Source: a virus
IMG/VR virus record: IMGVR_UViG_3300020204_000008
Direction: 5' to 3' (one strand)
Length of the DNA: 64,000 bases
The notes under the pieces are model-generated. The model was not told where the DNA came from and made no database searches. It worked only from the letters and a program-made list of their open reading frames with translations. Each line of letters begins with the position of its first letter. The first letter of the stretch is position 1. The position numbers were made by a program, and so were the translations under genes. Positions 1-64,000 of this stretch are shown piece after piece.

Positions 1-93
1 AATCGATTCAGTTAACATTTTTACTAATGGGTCTGATTTAAGAGTAGAGTTAGTCTTAAGTTCAGCTAATATTTTGTCGACGAAGCCTTTCAT
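1..93 (-). CDS. 5' part of a late gene running off the window (MKGFVDKILAELKTNSTLKSDPLVKMLTESI...)
   Basis: ATG at 93 with an open frame to the window edge; ATAAATA motif at 116-122 on the minus strand. Confidence 0.6.
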   Translation of the reverse strand, partial: MKGFVDKILAELKTNSTLKSDPLVKMLTESI

Positions 94-134
94 TTCGTGA
101 ATTATTATTTTTTTTTATTTATCTCAATAAAACG

Positions 135-2150
135 TTAATTATTTGATGTACGTTTAGATTTGATTTTAGATTTAGATCCATTCGTTTGTATTGACTTTGA
201 TTTAGCGACACCGAATCGGTTTACAATCGGAGCTTCTCCCTTACTCTTTATGGTAGAAGTAGCTTCCACCTTATTTGCAAGATCAAACTTAGTTATGGTC
301 GATAACCTGTCTTTGATTCCAGTAAGTATCTTATTCAGGTCTTTCTTGGCAGCTGCATCTTTTTTGGCTTGAGTGATTGCAGCATCAACATCTGCTTGCT
401 CACTAGGCTTTCTCCACTCTCCAGTATACATTAAGGTCTCGCGACCGTCTTGGGAAACTGAAACTAGATACACTGTTTTATTTTTTGAATTAGATATGGA
501 CTCGCTGTCCTTTTTAGCAACGTTAAAGGTGATCTGGCCAGTAGATAAATTTTCCTGGCTTGAATCATTTACGTTATCTATTGCGACCTTACCTGAAGAA
601 GTCTCAAAAACAAGTCGATATTTTGCTGCATTGACGTTTAGGTCCAATGGAACTAGTGGATTTTCAGCATTTGCGAGAGTCGCCTCAGTAAATACTTTTA
701 ACTTAAGCACGTTATCAAATGGAGAGAGAACAAATCTTAGTTTTCCAGGACTAAACACTACTTCTTCAGAAGAATCAGTAGATTTAATCATTGAATTTAC
801 ATTAGATATTGATATGTTATTATTGTTAAAGAAGATGGGAACATACTCAGTACGAACCACTTCTGTCACTTGCGATGGCATCATCGGCGTGATCACTGCC
901 TGCTGATTTAGTGGAGTCGGTTCAATAAAGAGTGAAGTCGCTTCAAAGTTATTTTTAACAATTTTATTGTATACTCTCTGCGACTGTGGTTTATTAAGTA
1001 GAGGTAAGTTGATTAGGCTTTTTCCGTATTTTTTTGGAGAGATGAGACTAAATGACGCTTCTCTAATTATCTGTTCGCCGTTTCTTCTATTAGTCAATCG
1101 GGCAAGGTAATCAACTGACATGCTAATGGCTTCATGGGCATACTTAAGCACTGGTCGAAACACGTTAGGTTCATCGTATGAATCGTCTTGAAAAAATACT
1201 AACCTTGCAGTATTAATGAATGCCGTTCCTACTTGTTCAAAGACGCTTAACTGATGAACTATTATCCAATCATCAGCTGGGTTTCTGTTATTTAAGATGG
1301 CTATCAATTCTCCAGGAAAGAATGAATTGAACGTAAGATAGAATTCAAGATAGTCTCCGACTGCTGCTTCATTAACGTACGCTCCTACATTATTAAATTC
1401 ATTAGTCTGAGAAACGGTTGCAGTATACGCTTCTGATACTTCATATGAATCATACGTCATTGAAGTATTTGTGAGTATCTGTTTTTTGGTTCCACATTCC
1501 AACAAGGACAGAGTTATGGGATTGTTATACACTAAGCCAGACGGCCCGGTCGGACTTGGTGTGATTGCCGCTGCAAACGTTAGTGCAGGCACAGGTGCAG
1601 TCACAAAGTCCTCATTGATATTCTTTATTGACGGTATATAAATGTCTATGTATCGATCATAAATAGCGTTTGAAAGAAATAGAGGCTTTGGATTAAATAT
1701 TATGAGCTGAGAAATGGTTTCGGGAGAAACCAAGACATTCGCAAAAATATTGACAGTGCCGTTGTTTTCAGGATTGTTTACTGAGAGAATTAAGGCTTTA
1801 AAATTATCAAAATCAAAACCTGACACAAAGTGAAATCGTAGTCTATCCATCACAACATTATATCCAGATAGAGTAGTAGAGGTCAATTGAGTATTGTAGT
1901 TTAGGTAATTCGGTATCTTTTCACTATCTAAGTGGACATACGTATTGTTTTCAATAGGAACAACTGTTAAGTCTTGAATGTTTTTTAACGTGTTATATGA
2001 AGAATCTGTATTAAATATCTGATGAGCTCCAGTAATAGCATTTTCAACAAAGACGAAATCTTCATTATAGAAATTTAGGGAACCGATCTGTTCGAACTGA
2101 TATTCTACTATGCAGTATGAAGAGAGATTTATGAATCTATTTTGTGCCAT
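135..2150 (-). CDS. Hypothetical virion-associated protein, 671 aa
   Basis: Long ORF, beta-rich composition with basic C-terminus, inside the late gene block. Confidence 0.6.
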   Translation of the reverse strand: MAQNRFINLSSYCIVEYQFEQIGSLNFYNEDFVFVENAITGAHQIFNTDSSYNTLKNIQDLTVVPIENNTYVHLDSEKIPNYLNYNTQLTSTTLSGYNVVMDRLRFHFVSGFDFDNFKALILSVNNPENNGTVNIFANVLVSPETISQLIIFNPKPLFLSNAIYDRYIDIYIPSIKNINEDFVTAPVPALTFAAAITPSPTGPSGLVYNNPITLSLLECGTKKQILTNTSMTYDSYEVSEAYTATVSQTNEFNNVGAYVNEAAVGDYLEFYLTFNSFFPGELIAILNNRNPADDWIIVHQLSVFEQVGTAFINTARLVFFQDDSYDEPNVFRPVLKYAHEAISMSVDYLARLTNRRNGEQIIREASFSLISPKKYGKSLINLPLLNKPQSQRVYNKIVKNNFEATSLFIEPTPLNQQAVITPMMPSQVTEVVRTEYVPIFFNNNNISISNVNSMIKSTDSSEEVVFSPGKLRFVLSPFDNVLKLKVFTEATLANAENPLVPLDLNVNAAKYRLVFETSSGKVAIDNVNDSSQENLSTGQITFNVAKKDSESISNSKNKTVYLVSVSQDGRETLMYTGEWRKPSEQADVDAAITQAKKDAAAKKDLNKILTGIKDRLSTITKFDLANKVEATSTIKSKGEAPIVNRFGVAKSKSIQTNGSKSKIKSKRTSNN

Positions 2151-2152
2151 CT

Positions 2153-2941
2153 TTATCTTTTTCTTTTAAAGCTTTTGATTCGATATATGTAACACACTCC
2201 GACTTGATTTAGGGTGCTTGCGCCCAATACGATGTTATGCTGATCAAATAAATTAATTCCAAAATTTACGCCCAGTCCCTGACGACTGTCGTTTAGTGAG
2301 TACAAGTATGATCCACCGATCAGCCATTGTATCTTTTTAGATTTTACAGGCACATATTCTTCTGGCGGAATGCTCACGATCGATAGTGAATCCACCCTTA
2401 ACCATTCTGGGCCAATGATTCGACTCTTCCATAAACCTCTAGACTCTTCAGTAAGAACCACTTTTATTGGAAGCTTGCCAAAAGAAAAGGTTCCGCGGTA
2501 CGCAGCAGTATTCTTATTTACCCATCCGTCCCAAAAAACAAAGGGCTCCTTTTCGTCTGGATATTTTAGGGAAAGATTCAGCTTATTCGTGTCCAAAGGA
2601 TCCTCTTTTGCAAATCCCTGTACGACTTTTTCATCTAGCGATATTATTGAACTAGTTATGCTTAATAATTTTTCATCCTGCTCTTTAATTTCTCTATAAA
2701 GTTCTCTGTTATTTTCTTTTAGGTCTTTTAATAGGTCCCTTTGACTAGAATAATAATCGACTAATTTTGCGTATCTACCATCGGCTTCTTTTGTAAGCTT
2801 GTCCGACGCAATGATTGATTTTTTAAGCTGATCAATCTCGCGATCATATCCTTTTTGAAGCTCGCAATTCTTCATAAGAAGCACAACGATCGCACAGGAC
2901 ATAATGGTACCAATAAATCGATATATTGTTTCCTTATTCAT
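2153..2941 (-). CDS. Membrane-anchored coiled-coil protein with C-terminal amphipathic beta strands; spanin-like candidate
   Basis: N-terminal hydrophobic helix ending LLMKNC, coiled coil, C-terminal WLIGGSY...LGVNFGINL...VGVCYIYRI. Confidence 0.45.
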   Translation of the reverse strand: MNKETIYRFIGTIMSCAIVVLLMKNCELQKGYDREIDQLKKSIIASDKLTKEADGRYAKLVDYYSSQRDLLKDLKENNRELYREIKEQDEKLLSITSSIISLDEKVVQGFAKEDPLDTNKLNLSLKYPDEKEPFVFWDGWVNKNTAAYRGTFSFGKLPIKVVLTEESRGLWKSRIIGPEWLRVDSLSIVSIPPEEYVPVKSKKIQWLIGGSYLYSLNDSRQGLGVNFGINLFDQHNIVLGASTLNQVGVCYIYRIKSFKRKR

Positions 2942-3173
2942 ATTGCTTAATTATTTCAAGAATGTCACTAGGGGTCAACTTTGAACCTAGCTCTTCTTCT
3001 AGTTTATTTATTACGTTTTTCTCCTGTTCTCTAGTCGTGTGTAATATCTCACTCACAGTCTTTCTTTCCTCTTCAAGTCGAGCAGCTTCCTGTTCTATTC
3101 TCTTAAACTGGGAGTTTATGGCAGAGTACGTCTGGTATAAACTATGTAATTGTCCCTTTAAAATTTTTTCCAT
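2934..3173 (-). CDS. Small coiled-coil hypothetical protein
   Basis: 79-aa ORF tightly packed between neighbours, heptad pattern. Confidence 0.6.
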   Translation of the reverse strand: MEKILKGQLHSLYQTYSAINSQFKRIEQEAARLEEERKTVSEILHTTREQEKNVINKLEEELGSKLTPSDILEIIKQYE

Positions 3174-3174
3174 C

Positions 3175-4932
3175 TTATGATTCTTTTAGTGTTACTTCGA
3201 TTCCGCTCATTAGGATCCTTTCTACTCTATTTATCGATTGTGCCAGCTGATTTAGATCGACGATAACTGGTTGATTTTGAGAAGAAGACTGTTGTTGGGA
3301 AACAGTATTTGGTGAAGGTTGAGTGGTGTTTGATGATTGTGAAATCGTCGTGTTTGATGCAGTATTAGTATTAGCAGTAGACGATGAACTTGTAGTCGAT
3401 GCAATGGGTTCAGTCTTAACCATGGTCGTTTCTTTGACCATTGATGGCTTAGTCTCTTCCATTTTTATCATGCTTGAATTTTCAGAATTGACTTTTGAAA
3501 AATTTTCTGACTTTTCGATATTTGAAGAATTCAAGTTATTAAAATAAGTTTCTTTATTTTCTCTACTTGTTTTTAAGCTAGTACCCGACCCTCTTCTCTC
3601 TCCAGGGATAGATTTATCTTTTTCTAGATTCAGTGAATTTTCACTGAATGATTTTTTGACTTCGGAAACTCTAGACTCAAAATTTGAAGTGGTGACTCCA
3701 AATAACTCTTTTGCCTGTTGTCCAAGCTCACCAGTCGAGGGCAGATTTAAAAAATCACCAGCCTTTGACACAATCTTTCCGACTTTTGATAAGAAACCTC
3801 CTCTTTTTCGACCCTCCTCTTTTTCACTAGTTGAATAATTAATCTCGCTTCTTTGATTATTCTCGTTTTTATTCTCGTTTATGTTAATTAAGCTTGTGGT
3901 AGAAGGATTATTATTAGTCGTACTAGTCGAAGATTCAGTAGTATTTACAGTGGACCCTCCTGACATATTGAAAAAGCTTCCAGCCGGTTCTTTGGTAGAT
4001 TCAATCGATTTGGTCGGCTTATTATTCTCAATGTTTATATTGATTGCTGGGTTCTGTTTTTCTTCAATCTTAGGTTTCTCCTCAGTTACTTCTACTTTTT
4101 TTGAAGTAAGTGCTCCTTCTGAACTAGTAACGTTAGTTGGTTCTTTAGTCGAAGCAGTCTTTTCATTAATCGTGCCTTCTGATTTAGCTTGTGTGCTTGA
4201 CTTATTTTCAGTAATCTCATTCTTGGGTTTTTCATTAATTGTTGATTCTCCTTGATTCTGTGTTTTTTCTTGAGTACTGACTTCGGTCTTGGGTTTTTCA
4301 TTAATCGGAGAACTTGAAGCAGGCTTAGGTTTTTCAGTAGTCGACACCTTCGCTGAAGATTTCTTTTTATCGTACAGCTCCTTAAATGCTGCCTTTACGA
4401 GTCCATCTGCACCATATGAGTTTAGCCTGATGTATAAATTATAGGGATTGATACCTAACAGGTCTACAAAAAGATCGTCTTCGATTGCAAAAACCTGATC
4501 AAACGTTATTTTCGGGTCAGCTTTTTGTTTTTTTAGGATCGCTGAATAAAACTTATCAAACTCCTCAGTTATTTCGGCTTCCGGATTGATGTTTTTTAAG
4601 TACTCTTCGATCTCGGCTTTTTTATTTAGCCCTGCCTGGCCTTCTTGTAACCTAGTCCATAACCCTGGGCTTATCTTTTCGGCCCCTTCCTTGATAGCAT
4701 TGAGCTTTTCAGGATCAAGAGTATTCGGATCATCCCCTATTTGACCATTAGGCGAGTATATTCCAAAAAGATCTGCAATCGCTAGCTGATAGCCTTTATA
4801 CTTCTTTTTGTTTTTGCTTGCTTCCTTCAGCTCATCCGTTGGATAAGGATGAGAGTTAGCATAGTCTAGCCTTTTTTGTATCTCCCTTTGGATTCCTAGA
4901 TTAGCTTCCCGTACGTATGCAGCAACACTCAA
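3175..4932 (-). CDS. Low-complexity virion protein, possibly tape-measure/gp29-like
   Basis: 585 aa with S/T/E/K/N-rich disordered tracts and repeated INEK; follows the gp26/gp51-like pair; ATAAATA at 4951-4957. Confidence 0.4.
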   Translation of the reverse strand: MSVAAYVREANLGIQREIQKRLDYANSHPYPTDELKEASKNKKKYKGYQLAIADLFGIYSPNGQIGDDPNTLDPEKLNAIKEGAEKISPGLWTRLQEGQAGLNKKAEIEEYLKNINPEAEITEEFDKFYSAILKKQKADPKITFDQVFAIEDDLFVDLLGINPYNLYIRLNSYGADGLVKAAFKELYDKKKSSAKVSTTEKPKPASSSPINEKPKTEVSTQEKTQNQGESTINEKPKNEITENKSSTQAKSEGTINEKTASTKEPTNVTSSEGALTSKKVEVTEEKPKIEEKQNPAININIENNKPTKSIESTKEPAGSFFNMSGGSTVNTTESSTSTTNNNPSTTSLININENKNENNQRSEINYSTSEKEEGRKRGGFLSKVGKIVSKAGDFLNLPSTGELGQQAKELFGVTTSNFESRVSEVKKSFSENSLNLEKDKSIPGERRGSGTSLKTSRENKETYFNNLNSSNIEKSENFSKVNSENSSMIKMEETKPSMVKETTMVKTEPIASTTSSSSTANTNTASNTTISQSSNTTQPSPNTVSQQQSSSQNQPVIVDLNQLAQSINRVERILMSGIEVTLKES

Positions 4933-4953
4933 AGCGTAGAATTTTTTTATTAT

Positions 4954-5172
4954 TTATTTAAGTTTCAAATCATCTGGAAGATTAACTCTTACTGGTTGAT
5001 TTGAATTCATTAGGTTGGAGAACACGTCATCTGGGTTGTTCTTTTTATCGATCTCCTCATTGACTATGTTTAAGAGTATGGAATATTCCATGTATTCCAT
5101 CTCATATAGGGTATCAAACGATTGGTTAAGCTTCACTGCCAAGTCTTTATTAAGCTTAAATAAGTTCATCAA
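4954..5172 (-). CDS. T4 gp51-like baseplate hub assembly protein / tail chaperone C-terminal part
   Basis: LYEMEYMEYSILLNIVNEE pattern; overlaps the upstream gp26-like gene; frame is open back to 5268. Confidence 0.5.
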   Translation of the reverse strand: MMNLFKLNKDLAVKLNQSFDTLYEMEYMEYSILLNIVNEEIDKKNNPDDVFSNLMNSNQPVRVNLPDDLKLK

Positions 5173-6154
5173 GTCCAGCTGAAATAATGAAAATATCTTT
5201 GACAGTGAAGCTTCCTTCCAAAAAAATGTGGCTCTCCGTCGTGTCTTTACACTTATCGCATACGCTGATTACTTTGTTTAGACTTGCTTTTTTTAACTGT
5301 TGAGTGAATTTATGAATAAAGACGAACTTGTTTTCTGGCCAACTTGCAGAATTGAATTTTAATTCTGTCAAGACTGAACTGCTTAATTGTCGCCAATCCC
5401 GAATCAAGTATGGACCAGATTCATAGAATGCTTCATCTATTTCAACTCCTTTATTTATGTCCTCTTGTCTCTTAAGCCTAAACTTGTTTTCAACACCGAT
5501 TGTTGGCAAGTAAATATAGAAAGTCTCATTTAATTTTTCAGAAACTATTTTAAAGCAACGGTCCTCCTCAGAATACCATTTCATTAGCTCATCAGGACAC
5601 TCAAAGCCCTTTAGGTTTTGGCTACCTACCTGTATCTTGTTTATGTGACCACACCTTTCGTTTGAGCACTTTATGTTTGCCCAAAGCTTGTTTTCCTGAT
5701 TTGGAAAAGTCAGCTCATATACTCTAAATAGGATATGATATCTGTCTACTTCCAAAAAATCATTGAAGTTTAGTGGTCTTCCTCCAGGAATCTTGATTCT
5801 AGTACAGGCGTTTAACACAAAATTAATCTTTTCCCTAACGTCCAATGGATCATTCTCATCAATCGTAGACCAGTGACGAATCTCTTTGGTCTTTGCCGAT
5901 CTTAATAGTAGCTCTGTTCCTTCTGGATAGAATAGTCCCAATGATGGAAGCGATCGTAGATCTAATAGTTTCCAAGAGGATTCGCCTGCTGCCGAAAGCT
6001 CTGGCGTTTCAGAATATCCTCGTATTTGACCCAACGCCTTTGGAGTGGGTTCTTCTCTAGTTTCCTCAACCGTGATCGTATTTACTCCATGTATTCGATC
6101 CTGTTCTTCTAGGAAACGCGCAGCTTCTTCTTCATCGATTCCGTTTAATTGCAT
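5156..6154 (-). CDS. T4 gp26-like baseplate hub assembly / tail assembly chaperone
   Basis: LPSLGLFYP, KEIR, DRYHILFRV, and two Cys pairs (CSNERC, CDKC) typical of this family. Confidence 0.6.
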   Translation of the reverse strand: MQLNGIDEEEAARFLEEQDRIHGVNTITVEETREEPTPKALGQIRGYSETPELSAAGESSWKLLDLRSLPSLGLFYPEGTELLLRSAKTKEIRHWSTIDENDPLDVREKINFVLNACTRIKIPGGRPLNFNDFLEVDRYHILFRVYELTFPNQENKLWANIKCSNERCGHINKIQVGSQNLKGFECPDELMKWYSEEDRCFKIVSEKLNETFYIYLPTIGVENKFRLKRQEDINKGVEIDEAFYESGPYLIRDWRQLSSSVLTELKFNSASWPENKFVFIHKFTQQLKKASLNKVISVCDKCKDTTESHIFLEGSFTVKDIFIISAGLDELI

Positions 6155-6217
6155 AAAAAATGGTTTTTTATCTTATATACAAAAGATGATGCTTGGTTCT
6201 AGCAAGAAATACTTTGC

Positions 6218-6685
6218 TTAAGAATTAATGAATTCAAAAAAACGTAAAGCTCTATTAGATCTGCTTTCATATATTCTCTCAATTGTATCTACGTAGATCT
6301 CAGTAGATTCAAGAGTAGATGGATTTTTTATCCATGCTCTAATAGAGTTTGCCACATAGTTTGGAACAATTTTATCCAATTTTCCGACCATTACTTTTCC
6401 GTTTTCTGAATTGATTTGAGAATTAATCACAATACCTCTAACCCTATCTCCGGGTTTAAAGTAGAATCTTAGTTTACTTATTTGTTGATCGAATGGAGAT
6501 ACACCAGGATCACCCTTGATCGACATATCAGTCAGCGGATTCTGCTTTATCGATACTCCTGGAGTGAATTGACTTCGGCCTGTAGTAAAGTTAAAGTCTC
6601 CCTTGGTTCCATAGAAGGGTAGACCTCTTCCAAAGTCCTTCGAAGGCATGGCTGCCCCATCATAAAACTCATCGATTCTCTCCAT
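6218..6685 (-). CDS. Hypothetical protein with SH3-like segment and a C-terminal capsid-targeting-like peptide
   Basis: FKPGDRVRG motif; ends ...ALRFFEFINS. Confidence 0.55.
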   Translation of the reverse strand: MERIDEFYDGAAMPSKDFGRGLPFYGTKGDFNFTTGRSQFTPGVSIKQNPLTDMSIKGDPGVSPFDQQISKLRFYFKPGDRVRGIVINSQINSENGKVMVGKLDKIVPNYVANSIRAWIKNPSTLESTEIYVDTIERIYESRSNRALRFFEFINS

Positions 6686-7092
6686 TAGAATACGGTAGGT
6701 AAAGTTTTTCTCTTATATCCAAGAACTGTGTAATTTCCTTCTTCGTCTATCTCAACTTCACTTGAGTCACAAAAAATAAATTTCTTTAGGTATAAATCTA
6801 TGATTGGTCTCCAAGTTTGAAGATAAGTTATCGGATATAGCGGAGCATTAGTATCATCATTATCTAGTCCCCAAATCTTTACGTGAGTCGCAGTAGAAAT
6901 AGAAGTAAGATCGGCAAACTCAATTCTAAAGATTGGACCCTTTGCGTTTCCGTACTGTGCAAGTTCTCCTATTTGATAATAACCTAGTCCAGTCGTCTCA
7001 ATGGCTGATCTTCTTCTGTCTGTTCTAATAAAAGTAGGCTCATAATTGATCCCAGCATTAATGTTAATTATTTCAGTTGCGTAACTAGTCAT
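6685..7092 (-). CDS. Hypothetical protein
   Basis: 135-aa ORF whose stop overlaps the next start. Confidence 0.6.
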   Translation of the reverse strand: MTSYATEIININAGINYEPTFIRTDRRRSAIETTGLGYYQIGELAQYGNAKGPIFRIEFADLTSISTATHVKIWGLDNDDTNAPLYPITYLQTWRPIIDLYLKKFIFCDSSEVEIDEEGNYTVLGYKRKTLPTVF

Positions 7093-7106
7093 TTATTTAA
7101 AGTTTT

Positions 7107-7643
7107 TTATAGAGCCGTACCAAATAAAATCAATGCAGAAACTCTAATTTGATAATTATTATTTTGGTTACTTAGTACTATTTTATTTATTATTTGAGCA
7201 GGGTCGTTTGATTTAGGATTAGTAAAAATGGAAAAGAAATTGTACATTGGATAAAATGTCATGTCTCCATTGTACCTCGTAATTTCTAACGACACATTCT
7301 TATCTGAAATCAAGATCTCCTCTGAATTTAGATCGTTTGTTGGATAAGTTACTTTTACTAAAATTCCTCTAACATATGACTTACCGCTTTCTAATTCTGC
7401 TAGTGGAATAGGCAAGTCATTGTCAAATAGAGTTATCTCGTCAGATCCGCTCCCATTTTCTTTAACAGTTATGCCGATACACGAATAACCGTCAGTAGGA
7501 AACGCAAAATCCTTTAGGCAAAAATCTTCAGATATCTCCTTTCCATCAACGATACCAAAACATTTATTATCAAATAATTGAAGTATTGGCTGATTTTCAT
7601 AACCCCCACAGCAGTCGCATATCTCATTCAAATTAGGTACCAT
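7107..7643 (-). CDS. Hypothetical late protein with Cys-rich N-terminus
   Basis: 178-aa ORF, CDCCGG; ATAAATA at 7662-7668. Confidence 0.6.
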   Translation of the reverse strand: MVPNLNEICDCCGGYENQPILQLFDNKCFGIVDGKEISEDFCLKDFAFPTDGYSCIGITVKENGSGSDEITLFDNDLPIPLAELESGKSYVRGILVKVTYPTNDLNSEEILISDKNVSLEITRYNGDMTFYPMYNFFSIFTNPKSNDPAQIINKIVLSNQNNNYQIRVSALILFGTAL

Positions 7644-7671
7644 TTGCCCCCTGTTTTTTATTATTTATTTT

Positions 7672-8505
7672 TTAAAAACGAGGTAAATTGTTGTCGTAGG
7701 TATTTGGTTTCTTTTTGGTTAAAAATACTCCTGGTTTTACATCAGTCGGTTTATCAGTCCTTGGACTTTTTTCTGACTTTGGTACGAACTTAACGGTGTC
7801 CTCAATCGATGGAAGCTCTTCTTCTATCTCTTCTTTAAGATATGGTGTAAAGGCCAGAGCAGACGGTTCTTCTTCTATCTCTTCAGGAGTAGGATCTTGT
7901 AGCTTGCCCTCTTCCTTAAGCTCAGCAACCCTCTTCCAAACACGATCAGCCTCATCCTGTAAATCCGATTTTTCATATTCTTCTATGATCTCCTTAGAAT
8001 CTTCTAAATTATCTTCTTCTTGATATACAACTGGCTCAAGGTCTCGATCTCCATATTTAATAAAGAAGTGTAAACACGTCAATGAAATTAAAGGAAGTAA
8101 ACCTCCCTCCAATATTGCAAGCAGTCTACGTTGAGCCACTAGATCTGAAGTATCACTAAACGAATCAAATAGAGGAAGAGTAAGTTCAGCCCAATCTTTA
8201 AATTCTTTGGAAGCAACGTCGATCTCAGTATAACTATAATAGATGTTACCTATGAATTGGATCAGAGTAACTATGATAAAAACAAACCATACTGAAAATC
8301 CTTTTACTCTTACTGATGATGCGGCAATCGATGAAAGAGCAGCAACCTCAACTGCAATCGACAAATATATCGCCCAGTTTATTGGATTTCCCAAATCGTA
8401 CCATCCAACAACGTGAGAGATTGAGATTATTGCGACCGATAGAATCGGTATCAGAAAGGCTGATCTAATTATCGATTCTTTATTTCGATTTATCCAACTA
8501 ATCAT
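7672..8505 (-). CDS. Multi-pass membrane protein with acidic C-terminal tail (holin-like candidate)
   Basis: About 4 hydrophobic helices in the N-terminal 150 aa, then an E-rich tail. Confidence 0.55.
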   Translation of the reverse strand: MISWINRNKESIIRSAFLIPILSVAIISISHVVGWYDLGNPINWAIYLSIAVEVAALSSIAASSVRVKGFSVWFVFIIVTLIQFIGNIYYSYTEIDVASKEFKDWAELTLPLFDSFSDTSDLVAQRRLLAILEGGLLPLISLTCLHFFIKYGDRDLEPVVYQEEDNLEDSKEIIEEYEKSDLQDEADRVWKRVAELKEEGKLQDPTPEEIEEEPSALAFTPYLKEEIEEELPSIEDTVKFVPKSEKSPRTDKPTDVKPGVFLTKKKPNTYDNNLPRF

Positions 8506-8514
8506 TTTATTTGA

Positions 8515-8805
8515 TTATTTTTCTAAAGAGGTGATCTCTTTATCGATTTCAGCCTGACGATTAACGTCAAGTATCTTACGATCAGTAGATTGGATCATTC
8601 TTTTTTCTACCTTAAGTCCCTCGATCTTAAGATCCTTATTCGTTACTGTGATCTTTTCTAGTGAGTCTACCTTTTGAGATAATACGTCTATCTTTTTATT
8701 TAACGGCTTTGTTGGATTTCCGCAAGTGTTGAATAAGATAGTGAGTAGCAAAATCAAAAATACTTTTGAGTGATGCTTTTCCATAAATATTTCTAATTTC
8801 TTCAT
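8515..8805 (-). CDS. Putative lipoprotein / membrane-anchored coiled-coil protein
   Basis: VFLILLLTILFNTCG signal-like segment, coiled coil; ATAAATA at 8821-8827. Confidence 0.55.
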   Translation of the reverse strand: MKKLEIFMEKHHSKVFLILLLTILFNTCGNPTKPLNKKIDVLSQKVDSLEKITVTNKDLKIEGLKVEKRMIQSTDRKILDVNRQAEIDKEITSLEK

Positions 8806-8826
8806 GTGATTTTATTTTTTTATTTA

Positions 8827-9288
8827 TTAGGATATTAATAGTGCTGAACCTATTAATGCTAGCACTAGGGTTGAAAAGTAAGAAATCGAATAGATTAAAT
8901 CTGACTTTTTATATTTTTTAAAGTTAAAACTGATTTGTAATATGTAGCCATAAAAAGAATCAGTCTGTACCCTTTCATAGTCTACTTTAATTGAATCTAG
9001 TAATCCTTCCTTGGTTAAAAAGTCATTATACTTATTCATTTTTTCTGAGATTAATTTGAGTTCAACCGACTCTTGAGAAGTCTCAGAATAGAGAAGGAGT
9101 TCAGGATTAAGGTCTATTCCGATGTACATATTGGAATTAGAATCAGCCCTAAGTCCAATTTCATCCAATTTTCCGGTTTTATTGAGCTCGACTACTATTT
9201 TTTTGAAAGTTCGATAATTGCCAAGTTCTTCCAAACATATTGAAAGCTTCTTATATACTTTACTAGGGGAAATATAATCAAGTATCAT
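8827..9288 (-). CDS. Hypothetical protein with C-terminal transmembrane helix
   Basis: 153 aa, C-terminal hydrophobic stretch; start overlaps the sigma factor stop (ATGA). Confidence 0.6.
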
Positions 9289-9908
9289 ATGATTAATTTT
9301 ATTTTTTCTTCGAATTGAGGGTTTTTAAGCAGAACAGAAAACCTGATATCTGACCTGATCTTACGAAGTTTAGTCTTTACTGTGTTTTCGTTTATCTCAT
9401 AATCGAGTGCTATCTGCTTTACTTTTTTATTTTTTATCATTTTATCGATAGCGATATTCTTAAGGAGAGGATCTTCTATGAGCAGTATTTCATCAACTGT
9501 CGTTTGATAGATGTCATCGATGTCAGTAAAGGAACTTACTTCTTCTAATTCACCAGGATTTTCGATCTTAGAATACACGGTTTCAATGTCGTAGTGGGAA
9601 TTCTTTTTTAGATGATGAAGATAGAGTAGAGTTTCATTACGAGCGATCGTGTAGATCCATGTAGTAAATCTCCCCTTTTCAAAATCAAATTGTGCAAGGT
9701 TTTTAAAAATCTTCTTTAGGGTAAACTGTAAAGCCTCTTCAGTATCAAACTCGTTTTTACAGAACTTCCAAATGTAATATTTAAGCTTTGGATAGATTAG
9801 TCGAGCTAACTCATTTTTTTCTCGATCGGTGTTTTGTTTTTTAAGTAGTTTCTCAGATATTTCTTGAATTCTTTCATTGATTCTTGTGTTGTTTAGCTCG
9901 TACCCCAT
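9285..9908 (-). CDS. ECF-like (group 4) RNA polymerase sigma factor
   Basis: Region 2 ([13 protein letters not shown]...[18 protein letters not shown]) and region 4 HTH ([22 protein letters not shown]). Confidence 0.9.
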
Positions 9909-9933
9909 AAATTTATGCCTCCATGATTTTATT

Positions 9934-10221
9934 TTATTTAAGAGCGTTGATTATTTTTACACACTCTGCGCATTGTTCATACATCTCATGAGATTCATAG
10001 AAAACTATGGCTCCCTCTAGTCCACTTATGAACTTATCCCTCGATAAGTTTATTGTGTATTCAGATTCATTGATCGATATCTTAATCACCTCGACCTCAA
10101 AATGACCATCGTCCTGATAGTGGTTTTTTATTGACTGTAAGAGATTGTCGTAGATCTCTATCTTATGGCGATTAAACACATCGTCAAGCCCAATGTCGCC
10201 TTGAAATTTAAGAATCTTCAT
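9934..10221 (-). CDS. Hypothetical protein with C-terminal E-x-YE-x-CA helical motif
   Basis: 95-aa ORF, first gene of the sigma factor operon. Confidence 0.6.
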
Positions 10222-10253
10222 AGTTTTAATGTTTACACAGCGGTTTCAGTAAT

Positions 10254-10280
10254 ATTATACTAAAAAAAATTTTAACGTTT
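10254..10280 (-). promoter_or_regulatory. ECF-type promoter upstream of the sigma factor operon
   Basis: AAAC-N16-GTATAAT; the motif recurs at 8 other sites. Confidence 0.6.
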
Positions 10281-12251
10281 AAAAAATTTGTCCTTAATTT
10301 TTTGCATTTTTTCCAAAGAATTTACATCAAACACATGTTGACGATCTTTATTTCCTTTTTCTGATTGATTTAGAGGTGAATTAACTTCACGTAAAGTATC
10401 ATAATCAAATGCAGGTCGATTTGAATTAGACCTGAATAGGCTAAATATTTTTTCCTCGACTTCTTTTCTATATTCGTTAGAAGTGGCTTCGTAAGTCTCA
10501 ATTGAAAGTTCCCACAATTGATTTGATTCTAATGCTGGTGCCAAGTTTATACACGTCATTGCTAAATCATCATTTCCATTTTGTCCTCGATACGTCCCAC
10601 CCTTGCTTTTACCGAAAGCCATAAGTTCCATTACTGTTAAAAAGTCATTTGGCACGATCTTTTTAATCTCAACAAAGTATTTAAACTTTTCACAATATCT
10701 GATTTTATTCGTCGGCCCAAGTCTAAGTCCCGGTTTAACATTGACTGCCATCTCAGTGTGTTTAGTATGAACTAATTGGGATGACCAGTATGCATCATTG
10801 TCCTCTAGCCTATTCTTTATTATCTCTCCTTTATGATTCATCTCAAGCACGATCCTGACGTTTTCGGGATTAAATAGTTCGTATGTGATAAATTCAACGC
10901 CTGCCGCAAAGTCATTGATATCGTATTCATTGGTCCTAAATGTCGCAACTTGTATTAAAGAAGTGGTGTCGATCTCTCCACGAATTGCCTCTTTTTTTCT
11001 AAGAAGCTCGTTTACGGGTAGGCATGCCATCTTATATATGTTCAAGACTGAATAGTCTCCTCCGGTTCCATCTGCAGTATCGATTGAAAATACGTATTTT
11101 GCAGCATCTTTCTTATAGTCATGATAGAGCCGATTGGCATAGTTCGGATGCACAGTAAAACAGCTATTGATCCACTGCTTTTCTTCAGGCAAAGTAAATG
11201 TCGTGTTTACGTAATTTGACTTGATATTATAGAGTCTCTTTAATTCATTGGAGTTTAAGAGTAACTGATCGGATGAAAAGAACTGTAGGCCATACTCCTG
11301 ATTAAAGTCTTCGACTGATCCGAGGTTGGCAATAACTGAATGCTTCCACGCCTCGTCCCTATCCTTAACCTGCCACCAGTCAACCCTAAGTGGAACATAA
11401 TCGCTTTTTCCAGCGATCGCATCGACCCAGATATCATAAAATTTATTTTTACCGTTTGGTGTTGACGTGATGATTACTTTTGCATTTGGGTCAGCTGTGA
11501 TTGTAGGCACGATTGCTCGATAAAACTCATCTAACTTTGCCTCATCGATGTGGGCAAACTCATCGATATACAGGATGTTTACAGTAAGACCGATACCTGA
11601 TTTTTTAGTGGTCGTCCTACCTACAATACGGCTATCGTTATCGAACTTGATATTACCTGAATTGATGTGTTTGATTCCAGGTTTCATAAAAAACGGTAGC
11701 CCATCAAGACAGATCCTAAACTTATCCATTAACTCACGAGTGGTAGTAAAGTTATCAGCAACGATTAGAGCAGTCTTGTCAGATTTGAATAGTAGAAACC
11801 AGAGGATAAAGATTGCTGACGTGACTGATTTACCAGTCTGACGACTTGCCATTAGGATATTCCACTTGTTTCCCTTAAATGATTGTAGTATCTGTTCTTG
11901 AAAATCACGAAGACCCTCAGTTTCCTTGATGTATTTGACACCGTCTCCAGTTTGGATCTTACAATAATTAGTCGCAAAGTAGAGAACATCAGCTTTGCAC
12001 TTTTTAAGTTCTTCTACTTCTTCTGGCGTATATTCAAAGGGCAGGTTTCCTCTCTTTAAGTTAACGTCATTGTCTTTGAATGGAGAATTATGTAGACCCT
12101 TAATGTCAAATCCATCATTTTCAATTGAGTCTAGAAGCTTATTGATACGATTGGTCGTCCAAATCGAAGTATTAGTGTCTTCCGCTGAGCCGGAAAGATT
12201 TGATAGTTTTCGATGGCTAAAAGCGCCACCATTCGTCATGACGTCTTTCAT
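10272..12251 (-). CDS. terL: Terminase large subunit (T4 gp17-like)
   Basis: LRDFQ, Walker A SRQTGKS, Walker B LYIDEFAH, ITSTPNG, nuclease motifs IDTADGTGGDYS and DDLAM. Confidence 0.95.
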   Translation of the reverse strand: MKDVMTNGGAFSHRKLSNLSGSAEDTNTSIWTTNRINKLLDSIENDGFDIKGLHNSPFKDNDVNLKRGNLPFEYTPEEVEELKKCKADVLYFATNYCKIQTGDGVKYIKETEGLRDFQEQILQSFKGNKWNILMASRQTGKSVTSAIFILWFLLFKSDKTALIVADNFTTTRELMDKFRICLDGLPFFMKPGIKHINSGNIKFDNDSRIVGRTTTKKSGIGLTVNILYIDEFAHIDEAKLDEFYRAIVPTITADPNAKVIITSTPNGKNKFYDIWVDAIAGKSDYVPLRVDWWQVKDRDEAWKHSVIANLGSVEDFNQEYGLQFFSSDQLLLNSNELKRLYNIKSNYVNTTFTLPEEKQWINSCFTVHPNYANRLYHDYKKDAAKYVFSIDTADGTGGDYSVLNIYKMACLPVNELLRKKEAIRGEIDTTSLIQVATFRTNEYDINDFAAGVEFITYELFNPENVRIVLEMNHKGEIIKNRLEDNDAYWSSQLVHTKHTEMAVNVKPGLRLGPTNKIRYCEKFKYFVEIKKIVPNDFLTVMELMAFGKSKGGTYRGQNGNDDLAMTCINLAPALESNQLWELSIETYEATSNEYRKEVEEKIFSLFRSNSNRPAFDYDTLREVNSPLNQSEKGNKDRQHVFDVNSLEKMQKIKDKFFKR

Positions 12252-12255
12252 TGGG

Positions 12256-12996
12256 TTAAATTATTTCGTTGATGTCCATAAAATCATCGTCAGCTTCGTC
12301 ATCATCATTCTTAAGCTCTATGTTTCTCTCTCGCATAAGTTCGGACTTATTAGATGGGTCCAATAGACTTCCAGTAGGTACTTTAATTGAGTCTGGTACA
12401 GATTCATCAGGTAAGCTATTAATTAGATTTTTTGTTCCTACTGTGATAAAGAATTGACCCTCAGTAGAGCTTGAATCCACAAATTCTGAGTCCGGGTTCA
12501 CTGGCGCAGCAGAATTCAGCTGACGATATGTGTCTTCAAGAAAGAGCACGTAATTGGCTTGCATCTTGGTGATGGAAGCCATTTTGTCCTGTAACTGACC
12601 CATGACCTCTATTAATCGAGGATGAGTGTTACCTGAGGTGATCTCTTCCATTACCTTGATAATGGTGATCTTAATTGTCTTTAATTGAAAGAAAAGGTTT
12701 GAGATATTGATAGTGTCAAGCTCCTTCTTATGTCGAGCATAGTCATTCTTTTCAAATATTCCAATATCCACGAAGTTTTTAAATAAAGAGTCTGTGATCT
12801 CCCTAGCCTTAACTGTGAATTGATTACTCATCTCCTCAAAATCATATGGACTTTCAGGTCTGGTCTTTTCAGAGATCTCATTATCTATTACCATGTCTCC
12901 ATGTGACTCAGTACCGATCGATCCAAGTAGGGACTGAATCTCGTCCCTGAGGTGAGCACGATTTTCTCGGCTCATTCCTGATTTGTTGCTACCCAT
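12256..12996 (-). CDS. terS: Terminase small subunit candidate (T4 gp16-like)
   Basis: HPRLIEVMGQL resembles the gp16-family HPRxxEV motif; directly upstream of terL. Confidence 0.65.
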   Translation of the reverse strand: MGSNKSGMSRENRAHLRDEIQSLLGSIGTESHGDMVIDNEISEKTRPESPYDFEEMSNQFTVKAREITDSLFKNFVDIGIFEKNDYARHKKELDTINISNLFFQLKTIKITIIKVMEEITSGNTHPRLIEVMGQLQDKMASITKMQANYVLFLEDTYRQLNSAAPVNPDSEFVDSSSTEGQFFITVGTKNLINSLPDESVPDSIKVPTGSLLDPSNKSELMRERNIELKNDDDEADDDFMDINEII

Positions 12997-13000
12997 TAAC

Positions 13001-13246
13001 TTATCTAATTTTATTTTCGTACTTGTCCAATGCTGGATTGGCGGTGATCTTTATTTGTTTTACTGCTTCAACCCATTCATAGACGATGCTCTCAACTTGC
13101 TCCAACAAATAATCAAGTAGAGGGTGAGCTCCAAACATCTGTGTAGAAAGGGTATTTTTTAAGATTTTGCCCTTATAATTAAATCCGATGTTTGATCGTT
13201 TTTCTCTGCGCTCAAAGATGGGACGATATATGCTGTTTTTTACCAT
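13001..13246 (-). CDS. Hypothetical protein
   Basis: 81-aa ORF packed between the gp6-like gene and terS. Confidence 0.6.
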   Translation of the reverse strand: MVKNSIYRPIFERREKRSNIGFNYKGKILKNTLSTQMFGAHPLLDYLLEQVESIVYEWVEAVKQIKITANPALDKYENKIR

Positions 13247-13247
13247 G

Positions 13248-14912
13248 TTAGTTTACCTTTTTTGGCCTAGGGACTATTTCCTTAATCTGAATATTTACTG
13301 GACCTAATGAATCTGGCGTGAGTCCGGCAGAATAAACATTTCCATACCTATCTGTAAATCCTCCTCTGATTATCGGAAGTTCCTGATAAGAGACGATAAT
13401 GTCATTAAACTCATCAAGCCCAATGTCTGAAGCAGAAGGATTCTGTATTTTTTGAATCTCGTTCTTTTTAGATATGATGTTAATTGAGACTGAGTCTACT
13501 CCATTTACCTCCTCAATTATCTTGATCAAGTCACTCTTAGGTATCCTAGTAAATCGGGTGTTCTGAATAAAATATTCTCCTAAATTATTTAGGATGTCAC
13601 GTTTAATGATTTCTGTGGAAACATCATCAAACACGATGATTGACGTGTTTATGACATATTCACTAGGAATAGGGTCGATTATCTGAACGTCGGTTGAGAT
13701 CATCTTGCTCCCTGATTTTTCAAGATATTGCAGAAGCTGATTTTTTTGATAGTCGTTCATTACGAATCGATCAAGGCTGGCACTAAAATAATCTTGAGCA
13801 ACACTAAAAGTTTTTCTGATGTCCGGTATTAGAAATAGGTTTAACATTCTAGAATCGACTGGGTCCAACGCAACATTAATAATCGAAAAGAGCTTGAGTT
13901 TTCTAAGCACGCTTTCATAATGGTCGACGTTAACTAGGGCAAAGCTCTTAGACTGCCTTGGTGCAAGAAGTCGAGTCAGCTTAGAGTCTTCAGCATTGGT
14001 TCCAAAGAATGGAGCATTTGTAGTAGTTATCTCAATGTATTGGTTTAGATCGATCTCATCTCCAAGTATGCTAAAGCCAGTATCTACAAATTCAAATTTA
14101 ATGCTGGATAGATCATTACTTCTTATGTTTCCGTTGGATCCTTCAGTCACTAAATATTCGACTAAGATGTCTGATCCTCGTGCAGGTATTCGACCATAGT
14201 TGCCATTTCCAAAAAATAGATCGACTCCACTCGTGATACCTGTCTTGATCATGTAGGCTTTTTCTCCCCTAGGCATGTCAATTATCGAATCGTACTTAGT
14301 CCATTGCTCCCCATTCACGTGTACGTTAACTATAAAGTTATCGATATAATAGTTTTGAGGGCTGCCTATCGCAAAGCTCTCAATCGGTTCGCCCTTAGCT
14401 GATACTGTCTGGGATTCTATGATTCCTTGGCGAATTCCCAACATAAGACCGTTTGTGGTGCCATTGAATGAAAACTTGATTTCGTCTTGAGGTAAGTCTA
14501 AGATATATGTCAGGCCGTTGTTTTTACAGCGAATTCTAGAAAGATTAGGTATGATAACAAAATCGGTTGGAGGCTCGCCGGCCCCTGCCTTAGTCGATAG
14601 ACTGATCTCCCCAGAAGCTGAAACTGCTCTACTTGGATTGTGGCCGGCAAGCGTAGCTAGTGAATAGACTGATGTCAATCGAGTGGCCTCGTTGATATTT
14701 AACTCAGTGATTGAGTCCTCTATATAATAGAATACTAATTGAGTAAGGTTTTCAACCACTAATAGGAGCTGACCGAACGGAGAGGCTGATGTGAATACTG
14801 CCCTGCTCTGATTAAACTTAGAAGTAAGATAGTTTATGGTCTGTGATAATAGGTCTTCAACATATATGCTGAGCCTATTAAAAACCTTAAAATTGTCTGT
14901 GACTTTTGCCAT
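13248..14912 (-). CDS. Baseplate wedge protein (T4 gp6 / baseplate J-like)
   Basis: ASPFGQLL...ATRLTSVYSLA, FFGNGNYGRIP, EYLVTEGSNGN, DHYE motifs. Confidence 0.8.
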   Translation of the reverse strand: MAKVTDNFKVFNRLSIYVEDLLSQTINYLTSKFNQSRAVFTSASPFGQLLLVVENLTQLVFYYIEDSITELNINEATRLTSVYSLATLAGHNPSRAVSASGEISLSTKAGAGEPPTDFVIIPNLSRIRCKNNGLTYILDLPQDEIKFSFNGTTNGLMLGIRQGIIESQTVSAKGEPIESFAIGSPQNYYIDNFIVNVHVNGEQWTKYDSIIDMPRGEKAYMIKTGITSGVDLFFGNGNYGRIPARGSDILVEYLVTEGSNGNIRSNDLSSIKFEFVDTGFSILGDEIDLNQYIEITTTNAPFFGTNAEDSKLTRLLAPRQSKSFALVNVDHYESVLRKLKLFSIINVALDPVDSRMLNLFLIPDIRKTFSVAQDYFSASLDRFVMNDYQKNQLLQYLEKSGSKMISTDVQIIDPIPSEYVINTSIIVFDDVSTEIIKRDILNNLGEYFIQNTRFTRIPKSDLIKIIEEVNGVDSVSINIISKKNEIQKIQNPSASDIGLDEFNDIIVSYQELPIIRGGFTDRYGNVYSAGLTPDSLGPVNIQIKEIVPRPKKVN

Positions 14913-14922
14913 GTAGCAACTT

Positions 14923-15008
14923 TATTTATTTTATTTATTCGAATATCTCTCATCTCAGCCTATTAATTTAATACTTGTATTTGGTAAAAGGATCTTGCTA
15001 GATAAATA
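14923..15008. promoter_or_regulatory. Divergent gp55-type late promoters
   Basis: ATAAATA on minus (14923-14929, 14932-14938) and plus (15002-15008), each pointing at its gene. Confidence 0.65.
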
Positions 15009-15028
15009 GAATAAAGAAAGACTTAATC

Positions 15029-16348
15029 ATGTTTAAATCTTTAGATAAGAAAAACATATACGATAATTCCCAAATCTCATTTTGCTTTGAGTTTTTCTCA
15101 CCAATGAGAAAGATGGATGCTGCAGCCAAGATATCAAGAGCACTGGGTAAAAAGGTAAAGTGGTTCACTGACGTGAAGAGCGATTTTAAGGCCACTAATG
15201 AGACCTTTAAGCTTGCACCAACTTATTCTAATGGATACAAGGAGATGCAGCTCAGCACGGGTCTTATGCCCTATCAAGAGGCAGTTCACATGTATTTAAA
15301 AGTCTCAAACATCATAGAAGCAATCGGTTTTACTACTGAGAGATGTAGAGTAAAGACTAAGATCAAGCTTAATGAAAACGCGTTACAGTTACAGACTAGC
15401 ATGACTAAATTAAACCGACTTAAATATTTAATAAGCCTGGATGAAAAAAGACTTTTTGAGTTATGGCCACAACCTGAAAATGAAAATCGATTGATGTATC
15501 AGAATCATTTTCAATACGTACAGCCTAAAAGATTATACGATATGATCTTGACCGAATCGATAGTTGAGCGAGGAGATTCAATTGAGCTAAGGTTTCCAGA
15601 ATCTGATTTTTTTGCCACTGATTTTTCTCAATTGTCTAGCGGAAAACTTAACGTTAACTATATTTCAGGTAAGGAGTATACTCGAAAAAAGAAGGAGGCG
15701 GTTGAGACCTTAAATATCATAATCGAACACCTTTACCAGACCTTGACTGAAAATTATACTTATTCTAATCAAGAAAAGATTAAGATATCTGAAATGGTAA
15801 AGGAATTTAGGTTTGCTATCGATTCGACTAAATCTCCATTGGGATTCAAATCAGCTTTCCCAGAAATAGATTTATACATTGATTTAACTAAGAACGAAAG
15901 ACTGATTGAATCAGTCTATCCTCAAATTAGAGAAAAAATATTTAGGGTAATTGTTGGCGGTGGAATCAGTGAAGCAACAGTCAACTATGATACTCGGAGA
16001 GCTAGGTTACAGATCAAGGACGCAAAGATCAAGAGAAGTATCCTATTGGAAGGAGTAGAATTTTTCGGTTGTGAAATTGAAGGCGACGTTAAGGACTGTC
16101 TTTTTGAAAATTGCATAATTCGAAATTCTAAATTAGATGGATGCTCGATCTTTTCAAACAACACAATTAATTTTTCTAAGCTAATCGATTGTGATTACTT
16201 GGGAGAGGCCAATGAGATTCGATCAAGCTTTTTAGACAATCCAGATACCAAGACGATAAACGCTAACTTGACCGAATGCTTAGTAAACAGAGGAAAGTTT
16301 ACCCTAAACTCAGAGGTCGATCGTTCCACTAAAATCATCAATGGTTAA
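15029..16348 (+). CDS. Putative amidoligase (COOH-NH2 ligase)-fold protein, apparently degenerate, with C-terminal beta-helix
   Basis: ISFCFEFFS...FKLAPTYSNG...MQLSTG...GFTTERC pattern; C-terminal CLFENCII/SKLDGCSIF repeats; ATAAATA at 15002-15008. Confidence 0.45.
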   Translation: MFKSLDKKNIYDNSQISFCFEFFSPMRKMDAAAKISRALGKKVKWFTDVKSDFKATNETFKLAPTYSNGYKEMQLSTGLMPYQEAVHMYLKVSNIIEAIGFTTERCRVKTKIKLNENALQLQTSMTKLNRLKYLISLDEKRLFELWPQPENENRLMYQNHFQYVQPKRLYDMILTESIVERGDSIELRFPESDFFATDFSQLSSGKLNVNYISGKEYTRKKKEAVETLNIIIEHLYQTLTENYTYSNQEKIKISEMVKEFRFAIDSTKSPLGFKSAFPEIDLYIDLTKNERLIESVYPQIREKIFRVIVGGGISEATVNYDTRRARLQIKDAKIKRSILLEGVEFFGCEIEGDVKDCLFENCIIRNSKLDGCSIFSNNTINFSKLIDCDYLGEANEIRSSFLDNPDTKTINANLTECLVNRGKFTLNSEVDRSTKIING

Positions 16349-16421
16349 CCCATAAGATACTTACAGAACGGCCTTCTTATTTGTTTAAAAAGATAAATAA
16401 TAAAAATAAACTAATCATAGA

Positions 16422-17477
16422 ATGGCTGTCTATAACAACTTACAGACGATTCGTCGCTTGACTAATTCAAGCTTGACGTCATTAATAGATGTAACAAACT
16501 TAAATTTTAAGAGCCTTTCAGATGCAAATCTAGAATTCCTAAATAACATTAATTACGATGAAGTGACTAATTCTTTGTCCATGTATTCTGGAACCTTTGA
16601 ATTGGCTGAGATCACTAATACTCTTACTATATCGCAAAGCAACACTCCGACATTTACTATCCAGTCTTCTGGAAATGCAGTCGGTAAATCTATATTAGTT
16701 GAGGTCTCTGAGACCCAAAGACAGAGATTTACCGACTTTCCTGCATATCCAGCAGTCGGTATTCCAGGAGAAATAGTATATACTGGAGTAGCCGGTTTAG
16801 ACCCAATATATGGAGAAGACTTAATTGGATATTTTCAAGACAGGGGATGGGTCAGTCTTACTGGCGGATATGGTTCTTCTGGAATAATTGCAGAGGGTTC
16901 AGGTACCAATTCAACGTATAGAATTAATACTGGAAATACTGCAAGCGGTGATTATTCAACTGTCTCTGGAGGACATAACAATACTGCTAGTGGATACGGT
17001 TCTACTGTTAGCGGAGGATACAATAACTCAACATCGATCGGCGACTTAAATACTGTCAGCGGTGGCTATGCAAACAGTGCCAGTGGATACTATTCTAGCA
17101 TTGCTGGAGGAGCTCAAAACTTTGCAGTAGATTTCGCAAGCGTTGGAGGAGGAGTTAATAACCTTGCCTTAAATATAGGTTCGACCATAAGCGGGGGTTA
17201 TGCTAACTTATCGGCCGGCTTGGGCACGACAGTCGGCGGTGGAGTGGTAAATACTGCAAGCGGATACTATTCTGCGATATTGGGAGGAATAAACAATAGT
17301 GACGCAGGCTGCTCGTGTGCTATGATTGTTGGGAGCAGCATCACGGCAAACCGTGCATGTACTACTTTTGTGAATCAGTTATCAATAATGAATCTGCCCA
17401 ACGGGTCTGCTGGACTACCTACTGGTGCAGTGTATTATTGCTCAAGCGATTCAAATAGACTCTATTTTGTACCATAA
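16422..17477 (+). CDS. Tail fibre / adhesin-like protein with 14-aa ASGxYSTVSGGxNN repeats
   Basis: About 9 tandem beta-roll (YadA-head-like) repeats; ATAAATA at 16393-16399. Confidence 0.7.
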   Translation: MAVYNNLQTIRRLTNSSLTSLIDVTNLNFKSLSDANLEFLNNINYDEVTNSLSMYSGTFELAEITNTLTISQSNTPTFTIQSSGNAVGKSILVEVSETQRQRFTDFPAYPAVGIPGEIVYTGVAGLDPIYGEDLIGYFQDRGWVSLTGGYGSSGIIAEGSGTNSTYRINTGNTASGDYSTVSGGHNNTASGYGSTVSGGYNNSTSIGDLNTVSGGYANSASGYYSSIAGGAQNFAVDFASVGGGVNNLALNIGSTISGGYANLSAGLGTTVGGGVVNTASGYYSAILGGINNSDAGCSCAMIVGSSITANRACTTFVNQLSIMNLPNGSAGLPTGAVYYCSSDSNRLYFVP

Positions 17478-17495
17478 TTAAAAAAATAAAAATAA

Positions 17496-17951
17496 ATGGC
17501 AGACGTTTTACCTGAGTTTGATCAATTAATCTTATATAATTCTAATAATCGATGGTCTGTGAAATACATCGTAAAATCAAGAGAAATTAATTCATTATTC
17601 GAGATCGCTGAGGTAAGGGAGGGTATCTTAAATCAACTTTTTTTACAAGTCTTAGAAGGGGTTAATTTATACATAAGACCAGTAGCTCCAGCCGAAAAAG
17701 ATGAAGGTCGCCGCATAGTACTGCTACAGATATTTGATCAATCAATCACGATCAGAACGGTTCCTAAAATAGGAATAGGACCCGATGGAGGTATTCTTTC
17801 TAAATTGCCTAAACCTGTTCGTACGAACAGTACTCAAAAGATAGGAATTCCATATTCTACGATTGAATCGGCAATAGACGACTTTAATTTTCAAAAGACT
17901 GTTACTTTAATGGTGAATGAGATTGACAACATAGTCACACAATCAGATTAA
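17496..17951 (+). CDS. Hypothetical protein
   Basis: 151-aa ORF with A-rich leader after the fibre gene. Confidence 0.6.
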   Translation: MADVLPEFDQLILYNSNNRWSVKYIVKSREINSLFEIAEVREGILNQLFLQVLEGVNLYIRPVAPAEKDEGRRIVLLQIFDQSITIRTVPKIGIGPDGGILSKLPKPVRTNSTQKIGIPYSTIESAIDDFNFQKTVTLMVNEIDNIVTQSD

Positions 17952-18763
17952 TAATACTTAAATTCATCGTAAAACCACTGATATTTGGTCTTGATCCAAT
18001 TGCAGGCACCTTGACCTAATACTTCCTTATAATCTGGTTTAAGAGGTTCAAGCTTCTTACGAATCTTGTGATCTCCATAGATACCGTATACTGAATCGTC
18101 TTCCTTTGTGATTTGTTCAATATTGTTAAAATCATGATTAAAATAGGGAACTTCTAAGTACTGATATATCTTCTTAATTTCTGGCACCGGGTCTTTTGCT
18201 AGGTCCTCATATCTAATAAATAGCATCTTATGATTTGTGCCCTCCTTAAATACTTGTTGTAACCTTTCGATTGCCATGCCTACGGGTTGACCTGCTGCCC
18301 AGACATCAATCCTTTTCTCAGTAGTTGTGCCCGTCATGTTTGCGTGGTTAACTATTCCTGAGTCTAGGTGTTGATTTTTACGAAAGTTCTTCTCCATTGA
18401 GGTGAATATGCCACGTAGATCTCTGACCATGCAAATGATTTTAGGTTCAGGATAGAATGAATTTAAGAAGCCGTAATGGACTCCCCAGCCTCTACTCTTG
18501 TCCAGGACATAAGGTTTATCTGTGATTGCATTAAAGAATCCCATCACTCCATCATGACAGAACTGAGTAAATCCAGTTCGCATTAGGAGCTGATCCTGTG
18601 CCTTAAATTCAGCTGAATTAGTGTAATTGTTTCTGGCAGCATACACTAATTCTAGGACACCTGAAGTGGGTGTCACATAGAAGTCTGGATTCTGACCCAT
18701 TATATTTTGTAAAAGGGTCGAACCCGATCTAGGTAGAGAAGACTGAAAGAATAATTTTTTCAT
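17948..18763 (-). CDS. Sulfotransferase family protein
   Basis: 5'-PSB loop SLPRSGSTLL, 3'-PB motif MVRDLRGIFTS, IRYEDL. Confidence 0.85.
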   Translation of the reverse strand: MKKLFFQSSLPRSGSTLLQNIMGQNPDFYVTPTSGVLELVYAARNNYTNSAEFKAQDQLLMRTGFTQFCHDGVMGFFNAITDKPYVLDKSRGWGVHYGFLNSFYPEPKIICMVRDLRGIFTSMEKNFRKNQHLDSGIVNHANMTGTTTEKRIDVWAAGQPVGMAIERLQQVFKEGTNHKMLFIRYEDLAKDPVPEIKKIYQYLEVPYFNHDFNNIEQITKEDDSVYGIYGDHKIRKKLEPLKPDYKEVLGQGACNWIKTKYQWFYDEFKYY

Positions 18764-19395
18764 ACTATGTTCGATGTATATTTTTTGTTTTGTATTACTT
18801 GATTGAATGACTGGATTATCCTGATCCTGTATTTACCTATACTTGTGTGATTATAACTCATGTGCTGGATCACCTTTGCATAAAAATTATCTATCTCCAT
18901 TCCAGAGTGGCTTCCCATTTCAAGTATGTCATCATAAAGGTTTGCAGATACTCCATACGCGTGTGAACAGACTATCTGATTTTTAAAAAAGGGCTCAATC
19001 GGTCCTCCAAAATAGAGCATGTCCCAATCATTAAGTATCTCCTGATTGATCGTGAGAAACTCGCTGGGATTCATTAAGAATTCAATGTCGTCTTCTAGTA
19101 TTAACACTCGACGGTATCCATTTATCTTGGCATGCTGGATCGCATTAAGATGGGATTGTCTACGACCCAATTGACCCTTAATGTACTTTTCTTCGCTCTT
19201 TATGAAGTCACGATAGCTAGTAGGATTAGGCATGGAGATCAGATCACTTCCTGCTATCCTGTGAAAATTAGTGATTCCAAATTTTTCAAACTGTTTGATC
19301 ATGTTTTGACGGCGATCCCCGTCTTTATCCATATTGATATAGAGTATCTTATCAAAATACTCATTTATGTTTACTGGTCGATAGGTAAAATCCAT
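18760..19395 (-). CDS. Glycosyltransferase, family 25-like
   Basis: YINMDKDGDRRQ, SHLNAI, ILEDD, WDMLYFG, HAYGV. Confidence 0.8.
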   Translation of the reverse strand: MDFTYRPVNINEYFDKILYINMDKDGDRRQNMIKQFEKFGITNFHRIAGSDLISMPNPTSYRDFIKSEEKYIKGQLGRRQSHLNAIQHAKINGYRRVLILEDDIEFLMNPSEFLTINQEILNDWDMLYFGGPIEPFFKNQIVCSHAYGVSANLYDDILEMGSHSGMEIDNFYAKVIQHMSYNHTSIGKYRIRIIQSFNQVIQNKKYTSNIV

Positions 19396-20291
19396 TATGC
19401 TGAAAGGATCTCGGTCAGATCAAATATGTTTAGGTCTAACAATGGACACTCATGATTTGCTCCATGAAAGTTATAATCAAAAAGATAACTGTCTGGCAAC
19501 TTAGTATCTTGTGGCAGATCGGCTACTACGTTATGGTGTATATCGTATCCAAAGATTTTAGGTGAGGTCCCGATCCACAGAACTGTCGATGGAAGCATCA
19601 TAGCGGCGGCAGCATGTTGCAGACAAGAATCTATTAGAATTCTTCGTTCTGAAAAGAGTAATAATGAGAGCATTTCCATGTTACCCATGGGTTCATGGAT
19701 AACCTCTGCGCCAGATATCACATGTTCACAGGATCGACATATTTGGATCACATGATGTGTTTGATTTAAAACTTTTACTATTTCTGTTGCTAAGTCAATC
19801 GGCATGTCCCTGGTCCATGAATAAACATACGGCTGATCATTTAGTGGACCGCCATTAGTCTGTATGACTGCAATCGGTCGGTCACGATGCCACTTTCTAA
19901 AGCCGAACTGTCGCTGTCTCACATTAAAGATCAATTCCGGTGATTCTCCAGAAAAATCTAAATCGTATATCTTACACCAATTTTCAATTAGCGAAAGTCT
20001 CTTATGAATGTGGTCGCTTGTAAAATAGGGTTCATGTTTAAAGATTAAGCTGTCCCTGCCATCGATAAAATCTTGATAGAAATATGGAGTCGTGCCTATT
20101 CTATACACTCGATCAATGAAAGGTAAATTTAGGAATATTTCAGGATGTGAGCAGACTACTATTAATTCTCGATCAGGGTGATTGTTTTTAATACATTTAG
20201 CAACTGCAGTAGCGGCTATGTTTTTTCCAAGCCCTCCCTCAATGTGAAATACTGAATACTTTTTTTCTTTCTTTTTAGTTGGGTTGCTCAT
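19395..20291 (-). CDS. Glycosyltransferase, family 9 (heptosyltransferase)-like
   Basis: GGLGKNIAAT N-terminal motif and IDSCLQHAAAAMMLPSTVLW. Confidence 0.75.
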   Translation of the reverse strand: MSNPTKKKEKKYSVFHIEGGLGKNIAATAVAKCIKNNHPDRELIVVCSHPEIFLNLPFIDRVYRIGTTPYFYQDFIDGRDSLIFKHEPYFTSDHIHKRLSLIENWCKIYDLDFSGESPELIFNVRQRQFGFRKWHRDRPIAVIQTNGGPLNDQPYVYSWTRDMPIDLATEIVKVLNQTHHVIQICRSCEHVISGAEVIHEPMGNMEMLSLLLFSERRILIDSCLQHAAAAMMLPSTVLWIGTSPKIFGYDIHHNVVADLPQDTKLPDSYLFDYNFHGANHECPLLDLNIFDLTEILSA

Positions 20292-20344
20292 CTCAGTAAA
20301 AGTTATAACGTTTATAACTATTACTTTGATTTGATAAAAAGTTC

Positions 20345-20896
20345 TTAGTTAAAATCTAACTCGATATCAAAATCGAAATACACGAATTTAGCAGTAAAAG
20401 TCGTAAAGTCTGGAGTGGCAGAACTATATGAGAGCTTAAAACCGTCTTGACTCTTTAAAATCGGTCTCTTAAATATGATCGACGACACCAAGTATCCTTC
20501 ATTGTCTAGGAGAGAAAGTCTCATTGGAGAAAACGTAGGCTGGTTTTTATTATTAAAGTCCAAGTATTTTAGTGCGTTTTCTAAAAAGATAAAATAGTTT
20601 AGGTAGGCATCAGTCAGTTTAAAAGTTAGGGTAAACTCTCTAGTGAATAGGTCGACTACTTGCTTAGAGCTCTTGTATTCCTGTTGCTTACCGAATAGTC
20701 TAGTCTGAGTCGCAGGATCCATAGTCCAACCAGGAAAATCGATAGATTGTATCGTTGCTGACATAAACGCGTCAATAGTATCATACGGTAGGATCAAGCT
20801 CTGATAATACTTCTTGTACTTTTCCTTGATCTCAGGTGCAAAGAAATCAGGCGGAAAGTTAAATATGAATCCGTTTTGTCTTACGTTTAATAGCAT
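20345..20896 (-). CDS. Tail completion / tube terminator protein (T4 gp3-like)
   Basis: IQSIDFPG, FTLTFKLTD..LNY, LSLLDN, FTAKFVYFDFDIE parallel the gp3/tail-tube fold. Confidence 0.6.
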   Translation of the reverse strand: MLLNVRQNGFIFNFPPDFFAPEIKEKYKKYYQSLILPYDTIDAFMSATIQSIDFPGWTMDPATQTRLFGKQQEYKSSKQVVDLFTREFTLTFKLTDAYLNYFIFLENALKYLDFNNKNQPTFSPMRLSLLDNEGYLVSSIIFKRPILKSQDGFKLSYSSATPDFTTFTAKFVYFDFDIELDFN

Positions 20897-21175
20897 CTAT
20901 TTCTTTTTATTTCTTTTTGCCTTTTTAGCTCTTTGCCAGAGGGACTTATCTGCCTTCTGAGTGGTCTTTCCTCCGGTGATAAATGAATTTACTCGTGCCA
21001 TCGCCCATTGCTGCTGGGTGACCCCAGGGCGATGTCCAGTCCTCCAAGCCGCCATTCCTTTGTTATATACGGTTCGAAGTATGCCTAACGGAATTCCGCT
21101 AGCTTTGGCTTTATTCTTAAGAGCGGTCTCCGACTCATTAATTCTGTTATTCAACCACTGATTAAAATTTAACAT
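20897..21175 (-). CDS. Basic small protein with capsid-targeting-like N-terminus (DUF5824-like)
   Basis: Likely start MLNFNQWLNNRINESE; GMAAWRTGHRPG...QWAMARVNSF is a conserved viral motif. Confidence 0.65.
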   Translation of the reverse strand: MLNFNQWLNNRINESETALKNKAKASGIPLGILRTVYNKGMAAWRTGHRPGVTQQQWAMARVNSFITGGKTTQKADKSLWQRAKKAKRNKKK

Positions 21176-21176
21176 C

Positions 21177-21866
21177 TTATTTCTCTTTTTTTCCAAGCTG
21201 TCTCTTGACCTCTTCTCTTACTTTCTCCATCTTTTTAGCATAAGCCGGATCGTCCTTACGATTAAAGACGATCTGCTGGTTAAGGCTTCCTGTGATCTTG
21301 CGCATGTCTCCTCCTCTGGTCCTGATCAACCATGCAGCAAGTGCCTTGATTCCCAAGCTCTTAAACTTTCCCTTAGCGTCTGGTGCATCCGAATCGTGCC
21401 AGTCTGGAGCACCCTTGGGTTTTTTACCCTCAGATACTTCGTCCTCGTTCTTAGCTTGCCAATCTGCAGATACTTTATCATCTAGGATAGGTCCGCCTGA
21501 TGCCCAAGTATAACAGGTTCTAGCAGAATGACACTTAAAGTGGTGCATCCAACAGTAACCCAAACGACCGTCGGGATCCGATACTTCGCCTGGCATGCAG
21601 GCTTCCATTCTTGGAGAGATATCGAAGGCCACACAATTACTGCAATTAGATTCCTTAGCTACTTCAGGTTCAGTATTCCATTTCTTAGCATATCTGATCC
21701 AGTATTCATCATCATTTAGGTTTAGCGGGCCATATTGAATATACTCCGCCTCAATTGCCTTATCTCTGTTTTGAGTGTTTAACTCTAGGTTTTGAGTCGC
21801 CATTGGACAAGAACCGTTCTCCTTTTCAAGAATTAAGTATTGTCGATAGTTTAATAGGTTTTTCAT
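21177..21866 (-). CDS. Cys/His-rich protein with capsid-targeting-like N-terminus
   Basis: MKNLLNYRQYLILE; CSNC...GYCWMHHFKC...RTC metal-binding pattern. Confidence 0.65.
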   Translation of the reverse strand: MKNLLNYRQYLILEKENGSCPMATQNLELNTQNRDKAIEAEYIQYGPLNLNDDEYWIRYAKKWNTEPEVAKESNCSNCVAFDISPRMEACMPGEVSDPDGRLGYCWMHHFKCHSARTCYTWASGGPILDDKVSADWQAKNEDEVSEGKKPKGAPDWHDSDAPDAKGKFKSLGIKALAAWLIRTRGGDMRKITGSLNQQIVFNRKDDPAYAKKMEKVREEVKRQLGKKEK

Positions 21867-22279
21867 TTTTTACCGAATTTTTTTTGATAGGCTAGCGTGT
21901 ATTTACTAGGTTTAGTTTTGTATCGTTTGCCCGATTTTGAATAGTCTGCTTTCCAGCCACCGTCCGGATAACTAGTATATGCACTAGCATCATTGTCACT
22001 CTTTTTAGCGTGTTTCTTGATCTCACTCTTCATCTCCCTAGAATCTCGAGTCAAGTATACGGGATTTACTTTTTCCTTTTTTCTCTCGTTCACGAATTGA
22101 GAATAGGTCAAGATCTTGGACTCATTCTTGGAGATCTCGATAGCTTGTAATTGGTCGACTGCCTTTTCTCGAGTAGGGTGAGTTCCAAGTAACTTACGCT
22201 TACCGTTCACCTTCTTTTTAGAATAGACTTTCCACACATTACCTGACTTTTCTATGGTCTCATTTATCGAATCCATCAC
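21863..22279 (-). CDS. Basic two-module protein with an internal capsid-targeting-like peptide
   Basis: LLGTHPTREKAVDQLQAIE domain, then KILTYSQFVNE. Confidence 0.6.
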   Translation of the reverse strand: MMDSINETIEKSGNVWKVYSKKKVNGKRKLLGTHPTREKAVDQLQAIEISKNESKILTYSQFVNERKKEKVNPVYLTRDSREMKSEIKKHAKKSDNDASAYTSYPDGGWKADYSKSGKRYKTKPSKYTLAYQKKFGKK

Positions 22280-22541
22280 CCTTTATTATTTTTACCTTTA
22301 ATGTTCCAGTTCCCCGAATCACCCTGTGCCACTGACCTCTCTCGATAAAAACTGTCGAGTTTAGGCTTTGCGGTAACTTATTCTCCAATTGAATCTTCCA
22401 ATCAGTAGACTCAATTGCTAGTATCGCTCTGTCCTCGTCGTCTCGATGCCAAGTAAACTCTGTGATAGTTGTATCTTGTGAAAATTCACGTATATAAGTA
22501 TCACTAGATATTTGAGTCTCTTCGAATAGTAATTGCTTCAT
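22260..22541 (-). CDS. Small cupin-like protein
   Basis: WHRDDEDR and FIERGQWHRVIRGTG cupin-type motifs. Confidence 0.6.
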   Translation of the reverse strand: MKQLLFEETQISSDTYIREFSQDTTITEFTWHRDDEDRAILAIESTDWKIQLENKLPQSLNSTVFIERGQWHRVIRGTGTLKVKIIKGDGFDK

Positions 22542-22558
22542 GCTATTTTATTTTTAAA

Positions 22559-23158
22559 TCACAGACCAGCAACAGCTGGAACGTTAGTTTCCATGTGACC
22601 CGTCTTTTTCTTTGCCTCACCTGCACTCTTCGCAATTGCATCTCTAGCGATCTTATTATCTGCACCAAAATCAGTATAATAATATTTTACTTTCGATGAA
22701 TTATTTTTAGTAAACTCTTGATAAAAAGAAGATACTTCAGAATTTCCCATCCAAATATCAACTAATAAGACTTTAGAAAAGTCAGAGGCTCTATTCTTTA
22801 ATAGGGACCTGCCTGGACGATATCCTCCAGAAAATAGATACAGGACCTTTGATGATGGTTTAATTCCATATTTTTCAAGTTGAGTGAGCACGTTTTTATA
22901 AGTTGACTCTCCATCTACTTGATGACTAGATGCAACGAATATGTGATACTTGTTTTTTAATTTATCCACATAGTCCCACATGTAGTCTCCGCTCGGTCTT
23001 CCACCAACGCGTATTCCGCCATAGACTATGAGTAGAGGAGCCGTCTTGTTTTTACAAAACAGGATTTTTCCACCGGAGATAACGGTTTTTTCAGTAGGCA
23101 TGGACTCAACTTGAGTCGCATCCTCAAATAATTGTTGATAAGTTAATAGATGCTTCAT
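22559..23158 (-). CDS. Alpha/beta-hydrolase-like protein with capsid-targeting-like N-terminus
   Basis: Likely start MKHLLTYQQLFE at 23158 (TAATG overlap); LIVYGG, YLFSGG elbow, LLVD, C-terminal GH. Confidence 0.5.
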   Translation of the reverse strand: MKHLLTYQQLFEDATQVESMPTEKTVISGGKILFCKNKTAPLLIVYGGIRVGGRPSGDYMWDYVDKLKNKYHIFVASSHQVDGESTYKNVLTQLEKYGIKPSSKVLYLFSGGYRPGRSLLKNRASDFSKVLLVDIWMGNSEVSSFYQEFTKNNSSKVKYYYTDFGADNKIARDAIAKSAGEAKKKTGHMETNVPAVAGL

Positions 23159-23730
23159 TACCAAAATCCAGGATAAGTTTTTCCGCCCCAAAGGTGAGCG
23201 TAGCGGTTGATGCGGCAAGCCCAATAGCCAGCCTTAGTCCGGTCCTTCTTCTCAGCACAGTTGTGTCGAGCAGCAAAGGACTTTCTGGCTTTTGGATTGG
23301 ACACTTTTGCTGTGAGTCCTCCATGCACATCACCAAACGCGATCTTAATTATTTTTTTTGTTTTAGGGTTTCTCACGTAAACGTGATACTTTTTAGTACC
23401 TCCTCTCATGGGATAGCCCAATCTAGGTGACTTTTCCTCATTAAGATCCAATACCTCAAGAGGAAGGTCTAATGGAACCGCGTGACCGTTAAATATTCCA
23501 GTAAGACCAAGATCAGTGGACTCAAAGAGTTGGCGATCGTGATCACCCAATATAAGTAGGCCAGCATAAAACTTTTGTCTAGCTTCAGTGAGTAGTTCAA
23601 GGTGAGCGTCTGAACCCGGTCGAAAAACTGATTCAGCAATGCTGATATCTCGATCAATATGATACTTTAAGCTCTCTGAGATAGCTGACTCACCAATAAA
23701 TTGAGTAAAACTTTTTATTCTAGCTTCCAT
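23158..23730 (-). CDS. Phage protein with capsid-targeting-like N-terminus and basic C-terminal domain (DUF6321-like)
   Basis: MEARIKSFTQFIGES; YVRNPK...FGD...ARKSFAARHNC...AGYWAC. Confidence 0.65.
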   Translation of the reverse strand: MEARIKSFTQFIGESAISESLKYHIDRDISIAESVFRPGSDAHLELLTEARQKFYAGLLILGDHDRQLFESTDLGLTGIFNGHAVPLDLPLEVLDLNEEKSPRLGYPMRGGTKKYHVYVRNPKTKKIIKIAFGDVHGGLTAKVSNPKARKSFAARHNCAEKKDRTKAGYWACRINRYAHLWGGKTYPGFW

Positions 23731-23751
23731 ATTAGTTATTTATCTCTAAAA

Positions 23752-24537
23752 TTATTCAGACGGAGGATAATCTTGATCGATCCAACTATCACTAATAGTT
23801 GAACGGTCGTCTCCAGTAGTCTCACGAAGATTAAACTGCTTGATCGTGTTTCCTTTGTATATCTTAGAATGGTCATCAAAACTTGGAAAATAGGTCTCCA
23901 TGTTTAAGTCTAGGGATATGCTTACGATATTTGCATCGCTGTAGACAAAACTGTAACTCTTAGTGAATTGTGCAGTCTCAGGAAAGGTGATCTGTGCAGG
24001 TACCCTAATTCCTCTAAACTGGAAGTATCTTACTTGATTCTTATAGTAGAAATCAAAGATCTTTTCCATGATCTTAAAGGTCTTGTTGATGTTATCACTC
24101 TCGATCTTGATGTTATAGGTAAGAGCCATCGGTAGGGTAAAGAGTCTAGCCGAAAATGCCTTTAGCATCTTTTGATCGTTCTCATCCCTGACCTCCTGAT
24201 TAAAGCTACCCCGGACAAACTTGTTGGTATTATCTGACGGTTTAATGCTAAATGAGGAAAGGGTGACTACTCCCCGTGGCATCTGTTCATAGTTGCCCTC
24301 TGCATGATTGGGATACTTACAATCAGTCGGCAGGTCGATAAAAAAGTCTTTCATGAATCCCTCGTCTCCTCCAAAATTGTAGAAGAATGGAATCTCATAC
24401 TGCTCGACTTTATCGTTTCGTTTAAGATCAATGACTACTTGTCGATTTAGAAGATCAAGCATGGAAAGGGTAGCGTTTCTAAGAAATATGTCTTGAACGT
24501 TCTCGTTTCTGATGTTTTCGTTATTTGATATTTTCAT
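23752..24537 (-). CDS. Tail sheath stabilizer / terminator (T4 gp15-like)
   Basis: FLRN...IPFFY...MPRG...PMALTYNI...KIMEKIFDFY pattern; adjacent to the gp14-like gene. Confidence 0.65.
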   Translation of the reverse strand: MKISNNENIRNENVQDIFLRNATLSMLDLLNRQVVIDLKRNDKVEQYEIPFFYNFGGDEGFMKDFFIDLPTDCKYPNHAEGNYEQMPRGVVTLSSFSIKPSDNTNKFVRGSFNQEVRDENDQKMLKAFSARLFTLPMALTYNIKIESDNINKTFKIMEKIFDFYYKNQVRYFQFRGIRVPAQITFPETAQFTKSYSFVYSDANIVSISLDLNMETYFPSFDDHSKIYKGNTIKQFNLRETTGDDRSTISDSWIDQDYPPSE

Positions 24538-24540
24538 GGG

Positions 24541-26685
24541 TTATCTGTTTTTAGCGATGTATGGTAGGTTAGTTTGAGGACGACAGTTATCGATCAAGAC
24601 TAACATCGATTCGTCCTTTAGAAACTGTTGGCTTAGGATAAAATCATGCTCTTCCTCCCTCAACATGGTGTTAAATATTCTGATATTTGTGATCAGGATC
24701 TTGGAACTAGGTAAGGTATAGTTTTGGGTCAAGTCAAATGTCTGTTGAGTGAATGAAGAAGTATTTGCTAAGATCCTAACAAAATCGTTGTGATTGATGA
24801 TGTCACTAGGGTCCTCCTTGATCTTGTATACGTAGGCGCCACACTGTAAAAACTCATTAGACATTGAGATCACCATCGCGTGCCAAGAATCGCTCACAAA
24901 GTTGGTGATAGTATAGGTTTTTACTAAACTATTCACTATGACTGTGATCACCAGGTCTCCTTCAGGTAGCGTTGAAGTATATCGAGTAAAGGCGGCAGTT
25001 ATCCTTACTCCCTTTGAATCAAGGTTATCGTACCCATCGATAAAGCGGATTGAGTCTGACGTGCTTGGAACATTGAATAGACAAGTAAAGCTTAAGTTTT
25101 GATTCTCTGTCAGATCAAACTTGGGTTGAGCGTTGTAGATGATGGCCGTGTTTCTAATCCTAAATTGTGCGGTCGGGACGGGTCCAGTATTATCAAATAG
25201 TATGTTCTTTTGGGTCTTAAGGCTTATGTCTCGATATGCCTCAATCCGAAGGTATCGACCCTCATCGTTGGTGCCGACGTGATTTGGAATAGAATCAAAC
25301 GGTCCTCTAACCCTGATATATCGAGTAGTGAGGCCGCTAACATTTTTGTCAGAGCTAATCAGACCTCCGTTTTTCCAAGTCAAGTAGAGATCGCTCTCCT
25401 GATATGCCAAGATCACTTGTGTGGCTGAGGTAGGTACGCCGTCCAGTCCAGGTAGGTTAAATACTTGCTGAGTGGTTGCGAGTACTGGCGAGTCATTCGT
25501 TAAGCTAACAGTAAGATCAGTCGGCAGTATCGCACCTAAATCATAATAGTTTTCGATCAGCGGAGCAAAGTTATACGTATATTTCAGAGGTCGTTGAATC
25601 AGATCAGGATGTAGGGATTTTCTGGCAGAGTCAAAGGTAGTTGTGATCTTTTTATACTGCTCTGGCATGGTCGCATCCTTAATGTCCTTTTTCACCTCAT
25701 CTCCAAATAGGTTTTCTGCGCTAAGTATCACGTTATCTAGGAAAGTTCGAGTATCGTCTGTGAGTAACATGTCGATGTTTGGGTTGTACTTCTTAAGTTG
25801 CACCTTCCAAAAGGTGGGAGCCATCATGAATCCACGATGTAGGTAAGATCCCTGGATCTCAAACATCCTGTTCAGGAGAGGAAAGTAGAGAAAATCCCGT
25901 TTACGAGGTTCAGAATTGACACCAAAGATCGATTGAAAATACTTATGATCGATTTCCACCTCAAACGGTAACTGAAAATCGATACCGAACTCTGTGTATT
26001 TTGGAACGTTGTCCGGAAAGGCATTGTCTTTTACCATCACCTTGATACACTTACGATCCACGTTTTTATAAAGAGTCCATTCTTTAAAAACATAGTCACC
26101 GCTGTCTGATTCCGGAAGCGTCCTAAAGTATACTACTTGGTGGCCGTATAATTGGTTAGTAAAGAATGAGAGCTCTTGGAACATGCCGATTGCACTATCG
26201 ACGTTGTATGGCCTAAAGCTAGGATCCCTATTTTGAATGATTGATGTACACATCTCATCGCTACAGATTACCTGTGGAGCATAAACGTTAGCCACTTGAG
26301 CAGCCTGTCTAAACCTAAGCTTGACCTCATTGATCTCGATCGGAGTGGACATAAAATCAGAAGTTCCATCATCATATTCGTATTTTACTTCAAAGTAGAA
26401 CTCATCATGCTCATCCAATAGAATACTCGCAGCGTCGCCAAGGTCTCCAGGTTCTACCTCATACCAAAGTGACCAGTCGAGCCTATTTCTAGAATACCTA
26501 AACTTTCTGCTTAAGTCATTTAGGTCCAATGTGTTTGGTACATCGATCACTAGGTCTTCAATAAAATCGGTGAACTCTATTATTCCTGACACAGGTTCAG
26601 TTGTAGAAAATATCCTAAAGTTCTTGCTAAAGGTCAAAGAATTATTTTGAGGATCTATTAATAGCTTGACGGTGGTCTTAACCAT
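24541..26685 (-). CDS. Neck / head-closure protein containing a T4 gp14-like domain plus extensions
   Basis: YGHQVVYFR, FGIDF, EPRKRDFLYFPLLNRMFEI. Confidence 0.65.
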   Translation of the reverse strand: MVKTTVKLLIDPQNNSLTFSKNFRIFSTTEPVSGIIEFTDFIEDLVIDVPNTLDLNDLSRKFRYSRNRLDWSLWYEVEPGDLGDAASILLDEHDEFYFEVKYEYDDGTSDFMSTPIEINEVKLRFRQAAQVANVYAPQVICSDEMCTSIIQNRDPSFRPYNVDSAIGMFQELSFFTNQLYGHQVVYFRTLPESDSGDYVFKEWTLYKNVDRKCIKVMVKDNAFPDNVPKYTEFGIDFQLPFEVEIDHKYFQSIFGVNSEPRKRDFLYFPLLNRMFEIQGSYLHRGFMMAPTFWKVQLKKYNPNIDMLLTDDTRTFLDNVILSAENLFGDEVKKDIKDATMPEQYKKITTTFDSARKSLHPDLIQRPLKYTYNFAPLIENYYDLGAILPTDLTVSLTNDSPVLATTQQVFNLPGLDGVPTSATQVILAYQESDLYLTWKNGGLISSDKNVSGLTTRYIRVRGPFDSIPNHVGTNDEGRYLRIEAYRDISLKTQKNILFDNTGPVPTAQFRIRNTAIIYNAQPKFDLTENQNLSFTCLFNVPSTSDSIRFIDGYDNLDSKGVRITAAFTRYTSTLPEGDLVITVIVNSLVKTYTITNFVSDSWHAMVISMSNEFLQCGAYVYKIKEDPSDIINHNDFVRILANTSSFTQQTFDLTQNYTLPSSKILITNIRIFNTMLREEEHDFILSQQFLKDESMLVLIDNCRPQTNLPYIAKNR

Positions 26686-26705
26686 TGTGGGTAGCGTGTT
26701 TAGTT

Positions 26706-26760
26706 TATTTATTTTAATTTTTTACTTAAACTAGTATTGGATTTTGAGTAAAAATAAATA
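26706..26760. promoter_or_regulatory. Divergent gp55-type late promoters
   Basis: ATAAATA on minus (26706-26712) and plus (26754-26760). Confidence 0.6.
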
Positions 26761-26777
26761 ATAAAAAGAGAAGAGCC

Positions 26778-27578
26778 TTGAAAAAAAAACAGATCTTGGA
26801 CCCACTATGGCTGACGAAAGGATCGTACTTGGATCCTGAGTACTTTAACTATGTGCTGCTTGCGGCAGGCCAAAGGTATCGTCATGACATCGAGGAAGGA
26901 AACCTAGAACACTTTTATGAGCTCTTTTTCCACAGCTTAAACCTAAATACCTTGGCATTAGAGGGTAACTTGCGAGATTTTAAGATGCACCCGGCCCTGA
27001 AGGGAGAACGAATCAAACAGATCACGGCTGAACTTAAACAAGTATTCACCAAAAAGGCTGAGATTGTTGAGATCTTTAGAAACGCAAATTACGTTTTCTT
27101 GAATCTTATCCTAGATTACATGGACATACAGCTAGATGTGATGGACAACGTTGATTTCTTTTACATGAATGAAATGATTCATGAGCAGTCTGAAATCTTC
27201 ATAGTAATCAACCAGATCGGAAGTAAAAAGTATTCTATCTGGAAGTTAACCATGGATCGTAAAAAGGACTTGGGTTACTCCCTTAAGAAGATAAAGACAA
27301 TAACTATCCAAGAAGTAAAAGAAAAAGCTCTTAGAGAGGCACTAGATAGGCTTCAGGATCCTGAATTAGAGAAGATGAAGGAACATAAGAATATTTGCTT
27401 TGCTGTCTTAGAGGGACCTCCTGAAAAGATGGTAGCCAATGTGCTTAAAGACACTATTCTCCTAAACAAAGGAATCGCTAAGGGTATTAAATTTGAGCCC
27501 ACCATCATTAATGAGATGCACGGATTACTGGTCTCAGAGAGACTCATGCCGTTTACCCTAAACCAGTGGATCTATTAA
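26778..27578 (+). CDS. Hypothetical late protein
   Basis: 266-aa ORF with TTG start; ATAAATA at 26754-26760. Confidence 0.6.
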   Translation: MKKKQILDPLWLTKGSYLDPEYFNYVLLAAGQRYRHDIEEGNLEHFYELFFHSLNLNTLALEGNLRDFKMHPALKGERIKQITAELKQVFTKKAEIVEIFRNANYVFLNLILDYMDIQLDVMDNVDFFYMNEMIHEQSEIFIVINQIGSKKYSIWKLTMDRKKDLGYSLKKIKTITIQEVKEKALREALDRLQDPELEKMKEHKNICFAVLEGPPEKMVANVLKDTILLNKGIAKGIKFEPTIINEMHGLLVSERLMPFTLNQWIY

Positions 27579-27895
27579 ATATCGTCCTCTACCGATAGCT
27601 CAGACTCGATAAGTTTGGCTTTTACTTTAGAATAAGCGAAAGCAAAAATTGAGCTTTCGGTAAACTCTTCAAATTCAGGTGAACCCGTCTCAATCGGAAA
27701 AAATATGCTAGCGAAGAGTTTTCTACACAATACAGTAAGGTTAGGATCAAGATCTCTAGCTTCTCTATCTAGGTAGTTATTTAGTTTTACTGAGATTCCC
27801 TTACCTCTTTTAAAATCGACAGATTCGATATTTACATAGATTTCGTTAGACGGTCCAGCGTCTGTGTAAAGTTCAGTAGTGATTGTTAGTCCCAT
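27575..27895 (-). CDS. Small protein downstream of the tail fibre (possible fibre chaperone)
   Basis: 106 aa, position after the collagen-containing fibre gene. Confidence 0.5.
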   Translation of the reverse strand: MGLTITTELYTDAGPSNEIYVNIESVDFKRGKGISVKLNNYLDREARDLDPNLTVLCRKLFASIFFPIETGSPEFEEFTESSIFAFAYSKVKAKLIESELSVEDDI

Positions 27896-27911
27896 TTTAT
27901 AATTTTTATTT

Positions 27912-30425
27912 TTATATGAATTCAGTTAGCGTAAAATTAAAACATATCATAGTTTGAGTATCCCATGAAAGAGCATCGACATTAGTGAATAGTATTGTGC
28001 TTGAAGTTGAACCTAAGATAACCCAAGAAACTACACCAAATCGTTCTGTAAGTCCAGGATAAGTACCGCCTTCTCGTAATTGTACTTGCATCGAACTTGT
28101 ACTCACATTAATTGAAGGATGATTTAGAGCAAGCTGCGCTCTAGTATAAGGAGGCCCACTGCCAGAAGATCCACTAAAAGCATAACTTACTGAAAAGCCA
28201 GTAGGTAACGTATCCAAATCAATAAAGTATGCTCCTAAATGAATGTTATGATTGAATCCGAATCTAATAAGTCCATGCCAAACGTTTTTAACGTATTGTG
28301 TGCTTGCATTATCGTCATTGATTGAGACGGAACCGTTAAACCTAGACGCACCTTCTGCGTAGTTATCAGTTGCACCAACTACATGATAACCATACGTTTT
28401 TCCTCCAGCCGGGCGAGCTGTTCCCATTGTGATTTTAGAACCATATGAAGCATTAGGATGGAGTAAGCCGGTCGTATTTACATTAATTAGCTGACCAACA
28501 AGATCACTAGATGGTGAACTTGTTGAATTTACTTGTATGCTGGTTACGCTACCGTAAGTTATGCCTTGAGCATTAGCAAGAGGTTGCTCAATTGTTGTCT
28601 GGGTACCTCGAATTTCAGTAGTAGCATTCGGTAAATAATCAGTGATCTCTATTTGATTACCTCTAATTGTTCCTCCACTTCCCGAACTTAAATCTGGTGC
28701 AAGTTGAAAATAATTACCAAATACTTGTCTACTTGATCCAAGAAAATCCGAAGAACTATCTAGCTGTATCCTATTTCCATAGAAATTTCCATTATGTGAT
28801 ATGTTGGTAGCTAAAGTTAAATCTAAATCTATTCCTGTAAAATTTCCATTGATAGTTGATGTGCCAGTAAAAGAGGTTGAGCTTCCTTTAAAACTGCTCA
28901 TGGTATTAGTTCCAGTAAACTGAAGGTTATTACCTGTAAAAAGACTCATCTTATTCGTTCCAGAAAATGCACTACTTTGTAAAACAACAGCTGGTGTGTG
29001 CGCTGAAAAAAGATCATTGATTGTGGTGGCATTGACTGCAAGAAAACCAATGGATCCAAAAGAAAGATTATCAAGCTGAGAAAGAGAAACTATTTTTAGT
29101 GCAGCAGAGCCAGTTTCGTAAATGTGATGAGTTGTATTAGCATCTGGTGTAGCTATCCCTATTCCTACTTTACCCTCAACGATCAGTCCATTTGCTGGAG
29201 CAGTCAGGTCCTCAAATCCTGAACCGATTGCTAGCCCGTCTACTACGTTAGCATCACCATTGATGAATGCTCCTTTATTAAGAAGAATCACACCGTCTAC
29301 GCCAGAGTTTGAATCTAACATAAGATGATTCTTGCCGCTAAGCTTAGCGTTTAAGCTTGAATAGTCTAGAGCCAAACCTAGAGTCGCATTGATAGATGAA
29401 TTAGTAGTCGAAACATGAATACCGTCGGCTACGATATGCGTGTGAGCTGGACTACGCTCGACAATGGCGTCAGCCGATGCTAACACTACCGATAACTCTT
29501 CTCTTATTGGAGACATGCCCTCATTATTCCACTTAGGAAATAGGAACTCAAACGCTCCATTCTGATCGATGTCTAAAATAGATTGGCTCTCAGTATAGGA
29601 TAGAGAAAATCTTGCAGTATTGATCCATGAATTGGTCGCCGGTAAATACGGAGGTAATATCGGATCGATATATTGTTTGTAAAACTTTACCTTTAGGTTA
29701 TGTTTAAGGTCGCTGTATTTAATGGTACCGATCGGAATCACGTCGTTGTCCATATAGAGAGAACCGAGTTCAAGATGATATCGACCGGTCTGTGCCTTTC
29801 CTGAAAGCTGAGTATCTTCGTGTGCAGGAACAATGGATAATAAAGAATTGTACTGAGATTGACCTAAGGTCGGATAAAGCAGATCCGCTTCATCAAAATT
29901 ATTTAAGAACAATATATTATTTAACGAAGTATTTGCCGCTCCTCTAGTAGTATCGACTAGCGAGTTATCACGTTTATCAAATAGGATAAACTTATTAACG
30001 GCAGTTGAACCAGGATTCTGGGTAGTAGTGACTGTCTCAAATGGAACGGACGATAAGCTAGTAAGATATGCGTTTACGATGGCTGCAATGCTTACGACTT
30101 GTGTCCAAATACTGGTTCCATCATCGTATTTCCACACTTGAAAGACGTTGGACGTCTGATCAAGATAGAGATCGCCATCGATCAATCCGGTAAAAGTAAG
30201 AGTGTTTGGATCTCCAGAATCAACCCACCAAGTAGCTCCACGATCTCCTTGCGGACCGAGCAGTCCGACTGGTCCGGCTGGACCCTGTGGGCCAGTTAGT
30301 CCGATTGGGCCAGGCGAACCTACTCCAAGCTCAAGTAATTTATTATAATTGAAGTTTAACTTATCAACTAGTATTTCTTGAGGGTCTGATGAAAATATTT
30401 CCTTTAGGTTTATTCTAATTGGCAT
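27912..30425 (-). CDS. Tail fibre-like protein with collagen-like Gly-X-Y repeat
   Basis: GSPGPIGLTGPQGPAGPVGLLGPQGDRG, GDLYLD, GKVGIGIATP; S/T/G-rich beta C-terminus. Confidence 0.7.
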   Translation of the reverse strand: MPIRINLKEIFSSDPQEILVDKLNFNYNKLLELGVGSPGPIGLTGPQGPAGPVGLLGPQGDRGATWWVDSGDPNTLTFTGLIDGDLYLDQTSNVFQVWKYDDGTSIWTQVVSIAAIVNAYLTSLSSVPFETVTTTQNPGSTAVNKFILFDKRDNSLVDTTRGAANTSLNNILFLNNFDEADLLYPTLGQSQYNSLLSIVPAHEDTQLSGKAQTGRYHLELGSLYMDNDVIPIGTIKYSDLKHNLKVKFYKQYIDPILPPYLPATNSWINTARFSLSYTESQSILDIDQNGAFEFLFPKWNNEGMSPIREELSVVLASADAIVERSPAHTHIVADGIHVSTTNSSINATLGLALDYSSLNAKLSGKNHLMLDSNSGVDGVILLNKGAFINGDANVVDGLAIGSGFEDLTAPANGLIVEGKVGIGIATPDANTTHHIYETGSAALKIVSLSQLDNLSFGSIGFLAVNATTINDLFSAHTPAVVLQSSAFSGTNKMSLFTGNNLQFTGTNTMSSFKGSSTSFTGTSTINGNFTGIDLDLTLATNISHNGNFYGNRIQLDSSSDFLGSSRQVFGNYFQLAPDLSSGSGGTIRGNQIEITDYLPNATTEIRGTQTTIEQPLANAQGITYGSVTSIQVNSTSSPSSDLVGQLINVNTTGLLHPNASYGSKITMGTARPAGGKTYGYHVVGATDNYAEGASRFNGSVSINDDNASTQYVKNVWHGLIRFGFNHNIHLGAYFIDLDTLPTGFSVSYAFSGSSGSGPPYTRAQLALNHPSINVSTSSMQVQLREGGTYPGLTERFGVVSWVILGSTSSTILFTNVDALSWDTQTMICFNFTLTEFI

Positions 30426-30426
30426 A

Positions 30427-33400
30427 TTAGATGAATTTAATTTTTATCTTTGGACTTATCGATAGACCTGAACCCGGTTTCTTTAAGAAACTAAATTGAA
30501 GTATCAACTTATCTTTTTTATTTATTTGCAATGACTTTAGTATCTCGTATCCTTGAGTAAAGCGTTTCTTGTCGTCTAGGAACACGAATTCTATTGCATT
30601 GGGATTTGAACTAGCTTGTTGATTGGTTGCAACCAGTGAGGCGTCTTCCTTTGCATACAAGGCATTTATATCAATATCATACAACTTTAAGATATTAAGT
30701 TTTATGTATTCTCTGACGTATGAAGAAACATTTATGTCAGGATCTGATATGTTGGTAAAATTACCGATGTATTGGTTTGAGTTTATCAAGTACTCATTGA
30801 ATTTTTCAGCGATGCCGTCTTCGATCAGGAATCGAGTAAGCACGTTATTTACGTTAATGATTCCTTCAACCGCGGTCGGAGTCTCCTTCGCAACGATCTC
30901 AACTTTAGAAACGTCGACTGATTTGAACTCTACTGAAGGATCTATGAATTGAATCTTAAAATCATTAAGTTCTATGATCTCAGGCAGAGTGATCAATTTA
31001 GCTAAGAATGAATCGTCCTCCTCTATTCGTAGTGCTCCAGAAACCGGCGAGTACTGCTCTTTGTTTGAATATCGATAATGAAAGCCCCAGTCCCAGTTTC
31101 CTCTAAGTAAGAAATAATCTGCTTGACCAATTGCTACTTCGCTGATTTTAGGATAGATCGGTAAGTATGATTCGTCTGATTCTAGCACTAGGACTTGAGT
31201 GTCTGCAACCTTGATATGATTGAAGTTTTGGATAGTCAATAGATTTGAGATATCTGAATTTATCTTAGTGTTACTTAATGAAAGGTCATTGATTAGATTC
31301 TTTTTAAATTTATAGTTTGATTTATACACTGAGTAGTTTCGAATGATTGGCTCGTATTCTCCTTTGTATCGATTTAATTCGTATTTTACAGGAAGATTTG
31401 CGACTTCATAGTCAGTGCCGATTTCTTCCTGACCAGAAAACTGAATAGGAATGCTTGTTGTATAATTGGTGATCAGCTGATTTTGCTTTTCAATTGAGCT
31501 TAAGTCTAGAATTTCTAGATAAAAATTAGGATCAGTATTAAGTACTGAAGTACCGGTTTGATCAAGAGAATACGATGAGTATTCTATGATAATATCTAGA
31601 GAATTAACGTATTGTTTAAACTTAGCAAAGGATATTTTTTCAAATAACTTTTCAAAGTAGCCTTCTCCACCAGTTAAAACTTTAAATACAAAGTTTTGAT
31701 TGATGAATGCGGATGTGCTAGTTGGTAAAATTCCATATATAGTTAAGGAGGGTAGAACAAGCCCTACGTTATAATTGATTCCATCATAGTGGACAAACTT
31801 TTCTAAAGAATAGTCAATTGGATTAATTAACGGAACAGTCGGCACGAACCCAACAAACCCACACATAAAAAGATCAAAATTAGTGCTAAGGTCCTTCATA
31901 AAAACTAGGGTCGAGCTCTTAGGATTGATGATGTCATCAGTAAGAGAACCTAAATAATTTGGAGTATTTAGATTGGGCAGGGCCTTTATCGTGTAATCTG
32001 AACCGTTAAATCCAGTAGAACTAAAGTTGAGCTTGGTTCCCATCTTAACGTTTGAAAAGGAATCAAGTACAGTGTTGTATTTTTTATTCTTTAGAGAATA
32101 GAGTAGGGTGTGAGTTAGGTTAGATACTTGACCGAATTGAATTCGATAATCTCCGTTAATGCTATCATAATATTCGGTTAGAAAAGGAGTCAATGCAACA
32201 AAGTTTGATGGACTTACTTGAGTGGTGCCAGATAAGGTGGAATCCAGCCAATAGCCGTCTATTTCAGAAAGGTTTCCTATGTAAACTTCAATGATGACTA
32301 CGATAAATCGATAATCAGTGTGTTCGATCACTCGATATCTAATTGGCGGTTCATCATTAGAATTAATGTCCTCCATTATCGGCTTTAAGATACAGCTAAA
32401 TCGGTATCCCTCAAATCGAGTAGTTATTTCCTTGGCCACAGGCTTACCGTCCGACCCTAGGACATCTGGATCAGTCACGTCCTTAAACGTTAGTTTAAAT
32501 CCTTTGAAAAAAGCCTCGTATTGATCAGCTGAATTCTTGTACACCTGAGCATATCTAAATTGAGTGTCAGCAACTTCTTTTCCAGTAGCAGAAGTTGGAG
32601 TATAGGTAAAATAATTGATGAAATAGTCTGGATCAGAAAGAAGGGCTACTTCATCTAATGGAGTCTCAAAGTAATTTGTGTTTTGAGCTATTAAAGTCTC
32701 ATCGTTAGTATAGTTAAATTCGCTCTCAATATAGAACCATTCATGGGTAAAATTAATTGGATTTTGAGATCGATCAATATGATCTGGTGAAAAGTTATTT
32801 CTACCAAAGATCAATTCAGTATTTAAACGATATGGATTATCTCTAGAATCTCGACCGTTCTTGATTCCCCATTTAGTAATATATGGAATGATTTTGGATC
32901 TTAGCGCAAAGTCCAAGCTCTCATTTTCTTTATAATAATCATATTCCGTTTCAGTAAGACCGTTTAAGTATTTTGTTCTTAGTTCATACTCGTTACTTGT
33001 ATCTTGAGATACTACTTTACTTGGGTCTTTTAAGATAGAAAAACCCTCAAAACCTTTAAGCTCTTTGTTTGCATCATTGATTGGAATGGCTGAGCTTGTA
33101 GTAGAAGGATCGAATGTTACAAGCGGTGAGCCACTCACTGTTGAATAGTGAGTAGTAGTAGAAACGCTAAAACTGGATCCGGCTAAATATGTGGTTCCTT
33201 CAGTTAAGATTGATCCATTATACACGATATAATCTATTCCTGGTTCAAGTATCGTCTTGCCTTCTGGAATAAAATAATGCTGATAAAGATCAATGTTTGG
33301 AAAGTTTGTATAAGTACTTGAATAAAAATCAAGATCAAGATCCTTAATCATATAGAATGATAAAAGACCAAAGGAAGGTCTAAACTTAGGCTTCATTAAG

Positions 33401-36117
33401 AACTCCTTATTTAAGATCGTCGGAGTTTCGTTTTCATCTAGGACGACTGCTATTTTATTATCGTAATTAGATAGAGTCTTTGATCTTAACGCTGGTGTAG
33501 TAGAATTAGTCTCCGTGATCTCATCCACCCATTGAGAAACTTTTCTAATCTTTGACCAGCTATCTGAAGATTTTACTAGGATTGAATCGAAGTTTGCTTC
33601 TATTTTACTAAGGTGGCCGGCATCAATGATGAGCCTATTTCCAGCCTCCTTTGATCCTCCCATAAAAGAAAAGGTGGAACCGATTAGAGAATTTCCAGTA
33701 TAGATCGAATTAATCGTGATTACTGAGTATTCGTTTACTGGAGAAAAGAAGGAAACTTTGTGTAACTGATCAAAGTCACCTGGTGAATTGGCTTTGATAA
33801 ATACTCGGTCGTCGTATTGATATGCCGTGAAGGTTCGATTTCTAATACCGTTGATACAGCCGGTCAGAGCGCTTGCTATTTGACTTGCTGTCCCTCCGCC
33901 ATTCATGTAGAACTCATCGTATCCAAGTATGTTATCATAATCATTATAGACATAATATTCTCCTGGATTAGGAATCAGTGGGTATAGTTGAGTTGAGATA
34001 ATCAGGTCAAACTTACCTATTGAATCTATTTGGGTTCCGTTTGGATGATAGATCTTGATTTCATCATAGTTATCTAGTGAGGCATTAATCACTGATGCGA
34101 TAGTTATAGTCGCATCACTGTTACCTCCATCTATAGTAACGATATCGCCGACTTGATAACCAGAGCCAGGGTAATTTACTGCAACTGATAGTATTCCGCC
34201 TGACCCATTATCTGTGACATCAAGAGTTAGACCAGACCCACTTCCACCAGTCGTAGTAACACCGGTCGCACTAGTATAACTTGTTCCAGGTGAAGAAAGA
34301 TTAATTAGGTCAGCTCGACCCGCGTAATTTATTTTTATTACCGCGTGTGAATGTCCAGGAACTCGAGTTGCAGCCCCTAAGTCTTGTAGAAAATTATTTC
34401 GACTTTGTCCAAAAAATAGGCCTAGATCAATTTTAGTATTTGCAAACCTAAACTGACCGGTTGAGAGCTCTTTTCTGCATGTACCAAGAGCAGTACCATT
34501 AGTTGGGCTAGTCTCTACCCGGTATTCAAAATTATCGGTATCGACAACTGTTATTAGGTATTCACCCTCATACGCTACATCAGAAGATGAAATGATTACG
34601 ATATCACCTGTCGAGTATCCATGGGATAATATATTAGCATTAACTGTGGTATTACTTAAGACGAATGATACTTGTAGGACTGCATCAAATCCTCCACTGT
34701 TTACTGTGATAAGATCTCCACCTGAATAGTTTACACCTCCATTGACGATTACGATTGAGGCAATTCCGCCAAATCCATCGTCAGTTAGATTAACAATTAG
34801 GCCAGATCCTCCTCCAGTCAGTGCAGTAGTAGTTACGTTATTTTGAGTAGAATAACCAGATCCAATTGAATTGACAGACACTAATTCTACCGCATTAAAT
34901 ATGGTTAGGGATAGGTTTACTGGTGTATGATTTGAATAGTCTATCACAAAAGGATCAGATAATTTAGGCATGTATAAATTAGAATCCTTATCGCTAATAT
35001 AATTTATAAAAAGACTATCTGAATCGACGAATGTTCTACTAAATTCAGAAACATTTATTTCTGAACTCTTATACGGAACGATGACTCCATCTGGATTAGA
35101 CTGAGTAAGGAATACTTCATCTGTCTCTAAGAATCTTTTTCTAAAGTGTGGATCGTTTTCCCAAGTACCGCGATTTAAGTATGCTCGATCCAAGTCGATA
35201 TCTAATTTAGTAAGCTCAATCGCATTAACATATACTCCTAAATATCGATTAAAATCATATTTGTTTGAACTATCGTCATTAAATACAAATTCTAAATTTA
35301 AGATGTTTGGAAAGATCACCCCGTTTCTTGAAAACCCATTGGTGATATTTTCTTCAAAAAACTTTAGTGGCTGAGATGAAGTATAAAAGTTATTTAATGA
35401 TTCGCCTCTGCTTCCAAATATTCCCTCATTTATCAATATTCCATTCCACGTGGTAAATTCGCCCTCTTCATAGAGAACGGTGAGCGGACTTGTTGGAAAA
35501 TTTACGTTATTTATGTAATCCCTTAGGTATTTTCCAGGAGTAGTCTCTGCCCTAAGATCAAATGTCTGGATGATGGATGCTTTATTGAATAAGTCGATTA
35601 AATATTCGGTCTTGGTCTCTCCAGCATCATATTTTTGTTTTACTTGATCAAGAGGAAAATTAGCTGGGTCGTTTATCTTAAATATGATGAAATAATCAGG
35701 TACCTCTTCTTTAAGATAAAGCGGTGCAAAATACGACATTCGTTCAGTATACTTGTTTGAAGCTAAGTATTTTACGCCACTAAAATAGTGAGAAAAATCG
35801 TACTGATCCTTAAAGTTCTTGGAAGTCTTAGTTGAATCTACTTGTTCATTAAGATCAAAGATAATCTCATTTGGAGTAGATCCATTATTAAAAAATCTAA
35901 GAATGTTTGCAGGATGAGACTGAGTAACATTAATCGGAACTTTAGAATAGAGATCCTTTGAGAGTTCAGGGTTAGCTTTTATTGATTCTAGCCACATGTA
36001 ACCCGAATCATTTATCGCGATCTTAACATTTCCAGTAAGCTTGGGATTGGTCCTAACTAATTGAAAACTACTATCTTCAGTTAATAACTTAACGTAGTTT
36101 ATGTCGCGATTACTCAT
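30427..36117 (-). CDS. Large virion (baseplate/tail) protein, 1896 aa
   Basis: LVRTNPKLTGNVK N-terminus; two GSGY...GD.(I/V)T modules and an HGYSTGDIVII module typical of myophage structural proteins. Confidence 0.65.
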   Translation of the reverse strand: MSNRDINYVKLLTEDSSFQLVRTNPKLTGNVKIAINDSGYMWLESIKANPELSKDLYSKVPINVTQSHPANILRFFNNGSTPNEIIFDLNEQVDSTKTSKNFKDQYDFSHYFSGVKYLASNKYTERMSYFAPLYLKEEVPDYFIIFKINDPANFPLDQVKQKYDAGETKTEYLIDLFNKASIIQTFDLRAETTPGKYLRDYINNVNFPTSPLTVLYEEGEFTTWNGILINEGIFGSRGESLNNFYTSSQPLKFFEENITNGFSRNGVIFPNILNLEFVFNDDSSNKYDFNRYLGVYVNAIELTKLDIDLDRAYLNRGTWENDPHFRKRFLETDEVFLTQSNPDGVIVPYKSSEINVSEFSRTFVDSDSLFINYISDKDSNLYMPKLSDPFVIDYSNHTPVNLSLTIFNAVELVSVNSIGSGYSTQNNVTTTALTGGGSGLIVNLTDDGFGGIASIVIVNGGVNYSGGDLITVNSGGFDAVLQVSFVLSNTTVNANILSHGYSTGDIVIISSSDVAYEGEYLITVVDTDNFEYRVETSPTNGTALGTCRKELSTGQFRFANTKIDLGLFFGQSRNNFLQDLGAATRVPGHSHAVIKINYAGRADLINLSSPGTSYTSATGVTTTGGSGSGLTLDVTDNGSGGILSVAVNYPGSGYQVGDIVTIDGGNSDATITIASVINASLDNYDEIKIYHPNGTQIDSIGKFDLIISTQLYPLIPNPGEYYVYNDYDNILGYDEFYMNGGGTASQIASALTGCINGIRNRTFTAYQYDDRVFIKANSPGDFDQLHKVSFFSPVNEYSVITINSIYTGNSLIGSTFSFMGGSKEAGNRLIIDAGHLSKIEANFDSILVKSSDSWSKIRKVSQWVDEITETNSTTPALRSKTLSNYDNKIAVVLDENETPTILNKEFLMKPKFRPSFGLLSFYMIKDLDLDFYSSTYTNFPNIDLYQHYFIPEGKTILEPGIDYIVYNGSILTEGTTYLAGSSFSVSTTTHYSTVSGSPLVTFDPSTTSSAIPINDANKELKGFEGFSILKDPSKVVSQDTSNEYELRTKYLNGLTETEYDYYKENESLDFALRSKIIPYITKWGIKNGRDSRDNPYRLNTELIFGRNNFSPDHIDRSQNPINFTHEWFYIESEFNYTNDETLIAQNTNYFETPLDEVALLSDPDYFINYFTYTPTSATGKEVADTQFRYAQVYKNSADQYEAFFKGFKLTFKDVTDPDVLGSDGKPVAKEITTRFEGYRFSCILKPIMEDINSNDEPPIRYRVIEHTDYRFIVVIIEVYIGNLSEIDGYWLDSTLSGTTQVSPSNFVALTPFLTEYYDSINGDYRIQFGQVSNLTHTLLYSLKNKKYNTVLDSFSNVKMGTKLNFSSTGFNGSDYTIKALPNLNTPNYLGSLTDDIINPKSSTLVFMKDLSTNFDLFMCGFVGFVPTVPLINPIDYSLEKFVHYDGINYNVGLVLPSLTIYGILPTSTSAFINQNFVFKVLTGGEGYFEKLFEKISFAKFKQYVNSLDIIIEYSSYSLDQTGTSVLNTDPNFYLEILDLSSIEKQNQLITNYTTSIPIQFSGQEEIGTDYEVANLPVKYELNRYKGEYEPIIRNYSVYKSNYKFKKNLINDLSLSNTKINSDISNLLTIQNFNHIKVADTQVLVLESDESYLPIYPKISEVAIGQADYFLLRGNWDWGFHYRYSNKEQYSPVSGALRIEEDDSFLAKLITLPEIIELNDFKIQFIDPSVEFKSVDVSKVEIVAKETPTAVEGIINVNNVLTRFLIEDGIAEKFNEYLINSNQYIGNFTNISDPDINVSSYVREYIKLNILKLYDIDINALYAKEDASLVATNQQASSNPNAIEFVFLDDKKRFTQGYEILKSLQINKKDKLILQFSFLKKPGSGLSISPKIKIKFI

Positions 36118-36135
36118 ATTGATATATGCTCATTT

Positions 36136-39100
36136 TTAGAAGCTAGAAACTTTTCCTTTACTTTGAACTAGCGGTGCATCTAGAGTAGTCTCTTTGATAT
36201 ATTGTGCGCTTACTTGTAGATCAAATGAAAAAGGTGCATAGTCTTTTAGGATGATGTCAATTCCTAATTTCTTTGAATATTTTATATTAGTTAAAGCGTC
36301 TCCGGTTCTTCTAAATCCTCCAATATATCCAAGTTTATCTGATGCTCTAAATTGAAATAATACTGGGATATTTAAAGCATTCTCTGGACCAAACTTGACT
36401 GTTTTAGTTGATCTGGCTGGAAAGTTTCCTTCAACTGATACTGATTCATAATTAGTTGGATACATGTAAAGATAAGCTCCACATGTATATTTTCCAATAA
36501 GATATTCATCATTCTTGGTAAAACCTAACTTGATCGGATAGTGAGAATCGTTTTTACCAGAAATAGTTGTATTATCTGATGGAGTCAATGGTGTAACTCG
36601 ACTTGCTTGTTTATAGTATTCAACACTATATGCATTTGTTACTTCAGACACAGCAGTCTCAAAATGAAGTGCATGAGCAAAGGGTAAATATTTTTGAAAG
36701 TCAGCAGCCGTAATGGAAGTACCAGCATTGAAATCTGGCCTAAATACTTCTGCGATATTTGCTACTGAAAATGACGGGCCACACAGAGTAGGAAGATCTG
36801 GGTGATCTTTACTTATACAAAATTCAGTAAGTCGACCGCCGCCGTTTGGAACAGAGGAAGCATTAGTTGTTCCTGCCCATACCCTAGAATCAGTTGATGT
36901 CAATGGAATAGCAGTAGTTGGATTAAACGGTAGATAGTGACCCCAGTTTGCAGGAACAAATGACGTTGTTCCAACGGTTCGACCGCCATATGTATATGCT
37001 TGAGTATAATAAGGCACACTCGCATAAGTAGATGATGGAAAACTTGGTGAATACATTTCCTCAGATAATCCATATTCTCTTACTCTAGAGTTAATGAATT
37101 GACTCTTTACTTGACCAGATTGTGTGCTGGCCTTTTGTTTAAAGTTAGAGATTAATGGAACTGGATTTGAATTTACTCCAATTGGAACTATATCATATCT
37201 TCTATTTACATGATAATCATCATCCGGATATGCAGTAGGATTTGATGTAGTATCGACTTCATTGATTCCTCCGAATAGAAGAGATATTAATTCAAGACTA
37301 GTAGCTGACGTATTTTGGATCGATATCGCATACTGCTTAGTTATGATTGCACCTTCGTTATAGACAACAGTTCCGCCAGTCGTGTCTTTAATAAGATCTT
37401 TATAATATCCGGCAAATAATTGTATTGTATCTCCGTTTGCAACGTCTAATGAATTTCCATCAGAATCTATCACACTTACTTTGATTACACCACGATCAAG
37501 ATTAATTGATTGTTGGATCGCATCCAAAGTAGTCTGTAAGCTTTTTAATTTTTGATATAAGTCTATTACATTTCCTTCATTAGTAAAGAATCCGCTAGAG
37601 ATATCCTCGGCTATGTGAGAATAAAACTTATCACCAGACGTAAATTGATTAGCTAGATGATTGTCTAGACCTTTAGAATTTAAGCTGTTTTCAAAATCAA
37701 GCTTAGCCTTTTCAGTAAATGCTTTTTGTGAAGCTATCATACTGTCTTCTTGAGATTGAATGTTTTCTGGGAATCTTACTTGAATTACGTTTGACCATAT
37801 AGATTCGGCCGCGTTGGAAGGCCAACCGGCTTCAGACAAAGATTTTACTTGAATCTCAACTAATTCTCCCTTTCTAATTGGTATGTTTAGCTGATTTGTG
37901 TTTACTACATCAGAATCAGTAAGAGTCTCTTCCGCCCATACATAGAGTCCAGTAGTCTCATCTAACACTTTTTGTCGAGGTTTTGTTAGTACTTCATTCC
38001 ATGGAGAAAAAGTGGCAGTTTTAGTAGACCCATCAACATCAACGAATGACTGTTGTTGAGCATTGGGCTGAGTACCAGTTAAGCTTAAATATCGATATCG
38101 GTATTTGAATTGAACTACGTTTTGCGTCCCATACTTATCTAACTTAGGATTAGGTATCTGCCAAAATCCTCTAACTTCATACTTTTTATTAGTAACGAAT
38201 TGTGGTGTAGTTGATAACTGTACTGTGATATTTGTAACTAGGGAGGTGAGAGCAGCAGTCTTTTCATTACGTGCAGTAAGGGATTCAGTAAGTTGCTTTT
38301 GTAAGCGCTTAGCCTCCTTTGGAGTCTTAGAAACAGTTGTGATGTTGGCTTTAATCGAATCAATCTTCTTATTTAATTCTTCGACCTCTTGTTGAAGAGC
38401 GGCTTTTTCCTTTACGTTATTATTTAATTCAGTTATGCTCGCATCATCTTGAATGTGTTGATCTATCTGGTATACTTTAAAACTAGTTTCATCTAGGACT
38501 GGAGCATCTGGCGTTATGGCTAAGATCGAAGGTAGGGTCTTTTCTTTAGCTAAGTTTAGAAGAATTAGTCCAAAGTCAGATACGAAATTGTTGTAATAAT
38601 CAGCAAGAGTCGTAGTAGATTCATCTTGTAAAGGAATAGTCAACTCATTTGTATATAGAGCAAGCCCTTTAGAAAAATCATTGATTGTTAAGTTTTTAGA
38701 TTTACTAACAGGCTTAATAAAGATTACTTCTCTTTCATTAAAACCAACGTTTACCTGTAACTCAGGTCGACGATACGGTACTGGTTTTAGCTTAAGCACG
38801 TCTGCACCTATCGTTAAAGGATCGTTTCCAAATATTCTTTCTAATACAACTTCAGTATCAGTAGAATTAATTGAGATAACTCGATACTCAGTGTCGTTTG
38901 CTGTGATTAAGACATCGCCTTCAGCTAGCGTCTTACTGTTCTGTACTCCAGATAAAACATCTGTATAAACTAGTGTGCTTAATTTATATCGACGACGTAA
39001 TGTAGAAACAGTTGCTCCACTATTTAGTGTCTGATTTCCTGTCTCTTCTAATATATTTACGATATCGAATGTTCCTTGGAACCTATTGATTGACACTTCC

Positions 39101-39723
39101 ATATCAACAACGGTATCGTCCTCAAAGAAATCGATCCCATTATCATTAAGCTCTTGTACTAGGCTTGAATATACAAGGTCATTTTGTCCTTTATAGTTTT
39201 CATCAAAAAATGCAGCAACATCATCATTGTTTACTGAGTTAACGATGATTCTCTTAACTATGAACTGATCAATATCCTCAGTTAATACTGACGAGATATC
39301 TAAGCTCACATAGAGTAGAGGATTTAGGAAAGACTCAAAAAACCAGTTATTTTTTACTTTAAATGAACTGGGAACAGTAAACGTAGAATTTTGAACGGTC
39401 TCAAGATCTTTAATTAATTGAGACGTCTTTTTTAATTCAAACTTTCTAAGATCTCCGGTTGATGATTTTATTCCGATCACATCGCTATTTGCTGAGATCA
39501 AGGTATCGAATTTTGTGTTAATGTCTTCAATCTTACCCTTAAGATATCCAAAAGAGGGCACCGTGATATTAGTTGAAGTACCATCGACCTTGGTTTGGGA
39601 CACAGTAACGTTTTCAGAACTTGATTCTAGAATATTCTGTAGACTAAATAAAAATTTATTCATGTTGTCAATGTCGACAACTAGTCTCTTTAAAACGTCA
39701 GATAGCGTATGTTTTGTTTCCAT
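36136..39723 (-). CDS. Large virion structural protein with central coiled coil, 1195 aa
   Basis: Long ORF in the late operon; coiled coil around aa 425-500. Confidence 0.6.
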   Translation of the reverse strand: METKHTLSDVLKRLVVDIDNMNKFLFSLQNILESSSENVTVSQTKVDGTSTNITVPSFGYLKGKIEDINTKFDTLISANSDVIGIKSSTGDLRKFELKKTSQLIKDLETVQNSTFTVPSSFKVKNNWFFESFLNPLLYVSLDISSVLTEDIDQFIVKRIIVNSVNNDDVAAFFDENYKGQNDLVYSSLVQELNDNGIDFFEDDTVVDMEVSINRFQGTFDIVNILEETGNQTLNSGATVSTLRRRYKLSTLVYTDVLSGVQNSKTLAEGDVLITANDTEYRVISINSTDTEVVLERIFGNDPLTIGADVLKLKPVPYRRPELQVNVGFNEREVIFIKPVSKSKNLTINDFSKGLALYTNELTIPLQDESTTTLADYYNNFVSDFGLILLNLAKEKTLPSILAITPDAPVLDETSFKVYQIDQHIQDDASITELNNNVKEKAALQQEVEELNKKIDSIKANITTVSKTPKEAKRLQKQLTESLTARNEKTAALTSLVTNITVQLSTTPQFVTNKKYEVRGFWQIPNPKLDKYGTQNVVQFKYRYRYLSLTGTQPNAQQQSFVDVDGSTKTATFSPWNEVLTKPRQKVLDETTGLYVWAEETLTDSDVVNTNQLNIPIRKGELVEIQVKSLSEAGWPSNAAESIWSNVIQVRFPENIQSQEDSMIASQKAFTEKAKLDFENSLNSKGLDNHLANQFTSGDKFYSHIAEDISSGFFTNEGNVIDLYQKLKSLQTTLDAIQQSINLDRGVIKVSVIDSDGNSLDVANGDTIQLFAGYYKDLIKDTTGGTVVYNEGAIITKQYAISIQNTSATSLELISLLFGGINEVDTTSNPTAYPDDDYHVNRRYDIVPIGVNSNPVPLISNFKQKASTQSGQVKSQFINSRVREYGLSEEMYSPSFPSSTYASVPYYTQAYTYGGRTVGTTSFVPANWGHYLPFNPTTAIPLTSTDSRVWAGTTNASSVPNGGGRLTEFCISKDHPDLPTLCGPSFSVANIAEVFRPDFNAGTSITAADFQKYLPFAHALHFETAVSEVTNAYSVEYYKQASRVTPLTPSDNTTISGKNDSHYPIKLGFTKNDEYLIGKYTCGAYLYMYPTNYESVSVEGNFPARSTKTVKFGPENALNIPVLFQFRASDKLGYIGGFRRTGDALTNIKYSKKLGIDIILKDYAPFSFDLQVSAQYIKETTLDAPLVQSKGKVSSF

Positions 39724-39734
39724 GTATTCTTATG

Positions 39735-41852
39735 TTATCTTATTTGATCTACCCTAAAGGTAAATGTAGTATCATCCATACAGATGATTTCAAAAATAGG
39801 TTTATTTAGTGATGGTGTAAAATCAAGATCATTAAAGAGTCCGATTACTACTCCATACACACCAGTATTATTTCTATTTAATGCATCTGTGTATATCTTA
39901 AAGTCAAATGTTCCTGGAATGATTTCATCCTCTATCACCAATCGAAGGACCTGCCCTTTTTTCCATCTAACCATTGAATCATCTATGTATAATGATAGGT
40001 CCGATGTTAGAATAGTTGGAATGGTCGCGTTTTGATGAACAAAATAATTGGTAAATGTTCCTAGGGTTAAAGTGCTGTTCGTAGCAATATTAGTTAATGA
40101 CCCATTTGCGATATTGTACTGCTGATTGATATTTACTACTCGTACCCTATTTGGTATGCTGCGATCAATCACGATACCTTCACCAGGTCGTATTCCGTCT
40201 AGGTCGTATGAGACTACGATATTTGTATCTCCAGCAATAATTGAGTTGATCTTAGAATTAGTATTATCAATCATTGCAACTAATTCTCCAGTGTTACTAA
40301 ATATCGCTTGATTTGCGATTAGAGAAGTCTCTAGGTTTGATACCCTAGTCAAGATCTCGCTCGAATCAATTGAGTTTACTAGAAGATCTTTGATTGAGTT
40401 TACCTGCTGTTGTAGAGCTTCTAACTCAAGCAATTTATTTGAAAAAGTTGTCTGTAATTGGGTAAACTTGGTCAAGACATCAGTAAATAGTTCTAGTGAA
40501 AAAGTAGAGTAGTCATTTATTGATTTTTCGACCTTTGTGTCCTCAATTGAAGTATCTAATTTAAGATTTAACTTAAATGAAAAAGAGTTTCCATTGGTTT
40601 TACTTATTGGGTCTGGCTTGTATTTTGTGATCGGTGGGATCGCAAACTCAAGGCCGCTCTGTTGGATCTTATCTAGGAATAATACACCGTACAAGTTAGT
40701 CTTGAAATCGATTGGGTTTCCATTGGAGTCCAAGTTGTTTGGATCGTATGTATCATAATAGACAAGCACAGCATTGAATTCAAAATCACGATTAGCTACG
40801 TAATCGTTAAATTGTGAAAATACTTTTATCTCTGGATTTTCACTAGCTAGTTTATAATTAGCTAAGTCAAAATCGATTGAGATACCATCAAGTGTGGATC
40901 TTTGATATTCAACTATAGTTGGTCCGAGAGTCTTTTTAATGAACTGATCAGAAGCAACGTAATATTGGTTTGAACCGTTATTATCAGTATAGTATGAGTT
41001 ATTTATGGTACCAGTAAACCAATTACCTGGAGCATATGCTCCAGCCAAAGTATTTTTGATTTGAGTGTTGACGCTCGCATCGTCTAGATCATAAAACGCT
41101 TTTAGCGTCAACCCAAAGGGATGGGTCTCGTTATAGTGACGACCGGAAAGATATTCTACGTCTAGAGGAGCAGCTAAAGTATTAGCGATCGTCATTCCAG
41201 GTTTGTAGTTATCGTCCTTTATTGATTTAAACAAGACGTGTGGAGTGGTTCCTACATTTGTTGGAACGTGTATATACACTTCAGTGTAAGAGTTTTCGCT
41301 AGAAGAAAGAGTATTTACTACGTCGATATCGCCGACGTATTTTACTACTCGATTATAGGTAGAATTGGTTTCTGGTTTTTCAACAAAGCGGTACTCAGTA
41401 TGATCTACTGGATCGACTGGTAGATTGGCTGAGTTTTTTTCTAGGGCATTTGCGTCTTGAAATCGAATCGCACCAGTCTCCTTTAGCCATTTCCAAAAAA
41501 CTCTCTCAGATACTGTTAGTCTCTCATTCTTTTTATATGTAGGTCGACTTAATAATAATGCTTCTAGGTTTAGTGCATAGTTTTGAAAATTCTCCGCTAA
41601 GTTTACGTTATTATCAGGATTAAGACCCTCAATTATTGGCGATTCACCGGCTGCCGCGAACTGTATCTTATTGTCTGTCGCTAACGTGTTTGGAGTACCT
41701 ATCTCAGGAATCCTAAGTAGCACAAACTTGGAAAATCTAACAGCGTTCTCGCTATTAGCTAGGGTGATATTTATGTCTTCAAGCGCGCTTTGGAAATTAT
41801 AAAATATTCCTTTCTTGTCCTGAACTGGCTTAATTAACGGAGTTACTGCCAT
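39735..41852 (-). CDS. Virion structural protein, 705 aa
   Basis: Long ORF in the late operon; coiled coil near the C-terminus. Confidence 0.6.
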   Translation of the reverse strand: MAVTPLIKPVQDKKGIFYNFQSALEDINITLANSENAVRFSKFVLLRIPEIGTPNTLATDNKIQFAAAGESPIIEGLNPDNNVNLAENFQNYALNLEALLLSRPTYKKNERLTVSERVFWKWLKETGAIRFQDANALEKNSANLPVDPVDHTEYRFVEKPETNSTYNRVVKYVGDIDVVNTLSSSENSYTEVYIHVPTNVGTTPHVLFKSIKDDNYKPGMTIANTLAAPLDVEYLSGRHYNETHPFGLTLKAFYDLDDASVNTQIKNTLAGAYAPGNWFTGTINNSYYTDNNGSNQYYVASDQFIKKTLGPTIVEYQRSTLDGISIDFDLANYKLASENPEIKVFSQFNDYVANRDFEFNAVLVYYDTYDPNNLDSNGNPIDFKTNLYGVLFLDKIQQSGLEFAIPPITKYKPDPISKTNGNSFSFKLNLKLDTSIEDTKVEKSINDYSTFSLELFTDVLTKFTQLQTTFSNKLLELEALQQQVNSIKDLLVNSIDSSEILTRVSNLETSLIANQAIFSNTGELVAMIDNTNSKINSIIAGDTNIVVSYDLDGIRPGEGIVIDRSIPNRVRVVNINQQYNIANGSLTNIATNSTLTLGTFTNYFVHQNATIPTILTSDLSLYIDDSMVRWKKGQVLRLVIEDEIIPGTFDFKIYTDALNRNNTGVYGVVIGLFNDLDFTPSLNKPIFEIICMDDTTFTFRVDQIR

Positions 41853-41870
41853 TTAATTTTTCTTTTTTTA

Positions 41871-42824
41871 TTAGAATATCGAAGTTCCGACTAGGCTAGT
41901 AGCAAGAAGACGGTCATCGTTATTTACATCAATTATGTAATTGAAAGTTACGCTAGTTCCATAAGATTCAATCGTAGACGAGATGGGAACTCCAACTGAA
42001 TTGACGTTATCATGTAGTACGATTGAGTTAGTAGTACTCAAGTTGGTTCCAGCAAGAAATTTTACTGGTATTGCTGCTGTCTGCACAGCTGGATTAATTA
42101 TGGTTGAAAAAGCAAATGAATCAATCACGTCTGCTAAATAGATCGTAAACTTAGTATTTTGTGCTGGCGGATTTGTTGCATCAAAGTCAATGATCACGTT
42201 AAACTCACTGATGTTTGCGTCAATTGATCCGACGCCATCGTATACTGGAGTCGGATCCGGCGCAGTCGATGCTTTTAGAGTAAGAAATATGTTTTGTCTA
42301 GAAGTATCAGTCAGTGTGATCGTGGCTTCAGCTGGTGTACCGATTGTTCCTGTCCAAAGCAGGTCAGCTTGTACTAATTCCTTAGATTCAATTACGCTAG
42401 AATTAATTGTGACTGGTGCATTAAAATCAACAGTTCCGTTAATTGTTGCAATAGTCGCAACAGTTAGGTCATTTAGAGTAACAATATCAAAACCGGCTGA
42501 GATGTTGGTAATCAAACGATCTACTGTAAGGATGGACTCGTTACTGATGTTTTTAGCGAGAGTAGCAATGATCGTTGGCGTCGGTGAACCCGTCTGGTAG
42601 ATCAGGCCGGTGTCCTGTAAGATGACGGTGTCCGCTTTTAAATAATTGATTGGAGTGTCTGTGCCAATTGACTTATTTGTGACGTCTATTTCAAGATCAT
42701 TTATTAGATCTTCAAGCTCAGCTTGAAGAAGCAAGGTGTTTGCGTTAGTTATAGTAGCAATGTCGGTAACAAAATTAGTCAATAGCATCTGCTGAATGGG
42801 CAGCGAAATCGGCGTAAACGGCAT
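41871..42824 (-). CDS. Virion structural protein, T/I/D-rich
   Basis: 317-aa ORF; ATAAATA at 42845-42851. Confidence 0.55.
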   Translation of the reverse strand: MPFTPISLPIQQMLLTNFVTDIATITNANTLLLQAELEDLINDLEIDVTNKSIGTDTPINYLKADTVILQDTGLIYQTGSPTPTIIATLAKNISNESILTVDRLITNISAGFDIVTLNDLTVATIATINGTVDFNAPVTINSSVIESKELVQADLLWTGTIGTPAEATITLTDTSRQNIFLTLKASTAPDPTPVYDGVGSIDANISEFNVIIDFDATNPPAQNTKFTIYLADVIDSFAFSTIINPAVQTAAIPVKFLAGTNLSTTNSIVLHDNVNSVGVPISSTIESYGTSVTFNYIIDVNNDDRLLATSLVGTSIF

Positions 42825-42853
42825 AATTAATTAATTATTTTAGTTATTTATTA

Positions 42854-45800
42854 TTAGGCAACTGAGTTCTTTATTAAGTTGTTTTTCCTAACATTGAGAC
42901 GATCTTCGATCTCAAGGGAATATTGCACTTTATTTAAAACTCTGATAAAATTTTGTACTGAGTTTTCGTAATTTGTTTCACGATTATCAGTCACAGTCAC
43001 TTTAAGTGAAAAATTGCCAATGTCCTTGAACTTCCAAATAAAGAAAGGAACTGATTTTACTCTAATGACTTCTTCACCAGTCACGACATTAGTTAAAGAC
43101 CAGATAAAATCGTTTTTTCCATCTAGGTTATTAATAACGAAAAAGACTATTCCGTTCTCAGGCACGGCAAAGGTGTCTTTAAATAGCTTGATGTCGTTGA
43201 CATTAAACACGTTTTGATCAATAGTAGTCGGTATGAATCCATATTGTGTGTTATTATCAAAATACCAATAATCGTCTACCCAAAAGTTAGGATTTTGCAT
43301 GTTTCCAGAGAGAACATCACCAGTCTTTGCGAAAACAAAGAGGTTTTCTTCCTCAAACGAGGGATAATTAGCTATTAGATGATTGACTAAGCTTTGCGAA
43401 AACACTTTTTTAGGAGTAAAATAGGTGTATGCATCGCCGGTCACAGTTGCACCAGAATAGCTGATCGTGTGATATAGTTCCTTGCTTAAGAACTTTGCTT
43501 GAGCATGGATGTCAGTTCCGTCAATAACCGCATATCTAAATAGACTTATTCCAGGATGAATGCTTGCATTCATGATGGTACAAAGGTCATCAAGACTAGT
43601 AAATGCAGGTATCACGTATGGAGTAAATAATGAGATCTTAATAGTATCACCAGCAGTAGGAGTAAAGAAGTAGAAACCGGCTTCAAAATCATCAACGTGC
43701 ACAAAGCTATTTAGTCTCATCCAATAGAGTGAGCCTACTTCAATGTCTCTAAAATCCTTTAGTGTGATTGGAGTATCGTTTTCACCAAGGCCCCAATATC
43801 TTTTTTTAGGATGATTCTGTAGAGGATCGGTGTATGCAACATATGCTGCAGTGTCTACATCATAGAGATCAGCATCATAGATGTTTTGGCCCAGTCCGTA
43901 TTGATTTGAGAAAAAGGCTCCCCATTCAGTAAGATTCTTGTATAAGTTTATCTTTATTGCAGAATCCTCGTTATCAAGCACGTTTATTTTTGGATAGTAA
44001 AGCGGTGATGCGCCGAAATCTCTTAACTGTACGTTACTTAAGTTTTTAATTGAGTATTCAAACTTGTCCTCTAGTCTAGAAAAGGCCACTATTTCAGGTC
44101 GCATCTGATCAGAGACTTGGACGAAATTTGAAAAGACGCTCACATTACCGCAAAAGTCATATAGCTCAATCGTGATGCGATACTTGCCAGCAAATGGTAA
44201 AAAATGAGGCAGCTCGTATAGGTCAACTGTGCGTCCCCTGTGTTCAAAGTTATAGGGGTTTGGTCCAGGTTTAGTTATCTTCCAGTTGATCTCATAATAG
44301 TTTCTAAAATCTATATTCTCAAGGGTCCAATATGGGCCTATTCCTGGCGCAATCTCATCCAGATCATCTAATCTTACTCCCCTAACATCATTTAGGGTAA
44401 GCTTATCGATATTTGCACTAAGTACCACTGGTGCTGCTATCACTCGTTGAGGATCGTCACCGTATTCCCAGCTCAGTCGAGCATTCAGGTTTGGAAATCT
44501 CTGATCCCTAATGTTTTCATAGAATTCGGTGATGTAGTCAATCATGCCTGGAATCTCAGGTCGAGAATAACGCTGTTGATTTGAAAACGGATTGGTCTCA
44601 GTATCATTGAATCTGACCACTCCAAAGTCTACACCATTGGGATCTGCTTGTCGATACAGTGGATCTAGTGACCTAAGCACAAGATTGGTGTTTTCTCCTG
44701 GATACACCCCTATCTCTACTGACTCATTAAGCTGATAGTCTCGAATTATGGTAGAATCAGGCCAGTAATTAATAGTTAGTTTTTGAAAATAGATGAATTC
44801 TCCGATCACGTCCTTTATCTTAACGTTAATCGGAAGGATCTCATTCTTTAGTTTTTTCTCAAGCAAGTTTAACTTGTAGAATATCTCGTTTACAGTAAAA
44901 TCAGTAGTCTCCTCTATTAAGGGTATTCCATCATCATCAAACTCACCGGTAACCCGAGTAAACTCGTAAACTAGAGCTAGAAATTCAGTCTTTTTAAATT
45001 GCTTACCCGACTTAAGGTTGCTGTTTCGATCGACTAGGTCCAACGACTGAATCTTACCGTCGTCTAGATAGTCGGTGATATCCACCATTGCTAGTTTGTT
45101 AAAGTATGCTGAGCTCGAATTGATGTTTTGCCAGTATTCCTTTACTTTTAGCAGGTCTCGGTATCCCAACATGTTAACAAAATTAATGAGTCCGCGATAA
45201 GTACCTATGTATGGATAGATCTCTTCCTTAGTGACTAGAAGCTGTTTTCTTGCCTTGTTTAAGGCATCCATGTCGGGAAATGCCTCCTTAATATCGTAGT
45301 TTTTAAGGATATTCGCGTCCTCCCGTAAGAACCTGATTCCAAAGTTTTGGGCCCATACTCTAAACCTGTCCTCCTCTTCAATCCCTTCACCATACACGTC
45401 AAGCATGGCGATGGTGGTCTCAGTTGACCCATCGACAAGTTTGATTAAGAGTCGTCTTTCGTATGCGATCTCAGTGGTTGGACTAAATGCGATGTTTACT
45501 TGTAAAGGTAATTTTATGTCTAACGGAGCTGGGCTATTTGAAAGATCAGAATGGGAAAAAGTTACTAAGTCTGTCTTATTAATGAAATTTTCAAGTAGAG
45601 TGGTGTCTCGGACAACGTCATAGAAAAATACTTCATCGCTGTTCTTAGCGTCCTCCCAAACAAACTTTAGGGATTCTCCTTGAGCAAGGGTAGGAAACTT
45701 ATAGTTATTTGCGGAGATCTTTTCAAGCAAAAATAGGTTTTCGTTATCGAAAAGATACACTGAGATGTTTTTAAAGAATATCCTACCTTTCCATACTGAA

Positions 45801-45871
45801 TCAGTATTATCATGTAGAAAGTTTAAGTTCTTTCCAAACTTATCGAAAAAGTTTAAATTTTGAACATTCAT
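42854..45871 (-). CDS. Baseplate-associated structural protein with C-terminal PKD/Ig-like segment
   Basis: IYPYIGTYRGLINFVNMLGY (wedge-like) and WKFKDIGNFSLKVTVTD; ATAAATA at 45893-45899. Confidence 0.55.
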   Translation of the reverse strand: MNVQNLNFFDKFGKNLNFLHDNTDSVWKGRIFFKNISVYLFDNENLFLLEKISANNYKFPTLAQGESLKFVWEDAKNSDEVFFYDVVRDTTLLENFINKTDLVTFSHSDLSNSPAPLDIKLPLQVNIAFSPTTEIAYERRLLIKLVDGSTETTIAMLDVYGEGIEEEDRFRVWAQNFGIRFLREDANILKNYDIKEAFPDMDALNKARKQLLVTKEEIYPYIGTYRGLINFVNMLGYRDLLKVKEYWQNINSSSAYFNKLAMVDITDYLDDGKIQSLDLVDRNSNLKSGKQFKKTEFLALVYEFTRVTGEFDDDGIPLIEETTDFTVNEIFYKLNLLEKKLKNEILPINVKIKDVIGEFIYFQKLTINYWPDSTIIRDYQLNESVEIGVYPGENTNLVLRSLDPLYRQADPNGVDFGVVRFNDTETNPFSNQQRYSRPEIPGMIDYITEFYENIRDQRFPNLNARLSWEYGDDPQRVIAAPVVLSANIDKLTLNDVRGVRLDDLDEIAPGIGPYWTLENIDFRNYYEINWKITKPGPNPYNFEHRGRTVDLYELPHFLPFAGKYRITIELYDFCGNVSVFSNFVQVSDQMRPEIVAFSRLEDKFEYSIKNLSNVQLRDFGASPLYYPKINVLDNEDSAIKINLYKNLTEWGAFFSNQYGLGQNIYDADLYDVDTAAYVAYTDPLQNHPKKRYWGLGENDTPITLKDFRDIEVGSLYWMRLNSFVHVDDFEAGFYFFTPTAGDTIKISLFTPYVIPAFTSLDDLCTIMNASIHPGISLFRYAVIDGTDIHAQAKFLSKELYHTISYSGATVTGDAYTYFTPKKVFSQSLVNHLIANYPSFEEENLFVFAKTGDVLSGNMQNPNFWVDDYWYFDNNTQYGFIPTTIDQNVFNVNDIKLFKDTFAVPENGIVFFVINNLDGKNDFIWSLTNVVTGEEVIRVKSVPFFIWKFKDIGNFSLKVTVTDNRETNYENSVQNFIRVLNKVQYSLEIEDRLNVRKNNLIKNSVA

Positions 45872-45892
45872 TAGGACCGGATGACTTTAGGT

Positions 45893-45899
45893 TATTTAT
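45893..45899 (-). promoter_or_regulatory. gp55-type late promoter heading the large structural operon
   Basis: ATAAATA 21 nt upstream of the ATG at 45871. Confidence 0.6.
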
Positions 45900-45913
45900 T
45901 AGATTGGATAACT

Positions 45914-46312
45914 TTATATGCTATATACTGAATTTTCTCCGCTAGTACTTATTGAGATGAATTCTAGAGTATCGTCTGCGTCAAGCCCAGTCTTTTTGTG
46001 GATCTTTTTCCACTCTTTAGCATAACCGTTTTTGCAGATCTGGGTAAAATAAGCGAAAGCGTTTGGAGAGATCATCTTGGTCTCATCAAAGCTCTTCCAA
46101 TACTTTAAGCAGTCTAGGATAGCTGACTGGATGCAGTCTTCCCGATCTCGATAATCCTTAAAGTAAAGTCGATCCGCTGCTCGGTTTGCAAGAGAGATAA
46201 AACAGTCTACTGAAAATTTTGAGAGCTCACCCGTCTTTTTACACTCAATGATGTCTGCTGTGAATTCTCTATTATTGATATAATGGGTGTCCCCTTTCTT
46301 TTTTCTAGCCAT
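45914..46312 (-). CDS. gp55: Late-transcription sigma factor (T4 gp55-like)
   Basis: HYINNREF, DREDCIQSAILDCLKYWKSFD, NAFAYFTQICKN are hallmark gp55-family motifs. Confidence 0.85.
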   Translation of the reverse strand: MARKKKGDTHYINNREFTADIIECKKTGELSKFSVDCFISLANRAADRLYFKDYRDREDCIQSAILDCLKYWKSFDETKMISPNAFAYFTQICKNGYAKEWKKIHKKTGLDADDTLEFISISTSGENSVYSI

Positions 46313-46322
46313 TTATGCTTGA

Positions 46323-46982
46323 TTATTTTGAAAGCTGATAGATCTTTACTATTCCTAGCACAGAGTCTACCATGTCAATTACGGGAGAGAGTATTTTGTC
46401 TCCCTGGACTATCCATTTCTCAGTATTTACTGCTTGATACAAGTCAGAGCTCTTTATTGATTCTATTTGGGGCTCGCTCTTAAATTGATTAAATACGTCC
46501 ATTTTATTAGAGTTACCCTTGCAGCCAATAGCGTTTTTAAGCTCGCTAGGACTAAAGATAAAGAGTCGGTCTGCGCTGTTTTTTAGCACCCGAGTTAAGA
46601 GTTCATGTTTTAAGATTCCTGTTGATTGTGAGATATCGACTAGTGAGTTTCCTTTTGATCCAAATGAGATTCCTTCGATTGCAACGATGACTTCATCGTC
46701 GCCTACTTCAAGTAAAAGTTCAGTAATGATTTTAGAGATTAGTTCTTGATAATTTATCAGTTTTACACGTTCTGTTATGTGATACTCTGGATGAGTCTTT
46801 CTGACCGTGTCAGTCTTTTCAATTTTTATGTTAGGGTAGTTCCTTACAAGATAGTCTAGGTTTTCTTGATCCGCTTTTCTGATCTTGGTGTTTACTACCG
46901 AGAGCCACTTAAACTCTTTAAAATCCTTACAAATACAAATACCCGGATAGAGTATTGAAAAATCGATACTGACAATGGTCAT
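46323..46982 (-). CDS. RuvC-like Holliday junction resolvase
   Basis: IVSIDFS (D1), AIEGISFGS (E2), PSELK...KGNSNK, DMVDS (D3/D4). Confidence 0.75.
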   Translation of the reverse strand: MTIVSIDFSILYPGICICKDFKEFKWLSVVNTKIRKADQENLDYLVRNYPNIKIEKTDTVRKTHPEYHITERVKLINYQELISKIITELLLEVGDDEVIVAIEGISFGSKGNSLVDISQSTGILKHELLTRVLKNSADRLFIFSPSELKNAIGCKGNSNKMDVFNQFKSEPQIESIKSSDLYQAVNTEKWIVQGDKILSPVIDMVDSVLGIVKIYQLSK

Positions 46983-47013
46983 TCATGACTGATAATTTTT
47001 AAAACCTGATAGT

Positions 47014-47040
47014 ATTGTACTTAGGATCCTTTAAGAGTTT
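47014..47040 (-). promoter_or_regulatory. ECF-type promoter upstream of the RuvC-like and gp55 genes
   Basis: AAAC-N16-GTACAAT. Confidence 0.55.
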
Positions 47041-47062
47041 TTACCTGCTAGATAATATTTAT

Positions 47063-47230
47063 CTAGAATTCAAAACCAAAATTAAGTAACATGATTCGAA
47101 ATTTTCGACCCTCTATCTTAAAAGATAAATTAAGTTCTAATTCAAATACAGTTATCTTACCTAATCGTACAGTTATGTTATACTTTCTCTTTTTATTACC
47201 ACTCTTCCAAGAATTTATCCAATTAACCAT
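47063..47230 (-). CDS. Small basic protein, 55 aa (MVNWINSWKSGNKKRKYNITVRLGKITVFELELNLSFKIEGRKFRIMLLNFGFEF), below the ORF-track cutoff
   Basis: Translated by hand; A-rich leader and ATAAATA at 47258-47264. Confidence 0.65.
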   Translation of the reverse strand: MVNWINSWKSGNKKRKYNITVRLGKITVFELELNLSFKIEGRKFRIMLLNFGFEF

Positions 47231-47270
47231 CTTAATTTATTATTTTCTATTTTTTTTTATTTATTCAATA

Positions 47271-47298
47271 AAACCCATTAGCTTTACGCAAGTATAAT
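47271..47298 (+). promoter_or_regulatory. ECF-type promoter upstream of uvsE
   Basis: AAAC-N17-GTATAAT. Confidence 0.55.
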
Positions 47299-47313
47299 AG
47301 GGATGGTGGGTGG

Positions 47314-47395
47314 GAGTACTTTATAGTACTATCATAGTAAATATTACTTCTATTCTTACTTACTTAATTACTATAAAGATACTTTAGTAGTACTC
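47314..47395. repeat. Imperfect inverted repeat with AGTACT palindromes at the strand switch
   Basis: CTTTATAGTA (47319-47328) pairs with TACTATAAAG (47369-47378); AGTACT occurs three times here and again near 47431. Confidence 0.6.
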
Positions 47396-47444
47396 GCGCA
47401 CGGAAAATTTTTAAAGTAGGAAAAAAAAAGAGTACTATAACCCT

Positions 47445-48392
47445 ATGAGACTAGGATATTGTTGTATAAATCTAAGCCTGAAGGATCAGGGAATTAGTAC
47501 TAATCGAGGTATGATACGTAAGACTTTTGATGAAAAAGGGCTTAACTATGTCAGCGAGCTCATCATACAGAACCTATCGGACTTGATCACAATACTTAAT
47601 TGGAATTGGTCAAATGGGATTTTTGTGTATCGTATGTCAAGCGATCTCTTTCCATGGATGAGCGAGTATCAACTTGAAGAACTTCCTAAGTATGACGTGA
47701 TCAGCAAGCTTGCAGCGGTCGTTGGCGAAACTGTCTCCATTGCAGGCATGCGGATCTCCTTTCATCCAGGACAGTTTGATGTGTTGGCTTCACCGAATCC
47801 AAACGTGGTCGACAAGACCATCTATGACTTGGATCAGCACGCTCGTATCATGGATCTTATGGGTTTACCTCAAGACCATCGAGCTCCGATCAATATTCAC
47901 GTCGGCGGTTCGTATGGTGACAAGGTGACTGCAATGGAACGTTTTTGTGAAAACTTCAAAAGCCTTGCCCCCTCTACTCAAGCTAGGTTAGTGGTCGAAA
48001 ACGACGATAAGGCTAGTCAGTTCTCAGTAAAAGACCTTTATTATGGCGTCTATCGAGTTGTGGGGTGCCCAATCACCTTCGATCACCTACACCACCGTTT
48101 CTGTACAGGCGATCTTACAGCAAGCGAGGCCGCTCATTTAGCCGCCTCTACATGGCAAGGCTTCGTTCCAGTACAACACTATTCAAGTTCCAAAGCCTTA
48201 TATGAGGACTCTACTGTGATCAATCGTTCCCATGCGGACTACGTATACGAGACTATTCCAGACTATGGCTTTGAAGTAGACGTCGAAGTTGAGGCTAAAG
48301 CCAAAGACTTAGCTGTGTTACGTTACCTTGCTGGAGAAGGAATAGTAGAGGAAGAACTTAAATTTCAATTTGAAGAAAATAAAAAAACCTAA
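47445..48392 (+). CDS. uvsE: UV DNA damage endonuclease (UvsE/UVDE)
   Basis: MRLGYCCIN, YRMSSDLFPW, SFHPGQF, INIHVGG, LVVENDDK, FDHLHH, HADY, EAKAKD. Confidence 0.95.
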   Translation: MRLGYCCINLSLKDQGISTNRGMIRKTFDEKGLNYVSELIIQNLSDLITILNWNWSNGIFVYRMSSDLFPWMSEYQLEELPKYDVISKLAAVVGETVSIAGMRISFHPGQFDVLASPNPNVVDKTIYDLDQHARIMDLMGLPQDHRAPINIHVGGSYGDKVTAMERFCENFKSLAPSTQARLVVENDDKASQFSVKDLYYGVYRVVGCPITFDHLHHRFCTGDLTASEAAHLAASTWQGFVPVQHYSSSKALYEDSTVINRSHADYVYETIPDYGFEVDVEVEAKAKDLAVLRYLAGEGIVEEELKFQFEENKKT

Positions 48393-48427
48393 TTTTTATT
48401 TTTAGTTATAATAAAAAAAAACATAAA

Positions 48428-48736
48428 ATGAAAATAATCATACTGGTAGCCTTAATTTTTACTTCTTGTGGAATTAATAAATCGATAACTTGTAAACAAG
48501 ATAGTTTTGTTTTAATTAAGTGGAAAAAAGCAAATAGCACGTTTGACGTCTACTTAGAAGACTCTCTAGTCGTACAGAATATACCTTGTGACGGAACAAA
48601 TAACTTATATTTACATAATTATTCTGAAGGAGAATATCTTTTCATCTTTAAAAAAGACGGGAGAGTCAACGAAAAACGAATAATTAATATTTCTTCACAG
48701 ATTGACGATGAAACGAGTAGTTTGCATAAACGATAA
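48428..48736 (+). CDS. Small lipoprotein
   Basis: MKIIILVALIFTSC lipobox; Ig-like C-terminus. Confidence 0.6.
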   Translation: MKIIILVALIFTSCGINKSITCKQDSFVLIKWKKANSTFDVYLEDSLVVQNIPCDGTNNLYLHNYSEGEYLFIFKKDGRVNEKRIINISSQIDDETSSLHKR

Positions 48737-48956
48737 GAACCAGCCCGAGGGAGCCTGTGTAGTTGAAGGAGCCGAATACCTCGTGGAAAAAGAGTACCAT
48801 AATGCTCTAGACCAAAGGGTTTATATCATTAGCGGAATCAACAACGAGGGTATCACTAAGATGGGTATGCGGTGGATCGGATATGATTCATCCAGGTTTA
48901 GAGTAACAGAAGACTCTAAATCAACTAAGAAAGAATATGAATTTGCATTAAATTAA
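48708..48956 (+). CDS. Hypothetical protein
   Basis: Likely start MKRVVCIND; SH3-like VVEGAEYLV segment. Confidence 0.55.
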   Translation: MKRVVCINDKNQPEGACVVEGAEYLVEKEYHNALDQRVYIISGINNEGITKMGMRWIGYDSSRFRVTEDSKSTKKEYEFALN

Positions 48957-48959
48957 AAA

Positions 48960-49469
48960 ATGGGAACCAATTATTACAGAATACCAAAGGTCGCTGAGAT
49001 GGAGGCTAAAAAAGAAAAGCTTGCTCAGCGATTACAAGAACTAGACATGAGTCTAGGAACGATTGAGAGAGGCTTTTGCACTTTAGAAAATAGTGAATCT
49101 TCCTGGAGCCATCACTCACCGTGGTCAGAGTTTTTAGAGGACACAAGCATTCACTTAGGTAAAAGAAGCATGGGTTGGAAGTTCTGTTGGAACTTTCACA
49201 ATAAGAAATACTATGGAAACAGGGACGAACTATTAGATTTTATTCGTACCGGTCGAGTCGTAGACGAATACGGAACGGAACAAAAAGTTGAAGAATTCAT
49301 TAAGATGGCTCTTGAATGGGGCCAACCTGATGGATTCATCAATGGTCCTGAATACATCAAACACATGAAAAAAGAAGGTTACTATCGAGACTATGGATAT
49401 GATGTCACAAAACATTTTGACCAGCTCATCGATGGGCTTAGAGTATCGTCCTCAACTGAATTTAGCTAA
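48960..49469 (+). CDS. Phage hypothetical protein
   Basis: MGTNYY...IHLGKRSMGWKF...VVDEYG, a motif set familiar from phage hypothetical proteins. Confidence 0.7.
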   Translation: MGTNYYRIPKVAEMEAKKEKLAQRLQELDMSLGTIERGFCTLENSESSWSHHSPWSEFLEDTSIHLGKRSMGWKFCWNFHNKKYYGNRDELLDFIRTGRVVDEYGTEQKVEEFIKMALEWGQPDGFINGPEYIKHMKKEGYYRDYGYDVTKHFDQLIDGLRVSSSTEFS

Positions 49470-49470
49470 G

Positions 49471-49620
49471 ATGGCACACATTAGTTTTTTAGCATATAAG
49501 TTAGCATCAATCACTGATTATCAGATCACATCGCTTAAACCAACTTCTGTTGACCTTGATCAAGCCCAAAGGATGTTTGATTTACATGTCGATAAAAATT
49601 ACAAAGAAAATGGAAATTAA
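49471..49620 (+). CDS. Possible 49-aa hypothetical protein
   Basis: ATG directly after the upstream stop; fills the gap to the next gene. Confidence 0.35.
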   Translation: MAHISFLAYKLASITDYQITSLKPTSVDLDQAQRMFDLHVDKNYKENGN

Positions 49621-50218
49621 GTTTACCGACGGTTTTTTTGACTTAGTACAAAAGATAATTAATCGTCAACTATGGTACTGGAAATTATTGGACTTTTTTC
49701 GATATGACCTAGTACAAGGAATCAAGAATATCTTTTTTTTCTGGAATGTGATCTGGAGATATCGATCTTGGGATTCCAGTTTTCAGATGAGGCTCTTAGC
49801 TAAATCACTAGAGCCTTTAGCTCATACATTAGAACACCACGGTAACGAAGTAGACGGGCCTAGAATGAAAAAAGTAGCCGCGATTAAGAGGGCAATCGAG
49901 ATACTTAATAGGCAATCAAACGATGATTATCTTGAATTGGCTGAAAAGGAATTAGGGTATAAAGTAAACCTAAATTATGGTATTACTGGTGATGGTGAAC
50001 CCAAAGTCATCACTGAGAAAAACCGTAAGCTCTTTGATCTTTCTCATGAATTAGAAGATAAAGAATGGAAGGAACTTTGGAAGATATTTGAAGGCCAAGA
50101 ACACACTCACTATATCATGCTCCTAGATAAAGCAAAATCCGAAAATAGTAGCACTGGGTCAGAGGACATTTGGAATCAGTGGTTTAACGGAAGCGGCATG
50201 AAACACTGGTGGGATTAA
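49610..50218 (+). CDS. Hypothetical protein, Trp-rich
   Basis: Likely start MEIKFTDGFF after an A-rich leader; ends GMKHWWD. Confidence 0.65.
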   Translation: MEIKFTDGFFDLVQKIINRQLWYWKLLDFFRYDLVQGIKNIFFFWNVIWRYRSWDSSFQMRLLAKSLEPLAHTLEHHGNEVDGPRMKKVAAIKRAIEILNRQSNDDYLELAEKELGYKVNLNYGITGDGEPKVITEKNRKLFDLSHELEDKEWKELWKIFEGQEHTHYIMLLDKAKSENSSTGSEDIWNQWFNGSGMKHWWD

Positions 50219-50232
50219 AAAAATAGAAGATA

Positions 50233-50352
50233 GTGAAAACATTAGGTATCATTTCTGCGGCATGCATAATTACTTTCTTAGTAATCGTTCTAATAATTGA
50301 AATAGTTAGAAAGATCTACGATGAGGCAGACGACTTGGATAATAATCAGTAA
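50233..50352 (+). CDS. 39-aa single-pass membrane microprotein (MKTLGIISAACIITFLVIVLIIEIVRKIYDEADDLDNNQ)
   Basis: Translated by hand; GTG start, one hydrophobic helix, fills the intergenic gap. Confidence 0.5.
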   Translation: MKTLGIISAACIITFLVIVLIIEIVRKIYDEADDLDNNQ

Positions 50353-50363
50353 AAATAAAAACA

Positions 50364-51098
50364 ATGTATACACCAACTGACTTAACAAAAATCGTGTTCT
50401 TTGATTTGGAAACAGCATCCGAATACGAATCCCTAGATCAATTAGCCTTTAATAAACCTAAGATGGCTGAATTATGGTCTAAAAGATGTGAGTATCTTCG
50501 CTCTAGATTTGAAGAAAATAAAGACATGACAGACGAGGAGCTATATCAAGCAAAAGCTGCCTTGACTCCAGAGTTTGCCAGAATAGTATGTGCTACATTC
50601 GGTAGAGTCACTTTTATTGGAGAGGATCCTAACGTGATCGTCAAGAGTTATTGTTCTCAACAAGAAGATGAGGTTTTAGACGGAATCCAAAAAGTGTTTG
50701 ACAAGTTTGCCTCTCTTAAGTTTTCAGGCCATAACATTAAGCGTTTTGATATTCCAATGATGTGCAAAAGACTCTTGATTCATGGGCGATCCTTACCTAA
50801 AGGATTACAGATTCAAAACCTAAAACCTTGGGAGATGCCATTTATCGATACTTCTGAACTATGGAGCTTTGGTGCTTGGCAGGAAGGATTTGTTTCTCTT
50901 GAGCTATTAGTAACTGCAATCGGTCTTGAGACACCTAAGGGAGACATTAAAAGCGAAGAGGTGAGCCGATTTTTTTGGCAAGATGAGGATACTCAACGTA
51001 TTGCTGAATACTGTCAGCGAGATGTTTTTGCTGGAATTCAAGCTCTCTTAAAACTTTCAGGACTTACCGTAGTAGAAGAATTTGAGGCACAGCCATAA
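50364..51098 (+). CDS. 3'-5' exonuclease, DnaQ/PolB-exonuclease-like
   Basis: FFDLET (ExoI), GHNIKRFDIP (ExoII), YCQRDV (ExoIII). Confidence 0.85.
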   Translation: MYTPTDLTKIVFFDLETASEYESLDQLAFNKPKMAELWSKRCEYLRSRFEENKDMTDEELYQAKAALTPEFARIVCATFGRVTFIGEDPNVIVKSYCSQQEDEVLDGIQKVFDKFASLKFSGHNIKRFDIPMMCKRLLIHGRSLPKGLQIQNLKPWEMPFIDTSELWSFGAWQEGFVSLELLVTAIGLETPKGDIKSEEVSRFFWQDEDTQRIAEYCQRDVFAGIQALLKLSGLTVVEEFEAQP

Positions 51099-51099
51099 A

Positions 51100-53483
<2,384 letters not shown>

Positions 53484-53504
53484 GACTGACCAAGATTAAA
53501 AGTG

Positions 53505-53532
53505 AAAAGAGATAGGAAACTATCTCTTTTTT
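53505..53532 (+). terminator. Intrinsic terminator after groEL
   Basis: AAAAGAGATAG-GAAA-CTATCTCTTTT hairpin followed by a T tract. Confidence 0.85.
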
Positions 53533-53543
53533 ATTTTTATAAA

Positions 53544-53570
53544 AAACTTTATTCTTTAAATTTGTATAAA
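53544..53570 (+). promoter_or_regulatory. ECF-type promoter upstream of the S1-like gene
   Basis: AAAC-N16-GTATAAA, directly after the groEL terminator. Confidence 0.55.
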
Positions 53571-53588
53571 TTATAAATTAATCTAAAA

Positions 53589-54752
53589 ATGACAACACCA
53601 GATCCATTTAAAATTGTAAGTAAATACAATACTGAGGTAACTCTCACGCCAGATGACAAGAACTCTGGAGTAAAGATATATTGCCAAGAAGACTATGCTC
53701 AAGAGCTATATGATCGAATGAATAAACTTGAGAGCACCGGACAGTTGCACACAGCCAATAAGGATCTTGAAGAAAACGGAGTATATCGAGTAAAAGCAAA
53801 TCTAATCTCATTTGAGGATAAATTAATCCACGCAGAAGAAATTGGATCCAAGACTCCAGTAATAATTCCATTTAGAGAGTATTCAAAGGATCTTGAAGTT
53901 CTTTCTAGAGGCGAAGGCCGAGAGTTCTTAATCATGGTTTATAAATCAACTAAACACGGAGAAAATTATGGATCTGAAAGAAAAGCTATCTCCATCTCGT
54001 ATAAACAAGAATTGTTTGACCACCTTAAAGAAAACACTTGGTTTGATGTTACCATCACAAAACTAATAAAAGGAGGATATTTAGCAGTCTATAAAAAAGA
54101 GATTGAATGCTTTATACCTGGATCACATGCAGCAGCAAATGTCGTTCATAACTTTAATGACATGTTAAACAAGACTCTAACTGTCATGGTGGACAACTAC
54201 GATCAAACTAATGATCTATTCATACTTTCATACAAAAAATACGTAACTCAATCCATGCCAACCATGATTGAGAACCTAGAATTTAATCGAGAATATCAAG
54301 GAGTTCTTACTAATAAACCATACGATTTTGGAGTGTTTGTTGAGATCGACGGCTACTTTACTGGTCTAGTTCACCAGACCGAATTTGAAAATTACGATGT
54401 TATCAGAAAGACCCTAAAGACCGGTGATAAATTAAACGTGTTTGTAAAAGATATCACCACAAAAGGTGGTCAGTTTAGAGTAGTTCTTACCCTAAATTCT
54501 AAAAGCGTAAATGCTGAAAAACTTGCATGGCAAAAACTTAGAGAAAAGACAGAGACTAAAAGCTTTGCATACGATGTTGATCCTAAGAAAAATTCAATTT
54601 CAATCTATATCGATGGTGAAAACTATGAAGTCTCCCTAAAAAGAAAAGATCTTGAAAAGAACTTAAGTCGATTCCCATATGTTAAGGTTTCTAAAGTAGA
54701 TGTCTTAAATAAGAGCTTAAAGTTTGAATTTGTTGAGGACTCTGAAAATTAA
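53589..54752 (+). CDS. Ribosomal protein bS1-like multi-S1-domain RNA-binding protein
   Basis: S1 repeats KGGYLA...CFIPGSH and DFGVFVEIDGYFTGLVHQTE...LKTGDKLNVFVKDI. Confidence 0.8.
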   Translation: MTTPDPFKIVSKYNTEVTLTPDDKNSGVKIYCQEDYAQELYDRMNKLESTGQLHTANKDLEENGVYRVKANLISFEDKLIHAEEIGSKTPVIIPFREYSKDLEVLSRGEGREFLIMVYKSTKHGENYGSERKAISISYKQELFDHLKENTWFDVTITKLIKGGYLAVYKKEIECFIPGSHAAANVVHNFNDMLNKTLTVMVDNYDQTNDLFILSYKKYVTQSMPTMIENLEFNREYQGVLTNKPYDFGVFVEIDGYFTGLVHQTEFENYDVIRKTLKTGDKLNVFVKDITTKGGQFRVVLTLNSKSVNAEKLAWQKLREKTETKSFAYDVDPKKNSISIYIDGENYEVSLKRKDLEKNLSRFPYVKVSKVDVLNKSLKFEFVEDSEN

Positions 54753-54905
54753 TTTCTAAAAGAGCTCTCATCCAAATGGAGGTCAAGATAAATAACTTAG
54801 AACTAGTTCAGTTCAATCTAGATTAACGACGCGACATTAAAAAAATTAACAATTAGCCCAGCTGATGTATAGGCTGATCTGTCTAAAAAAAACAAGTAAA
54901 AGAGT

Positions 54906-55913
54906 ATGGTAAGTTCACTTTTTAAAGAGCGAGTAGAGTATAAACCGTTTGAATATCCAATATATTACACAGAAGGATGGCTTAAACAGGCTCAAGCCTT
55001 TTGGTTGCACACTGAGATCTCAATGCAAGGGGATCTTAAAGACTGGAATGAAAAACTAAGCAAATCAGAAAAAAACCTAGTCGGTAACATATTATTAGGT
55101 TTTGCTCAAACTGAGTGTGCAGTATCAGATTATTGGACTAGCATGGTGACTAAATGGTTCCCTAAGCATGAGATAAAGCAGATGGCCATGATCTTTGGTT
55201 CTCAGGAAACAATACATGCAACCGCTTATTCATACCTAAATGAGACTCTTGGCCTAGAAGATTTTAAAGGATTCTTACACGAACCGACAATCGCTAATAA
55301 ATTCGAATTTCTTCTTTCAACAGCTAATGATTATACCAATATCGATTTATGTGAATCATCAGATGCCCGCAGAGATGCGGCAAAGTCTCTTGCTATATTT
55401 TCCGCATTTGCCGAAGGAGTATCCCTCTATTCGTCCTTTGCAGTTCTCTATTCTTTTCAAATGAGAGATCTCTTAAAAGGAATAGGCCAACAGATGAAAT
55501 GGTCAGTTAGAGACGAGTCACTACACTCAAAGATGGGTTGTCAGTTATTTCGACACATGTGTGAAGAATATCCTGAATTAAAGGATTCAGTTCAATCACA
55601 AGTCGAAGAGGCTGCCTCTTTAATGGTAGACATGGAACTTCGATTCATCGATAAGATGTTTGAAATGGGAGATCTAGAAAACTTAAAAGCCGATCATCTT
55701 AAAGAATTCATTAAGAAAAGAGCAAACGAGAAGCTAAATGAATTGGGTTACGAATCCATCTTTCACTACAGCGAAGACCTAGCATCTGAACTGGACTGGT
55801 TTTATCATCTTACTGGAGGTGTGACTTGGACAGATTTCTTTGCAATAAGATCAACTGATTATTCTAAAGCTGGAGAATCAGAGGACTGGGACGAAGATTC
55901 ACTTTTTAGTTAA
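54906..55913 (+). CDS. nrdB: Ribonucleotide reductase class Ia beta subunit
   Basis: YKPFEYP, FWLHTE, ETIHATAY, EGVSLYSSF, RDESLH. Confidence 0.95.
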   Translation: MVSSLFKERVEYKPFEYPIYYTEGWLKQAQAFWLHTEISMQGDLKDWNEKLSKSEKNLVGNILLGFAQTECAVSDYWTSMVTKWFPKHEIKQMAMIFGSQETIHATAYSYLNETLGLEDFKGFLHEPTIANKFEFLLSTANDYTNIDLCESSDARRDAAKSLAIFSAFAEGVSLYSSFAVLYSFQMRDLLKGIGQQMKWSVRDESLHSKMGCQLFRHMCEEYPELKDSVQSQVEEAASLMVDMELRFIDKMFEMGDLENLKADHLKEFIKKRANEKLNELGYESIFHYSEDLASELDWFYHLTGGVTWTDFFAIRSTDYSKAGESEDWDEDSLFS

Positions 55914-55924
55914 TCTAAGCAAGC

Positions 55925-56065
55925 ATGAAAGAATTAATCAATCGATTACACAAAGCCGGAACAAACGGTAATTCTAACTATATTATAGTCAGCCCTGAAT
56001 TAGCACTTAAAATAAAAGAAGAAAACAAAAAGAAAAATGGAAGAAAAAGAAATAAATCACGGTGA
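55925..56065 (+). CDS. Possible 46-aa microprotein between nrdB and nrdA
   Basis: Translated by hand: MKELINRLHKAGTNGNSNYIIVSPELALKIKEENKKKNGRKRNKSR. Confidence 0.4.
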   Translation: MKELINRLHKAGTNGNSNYIIVSPELALKIKEENKKKNGRKRNKSR

Positions 56066-57842
56066 GCCTCAAGGCTGGGAAATAGGAGTACACTTTCCAG
56101 TCTGGGCAAACACTGAAGTATACGTTAAAACAGTTTCTAGAGGATACTTACTAGAGGGAGAAACACCAAAGGATGCATACTGGAGAGTATCAACAGCCGT
56201 TGCTAAAAGACTTAGAAAACCCGAACTTGCCTCCAAGTTCTTTGATTATATGTGGAAAGGATGGTTAAACTTAGCCACCCCAGTATTTTCTAACACCGGC
56301 ACTGAAAGAGGTTTACCTATCTCCTGTTTTGGAATAGACGTCGCCGATTCAATAGCAGACATTGGAATTAAAAACCTTGAACTTATGCTCTTAGCTAAAC
56401 ACGGTGGAGGAGTAGGAATAGGCATCAATCAAGTTCGACCAGCCGGTTCTAAGATATCTCAAAACGGTACTTCAGATGGTGTCGTTCCCTTTTGTAAGAT
56501 CTATGATTCAGCAGTATTAGCTACTAATCAAGGGAACGTAAGAAGAGGTGCTGCCTCAGTCAATATTGATATTGAACATGGAGACTTTTGGGATTGGTTA
56601 GAGATTAGGGAACCTAAAGGGGATGTTAATCGTCAATGTTTAAACCTTCATCAATGCGTGATAGTATCAGACGATTTTATGCAAAGACTCGAACACGGCG
56701 ATAAGGAAGCTCGACGCAGATGGGCAGCAGTGTTGAGGAAACGCAAGGCCACTGGCGAGCCATATATCATGTATAAAGGAAACGTTAACCGTCAGAGCCC
56801 AGAAGCCTATAAAAAGAACGGGCTTAAGGTATACATGACCAATATCTGTAGCGAGATCACTCTACATACTGATGAGAACCACTCATTTGTTTGCTGTTTA
56901 TCTTCGCTAAACCTAGCAAAATACGATGAGTGGAAAGACACCGATCTGATCTATACTGCTACTTGGTTTCTGGATGGAGTCTTGGAAGAGTTTATCCAAC
57001 GTGCTAAATACATGAGAGGATTTGAAAACTCAGTAAGATCTGCAGAAAAAGGTAGAGCTCTAGGCTTAGGCGTCCTAGGTTGGCACACTTATCTACAAAA
57101 TAAGAATATCCCGTTTGATTCTCTACCTGCTCAGTTTGAGACCAGAAAGATCTTTTCTCAATTAAAGATTGAGAGCGAAAGAGCAAGTAGAGACATGGCT
57201 AGAGAATTTGGAGAGCCCCTATGGTGTGTTGGTACTGGAATGAGAAACACTCACTTAAGAGCCATCGCGCCCACCGTTTCTAACTCAAAGCTTTCAGGTA
57301 ATGTTTCAGCGGGTATCGAGCCTTGGGCAGCAAACGTCTTTACCGAACAGACTGCAAAAGGAACCTTTATTCGTAAGAATCCATCACTAGAAAAAGTTCT
57401 TGAAAAGATTGGACAAAACACTCGAGAAGTTTGGGATCAGATCTTAATTGACGGCGGTTCTGTTCAGGGACTAGATTTTATGGATAACTATCGAGTAAAA
57501 CTTGGAGAATCTAGCAACCCTATCACACTTAATAAGTTTTCTAAGCTTCCTGAAATTGAACAAAGTCAATATGTTCCTCTAAAGGAAGTATACTTAACAT
57601 TTAAGGAAATAAATCAACTTGAATTAGTTCGTCAAGCCGGGCTACGACAGCAATATATAGATCAAGCAGTTTCCTTAAACCTAGCATTTCCGACTGACGC
57701 TGAGCCCAAGTTTATTAATCAAGTTCACCTAGAAGCATATCAATCAGGCATCAAGACCCTTTATTATATGCGAACTGAATCTGTTCTTAGAGGAGATATT
57801 TCTGCCAGAGCAATGGCCGATTGTTTAAGCTGTGATGGGTAA
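56037..57842 (+). CDS. nrdA: Ribonucleotide reductase class Ia alpha subunit (short, no obvious ATP cone)
   Basis: ATPVFSN, PISCF, GGGVG, TNICSEI, VCCLSS, AIAPT, KTLYY, C-terminal CLSCDG. Confidence 0.95.
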   Translation: MEEKEINHGEPQGWEIGVHFPVWANTEVYVKTVSRGYLLEGETPKDAYWRVSTAVAKRLRKPELASKFFDYMWKGWLNLATPVFSNTGTERGLPISCFGIDVADSIADIGIKNLELMLLAKHGGGVGIGINQVRPAGSKISQNGTSDGVVPFCKIYDSAVLATNQGNVRRGAASVNIDIEHGDFWDWLEIREPKGDVNRQCLNLHQCVIVSDDFMQRLEHGDKEARRRWAAVLRKRKATGEPYIMYKGNVNRQSPEAYKKNGLKVYMTNICSEITLHTDENHSFVCCLSSLNLAKYDEWKDTDLIYTATWFLDGVLEEFIQRAKYMRGFENSVRSAEKGRALGLGVLGWHTYLQNKNIPFDSLPAQFETRKIFSQLKIESERASRDMAREFGEPLWCVGTGMRNTHLRAIAPTVSNSKLSGNVSAGIEPWAANVFTEQTAKGTFIRKNPSLEKVLEKIGQNTREVWDQILIDGGSVQGLDFMDNYRVKLGESSNPITLNKFSKLPEIEQSQYVPLKEVYLTFKEINQLELVRQAGLRQQYIDQAVSLNLAFPTDAEPKFINQVHLEAYQSGIKTLYYMRTESVLRGDISARAMADCLSCDG

Positions 57843-57867
57843 CCATCAATAAAAACATAATATGATG

Positions 57868-57975
57868 CAGCAAATAACTTTTACTGCTTTTTTTAAATAA
57901 ATAATAAAAAATCTAGTCTCATGCTTAAGTCATTCATTCAATTTATAAATGAGAATAAAAAAGATAATGAAGTTG
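57868..57975 (+). repeat. Copy 1 of ~110-bp direct repeat: terminator-like hairpin + ATAAATA promoter + leader + capsid-targeting codons
   Basis: Shares CTTTTACTGCTTTTTTT and ATAAATAATAAAAAATCTAGTCTCATGCTTAA with 58538-58645. Confidence 0.85.
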
Positions 57976-58535
57976 ACCCTTCTTTAAGTAAAAAATTTAA
58001 TTTCTATTCTATTCCTGGAGGTAAGGGTAACTATAGATCAGCACAAATTACTATGGATGATTACCCTGGAATAATTACAAAATATGGGATTAAAAACATT
58101 ATTAGAATGAATGGAGATGGACACGATTCTAAACACAGAGGAGCATATCCGGAAACTTCTAGAAGGGAGGAAGAAGAGATGTGTAAAAAATTAGGTTGTA
58201 CCTTTAATTTTATAAATGCCCATGAAGGATATTTATCTGGAAAAGGGTATGTGGGGTCATTGAAAAAAATATTACCTATTCTAAAGAAAGGAAATACATT
58301 GGTTCATTGTGCACATGGGGCGGATAGGACAGGGTATGTAGTTGCTTCCCACCTTCGGGATATTGGAGTGATGGTGGATAAAGATAAATTGTGGGAATAT
58401 ACAACTCAATATAATGGTTGGCAAAATATGGTAAATAAAGGAAATTTTTTCGGAACTGGATATGCTAAATATGCTGATGCTTTTTACCCTATACAAGAAT
58501 TAAAAAAGAAACATAAAATAATTAAAAAAATATAA
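57921..58535 (+). CDS. Protein tyrosine / dual-specificity phosphatase with capsid-targeting-like N-terminus
   Basis: HCAHGADRTG CX5R active site, YRSAQ motif; starts MLKSFIQFINE. Confidence 0.85.
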   Translation: MLKSFIQFINENKKDNEVDPSLSKKFNFYSIPGGKGNYRSAQITMDDYPGIITKYGIKNIIRMNGDGHDSKHRGAYPETSRREEEEMCKKLGCTFNFINAHEGYLSGKGYVGSLKKILPILKKGNTLVHCAHGADRTGYVVASHLRDIGVMVDKDKLWEYTTQYNGWQNMVNKGNFFGTGYAKYADAFYPIQELKKKHKIIKKI

Positions 58536-58537
58536 AA

Positions 58538-58645
58538 CAGTAAATACCTTTTACTGCTTTTTTTGTTTAGATAAATAATAAAAAATCTAGTCTCATGCTT
58601 AATTTCAATCAATTCATAAATGAGAGTAAAGACAATGAATTTGAA
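58538..58645 (+). repeat. Copy 2 of the direct repeat
   Basis: See 57868-57975. Confidence 0.85.
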
Positions 58646-58828
58646 TCTATCGAAAAAGGAGACACCATTCGCTGGATGGGAACTCGGTGTCAAGTTAAAA
58701 GAGCAACTGACGGTGTGATCACGATCGCTGGAAAAAACAAAGACATCCAAATAAATCGAGGAATGTGGAAGGAGAGAGGAGGAGTCATTATCGAAAAAAA
58801 GAAAGATTCTAACAAAGATGAAAAATAA
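58595..58828 (+). CDS. Small SH3-like protein with capsid-targeting-like N-terminus
   Basis: MLNFNQFINES; IEKGDTIRW. Confidence 0.65.
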   Translation: MLNFNQFINESKDNEFESIEKGDTIRWMGTRCQVKRATDGVITIAGKNKDIQINRGMWKERGGVIIEKKKDSNKDEK

Positions 58829-59330
58829 ACACATTAAAGGATATTCTGATTTTTTATTTGAACAGGACACGGCAGCCCCACCACCAATGCCTGGAGCTCC
58901 ACCGATGCCTGGAGCACCTGGAGCACCCGGTGCAAAACCAGTGGAATATAAATTCATATTTATGACTGGCCCAGAAGATGCAGGTACTTCTCGAAGAAAA
59001 TATCCAGACGGTAGTGTAGTTATCGAATATCCATGCTATTCTATTAAAAAAGATAAATTACAAGCTTGGATCAAGGAAAACATCATTTCTTCAGAAAAAA
59101 ATGAGTTGAACAAGCCCGAAATAGAGATTCGTCAGAAAAGCTTAGAGGACATAATTAAAGGAGATCGTACTAATATCTCAAGCGACGATCTTCCATTTAT
59201 TGAAAAGTTAAAAAACGCAGTGTCAGCCAACCTAATTGCTAAAAAATTATCAGACGTTACTGTTGTTTTCTCAAACAGTACCCCGACCACTGATGAGATT
59301 GAGGTGACTTTTATAAAACATAAGAGATAA
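58818..59330 (+). CDS. Hypothetical protein with capsid-targeting-like N-terminus and Pro-rich linker
   Basis: MKNKHIKGYSDFLFEQ; PPPMPGAPPMPGAPGAPGA. Confidence 0.7.
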   Translation: MKNKHIKGYSDFLFEQDTAAPPPMPGAPPMPGAPGAPGAKPVEYKFIFMTGPEDAGTSRRKYPDGSVVIEYPCYSIKKDKLQAWIKENIISSEKNELNKPEIEIRQKSLEDIIKGDRTNISSDDLPFIEKLKNAVSANLIAKKLSDVTVVFSNSTPTTDEIEVTFIKHKR

Positions 59331-60079
59331 TGCTTAAATCGTTCATTCAATTCATAAATGAGAGTGTGGAGAGCAAGGAAGAGTTTGTCAAGAGATTAGC
59401 TCAGACTCTAATCACCAAGATTCGTACCTCTTCAATGGAAGAGAGTACCGAATACTCTGTTTTTTCTGGAATGGAATTTATTGAACCATTTACGTTTGAC
59501 CTAATCATAAACGTTCGTCGAGACTCTTCACCCGACTTTGAAGAAGACAGCCACTTTGAGGATTTACCCTGGGAAAAGCTAAACTATGATAAGCTAGGCT
59601 ACAGCATAGATGCTAATACTCGAATGAGTCGTGATCAGTCAAGCGTGCCAAAAATCATATTCCATATCATCTTAAATCCTAGAAAGGAACCTCTTTTATA
59701 CAGCAAACTACAGTATCGATTAATCGATATCCTAGCGCATGAAACAAATCATCTAGATCAGTTAGGAATGAATCGTACTCCTTTTAATTCTCACGTAAGC
59801 AGTAAAAGTGAACGTGAAGGAGCTAAAAAAAGTTATCGATACTTTTTACTAATGGATGAAATAGAATCGATGATTGAAGGAATGTATCAAAGTTCAAAGG
59901 AACAGGGTTGTCCAATCGATCAAGTATTCGATGACTACCTTCTACCGTTTATTGAATCTGGATATATGAGCGAGTCAGAATACAAACACGTAATGGAAGC
60001 ATGGGTTACCCGAGCAGTAGAATTATATCCAGACGCTACTTTTTCAAGTAAAGTAGACGATATCGTTAACTCAATATAA
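59330..60079 (+). CDS. HExxH zinc-metallopeptidase-like protein with capsid-targeting-like N-terminus
   Basis: MLKSFIQFINES; LAHETNHLDQ and a downstream DEIE. Confidence 0.65.
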   Translation: MLKSFIQFINESVESKEEFVKRLAQTLITKIRTSSMEESTEYSVFSGMEFIEPFTFDLIINVRRDSSPDFEEDSHFEDLPWEKLNYDKLGYSIDANTRMSRDQSSVPKIIFHIILNPRKEPLLYSKLQYRLIDILAHETNHLDQLGMNRTPFNSHVSSKSEREGAKKSYRYFLLMDEIESMIEGMYQSSKEQGCPIDQVFDDYLLPFIESGYMSESEYKHVMEAWVTRAVELYPDATFSSKVDDIVNSI

Positions 60080-60107
60080 AAACCAAATCCATCTTATTAA
60101 GTATAAT
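60080..60107 (+). promoter_or_regulatory. ECF-type promoter upstream of the Hc1-like gene
   Basis: AAAC-N17-GTATAAT. Confidence 0.55.
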
Positions 60108-60127
60108 ACTCTAAAAAAGTATTAAAT

Positions 60128-60397
60128 ATGAACGATTTTGAAAAATTAAAAGCGGAGATTGCATCAGCACAGTCTGCAATCTTTGAACCTATTGTTTCTC
60201 TTGTATCAGCCGCAGAAGACGATGCTGATAAGTATTATGGAAAAGGCGTAAAAAGCGCTGGAAACAGACTTAAAAAGAAAATGCAAGAGATCAGAAAAGC
60301 AATCAAGCATCCAGCAGTTAAGGCTGAGATGACCAAAATTCAAGAAGGAGCAAAAAATCTTCGTCAGACTTTGACCGACGAAATCTCTTCTAAGTAA
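60128..60397 (+). CDS. Histone H1-like (Hc1-type) nucleoid protein
   Basis: AEDDADKYYGKGVKSAGNRLKKKMQEIRK resembles the Hc1/Bacteroidota histone-H1-like motif KF..KGNKAAG.R.RK. Confidence 0.7.
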   Translation: MNDFEKLKAEIASAQSAIFEPIVSLVSAAEDDADKYYGKGVKSAGNRLKKKMQEIRKAIKHPAVKAEMTKIQEGAKNLRQTLTDEISSK

Positions 60398-60419
60398 TTT
60401 ACTCCCCCAACCTATAAAC

Positions 60420-60452
60420 AAAAAAAATGCCTCTTTTTGAGGCATTTTTTTT
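60420..60452. terminator. Intrinsic terminator, symmetric
   Basis: AAAAAAAATGCCTC-TTTTT-GAGGCATTTTTTTT. Confidence 0.85.
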
Positions 60453-60509
60453 GTTTTTTAAAAACTTTTATCGAATTACCAGTAAAAGAATATAAAAATA
60501 ACAAAAATT

Positions 60510-61544
60510 ATGACAGATTTTTTTGATTTACCAGAAGAGAGCTTTTCAAAGAAACCTCAGGCTGGTGGCAGTAAAAAAGTGGATCCAAACATCTATGATC
60601 CAGATCCAAATGCGCACAGCGGTTCGTATAAATCAGTTTTTCGATTTATCCCGTATGTGTTTGACAAAACCAAGAGCAAGTACACCAAGTACACTGCTAA
60701 GTTTTGGAATCCTTTAACTAAGGAATCCGTAATCGTTGATTGTCCATCAAACGTTGAAAAACCATCAATTCTTTGGACGATGGAATCCGTTCTTCGTTCT
60801 CTAAAGAAAGAGGAACCTGAAATCGTTGATGAAATCGGCAAAAATTTCTCAAGATGGAATACTAGCCATTCAGCAGTATACATCAAGAAAGATCCACAAA
60901 GACCTGACCTAGAGGGCACGATCAAGATCTTTAAGTTTAGAAATCAGATCGGAATGTTGATCGATCAGTTAGTAAATCCTGAAGAATTAGAAGGTCTCTC
61001 TACTGGAAAAAAGGTAAATCCTTATCACCTATTAGAAGGAAAAGATTTCCTTTGCGTTGTAGGTAAAAAAACCAAGGACTTTAGAGATTGGTCTAAATGT
61101 AAATTCATGGACGAGGTAACTCCATTCATGTTTAAGATCGGTGACACTCAAGTTCAAGTTAAGAATGATGAAAAATCAGTTAAGCTTGTGACTGAGTTCA
61201 TGACTAAAAACACTCCAAAAATAGATGAGTATTTTCACCAAGAGTGGACCGAGGAAACTTTTTCTAAAGTCGCGGAAGCAATCATTGCAGCAGTTCCTCA
61301 AAGAGAAGTATTGGAGATGATACTTGAAAAGAGTAAGGATACTAAGATGAACGATCTTATCAGAGCTAAAATGAAACCTGGAAAATCAAACGCTTCTAAA
61401 GCCAGCGTTAATGATGACCTTGAGTTTAAGAGCTCCACTGCAACTAAATCTATTTTTGAAGAGGAAAATGGAGTTGATACAGCAGTAACAACTTCTGCTG
61501 ATTCTGAAGATGACGAGTACGATTCATTATTCTCAAATCTATAA
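60510..61544 (+). CDS. Single-stranded DNA-binding protein (T4 gp32-like)
   Basis: SVFRFIP, VYIKKDPQRPDLEGTIKIFKF, NPYHLLEGKDF, DWSKCKF; acidic tail DDEYDSLFSNL. Confidence 0.85.
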   Translation: MTDFFDLPEESFSKKPQAGGSKKVDPNIYDPDPNAHSGSYKSVFRFIPYVFDKTKSKYTKYTAKFWNPLTKESVIVDCPSNVEKPSILWTMESVLRSLKKEEPEIVDEIGKNFSRWNTSHSAVYIKKDPQRPDLEGTIKIFKFRNQIGMLIDQLVNPEELEGLSTGKKVNPYHLLEGKDFLCVVGKKTKDFRDWSKCKFMDEVTPFMFKIGDTQVQVKNDEKSVKLVTEFMTKNTPKIDEYFHQEWTEETFSKVAEAIIAAVPQREVLEMILEKSKDTKMNDLIRAKMKPGKSNASKASVNDDLEFKSSTATKSIFEEENGVDTAVTTSADSEDDEYDSLFSNL

Positions 61545-61559
61545 AAATAATAACAACGC

Positions 61560-61847
61560 ATGGAAAATAATAAAGAAACTTCAGTTACTATCGAAAAGGA
61601 GAACAGACAGACCTCTGAAAATCCTCAAAATATCCTATTTGGATCAATTACATATGCTGATGATCAAGCATATGAGGATTTTATCAGCGGAATGAATATT
61701 AGCCAAGCTTTATTTGTTTTAATCGCATCAGCTAACTATTCTCAAGCAAAAGGAGGATTCAACCTATTAGAATCTGAGACTCTTTCTGCAGCAATTAGAG
61801 CAATTCGCAAGACCAGCGAGAAAAACGAATCACAAGATAAAAATTAA
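61560..61847 (+). CDS. Hypothetical protein
   Basis: 95-aa ORF in the replication operon. Confidence 0.65.
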   Translation: MENNKETSVTIEKENRQTSENPQNILFGSITYADDQAYEDFISGMNISQALFVLIASANYSQAKGGFNLLESETLSAAIRAIRKTSEKNESQDKN

Positions 61848-61856
61848 AAAGTTAAC

Positions 61857-62996
61857 ATGGACTTAATCATAGACGGAAACGCCTTTATTAATGTCGCGAT
61901 CAGCGTCACCAAGTCTCTATCTTTCAAAGATAAAAGGACCGGTGACGCTTATTATGTTAATGATCTTTTTAATGATGATGGATTTATACTAAAGGAACAC
62001 GTAAGAGTGACCTTTAGAAATTTCTGTTTTACTTACTTAAATTCCCTAATCACACCGATCTCCTCTCATCCAGAAAGAGTTCATATCGTGTTTGATTCAA
62101 CTAGTTGGAGAAAAGAGTATACTAATGAGTTTTTTAAAAACTCTGACTTTAAGACTTCTTCCGCACCAGCTGAGTTTAAATACAAGGGAAATCGTAAGTA
62201 TGACGACCATCAATATCTCTTCTTTGATTATTTTCAACAAGCGATCATGCCTCAATTGGTAGATCGAGCTGGAATAAATCAATATAAGTTTAGAGGTACT
62301 GAAGGAGATGACATCATTGCATATCTGTGTGACATAATTAACGACGATATTCTGATCTACTCAGTCGATCAGGATTTAAAACAATTGACAGGTACACCCA
62401 ATAAAAACGTGCTACTTATCACACCTAAGCAAATGGCTAAAAGTAAGAGGCTATTTGTCCCGACACAACTTGTTCCAACCGCAGCTGAAGAAGAAGTCGA
62501 TAACTTCTTTTCTATAAACGATGCTCACATCACTGGCGCAACCATTGAAAAGACGATCCTAAATCTTACCGGAAAGGACTATGTTGAACATAAAGTAGAT
62601 TTAGTTGAAGACATATTAAGTAAGATATTATTAGGTGATAAGTCAGACAATATTCCAAAGATAACTAGCGTGTCCCCGGCAAAAGCCAAAAAAGTGATTA
62701 CTGCAGTACAGGAAAAGTTCGGAGAAAGCGTCATTTCTCTACTAGATGACTTGAATGAATCTGTCATCAGTGGAGTAGTTGAAGAGATTCAAATAATCAA
62801 CAAGATTAAAGACCAAGATAAAATAGATGAGATCAGAGAACACCTATTGTTTAACATTAGATTAACTCGTCTCTCCATTAAAGTTTTCCCAGATGAGATC
62901 CTAGAATCTCTAGTTGAATTCTTTAACAATTATCAGATTTCTAGATTTAATTTTAGAGAATTTACTAACTTAAAAAATAATTTATCATCATTATGA
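61857..62996 (+). CDS. rnh: 5'-3' exonuclease / flap endonuclease (T4 RNase H-like)
   Basis: LIIDGN, VFDSTSWRK, YKGNR, EGDDII, SVDQDLKQL, LLGDKSDNIP. Confidence 0.88.
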   Translation: MDLIIDGNAFINVAISVTKSLSFKDKRTGDAYYVNDLFNDDGFILKEHVRVTFRNFCFTYLNSLITPISSHPERVHIVFDSTSWRKEYTNEFFKNSDFKTSSAPAEFKYKGNRKYDDHQYLFFDYFQQAIMPQLVDRAGINQYKFRGTEGDDIIAYLCDIINDDILIYSVDQDLKQLTGTPNKNVLLITPKQMAKSKRLFVPTQLVPTAAEEEVDNFFSINDAHITGATIEKTILNLTGKDYVEHKVDLVEDILSKILLGDKSDNIPKITSVSPAKAKKVITAVQEKFGESVISLLDDLNESVISGVVEEIQIINKIKDQDKIDEIREHLLFNIRLTRLSIKVFPDEILESLVEFFNNYQISRFNFREFTNLKNNLSSL

Positions 62997-63292
62997 AGCC
63001 TCTATATGAAAGAGTATTAGTTAAACCTAAAGATAAGGAGACTAGAACAAAACAAGGAATCATGCTTCCAGAAAAAGCAGTTAAAAAACCAAATATTGGA
63101 GTTGTTATTAACTGCGGCGACGGGACCAAGCATAACGAAATGGTAGTTAAACCTGGAGACCAGATCCTATTCAATAGATATGCTGGACTGGAGTTATTCT
63201 ATAAAGGAGAAAAACATTACGTCATTATGGCAAATGAAATCATTGGAATCTTAGATGATCCGAATGATATTTCTCTCGAAGAATTTAACTAA
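62993..63292 (+). CDS. groES: Co-chaperonin GroES
   Basis: MKPLYERVLVKP...TKQGIMLPE...GDG...VKPGDQILFNRYAG. Confidence 0.95.
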   Translation: MKPLYERVLVKPKDKETRTKQGIMLPEKAVKKPNIGVVINCGDGTKHNEMVVKPGDQILFNRYAGLELFYKGEKHYVIMANEIIGILDDPNDISLEEFN

Positions 63293-63296
63293 AAAG

Positions 63297-63324
63297 AAAG
63301 AGGAGCTAACTGCTCCTCTTTTTT
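63297..63324. terminator. Bidirectional intrinsic terminator between convergent genes
   Basis: AAAGAGGAGC-TAACT-GCTCCTCTTT with flanking A and T tracts. Confidence 0.85.
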
Positions 63325-63931
63325 ATTTTATATCAGTTGATTCAATTAAAGTATAAGAAAATTTATTTCCGTGAATCTTAGAAGCCTTTCTACATATTGC
63401 CATAAAAGCATCAAAGTCTTTTACTCTCTTGAATACTTGACATCCTTCTGACCAATTTTCAACCCAAGTTGAATCTTGACCTGCCTTGTGAATATTAATA
63501 CCAAACATGCCAGTATCTGTCACAGTCTCTTCAAAAATAAGATCTCTATTACCGTCTCTCCATACTGTAACATTATCATTTCTTTGACAAAGGGCCGAAT
63601 ATTTACCTTGATGTAAATCTATTTTATAAACACTTCTATATTGTCCCGGTACTAATCTTGCCACCCCCTTTTTATTATGAAACTGTTGAACTCCTTTTTT
63701 ACCAGGATCACAAGTGGCCAGCCAACAATAAAATTGCCATACTCCTTTTTCATCCTTAAAAGATATTGTAAGACAATCATCAAAAACATTTGTAACTTTT
63801 TTATAGACTGCAGGTGAAGTATTTCTCACACCTACAATATTCACATCATAACTTTTGTTTGACGTGTCTTCGAACCATTTATAACCTTTAGATTTAACAG
63901 CCCTTTCTATTTGTTCTTTAGTGTAACACAT
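63323..63931 (-). CDS. YkuD / L,D-transpeptidase-like cell-wall enzyme (endolysin candidate)
   Basis: GINIHKAG...NWSEGCQV fits the H-x(n)-S-x-G-C catalytic motif. Confidence 0.55.
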   Translation of the reverse strand: MCYTKEQIERAVKSKGYKWFEDTSNKSYDVNIVGVRNTSPAVYKKVTNVFDDCLTISFKDEKGVWQFYCWLATCDPGKKGVQQFHNKKGVARLVPGQYRSVYKIDLHQGKYSALCQRNDNVTVWRDGNRDLIFEETVTDTGMFGINIHKAGQDSTWVENWSEGCQVFKRVKDFDAFMAICRKASKIHGNKFSYTLIESTDIK

Positions 63932-64000
63932 AATCTTTATTTTTTATTATTTATGACTCTATTCAAAGCCCAATCCCCAATTGTGATAGAAGTCGCCTAT

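What the first reader, a model, noticed from the sequence alone, without database searches (positions are those of the whole stretch)
57868..58645. Duplicated terminator + late promoter + capsid-targeting cassette brackets a tyrosine phosphatase: apparent plug-in recruitment of virion cargo
Seen: two ~110-bp direct repeats (57868-57975, 58538-58645) flank the CX5R phosphatase. Each has a hairpin and T tract, then the identical 32-mer ATAAATAATAAAAAATCTAGTCTCATGCTTAA, then similar first codons (MLKSFIQFINENKKDNE vs MLNFNQFINESKDNE). The gene at 59330 starts with the same MLKSFIQFINE. By eye the phosphatase body is poorer in CG dinucleotides than its neighbours. Inference: a foreign enzyme domain was captured behind a copy of a resident expression and packaging module, which would make it late-expressed, capsid-packaged and injected. 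This would be a modular cargo-acquisition route. The phosphatase could act on host phosphotyrosine signalling or phosphorylated defence metabolites.
Basis: partly seen in the sequence, partly recalled or inferred. Interest (0 to 1): 0.85.

Follow-up and report, generated by a model that had tools for sequence, protein, structure and literature searches.

The report
Phage phosphatase inserted behind copied promoter-tag
A large freshwater T4-like phage recently picked up a phosphatase domain from another phage and placed it behind a duplicate of its own late promoter and probable 'load into the head' tag, a very clean example of a gene-shuffling route already described for T4 relatives, carrying an enzyme family whose target is unknown but is probably in the host cell envelope.

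Summary
The repeats are real. A 124-bp element present once after nrdA in the closest relatives (empty site in at least 8 distinct phages) occurs twice here. It holds a hairpin, a T-tract, a late-type promoter and about 17 leader codons. Between the copies lies a 538-bp phosphatase body, 86.6% identical without gaps to a gene of another phage lineage and CpG-poor (5 vs 15 expected). This is a recent gain. The donor is viral; no close cellular homolog was found. Another relative has an independent insert with a duplicated promoter in the same slot. The leader matches the key positions of T4's capsid-targeting sequence, and the clade encodes gp23, an S77 protease and a gp55-like sigma; packaging and injection remain untested. 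'Tyrosine phosphatase' holds only at fold level (atypical dual-specificity fold, CxxGxDR loop). Homologs swap this tag for membrane anchors and fuse to peptidoglycan-binding and muramidase domains, which favours an envelope substrate over pTyr signalling. The route matches T4 PeSL cassettes and internal-protein loci; this scan noted similar cassettes on other DNA several times.

The parts
56037..57842 (+). nrdA (ribonucleotide reductase large subunit), conserved upstream anchor
   Evidence: Pfam PF02867/PF00317; 94% identical in empty-site relatives L089-L091
57853..57976 (+). copy 1 of the duplicated resident element (spacer, hairpin, T-tract, late promoter, start and about 18 leader codons); left edge approximate
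   Evidence: L089 5704-5827 aligns to both window copies
57867..57894 (+). hairpin + T-tract, copy 1 (one C-A mismatch; weakened terminator-like element)
57896..57903 (+). late-type promoter core AATAAATA
   Evidence: same core precedes baseplate and neck genes in the window and G001
57921..57953 (+). CTS-like leader MLKSFIQFINE; codons 1-11 match gene 59330 better than gene 58595
   Evidence: T4 CTS positions from PMC9026906 and bioRxiv 10.1101/2021.01.19.427310
57921..58535 (+). 204-aa cysteine-dependent phosphatase gene (atypical dual-specificity fold); catalytic loop at 58305-58331; last 9 codons and stop supplied by resident spacer DNA
57970..58507 (+). acquired body: both junctions fall inside the donor-type reading frame
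   Evidence: 86.6% nt identity over 538 nt, no gaps, to L087; CpG and GC3 depleted
58523..58646 (+). copy 2 of the element (closer to the ancestral single copy); hairpin 58538-58556, promoter core 58570-58577
   Evidence: 95/109 columns match the L089 empty site vs 87/112 for copy 1
58595..58828 (+). resident 77-aa gene with leader MLNFNQFINE; itself accessory (absent in more distant relatives)
58818..59330 (+). conserved 170-aa Pro-rich gene with a CTS-like leader; downstream anchor
59330..60079 (+). conserved 249-aa gene (HExxH-type motif by eye) with the same 11-residue leader; probable source of copy 1's leader codons
45914..46312 (-). gp55-like late sigma factor that would read the promoter
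   Evidence: PHROG 234, E 2e-19

Best explanation
The window belongs to a large T4-like freshwater myophage. After nrdA it has a short late operon of tagged proteins opened by a hairpin/T-tract + late promoter + leader. SHOWN: after this lineage split from its nearest sampled relatives, a 538-bp phosphatase-coding fragment from a phage of another lineage was inserted here. Its 5' junction lies near codon 17 of the resident 77-aa gene and its 3' junction in the A-rich spacer before the hairpin, so about 124 bp are duplicated and the enzyme received the resident promoter, start, leader and a new stop. Codons 1-11 were probably then converted from the neighbouring 249-aa gene. INFERRED: recombination at short homologies during replication, or integration of a PeSL-type circle, made the insertion. 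The gene is transcribed late by the gp55-like sigma; the leader loads the protein into the prohead as T4's CTS does; the S77 protease cuts after I-N-E; the basic 22-kDa enzyme is ejected on infection. INFERRED, weakest: it removes phosphate from a non-protein envelope substrate (phosphorylated lipid or cell-wall polymer), using the P-loop Asp135 as general acid.
For: Empty site in L001/L093/L095, L003, L004, L005, L014, L089-L091, L092, L096; no phosphatase in the 176-kb collinear relative G001. L087 matches exactly the interval between the repeats. Synonymous-only codon differences: 35/178 for phosphatase vs L087 against 245/602 for nrdA vs L089. Two substitutions shared by both copies and absent from all four aligned relatives. 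Independent cargo in the same slot: L094 (240 aa, duplicated promoter), L006 and L012 (MORN-like repeat protein). Leader F5/F8/I9/E11 maps on T4 CTS Y4/F7/I8/E10, where 4 and 7 drive targeting and 8 and 10 processing (PMC9026906; sequence). G001 encodes gp23 and an S77 protease; its gp23 has I/L-x-E sites near the N-terminus. At least 15 G001 genes carry the leader, 9 directly behind the promoter (Fisher p = 4e-4; internal control rate 0.9%). Mature pI 9.5. Among 93 longer homologs: PG_binding_1 in 19, GDSL 8, glucosaminidase 4, tail lysozyme 3, SLT 2, lysozyme 2; about two-thirds of 96 near-length homologs have an N-terminal membrane anchor and sit beside GDPD and GDSL genes.
Against: No transcript, virion proteome or enzyme assay exists; the phage is uncultured and has no close isolate. 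The leader pattern was defined after seeing the sequences, so its p-value is optimistic. The head genes were seen in the relative, not in this window. L087 is a 912-bp contig, so the donor lineage is identified only by its different promoter and neighbours. Envelope fusions may reflect what tagged cargo genes in these phages generally carry; I ran no baseline for that. Both hairpins are weakened.
Confidence: 0.62

Rival explanations
1. Same insertion and packaging, but the enzyme acts in the cytoplasm after injection, on phosphoproteins or phosphorylated small molecules of defence or signalling, or on RNA 5' ends.
For: Tagged, injected T4 proteins counter cytoplasmic defences (PMC3012670). Top structural matches include Siw14 (inositol pyrophosphates), VHZ, SsoPTP and TpbA; best sequence matches in the PDB are baculovirus RNA 5'-phosphatase P-loops, E 1e-4 over 21 residues.
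Against: Family-wide membrane anchors and cell-wall domain fusions. No conserved Asp in the loop that carries the general acid in classical PTPs/DSPs (residues 96-112). All structural matches are about 10-20% identical and tied within about 1 Z.
Confidence: 0.3
2. The leader is only a by-product of capturing a promoter and translation start; the protein is a late cytoplasmic or lysis-stage product and is not packaged.
For: Copying the first codons is expected from any crossover inside the resident gene; no packaging data.
Against: The leader kept frame and all four CTS key positions, changed towards the neighbour's version, and unrelated lineages independently give this enzyme their own local leader (L165, L175, L193, L194, L206, L216, L225).
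Confidence: 0.2
3. The two-copy state is ancestral and relatives lost the gene by recombination between the repeats; or the repeat is an assembly artefact.
For: Direct repeats do favour deletion (PeSL mini-circles, PMC2839356).
Against: Needs many independent losses; the body is closer to a foreign phage than the backbone is to its sister; derived bases are shared by both copies; three separate assemblies agree.
Confidence: 0.03

Closest known systems
T4/T-even internal proteins IPI-IPIII and their capsid-targeting sequence (Mullaney and Black 1996; Repoila et al. 1994, as cited in PMC9026906, PMC3012670)
   Same: About 10-residue N-terminal tag with aromatic 4 and 7, hydrophobic 8, Glu 10; unrelated basic bodies behind a shared tag; variable between related phages; T4-type head genes. 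The review already proposes the CTS as an evolutionary route to load new proteins.
   Different: Distant uncultured clade; promoter core RATAAATA; at least 15 tagged genes; slot after nrdA; cargo is an enzyme domain with a traceable phage donor; packaging not shown.
PeSL/PmSL promoter-terminator cassettes of RB49/phi1, PST/T4 and nt-1/KVP40 (PMC2839356, PMC4122927)
   Same: Stem-loop upstream of a promoter and start codon; copies flank inserted or exchanged ORFs; relatives show empty and alternative states.
   Different: Promoter is late-type, not early or middle; the copied unit runs about 17 codons into the gene and so adds a peptide tag; only two copies of the full element in the window; mini-circles not tested.
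Atypical dual-specificity cysteine phosphatases: Siw14/PFA-DSP, PTPMT1, VHZ, P. aeruginosa TpbA, MptpB (PF13350), baculovirus BVP
   Same: Class I cysteine-phosphatase fold (Z 12-13.6, rmsd about 3 A, about 140 aligned), intact CX5R; CxxGxDR loop as in MptpB-type lipid phosphatases (own knowledge); BVP is virion-associated (own knowledge).
   Different: 10-21% identity to all; a virus-restricted family (286 representatives at E<=0.001) with swappable N-termini; no close cellular member; no match in 50,697 phage records; I found no paper on it.

Membership tests
T4-type internal protein with CTS | N-terminal tag with aromatic 4 and 7, hydrophobic 8, Glu 10 | tested here: met
   F5/F8/I9/E11 (offset +1); exact register in gene 58595
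T4-type internal protein with CTS | T4-type head module (gp23, gp21-like S77 protease) | tested here: met
   in collinear relative G001; not inside this window
T4-type internal protein with CTS | late transcription | tested here: inconclusive
   promoter core shared with structural genes and gp55-like sigma present; no RNA data
T4-type internal protein with CTS | small basic mature protein | tested here: met
   21.9 kDa, pI 9.5
T4-type internal protein with CTS | packaged, cleaved by the prohead protease, injected | not testable with these tools
   needs virions or a heterologous packaging assay
PeSL cassette | stem-loop terminator directly upstream of promoter and start | tested here: met
   (weakened stems)
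PeSL cassette | early sigma70-like (or middle) promoter | tested here: not met
   core is the late-type RATAAATA; works like a PeSL but is not one by definition
PeSL cassette | copies flank an indel between close relatives | tested here: met
PeSL cassette | excised mini-circles | not testable with these tools
Class I cysteine-based phosphatase (DSP-like, PF13350) | intact HCX5R(T/S) loop and fold | tested here: met
   invariant in 86 aligned homologs; model pLDDT 93; fold matches; PF13350 above cut-off
Classical protein tyrosine phosphatase | general-acid Asp in the WPD/D loop | tested here: not met
   no conserved Asp at residues 96-112; invariant Asp135 lies in the P-loop; loop assignment read from predicted secondary structure
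Classical protein tyrosine phosphatase | phosphotyrosine specificity | not testable with these tools
   needs assay

The most novel reading that the evidence does not exclude
An undescribed, virus-restricted cysteine phosphatase family is a virion enzyme that strips phosphate from the host envelope during entry, and it spreads between unrelated phage lineages by exchanging its address tag (membrane anchor, several lineage-specific head tags, cell-wall-binding fusions); this locus is a freshly caught re-addressing event.
Probability: 0.3. Interest if true: 0.68.

Novelty: new variant of a known kind. Interest (0 to 1): 0.42.

Why it matters
The locus gives what T4 internal-protein studies lacked: empty site, filled site, donor-like sequence and both junctions for one event in which a domain gains a promoter and a probable packaging tag at once. 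It makes the proposal that the CTS is a route for recruiting new head cargo directly testable. The enzyme family is uncharacterised; if it acts on envelope phosphates it would be a new kind of phage entry enzyme. The shuffling route itself is known.

Tried and rejected
No whole genome is held for the window. Cellular donor rejected: genome contigs gave one 57% hit on a 2.6-kb MAG contig, probably viral, and otherwise only partial matches of 24-41% or motif-only hits. No hit in isolated phage records. PHROGs gave nothing for the phosphatase or its three neighbours. Repoila 1994 and Rifat 2008 are not held, so they are cited second-hand. The homolog tree is the quick IQ-TREE version and my TM/tag labels are heuristic with some wrong calls: it needs 14 changes of the membrane-anchor state (6 forced by starred branches) and cannot give direction. 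The local-leader test was positive for only 9 of 36 soluble and 4 of 8 anchored homologs within 12-kb loci. The nature of the anchored-form viruses was not resolved. No complex prediction was run: the CTS partner is unknown even in T4. Host not determined.

Full report
Observation. The two repeats exist as described. The identical 32-mer (57897 and 58571) is the only direct repeat of 20 nt or more in the window, and the longer segments match at 93 of 114 columns. Each copy has a hairpin, a T-run, the core RATAAATA and the first codons of a gene. The 204-aa ORF between them has an intact HCAHGADRT loop and passes the Pfam PF13350 cut-off. Its body has 5 CpG where resident codon usage predicts 15.2, and low GC3. 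Three separately assembled contigs carry the same arrangement.

Context. The window is part of a large T4-like myophage: baseplate wedge, head-closure, gp32-like SSB and a gp55-like late sigma are present, with GroEL/GroES, an S1-domain protein and nrdAB. It is collinear along its length with IMG/VR contig G001 at mostly 72-84% nucleotide identity. G001 encodes gp23 and an S77 prohead protease and no phosphatase homolog was found in it, though it is about 70% complete.

Empty and alternative sites. In L089-L091 (nrdA 94% identical) and in L001, L003, L004, L005, L014, L092 and L096, nrdA is followed by one copy of the element and then directly by the 77-aa gene. BLASTN shows L089 5704-5827 aligning to both window copies, a 124-bp duplication. 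More distant relatives lack even the 77-aa gene (L008, L011, L053, L064, L070, L073). L006 and L012 have a MORN-like repeat protein with a different tag in the slot, and L094 has an unrelated 240-aa gene with its own tag and a duplicated promoter. The slot is a hot spot.

Origin and direction. The nearest homolog (P0002, locus L087) aligns to window 57970-58507 at 86.6% with no gaps and stops at both repeats. It uses a different promoter core (GATATATA, absent from the window and G001) and its own tag. Synonymous-only differences are 35 of 178 codons, against 245 of 602 between the window's nrdA and its nearest relative, so the body arrived after that split. Both window copies share two substitutions absent from four relatives. 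Both junctions lie within the donor-type frame: the resident supplied start, leader, the last nine codons and the stop. Codons 1-11 differ from gene 59330 at only three silent positions, while every relative's 77-aa gene has the shorter form, which suggests conversion from the neighbour (inference). No close cellular homolog was found.

The leader. T4's CTS is MKTYQEFIAE; residues 4 and 7 drive targeting and 8 and 10 processing (PMC9026906), and gp21 cuts at sites such as ITE and LTE (PMC5694885). The leader here keeps all four positions. At least 15 G001 genes carry such a leader, 9 directly behind the late core (p = 4e-4; 0.9% at internal control positions). The mature protein would be 22 kDa with pI 9.5. 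Packaging is therefore likely but not shown.

The enzyme. The model is confident (pLDDT 93). Foldseek ranks TpbA and PFA-DSP first; VIA-align gives Siw14 Z 13.6, DUF442 13.2, PTPMT1 13.0, VHZ 13.0 and TpbA 12.2, effectively tied. The usual general-acid loop has no conserved Asp, while Asp135 in the P-loop is invariant, the arrangement of MptpB-type lipid phosphatases (own knowledge). About two-thirds of 96 near-length homologs begin with a membrane anchor and most others with lineage-specific tags ending in x-E. On a quick tree the anchor state changes 6 to 14 times, and the window's protein nests among anchored forms. Longer homologs fuse to PG_binding_1 (19 of 93), GDSL (8) and several muramidases; anchored ones sit beside GDPD and GDSL genes. 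This favours an envelope substrate (about 45%) over cytoplasmic phosphoproteins, metabolites or RNA (about 35%), with the rest undecided. These odds are my judgement.

Comparison and verdict. Terminator-promoter cassettes that bracket inserted ORFs are published as PeSLs (PMC2839356, PMC4122927), and variable cargo behind a shared CTS is the T-even internal-protein pattern. This case differs in using a late promoter and in copying the tag with it. Earlier notes of this scan describe similar cassettes in other phages and the same enzyme behind a PG-binding domain; I treated them as leads only. The finding is real and unusually well resolved, but a new variant of a known kind; the uncharacterised enzyme family is the more original part.

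Noticed in passing
window 63323-63931 (-): 202-aa gene (PHROG 3000, weak endolysin match) behind a late-type core 41 nt upstream of its start; also CpG-poor (o/e 0.41), absent after groES in G001 but present in L004, L093, L096, and with homologs next to anchored phosphatases in L081, L088, L116. A second mobile envelope gene.
   Followed up: partly
L094 16-297 and 614-1376: A class II (B12-dependent) ribonucleotide reductase replaces nrdA upstream of the same element in a phage otherwise close to L014, followed by an unrelated 240-aa cargo with a duplicated promoter.
   Followed up: partly
L006 2901-3407; L012 from about 9846: MORN-like repeat proteins with an MKHIK-type tag occupy the slot instead of the 77-aa gene.
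   Followed up: partly
L051 downstream of nrdA (after 5644): A more distant phage with the GATATATA promoter has a run of four to five MKHIK-tagged small genes right after nrdA, so the post-nrdA position is a cargo slot in other clades too.
   Followed up: no
window 20897-23730 (-): Cluster of five to six small genes with CTS-like leaders between structural genes.
   Followed up: no
window 51858-54752, 60128-60397, 47445-48392: Phage-encoded GroEL, an S1-domain protein, a histone H1-like Hc1 protein and UvsE.
   Followed up: no
L088 and L116: Viruses of unresolved type in which a third or more of the genes carry similar N- or C-terminal membrane anchors, with phosphatase, GDPD and GDSL enzymes side by side; anchors are shared between neighbours like a tag.
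   Followed up: partly
window 4221-4306: Short direct repeat (at least 19 nt, spacing 66) in a non-coding-looking stretch; also a 17-nt match between 106 and 47248.
   Followed up: no
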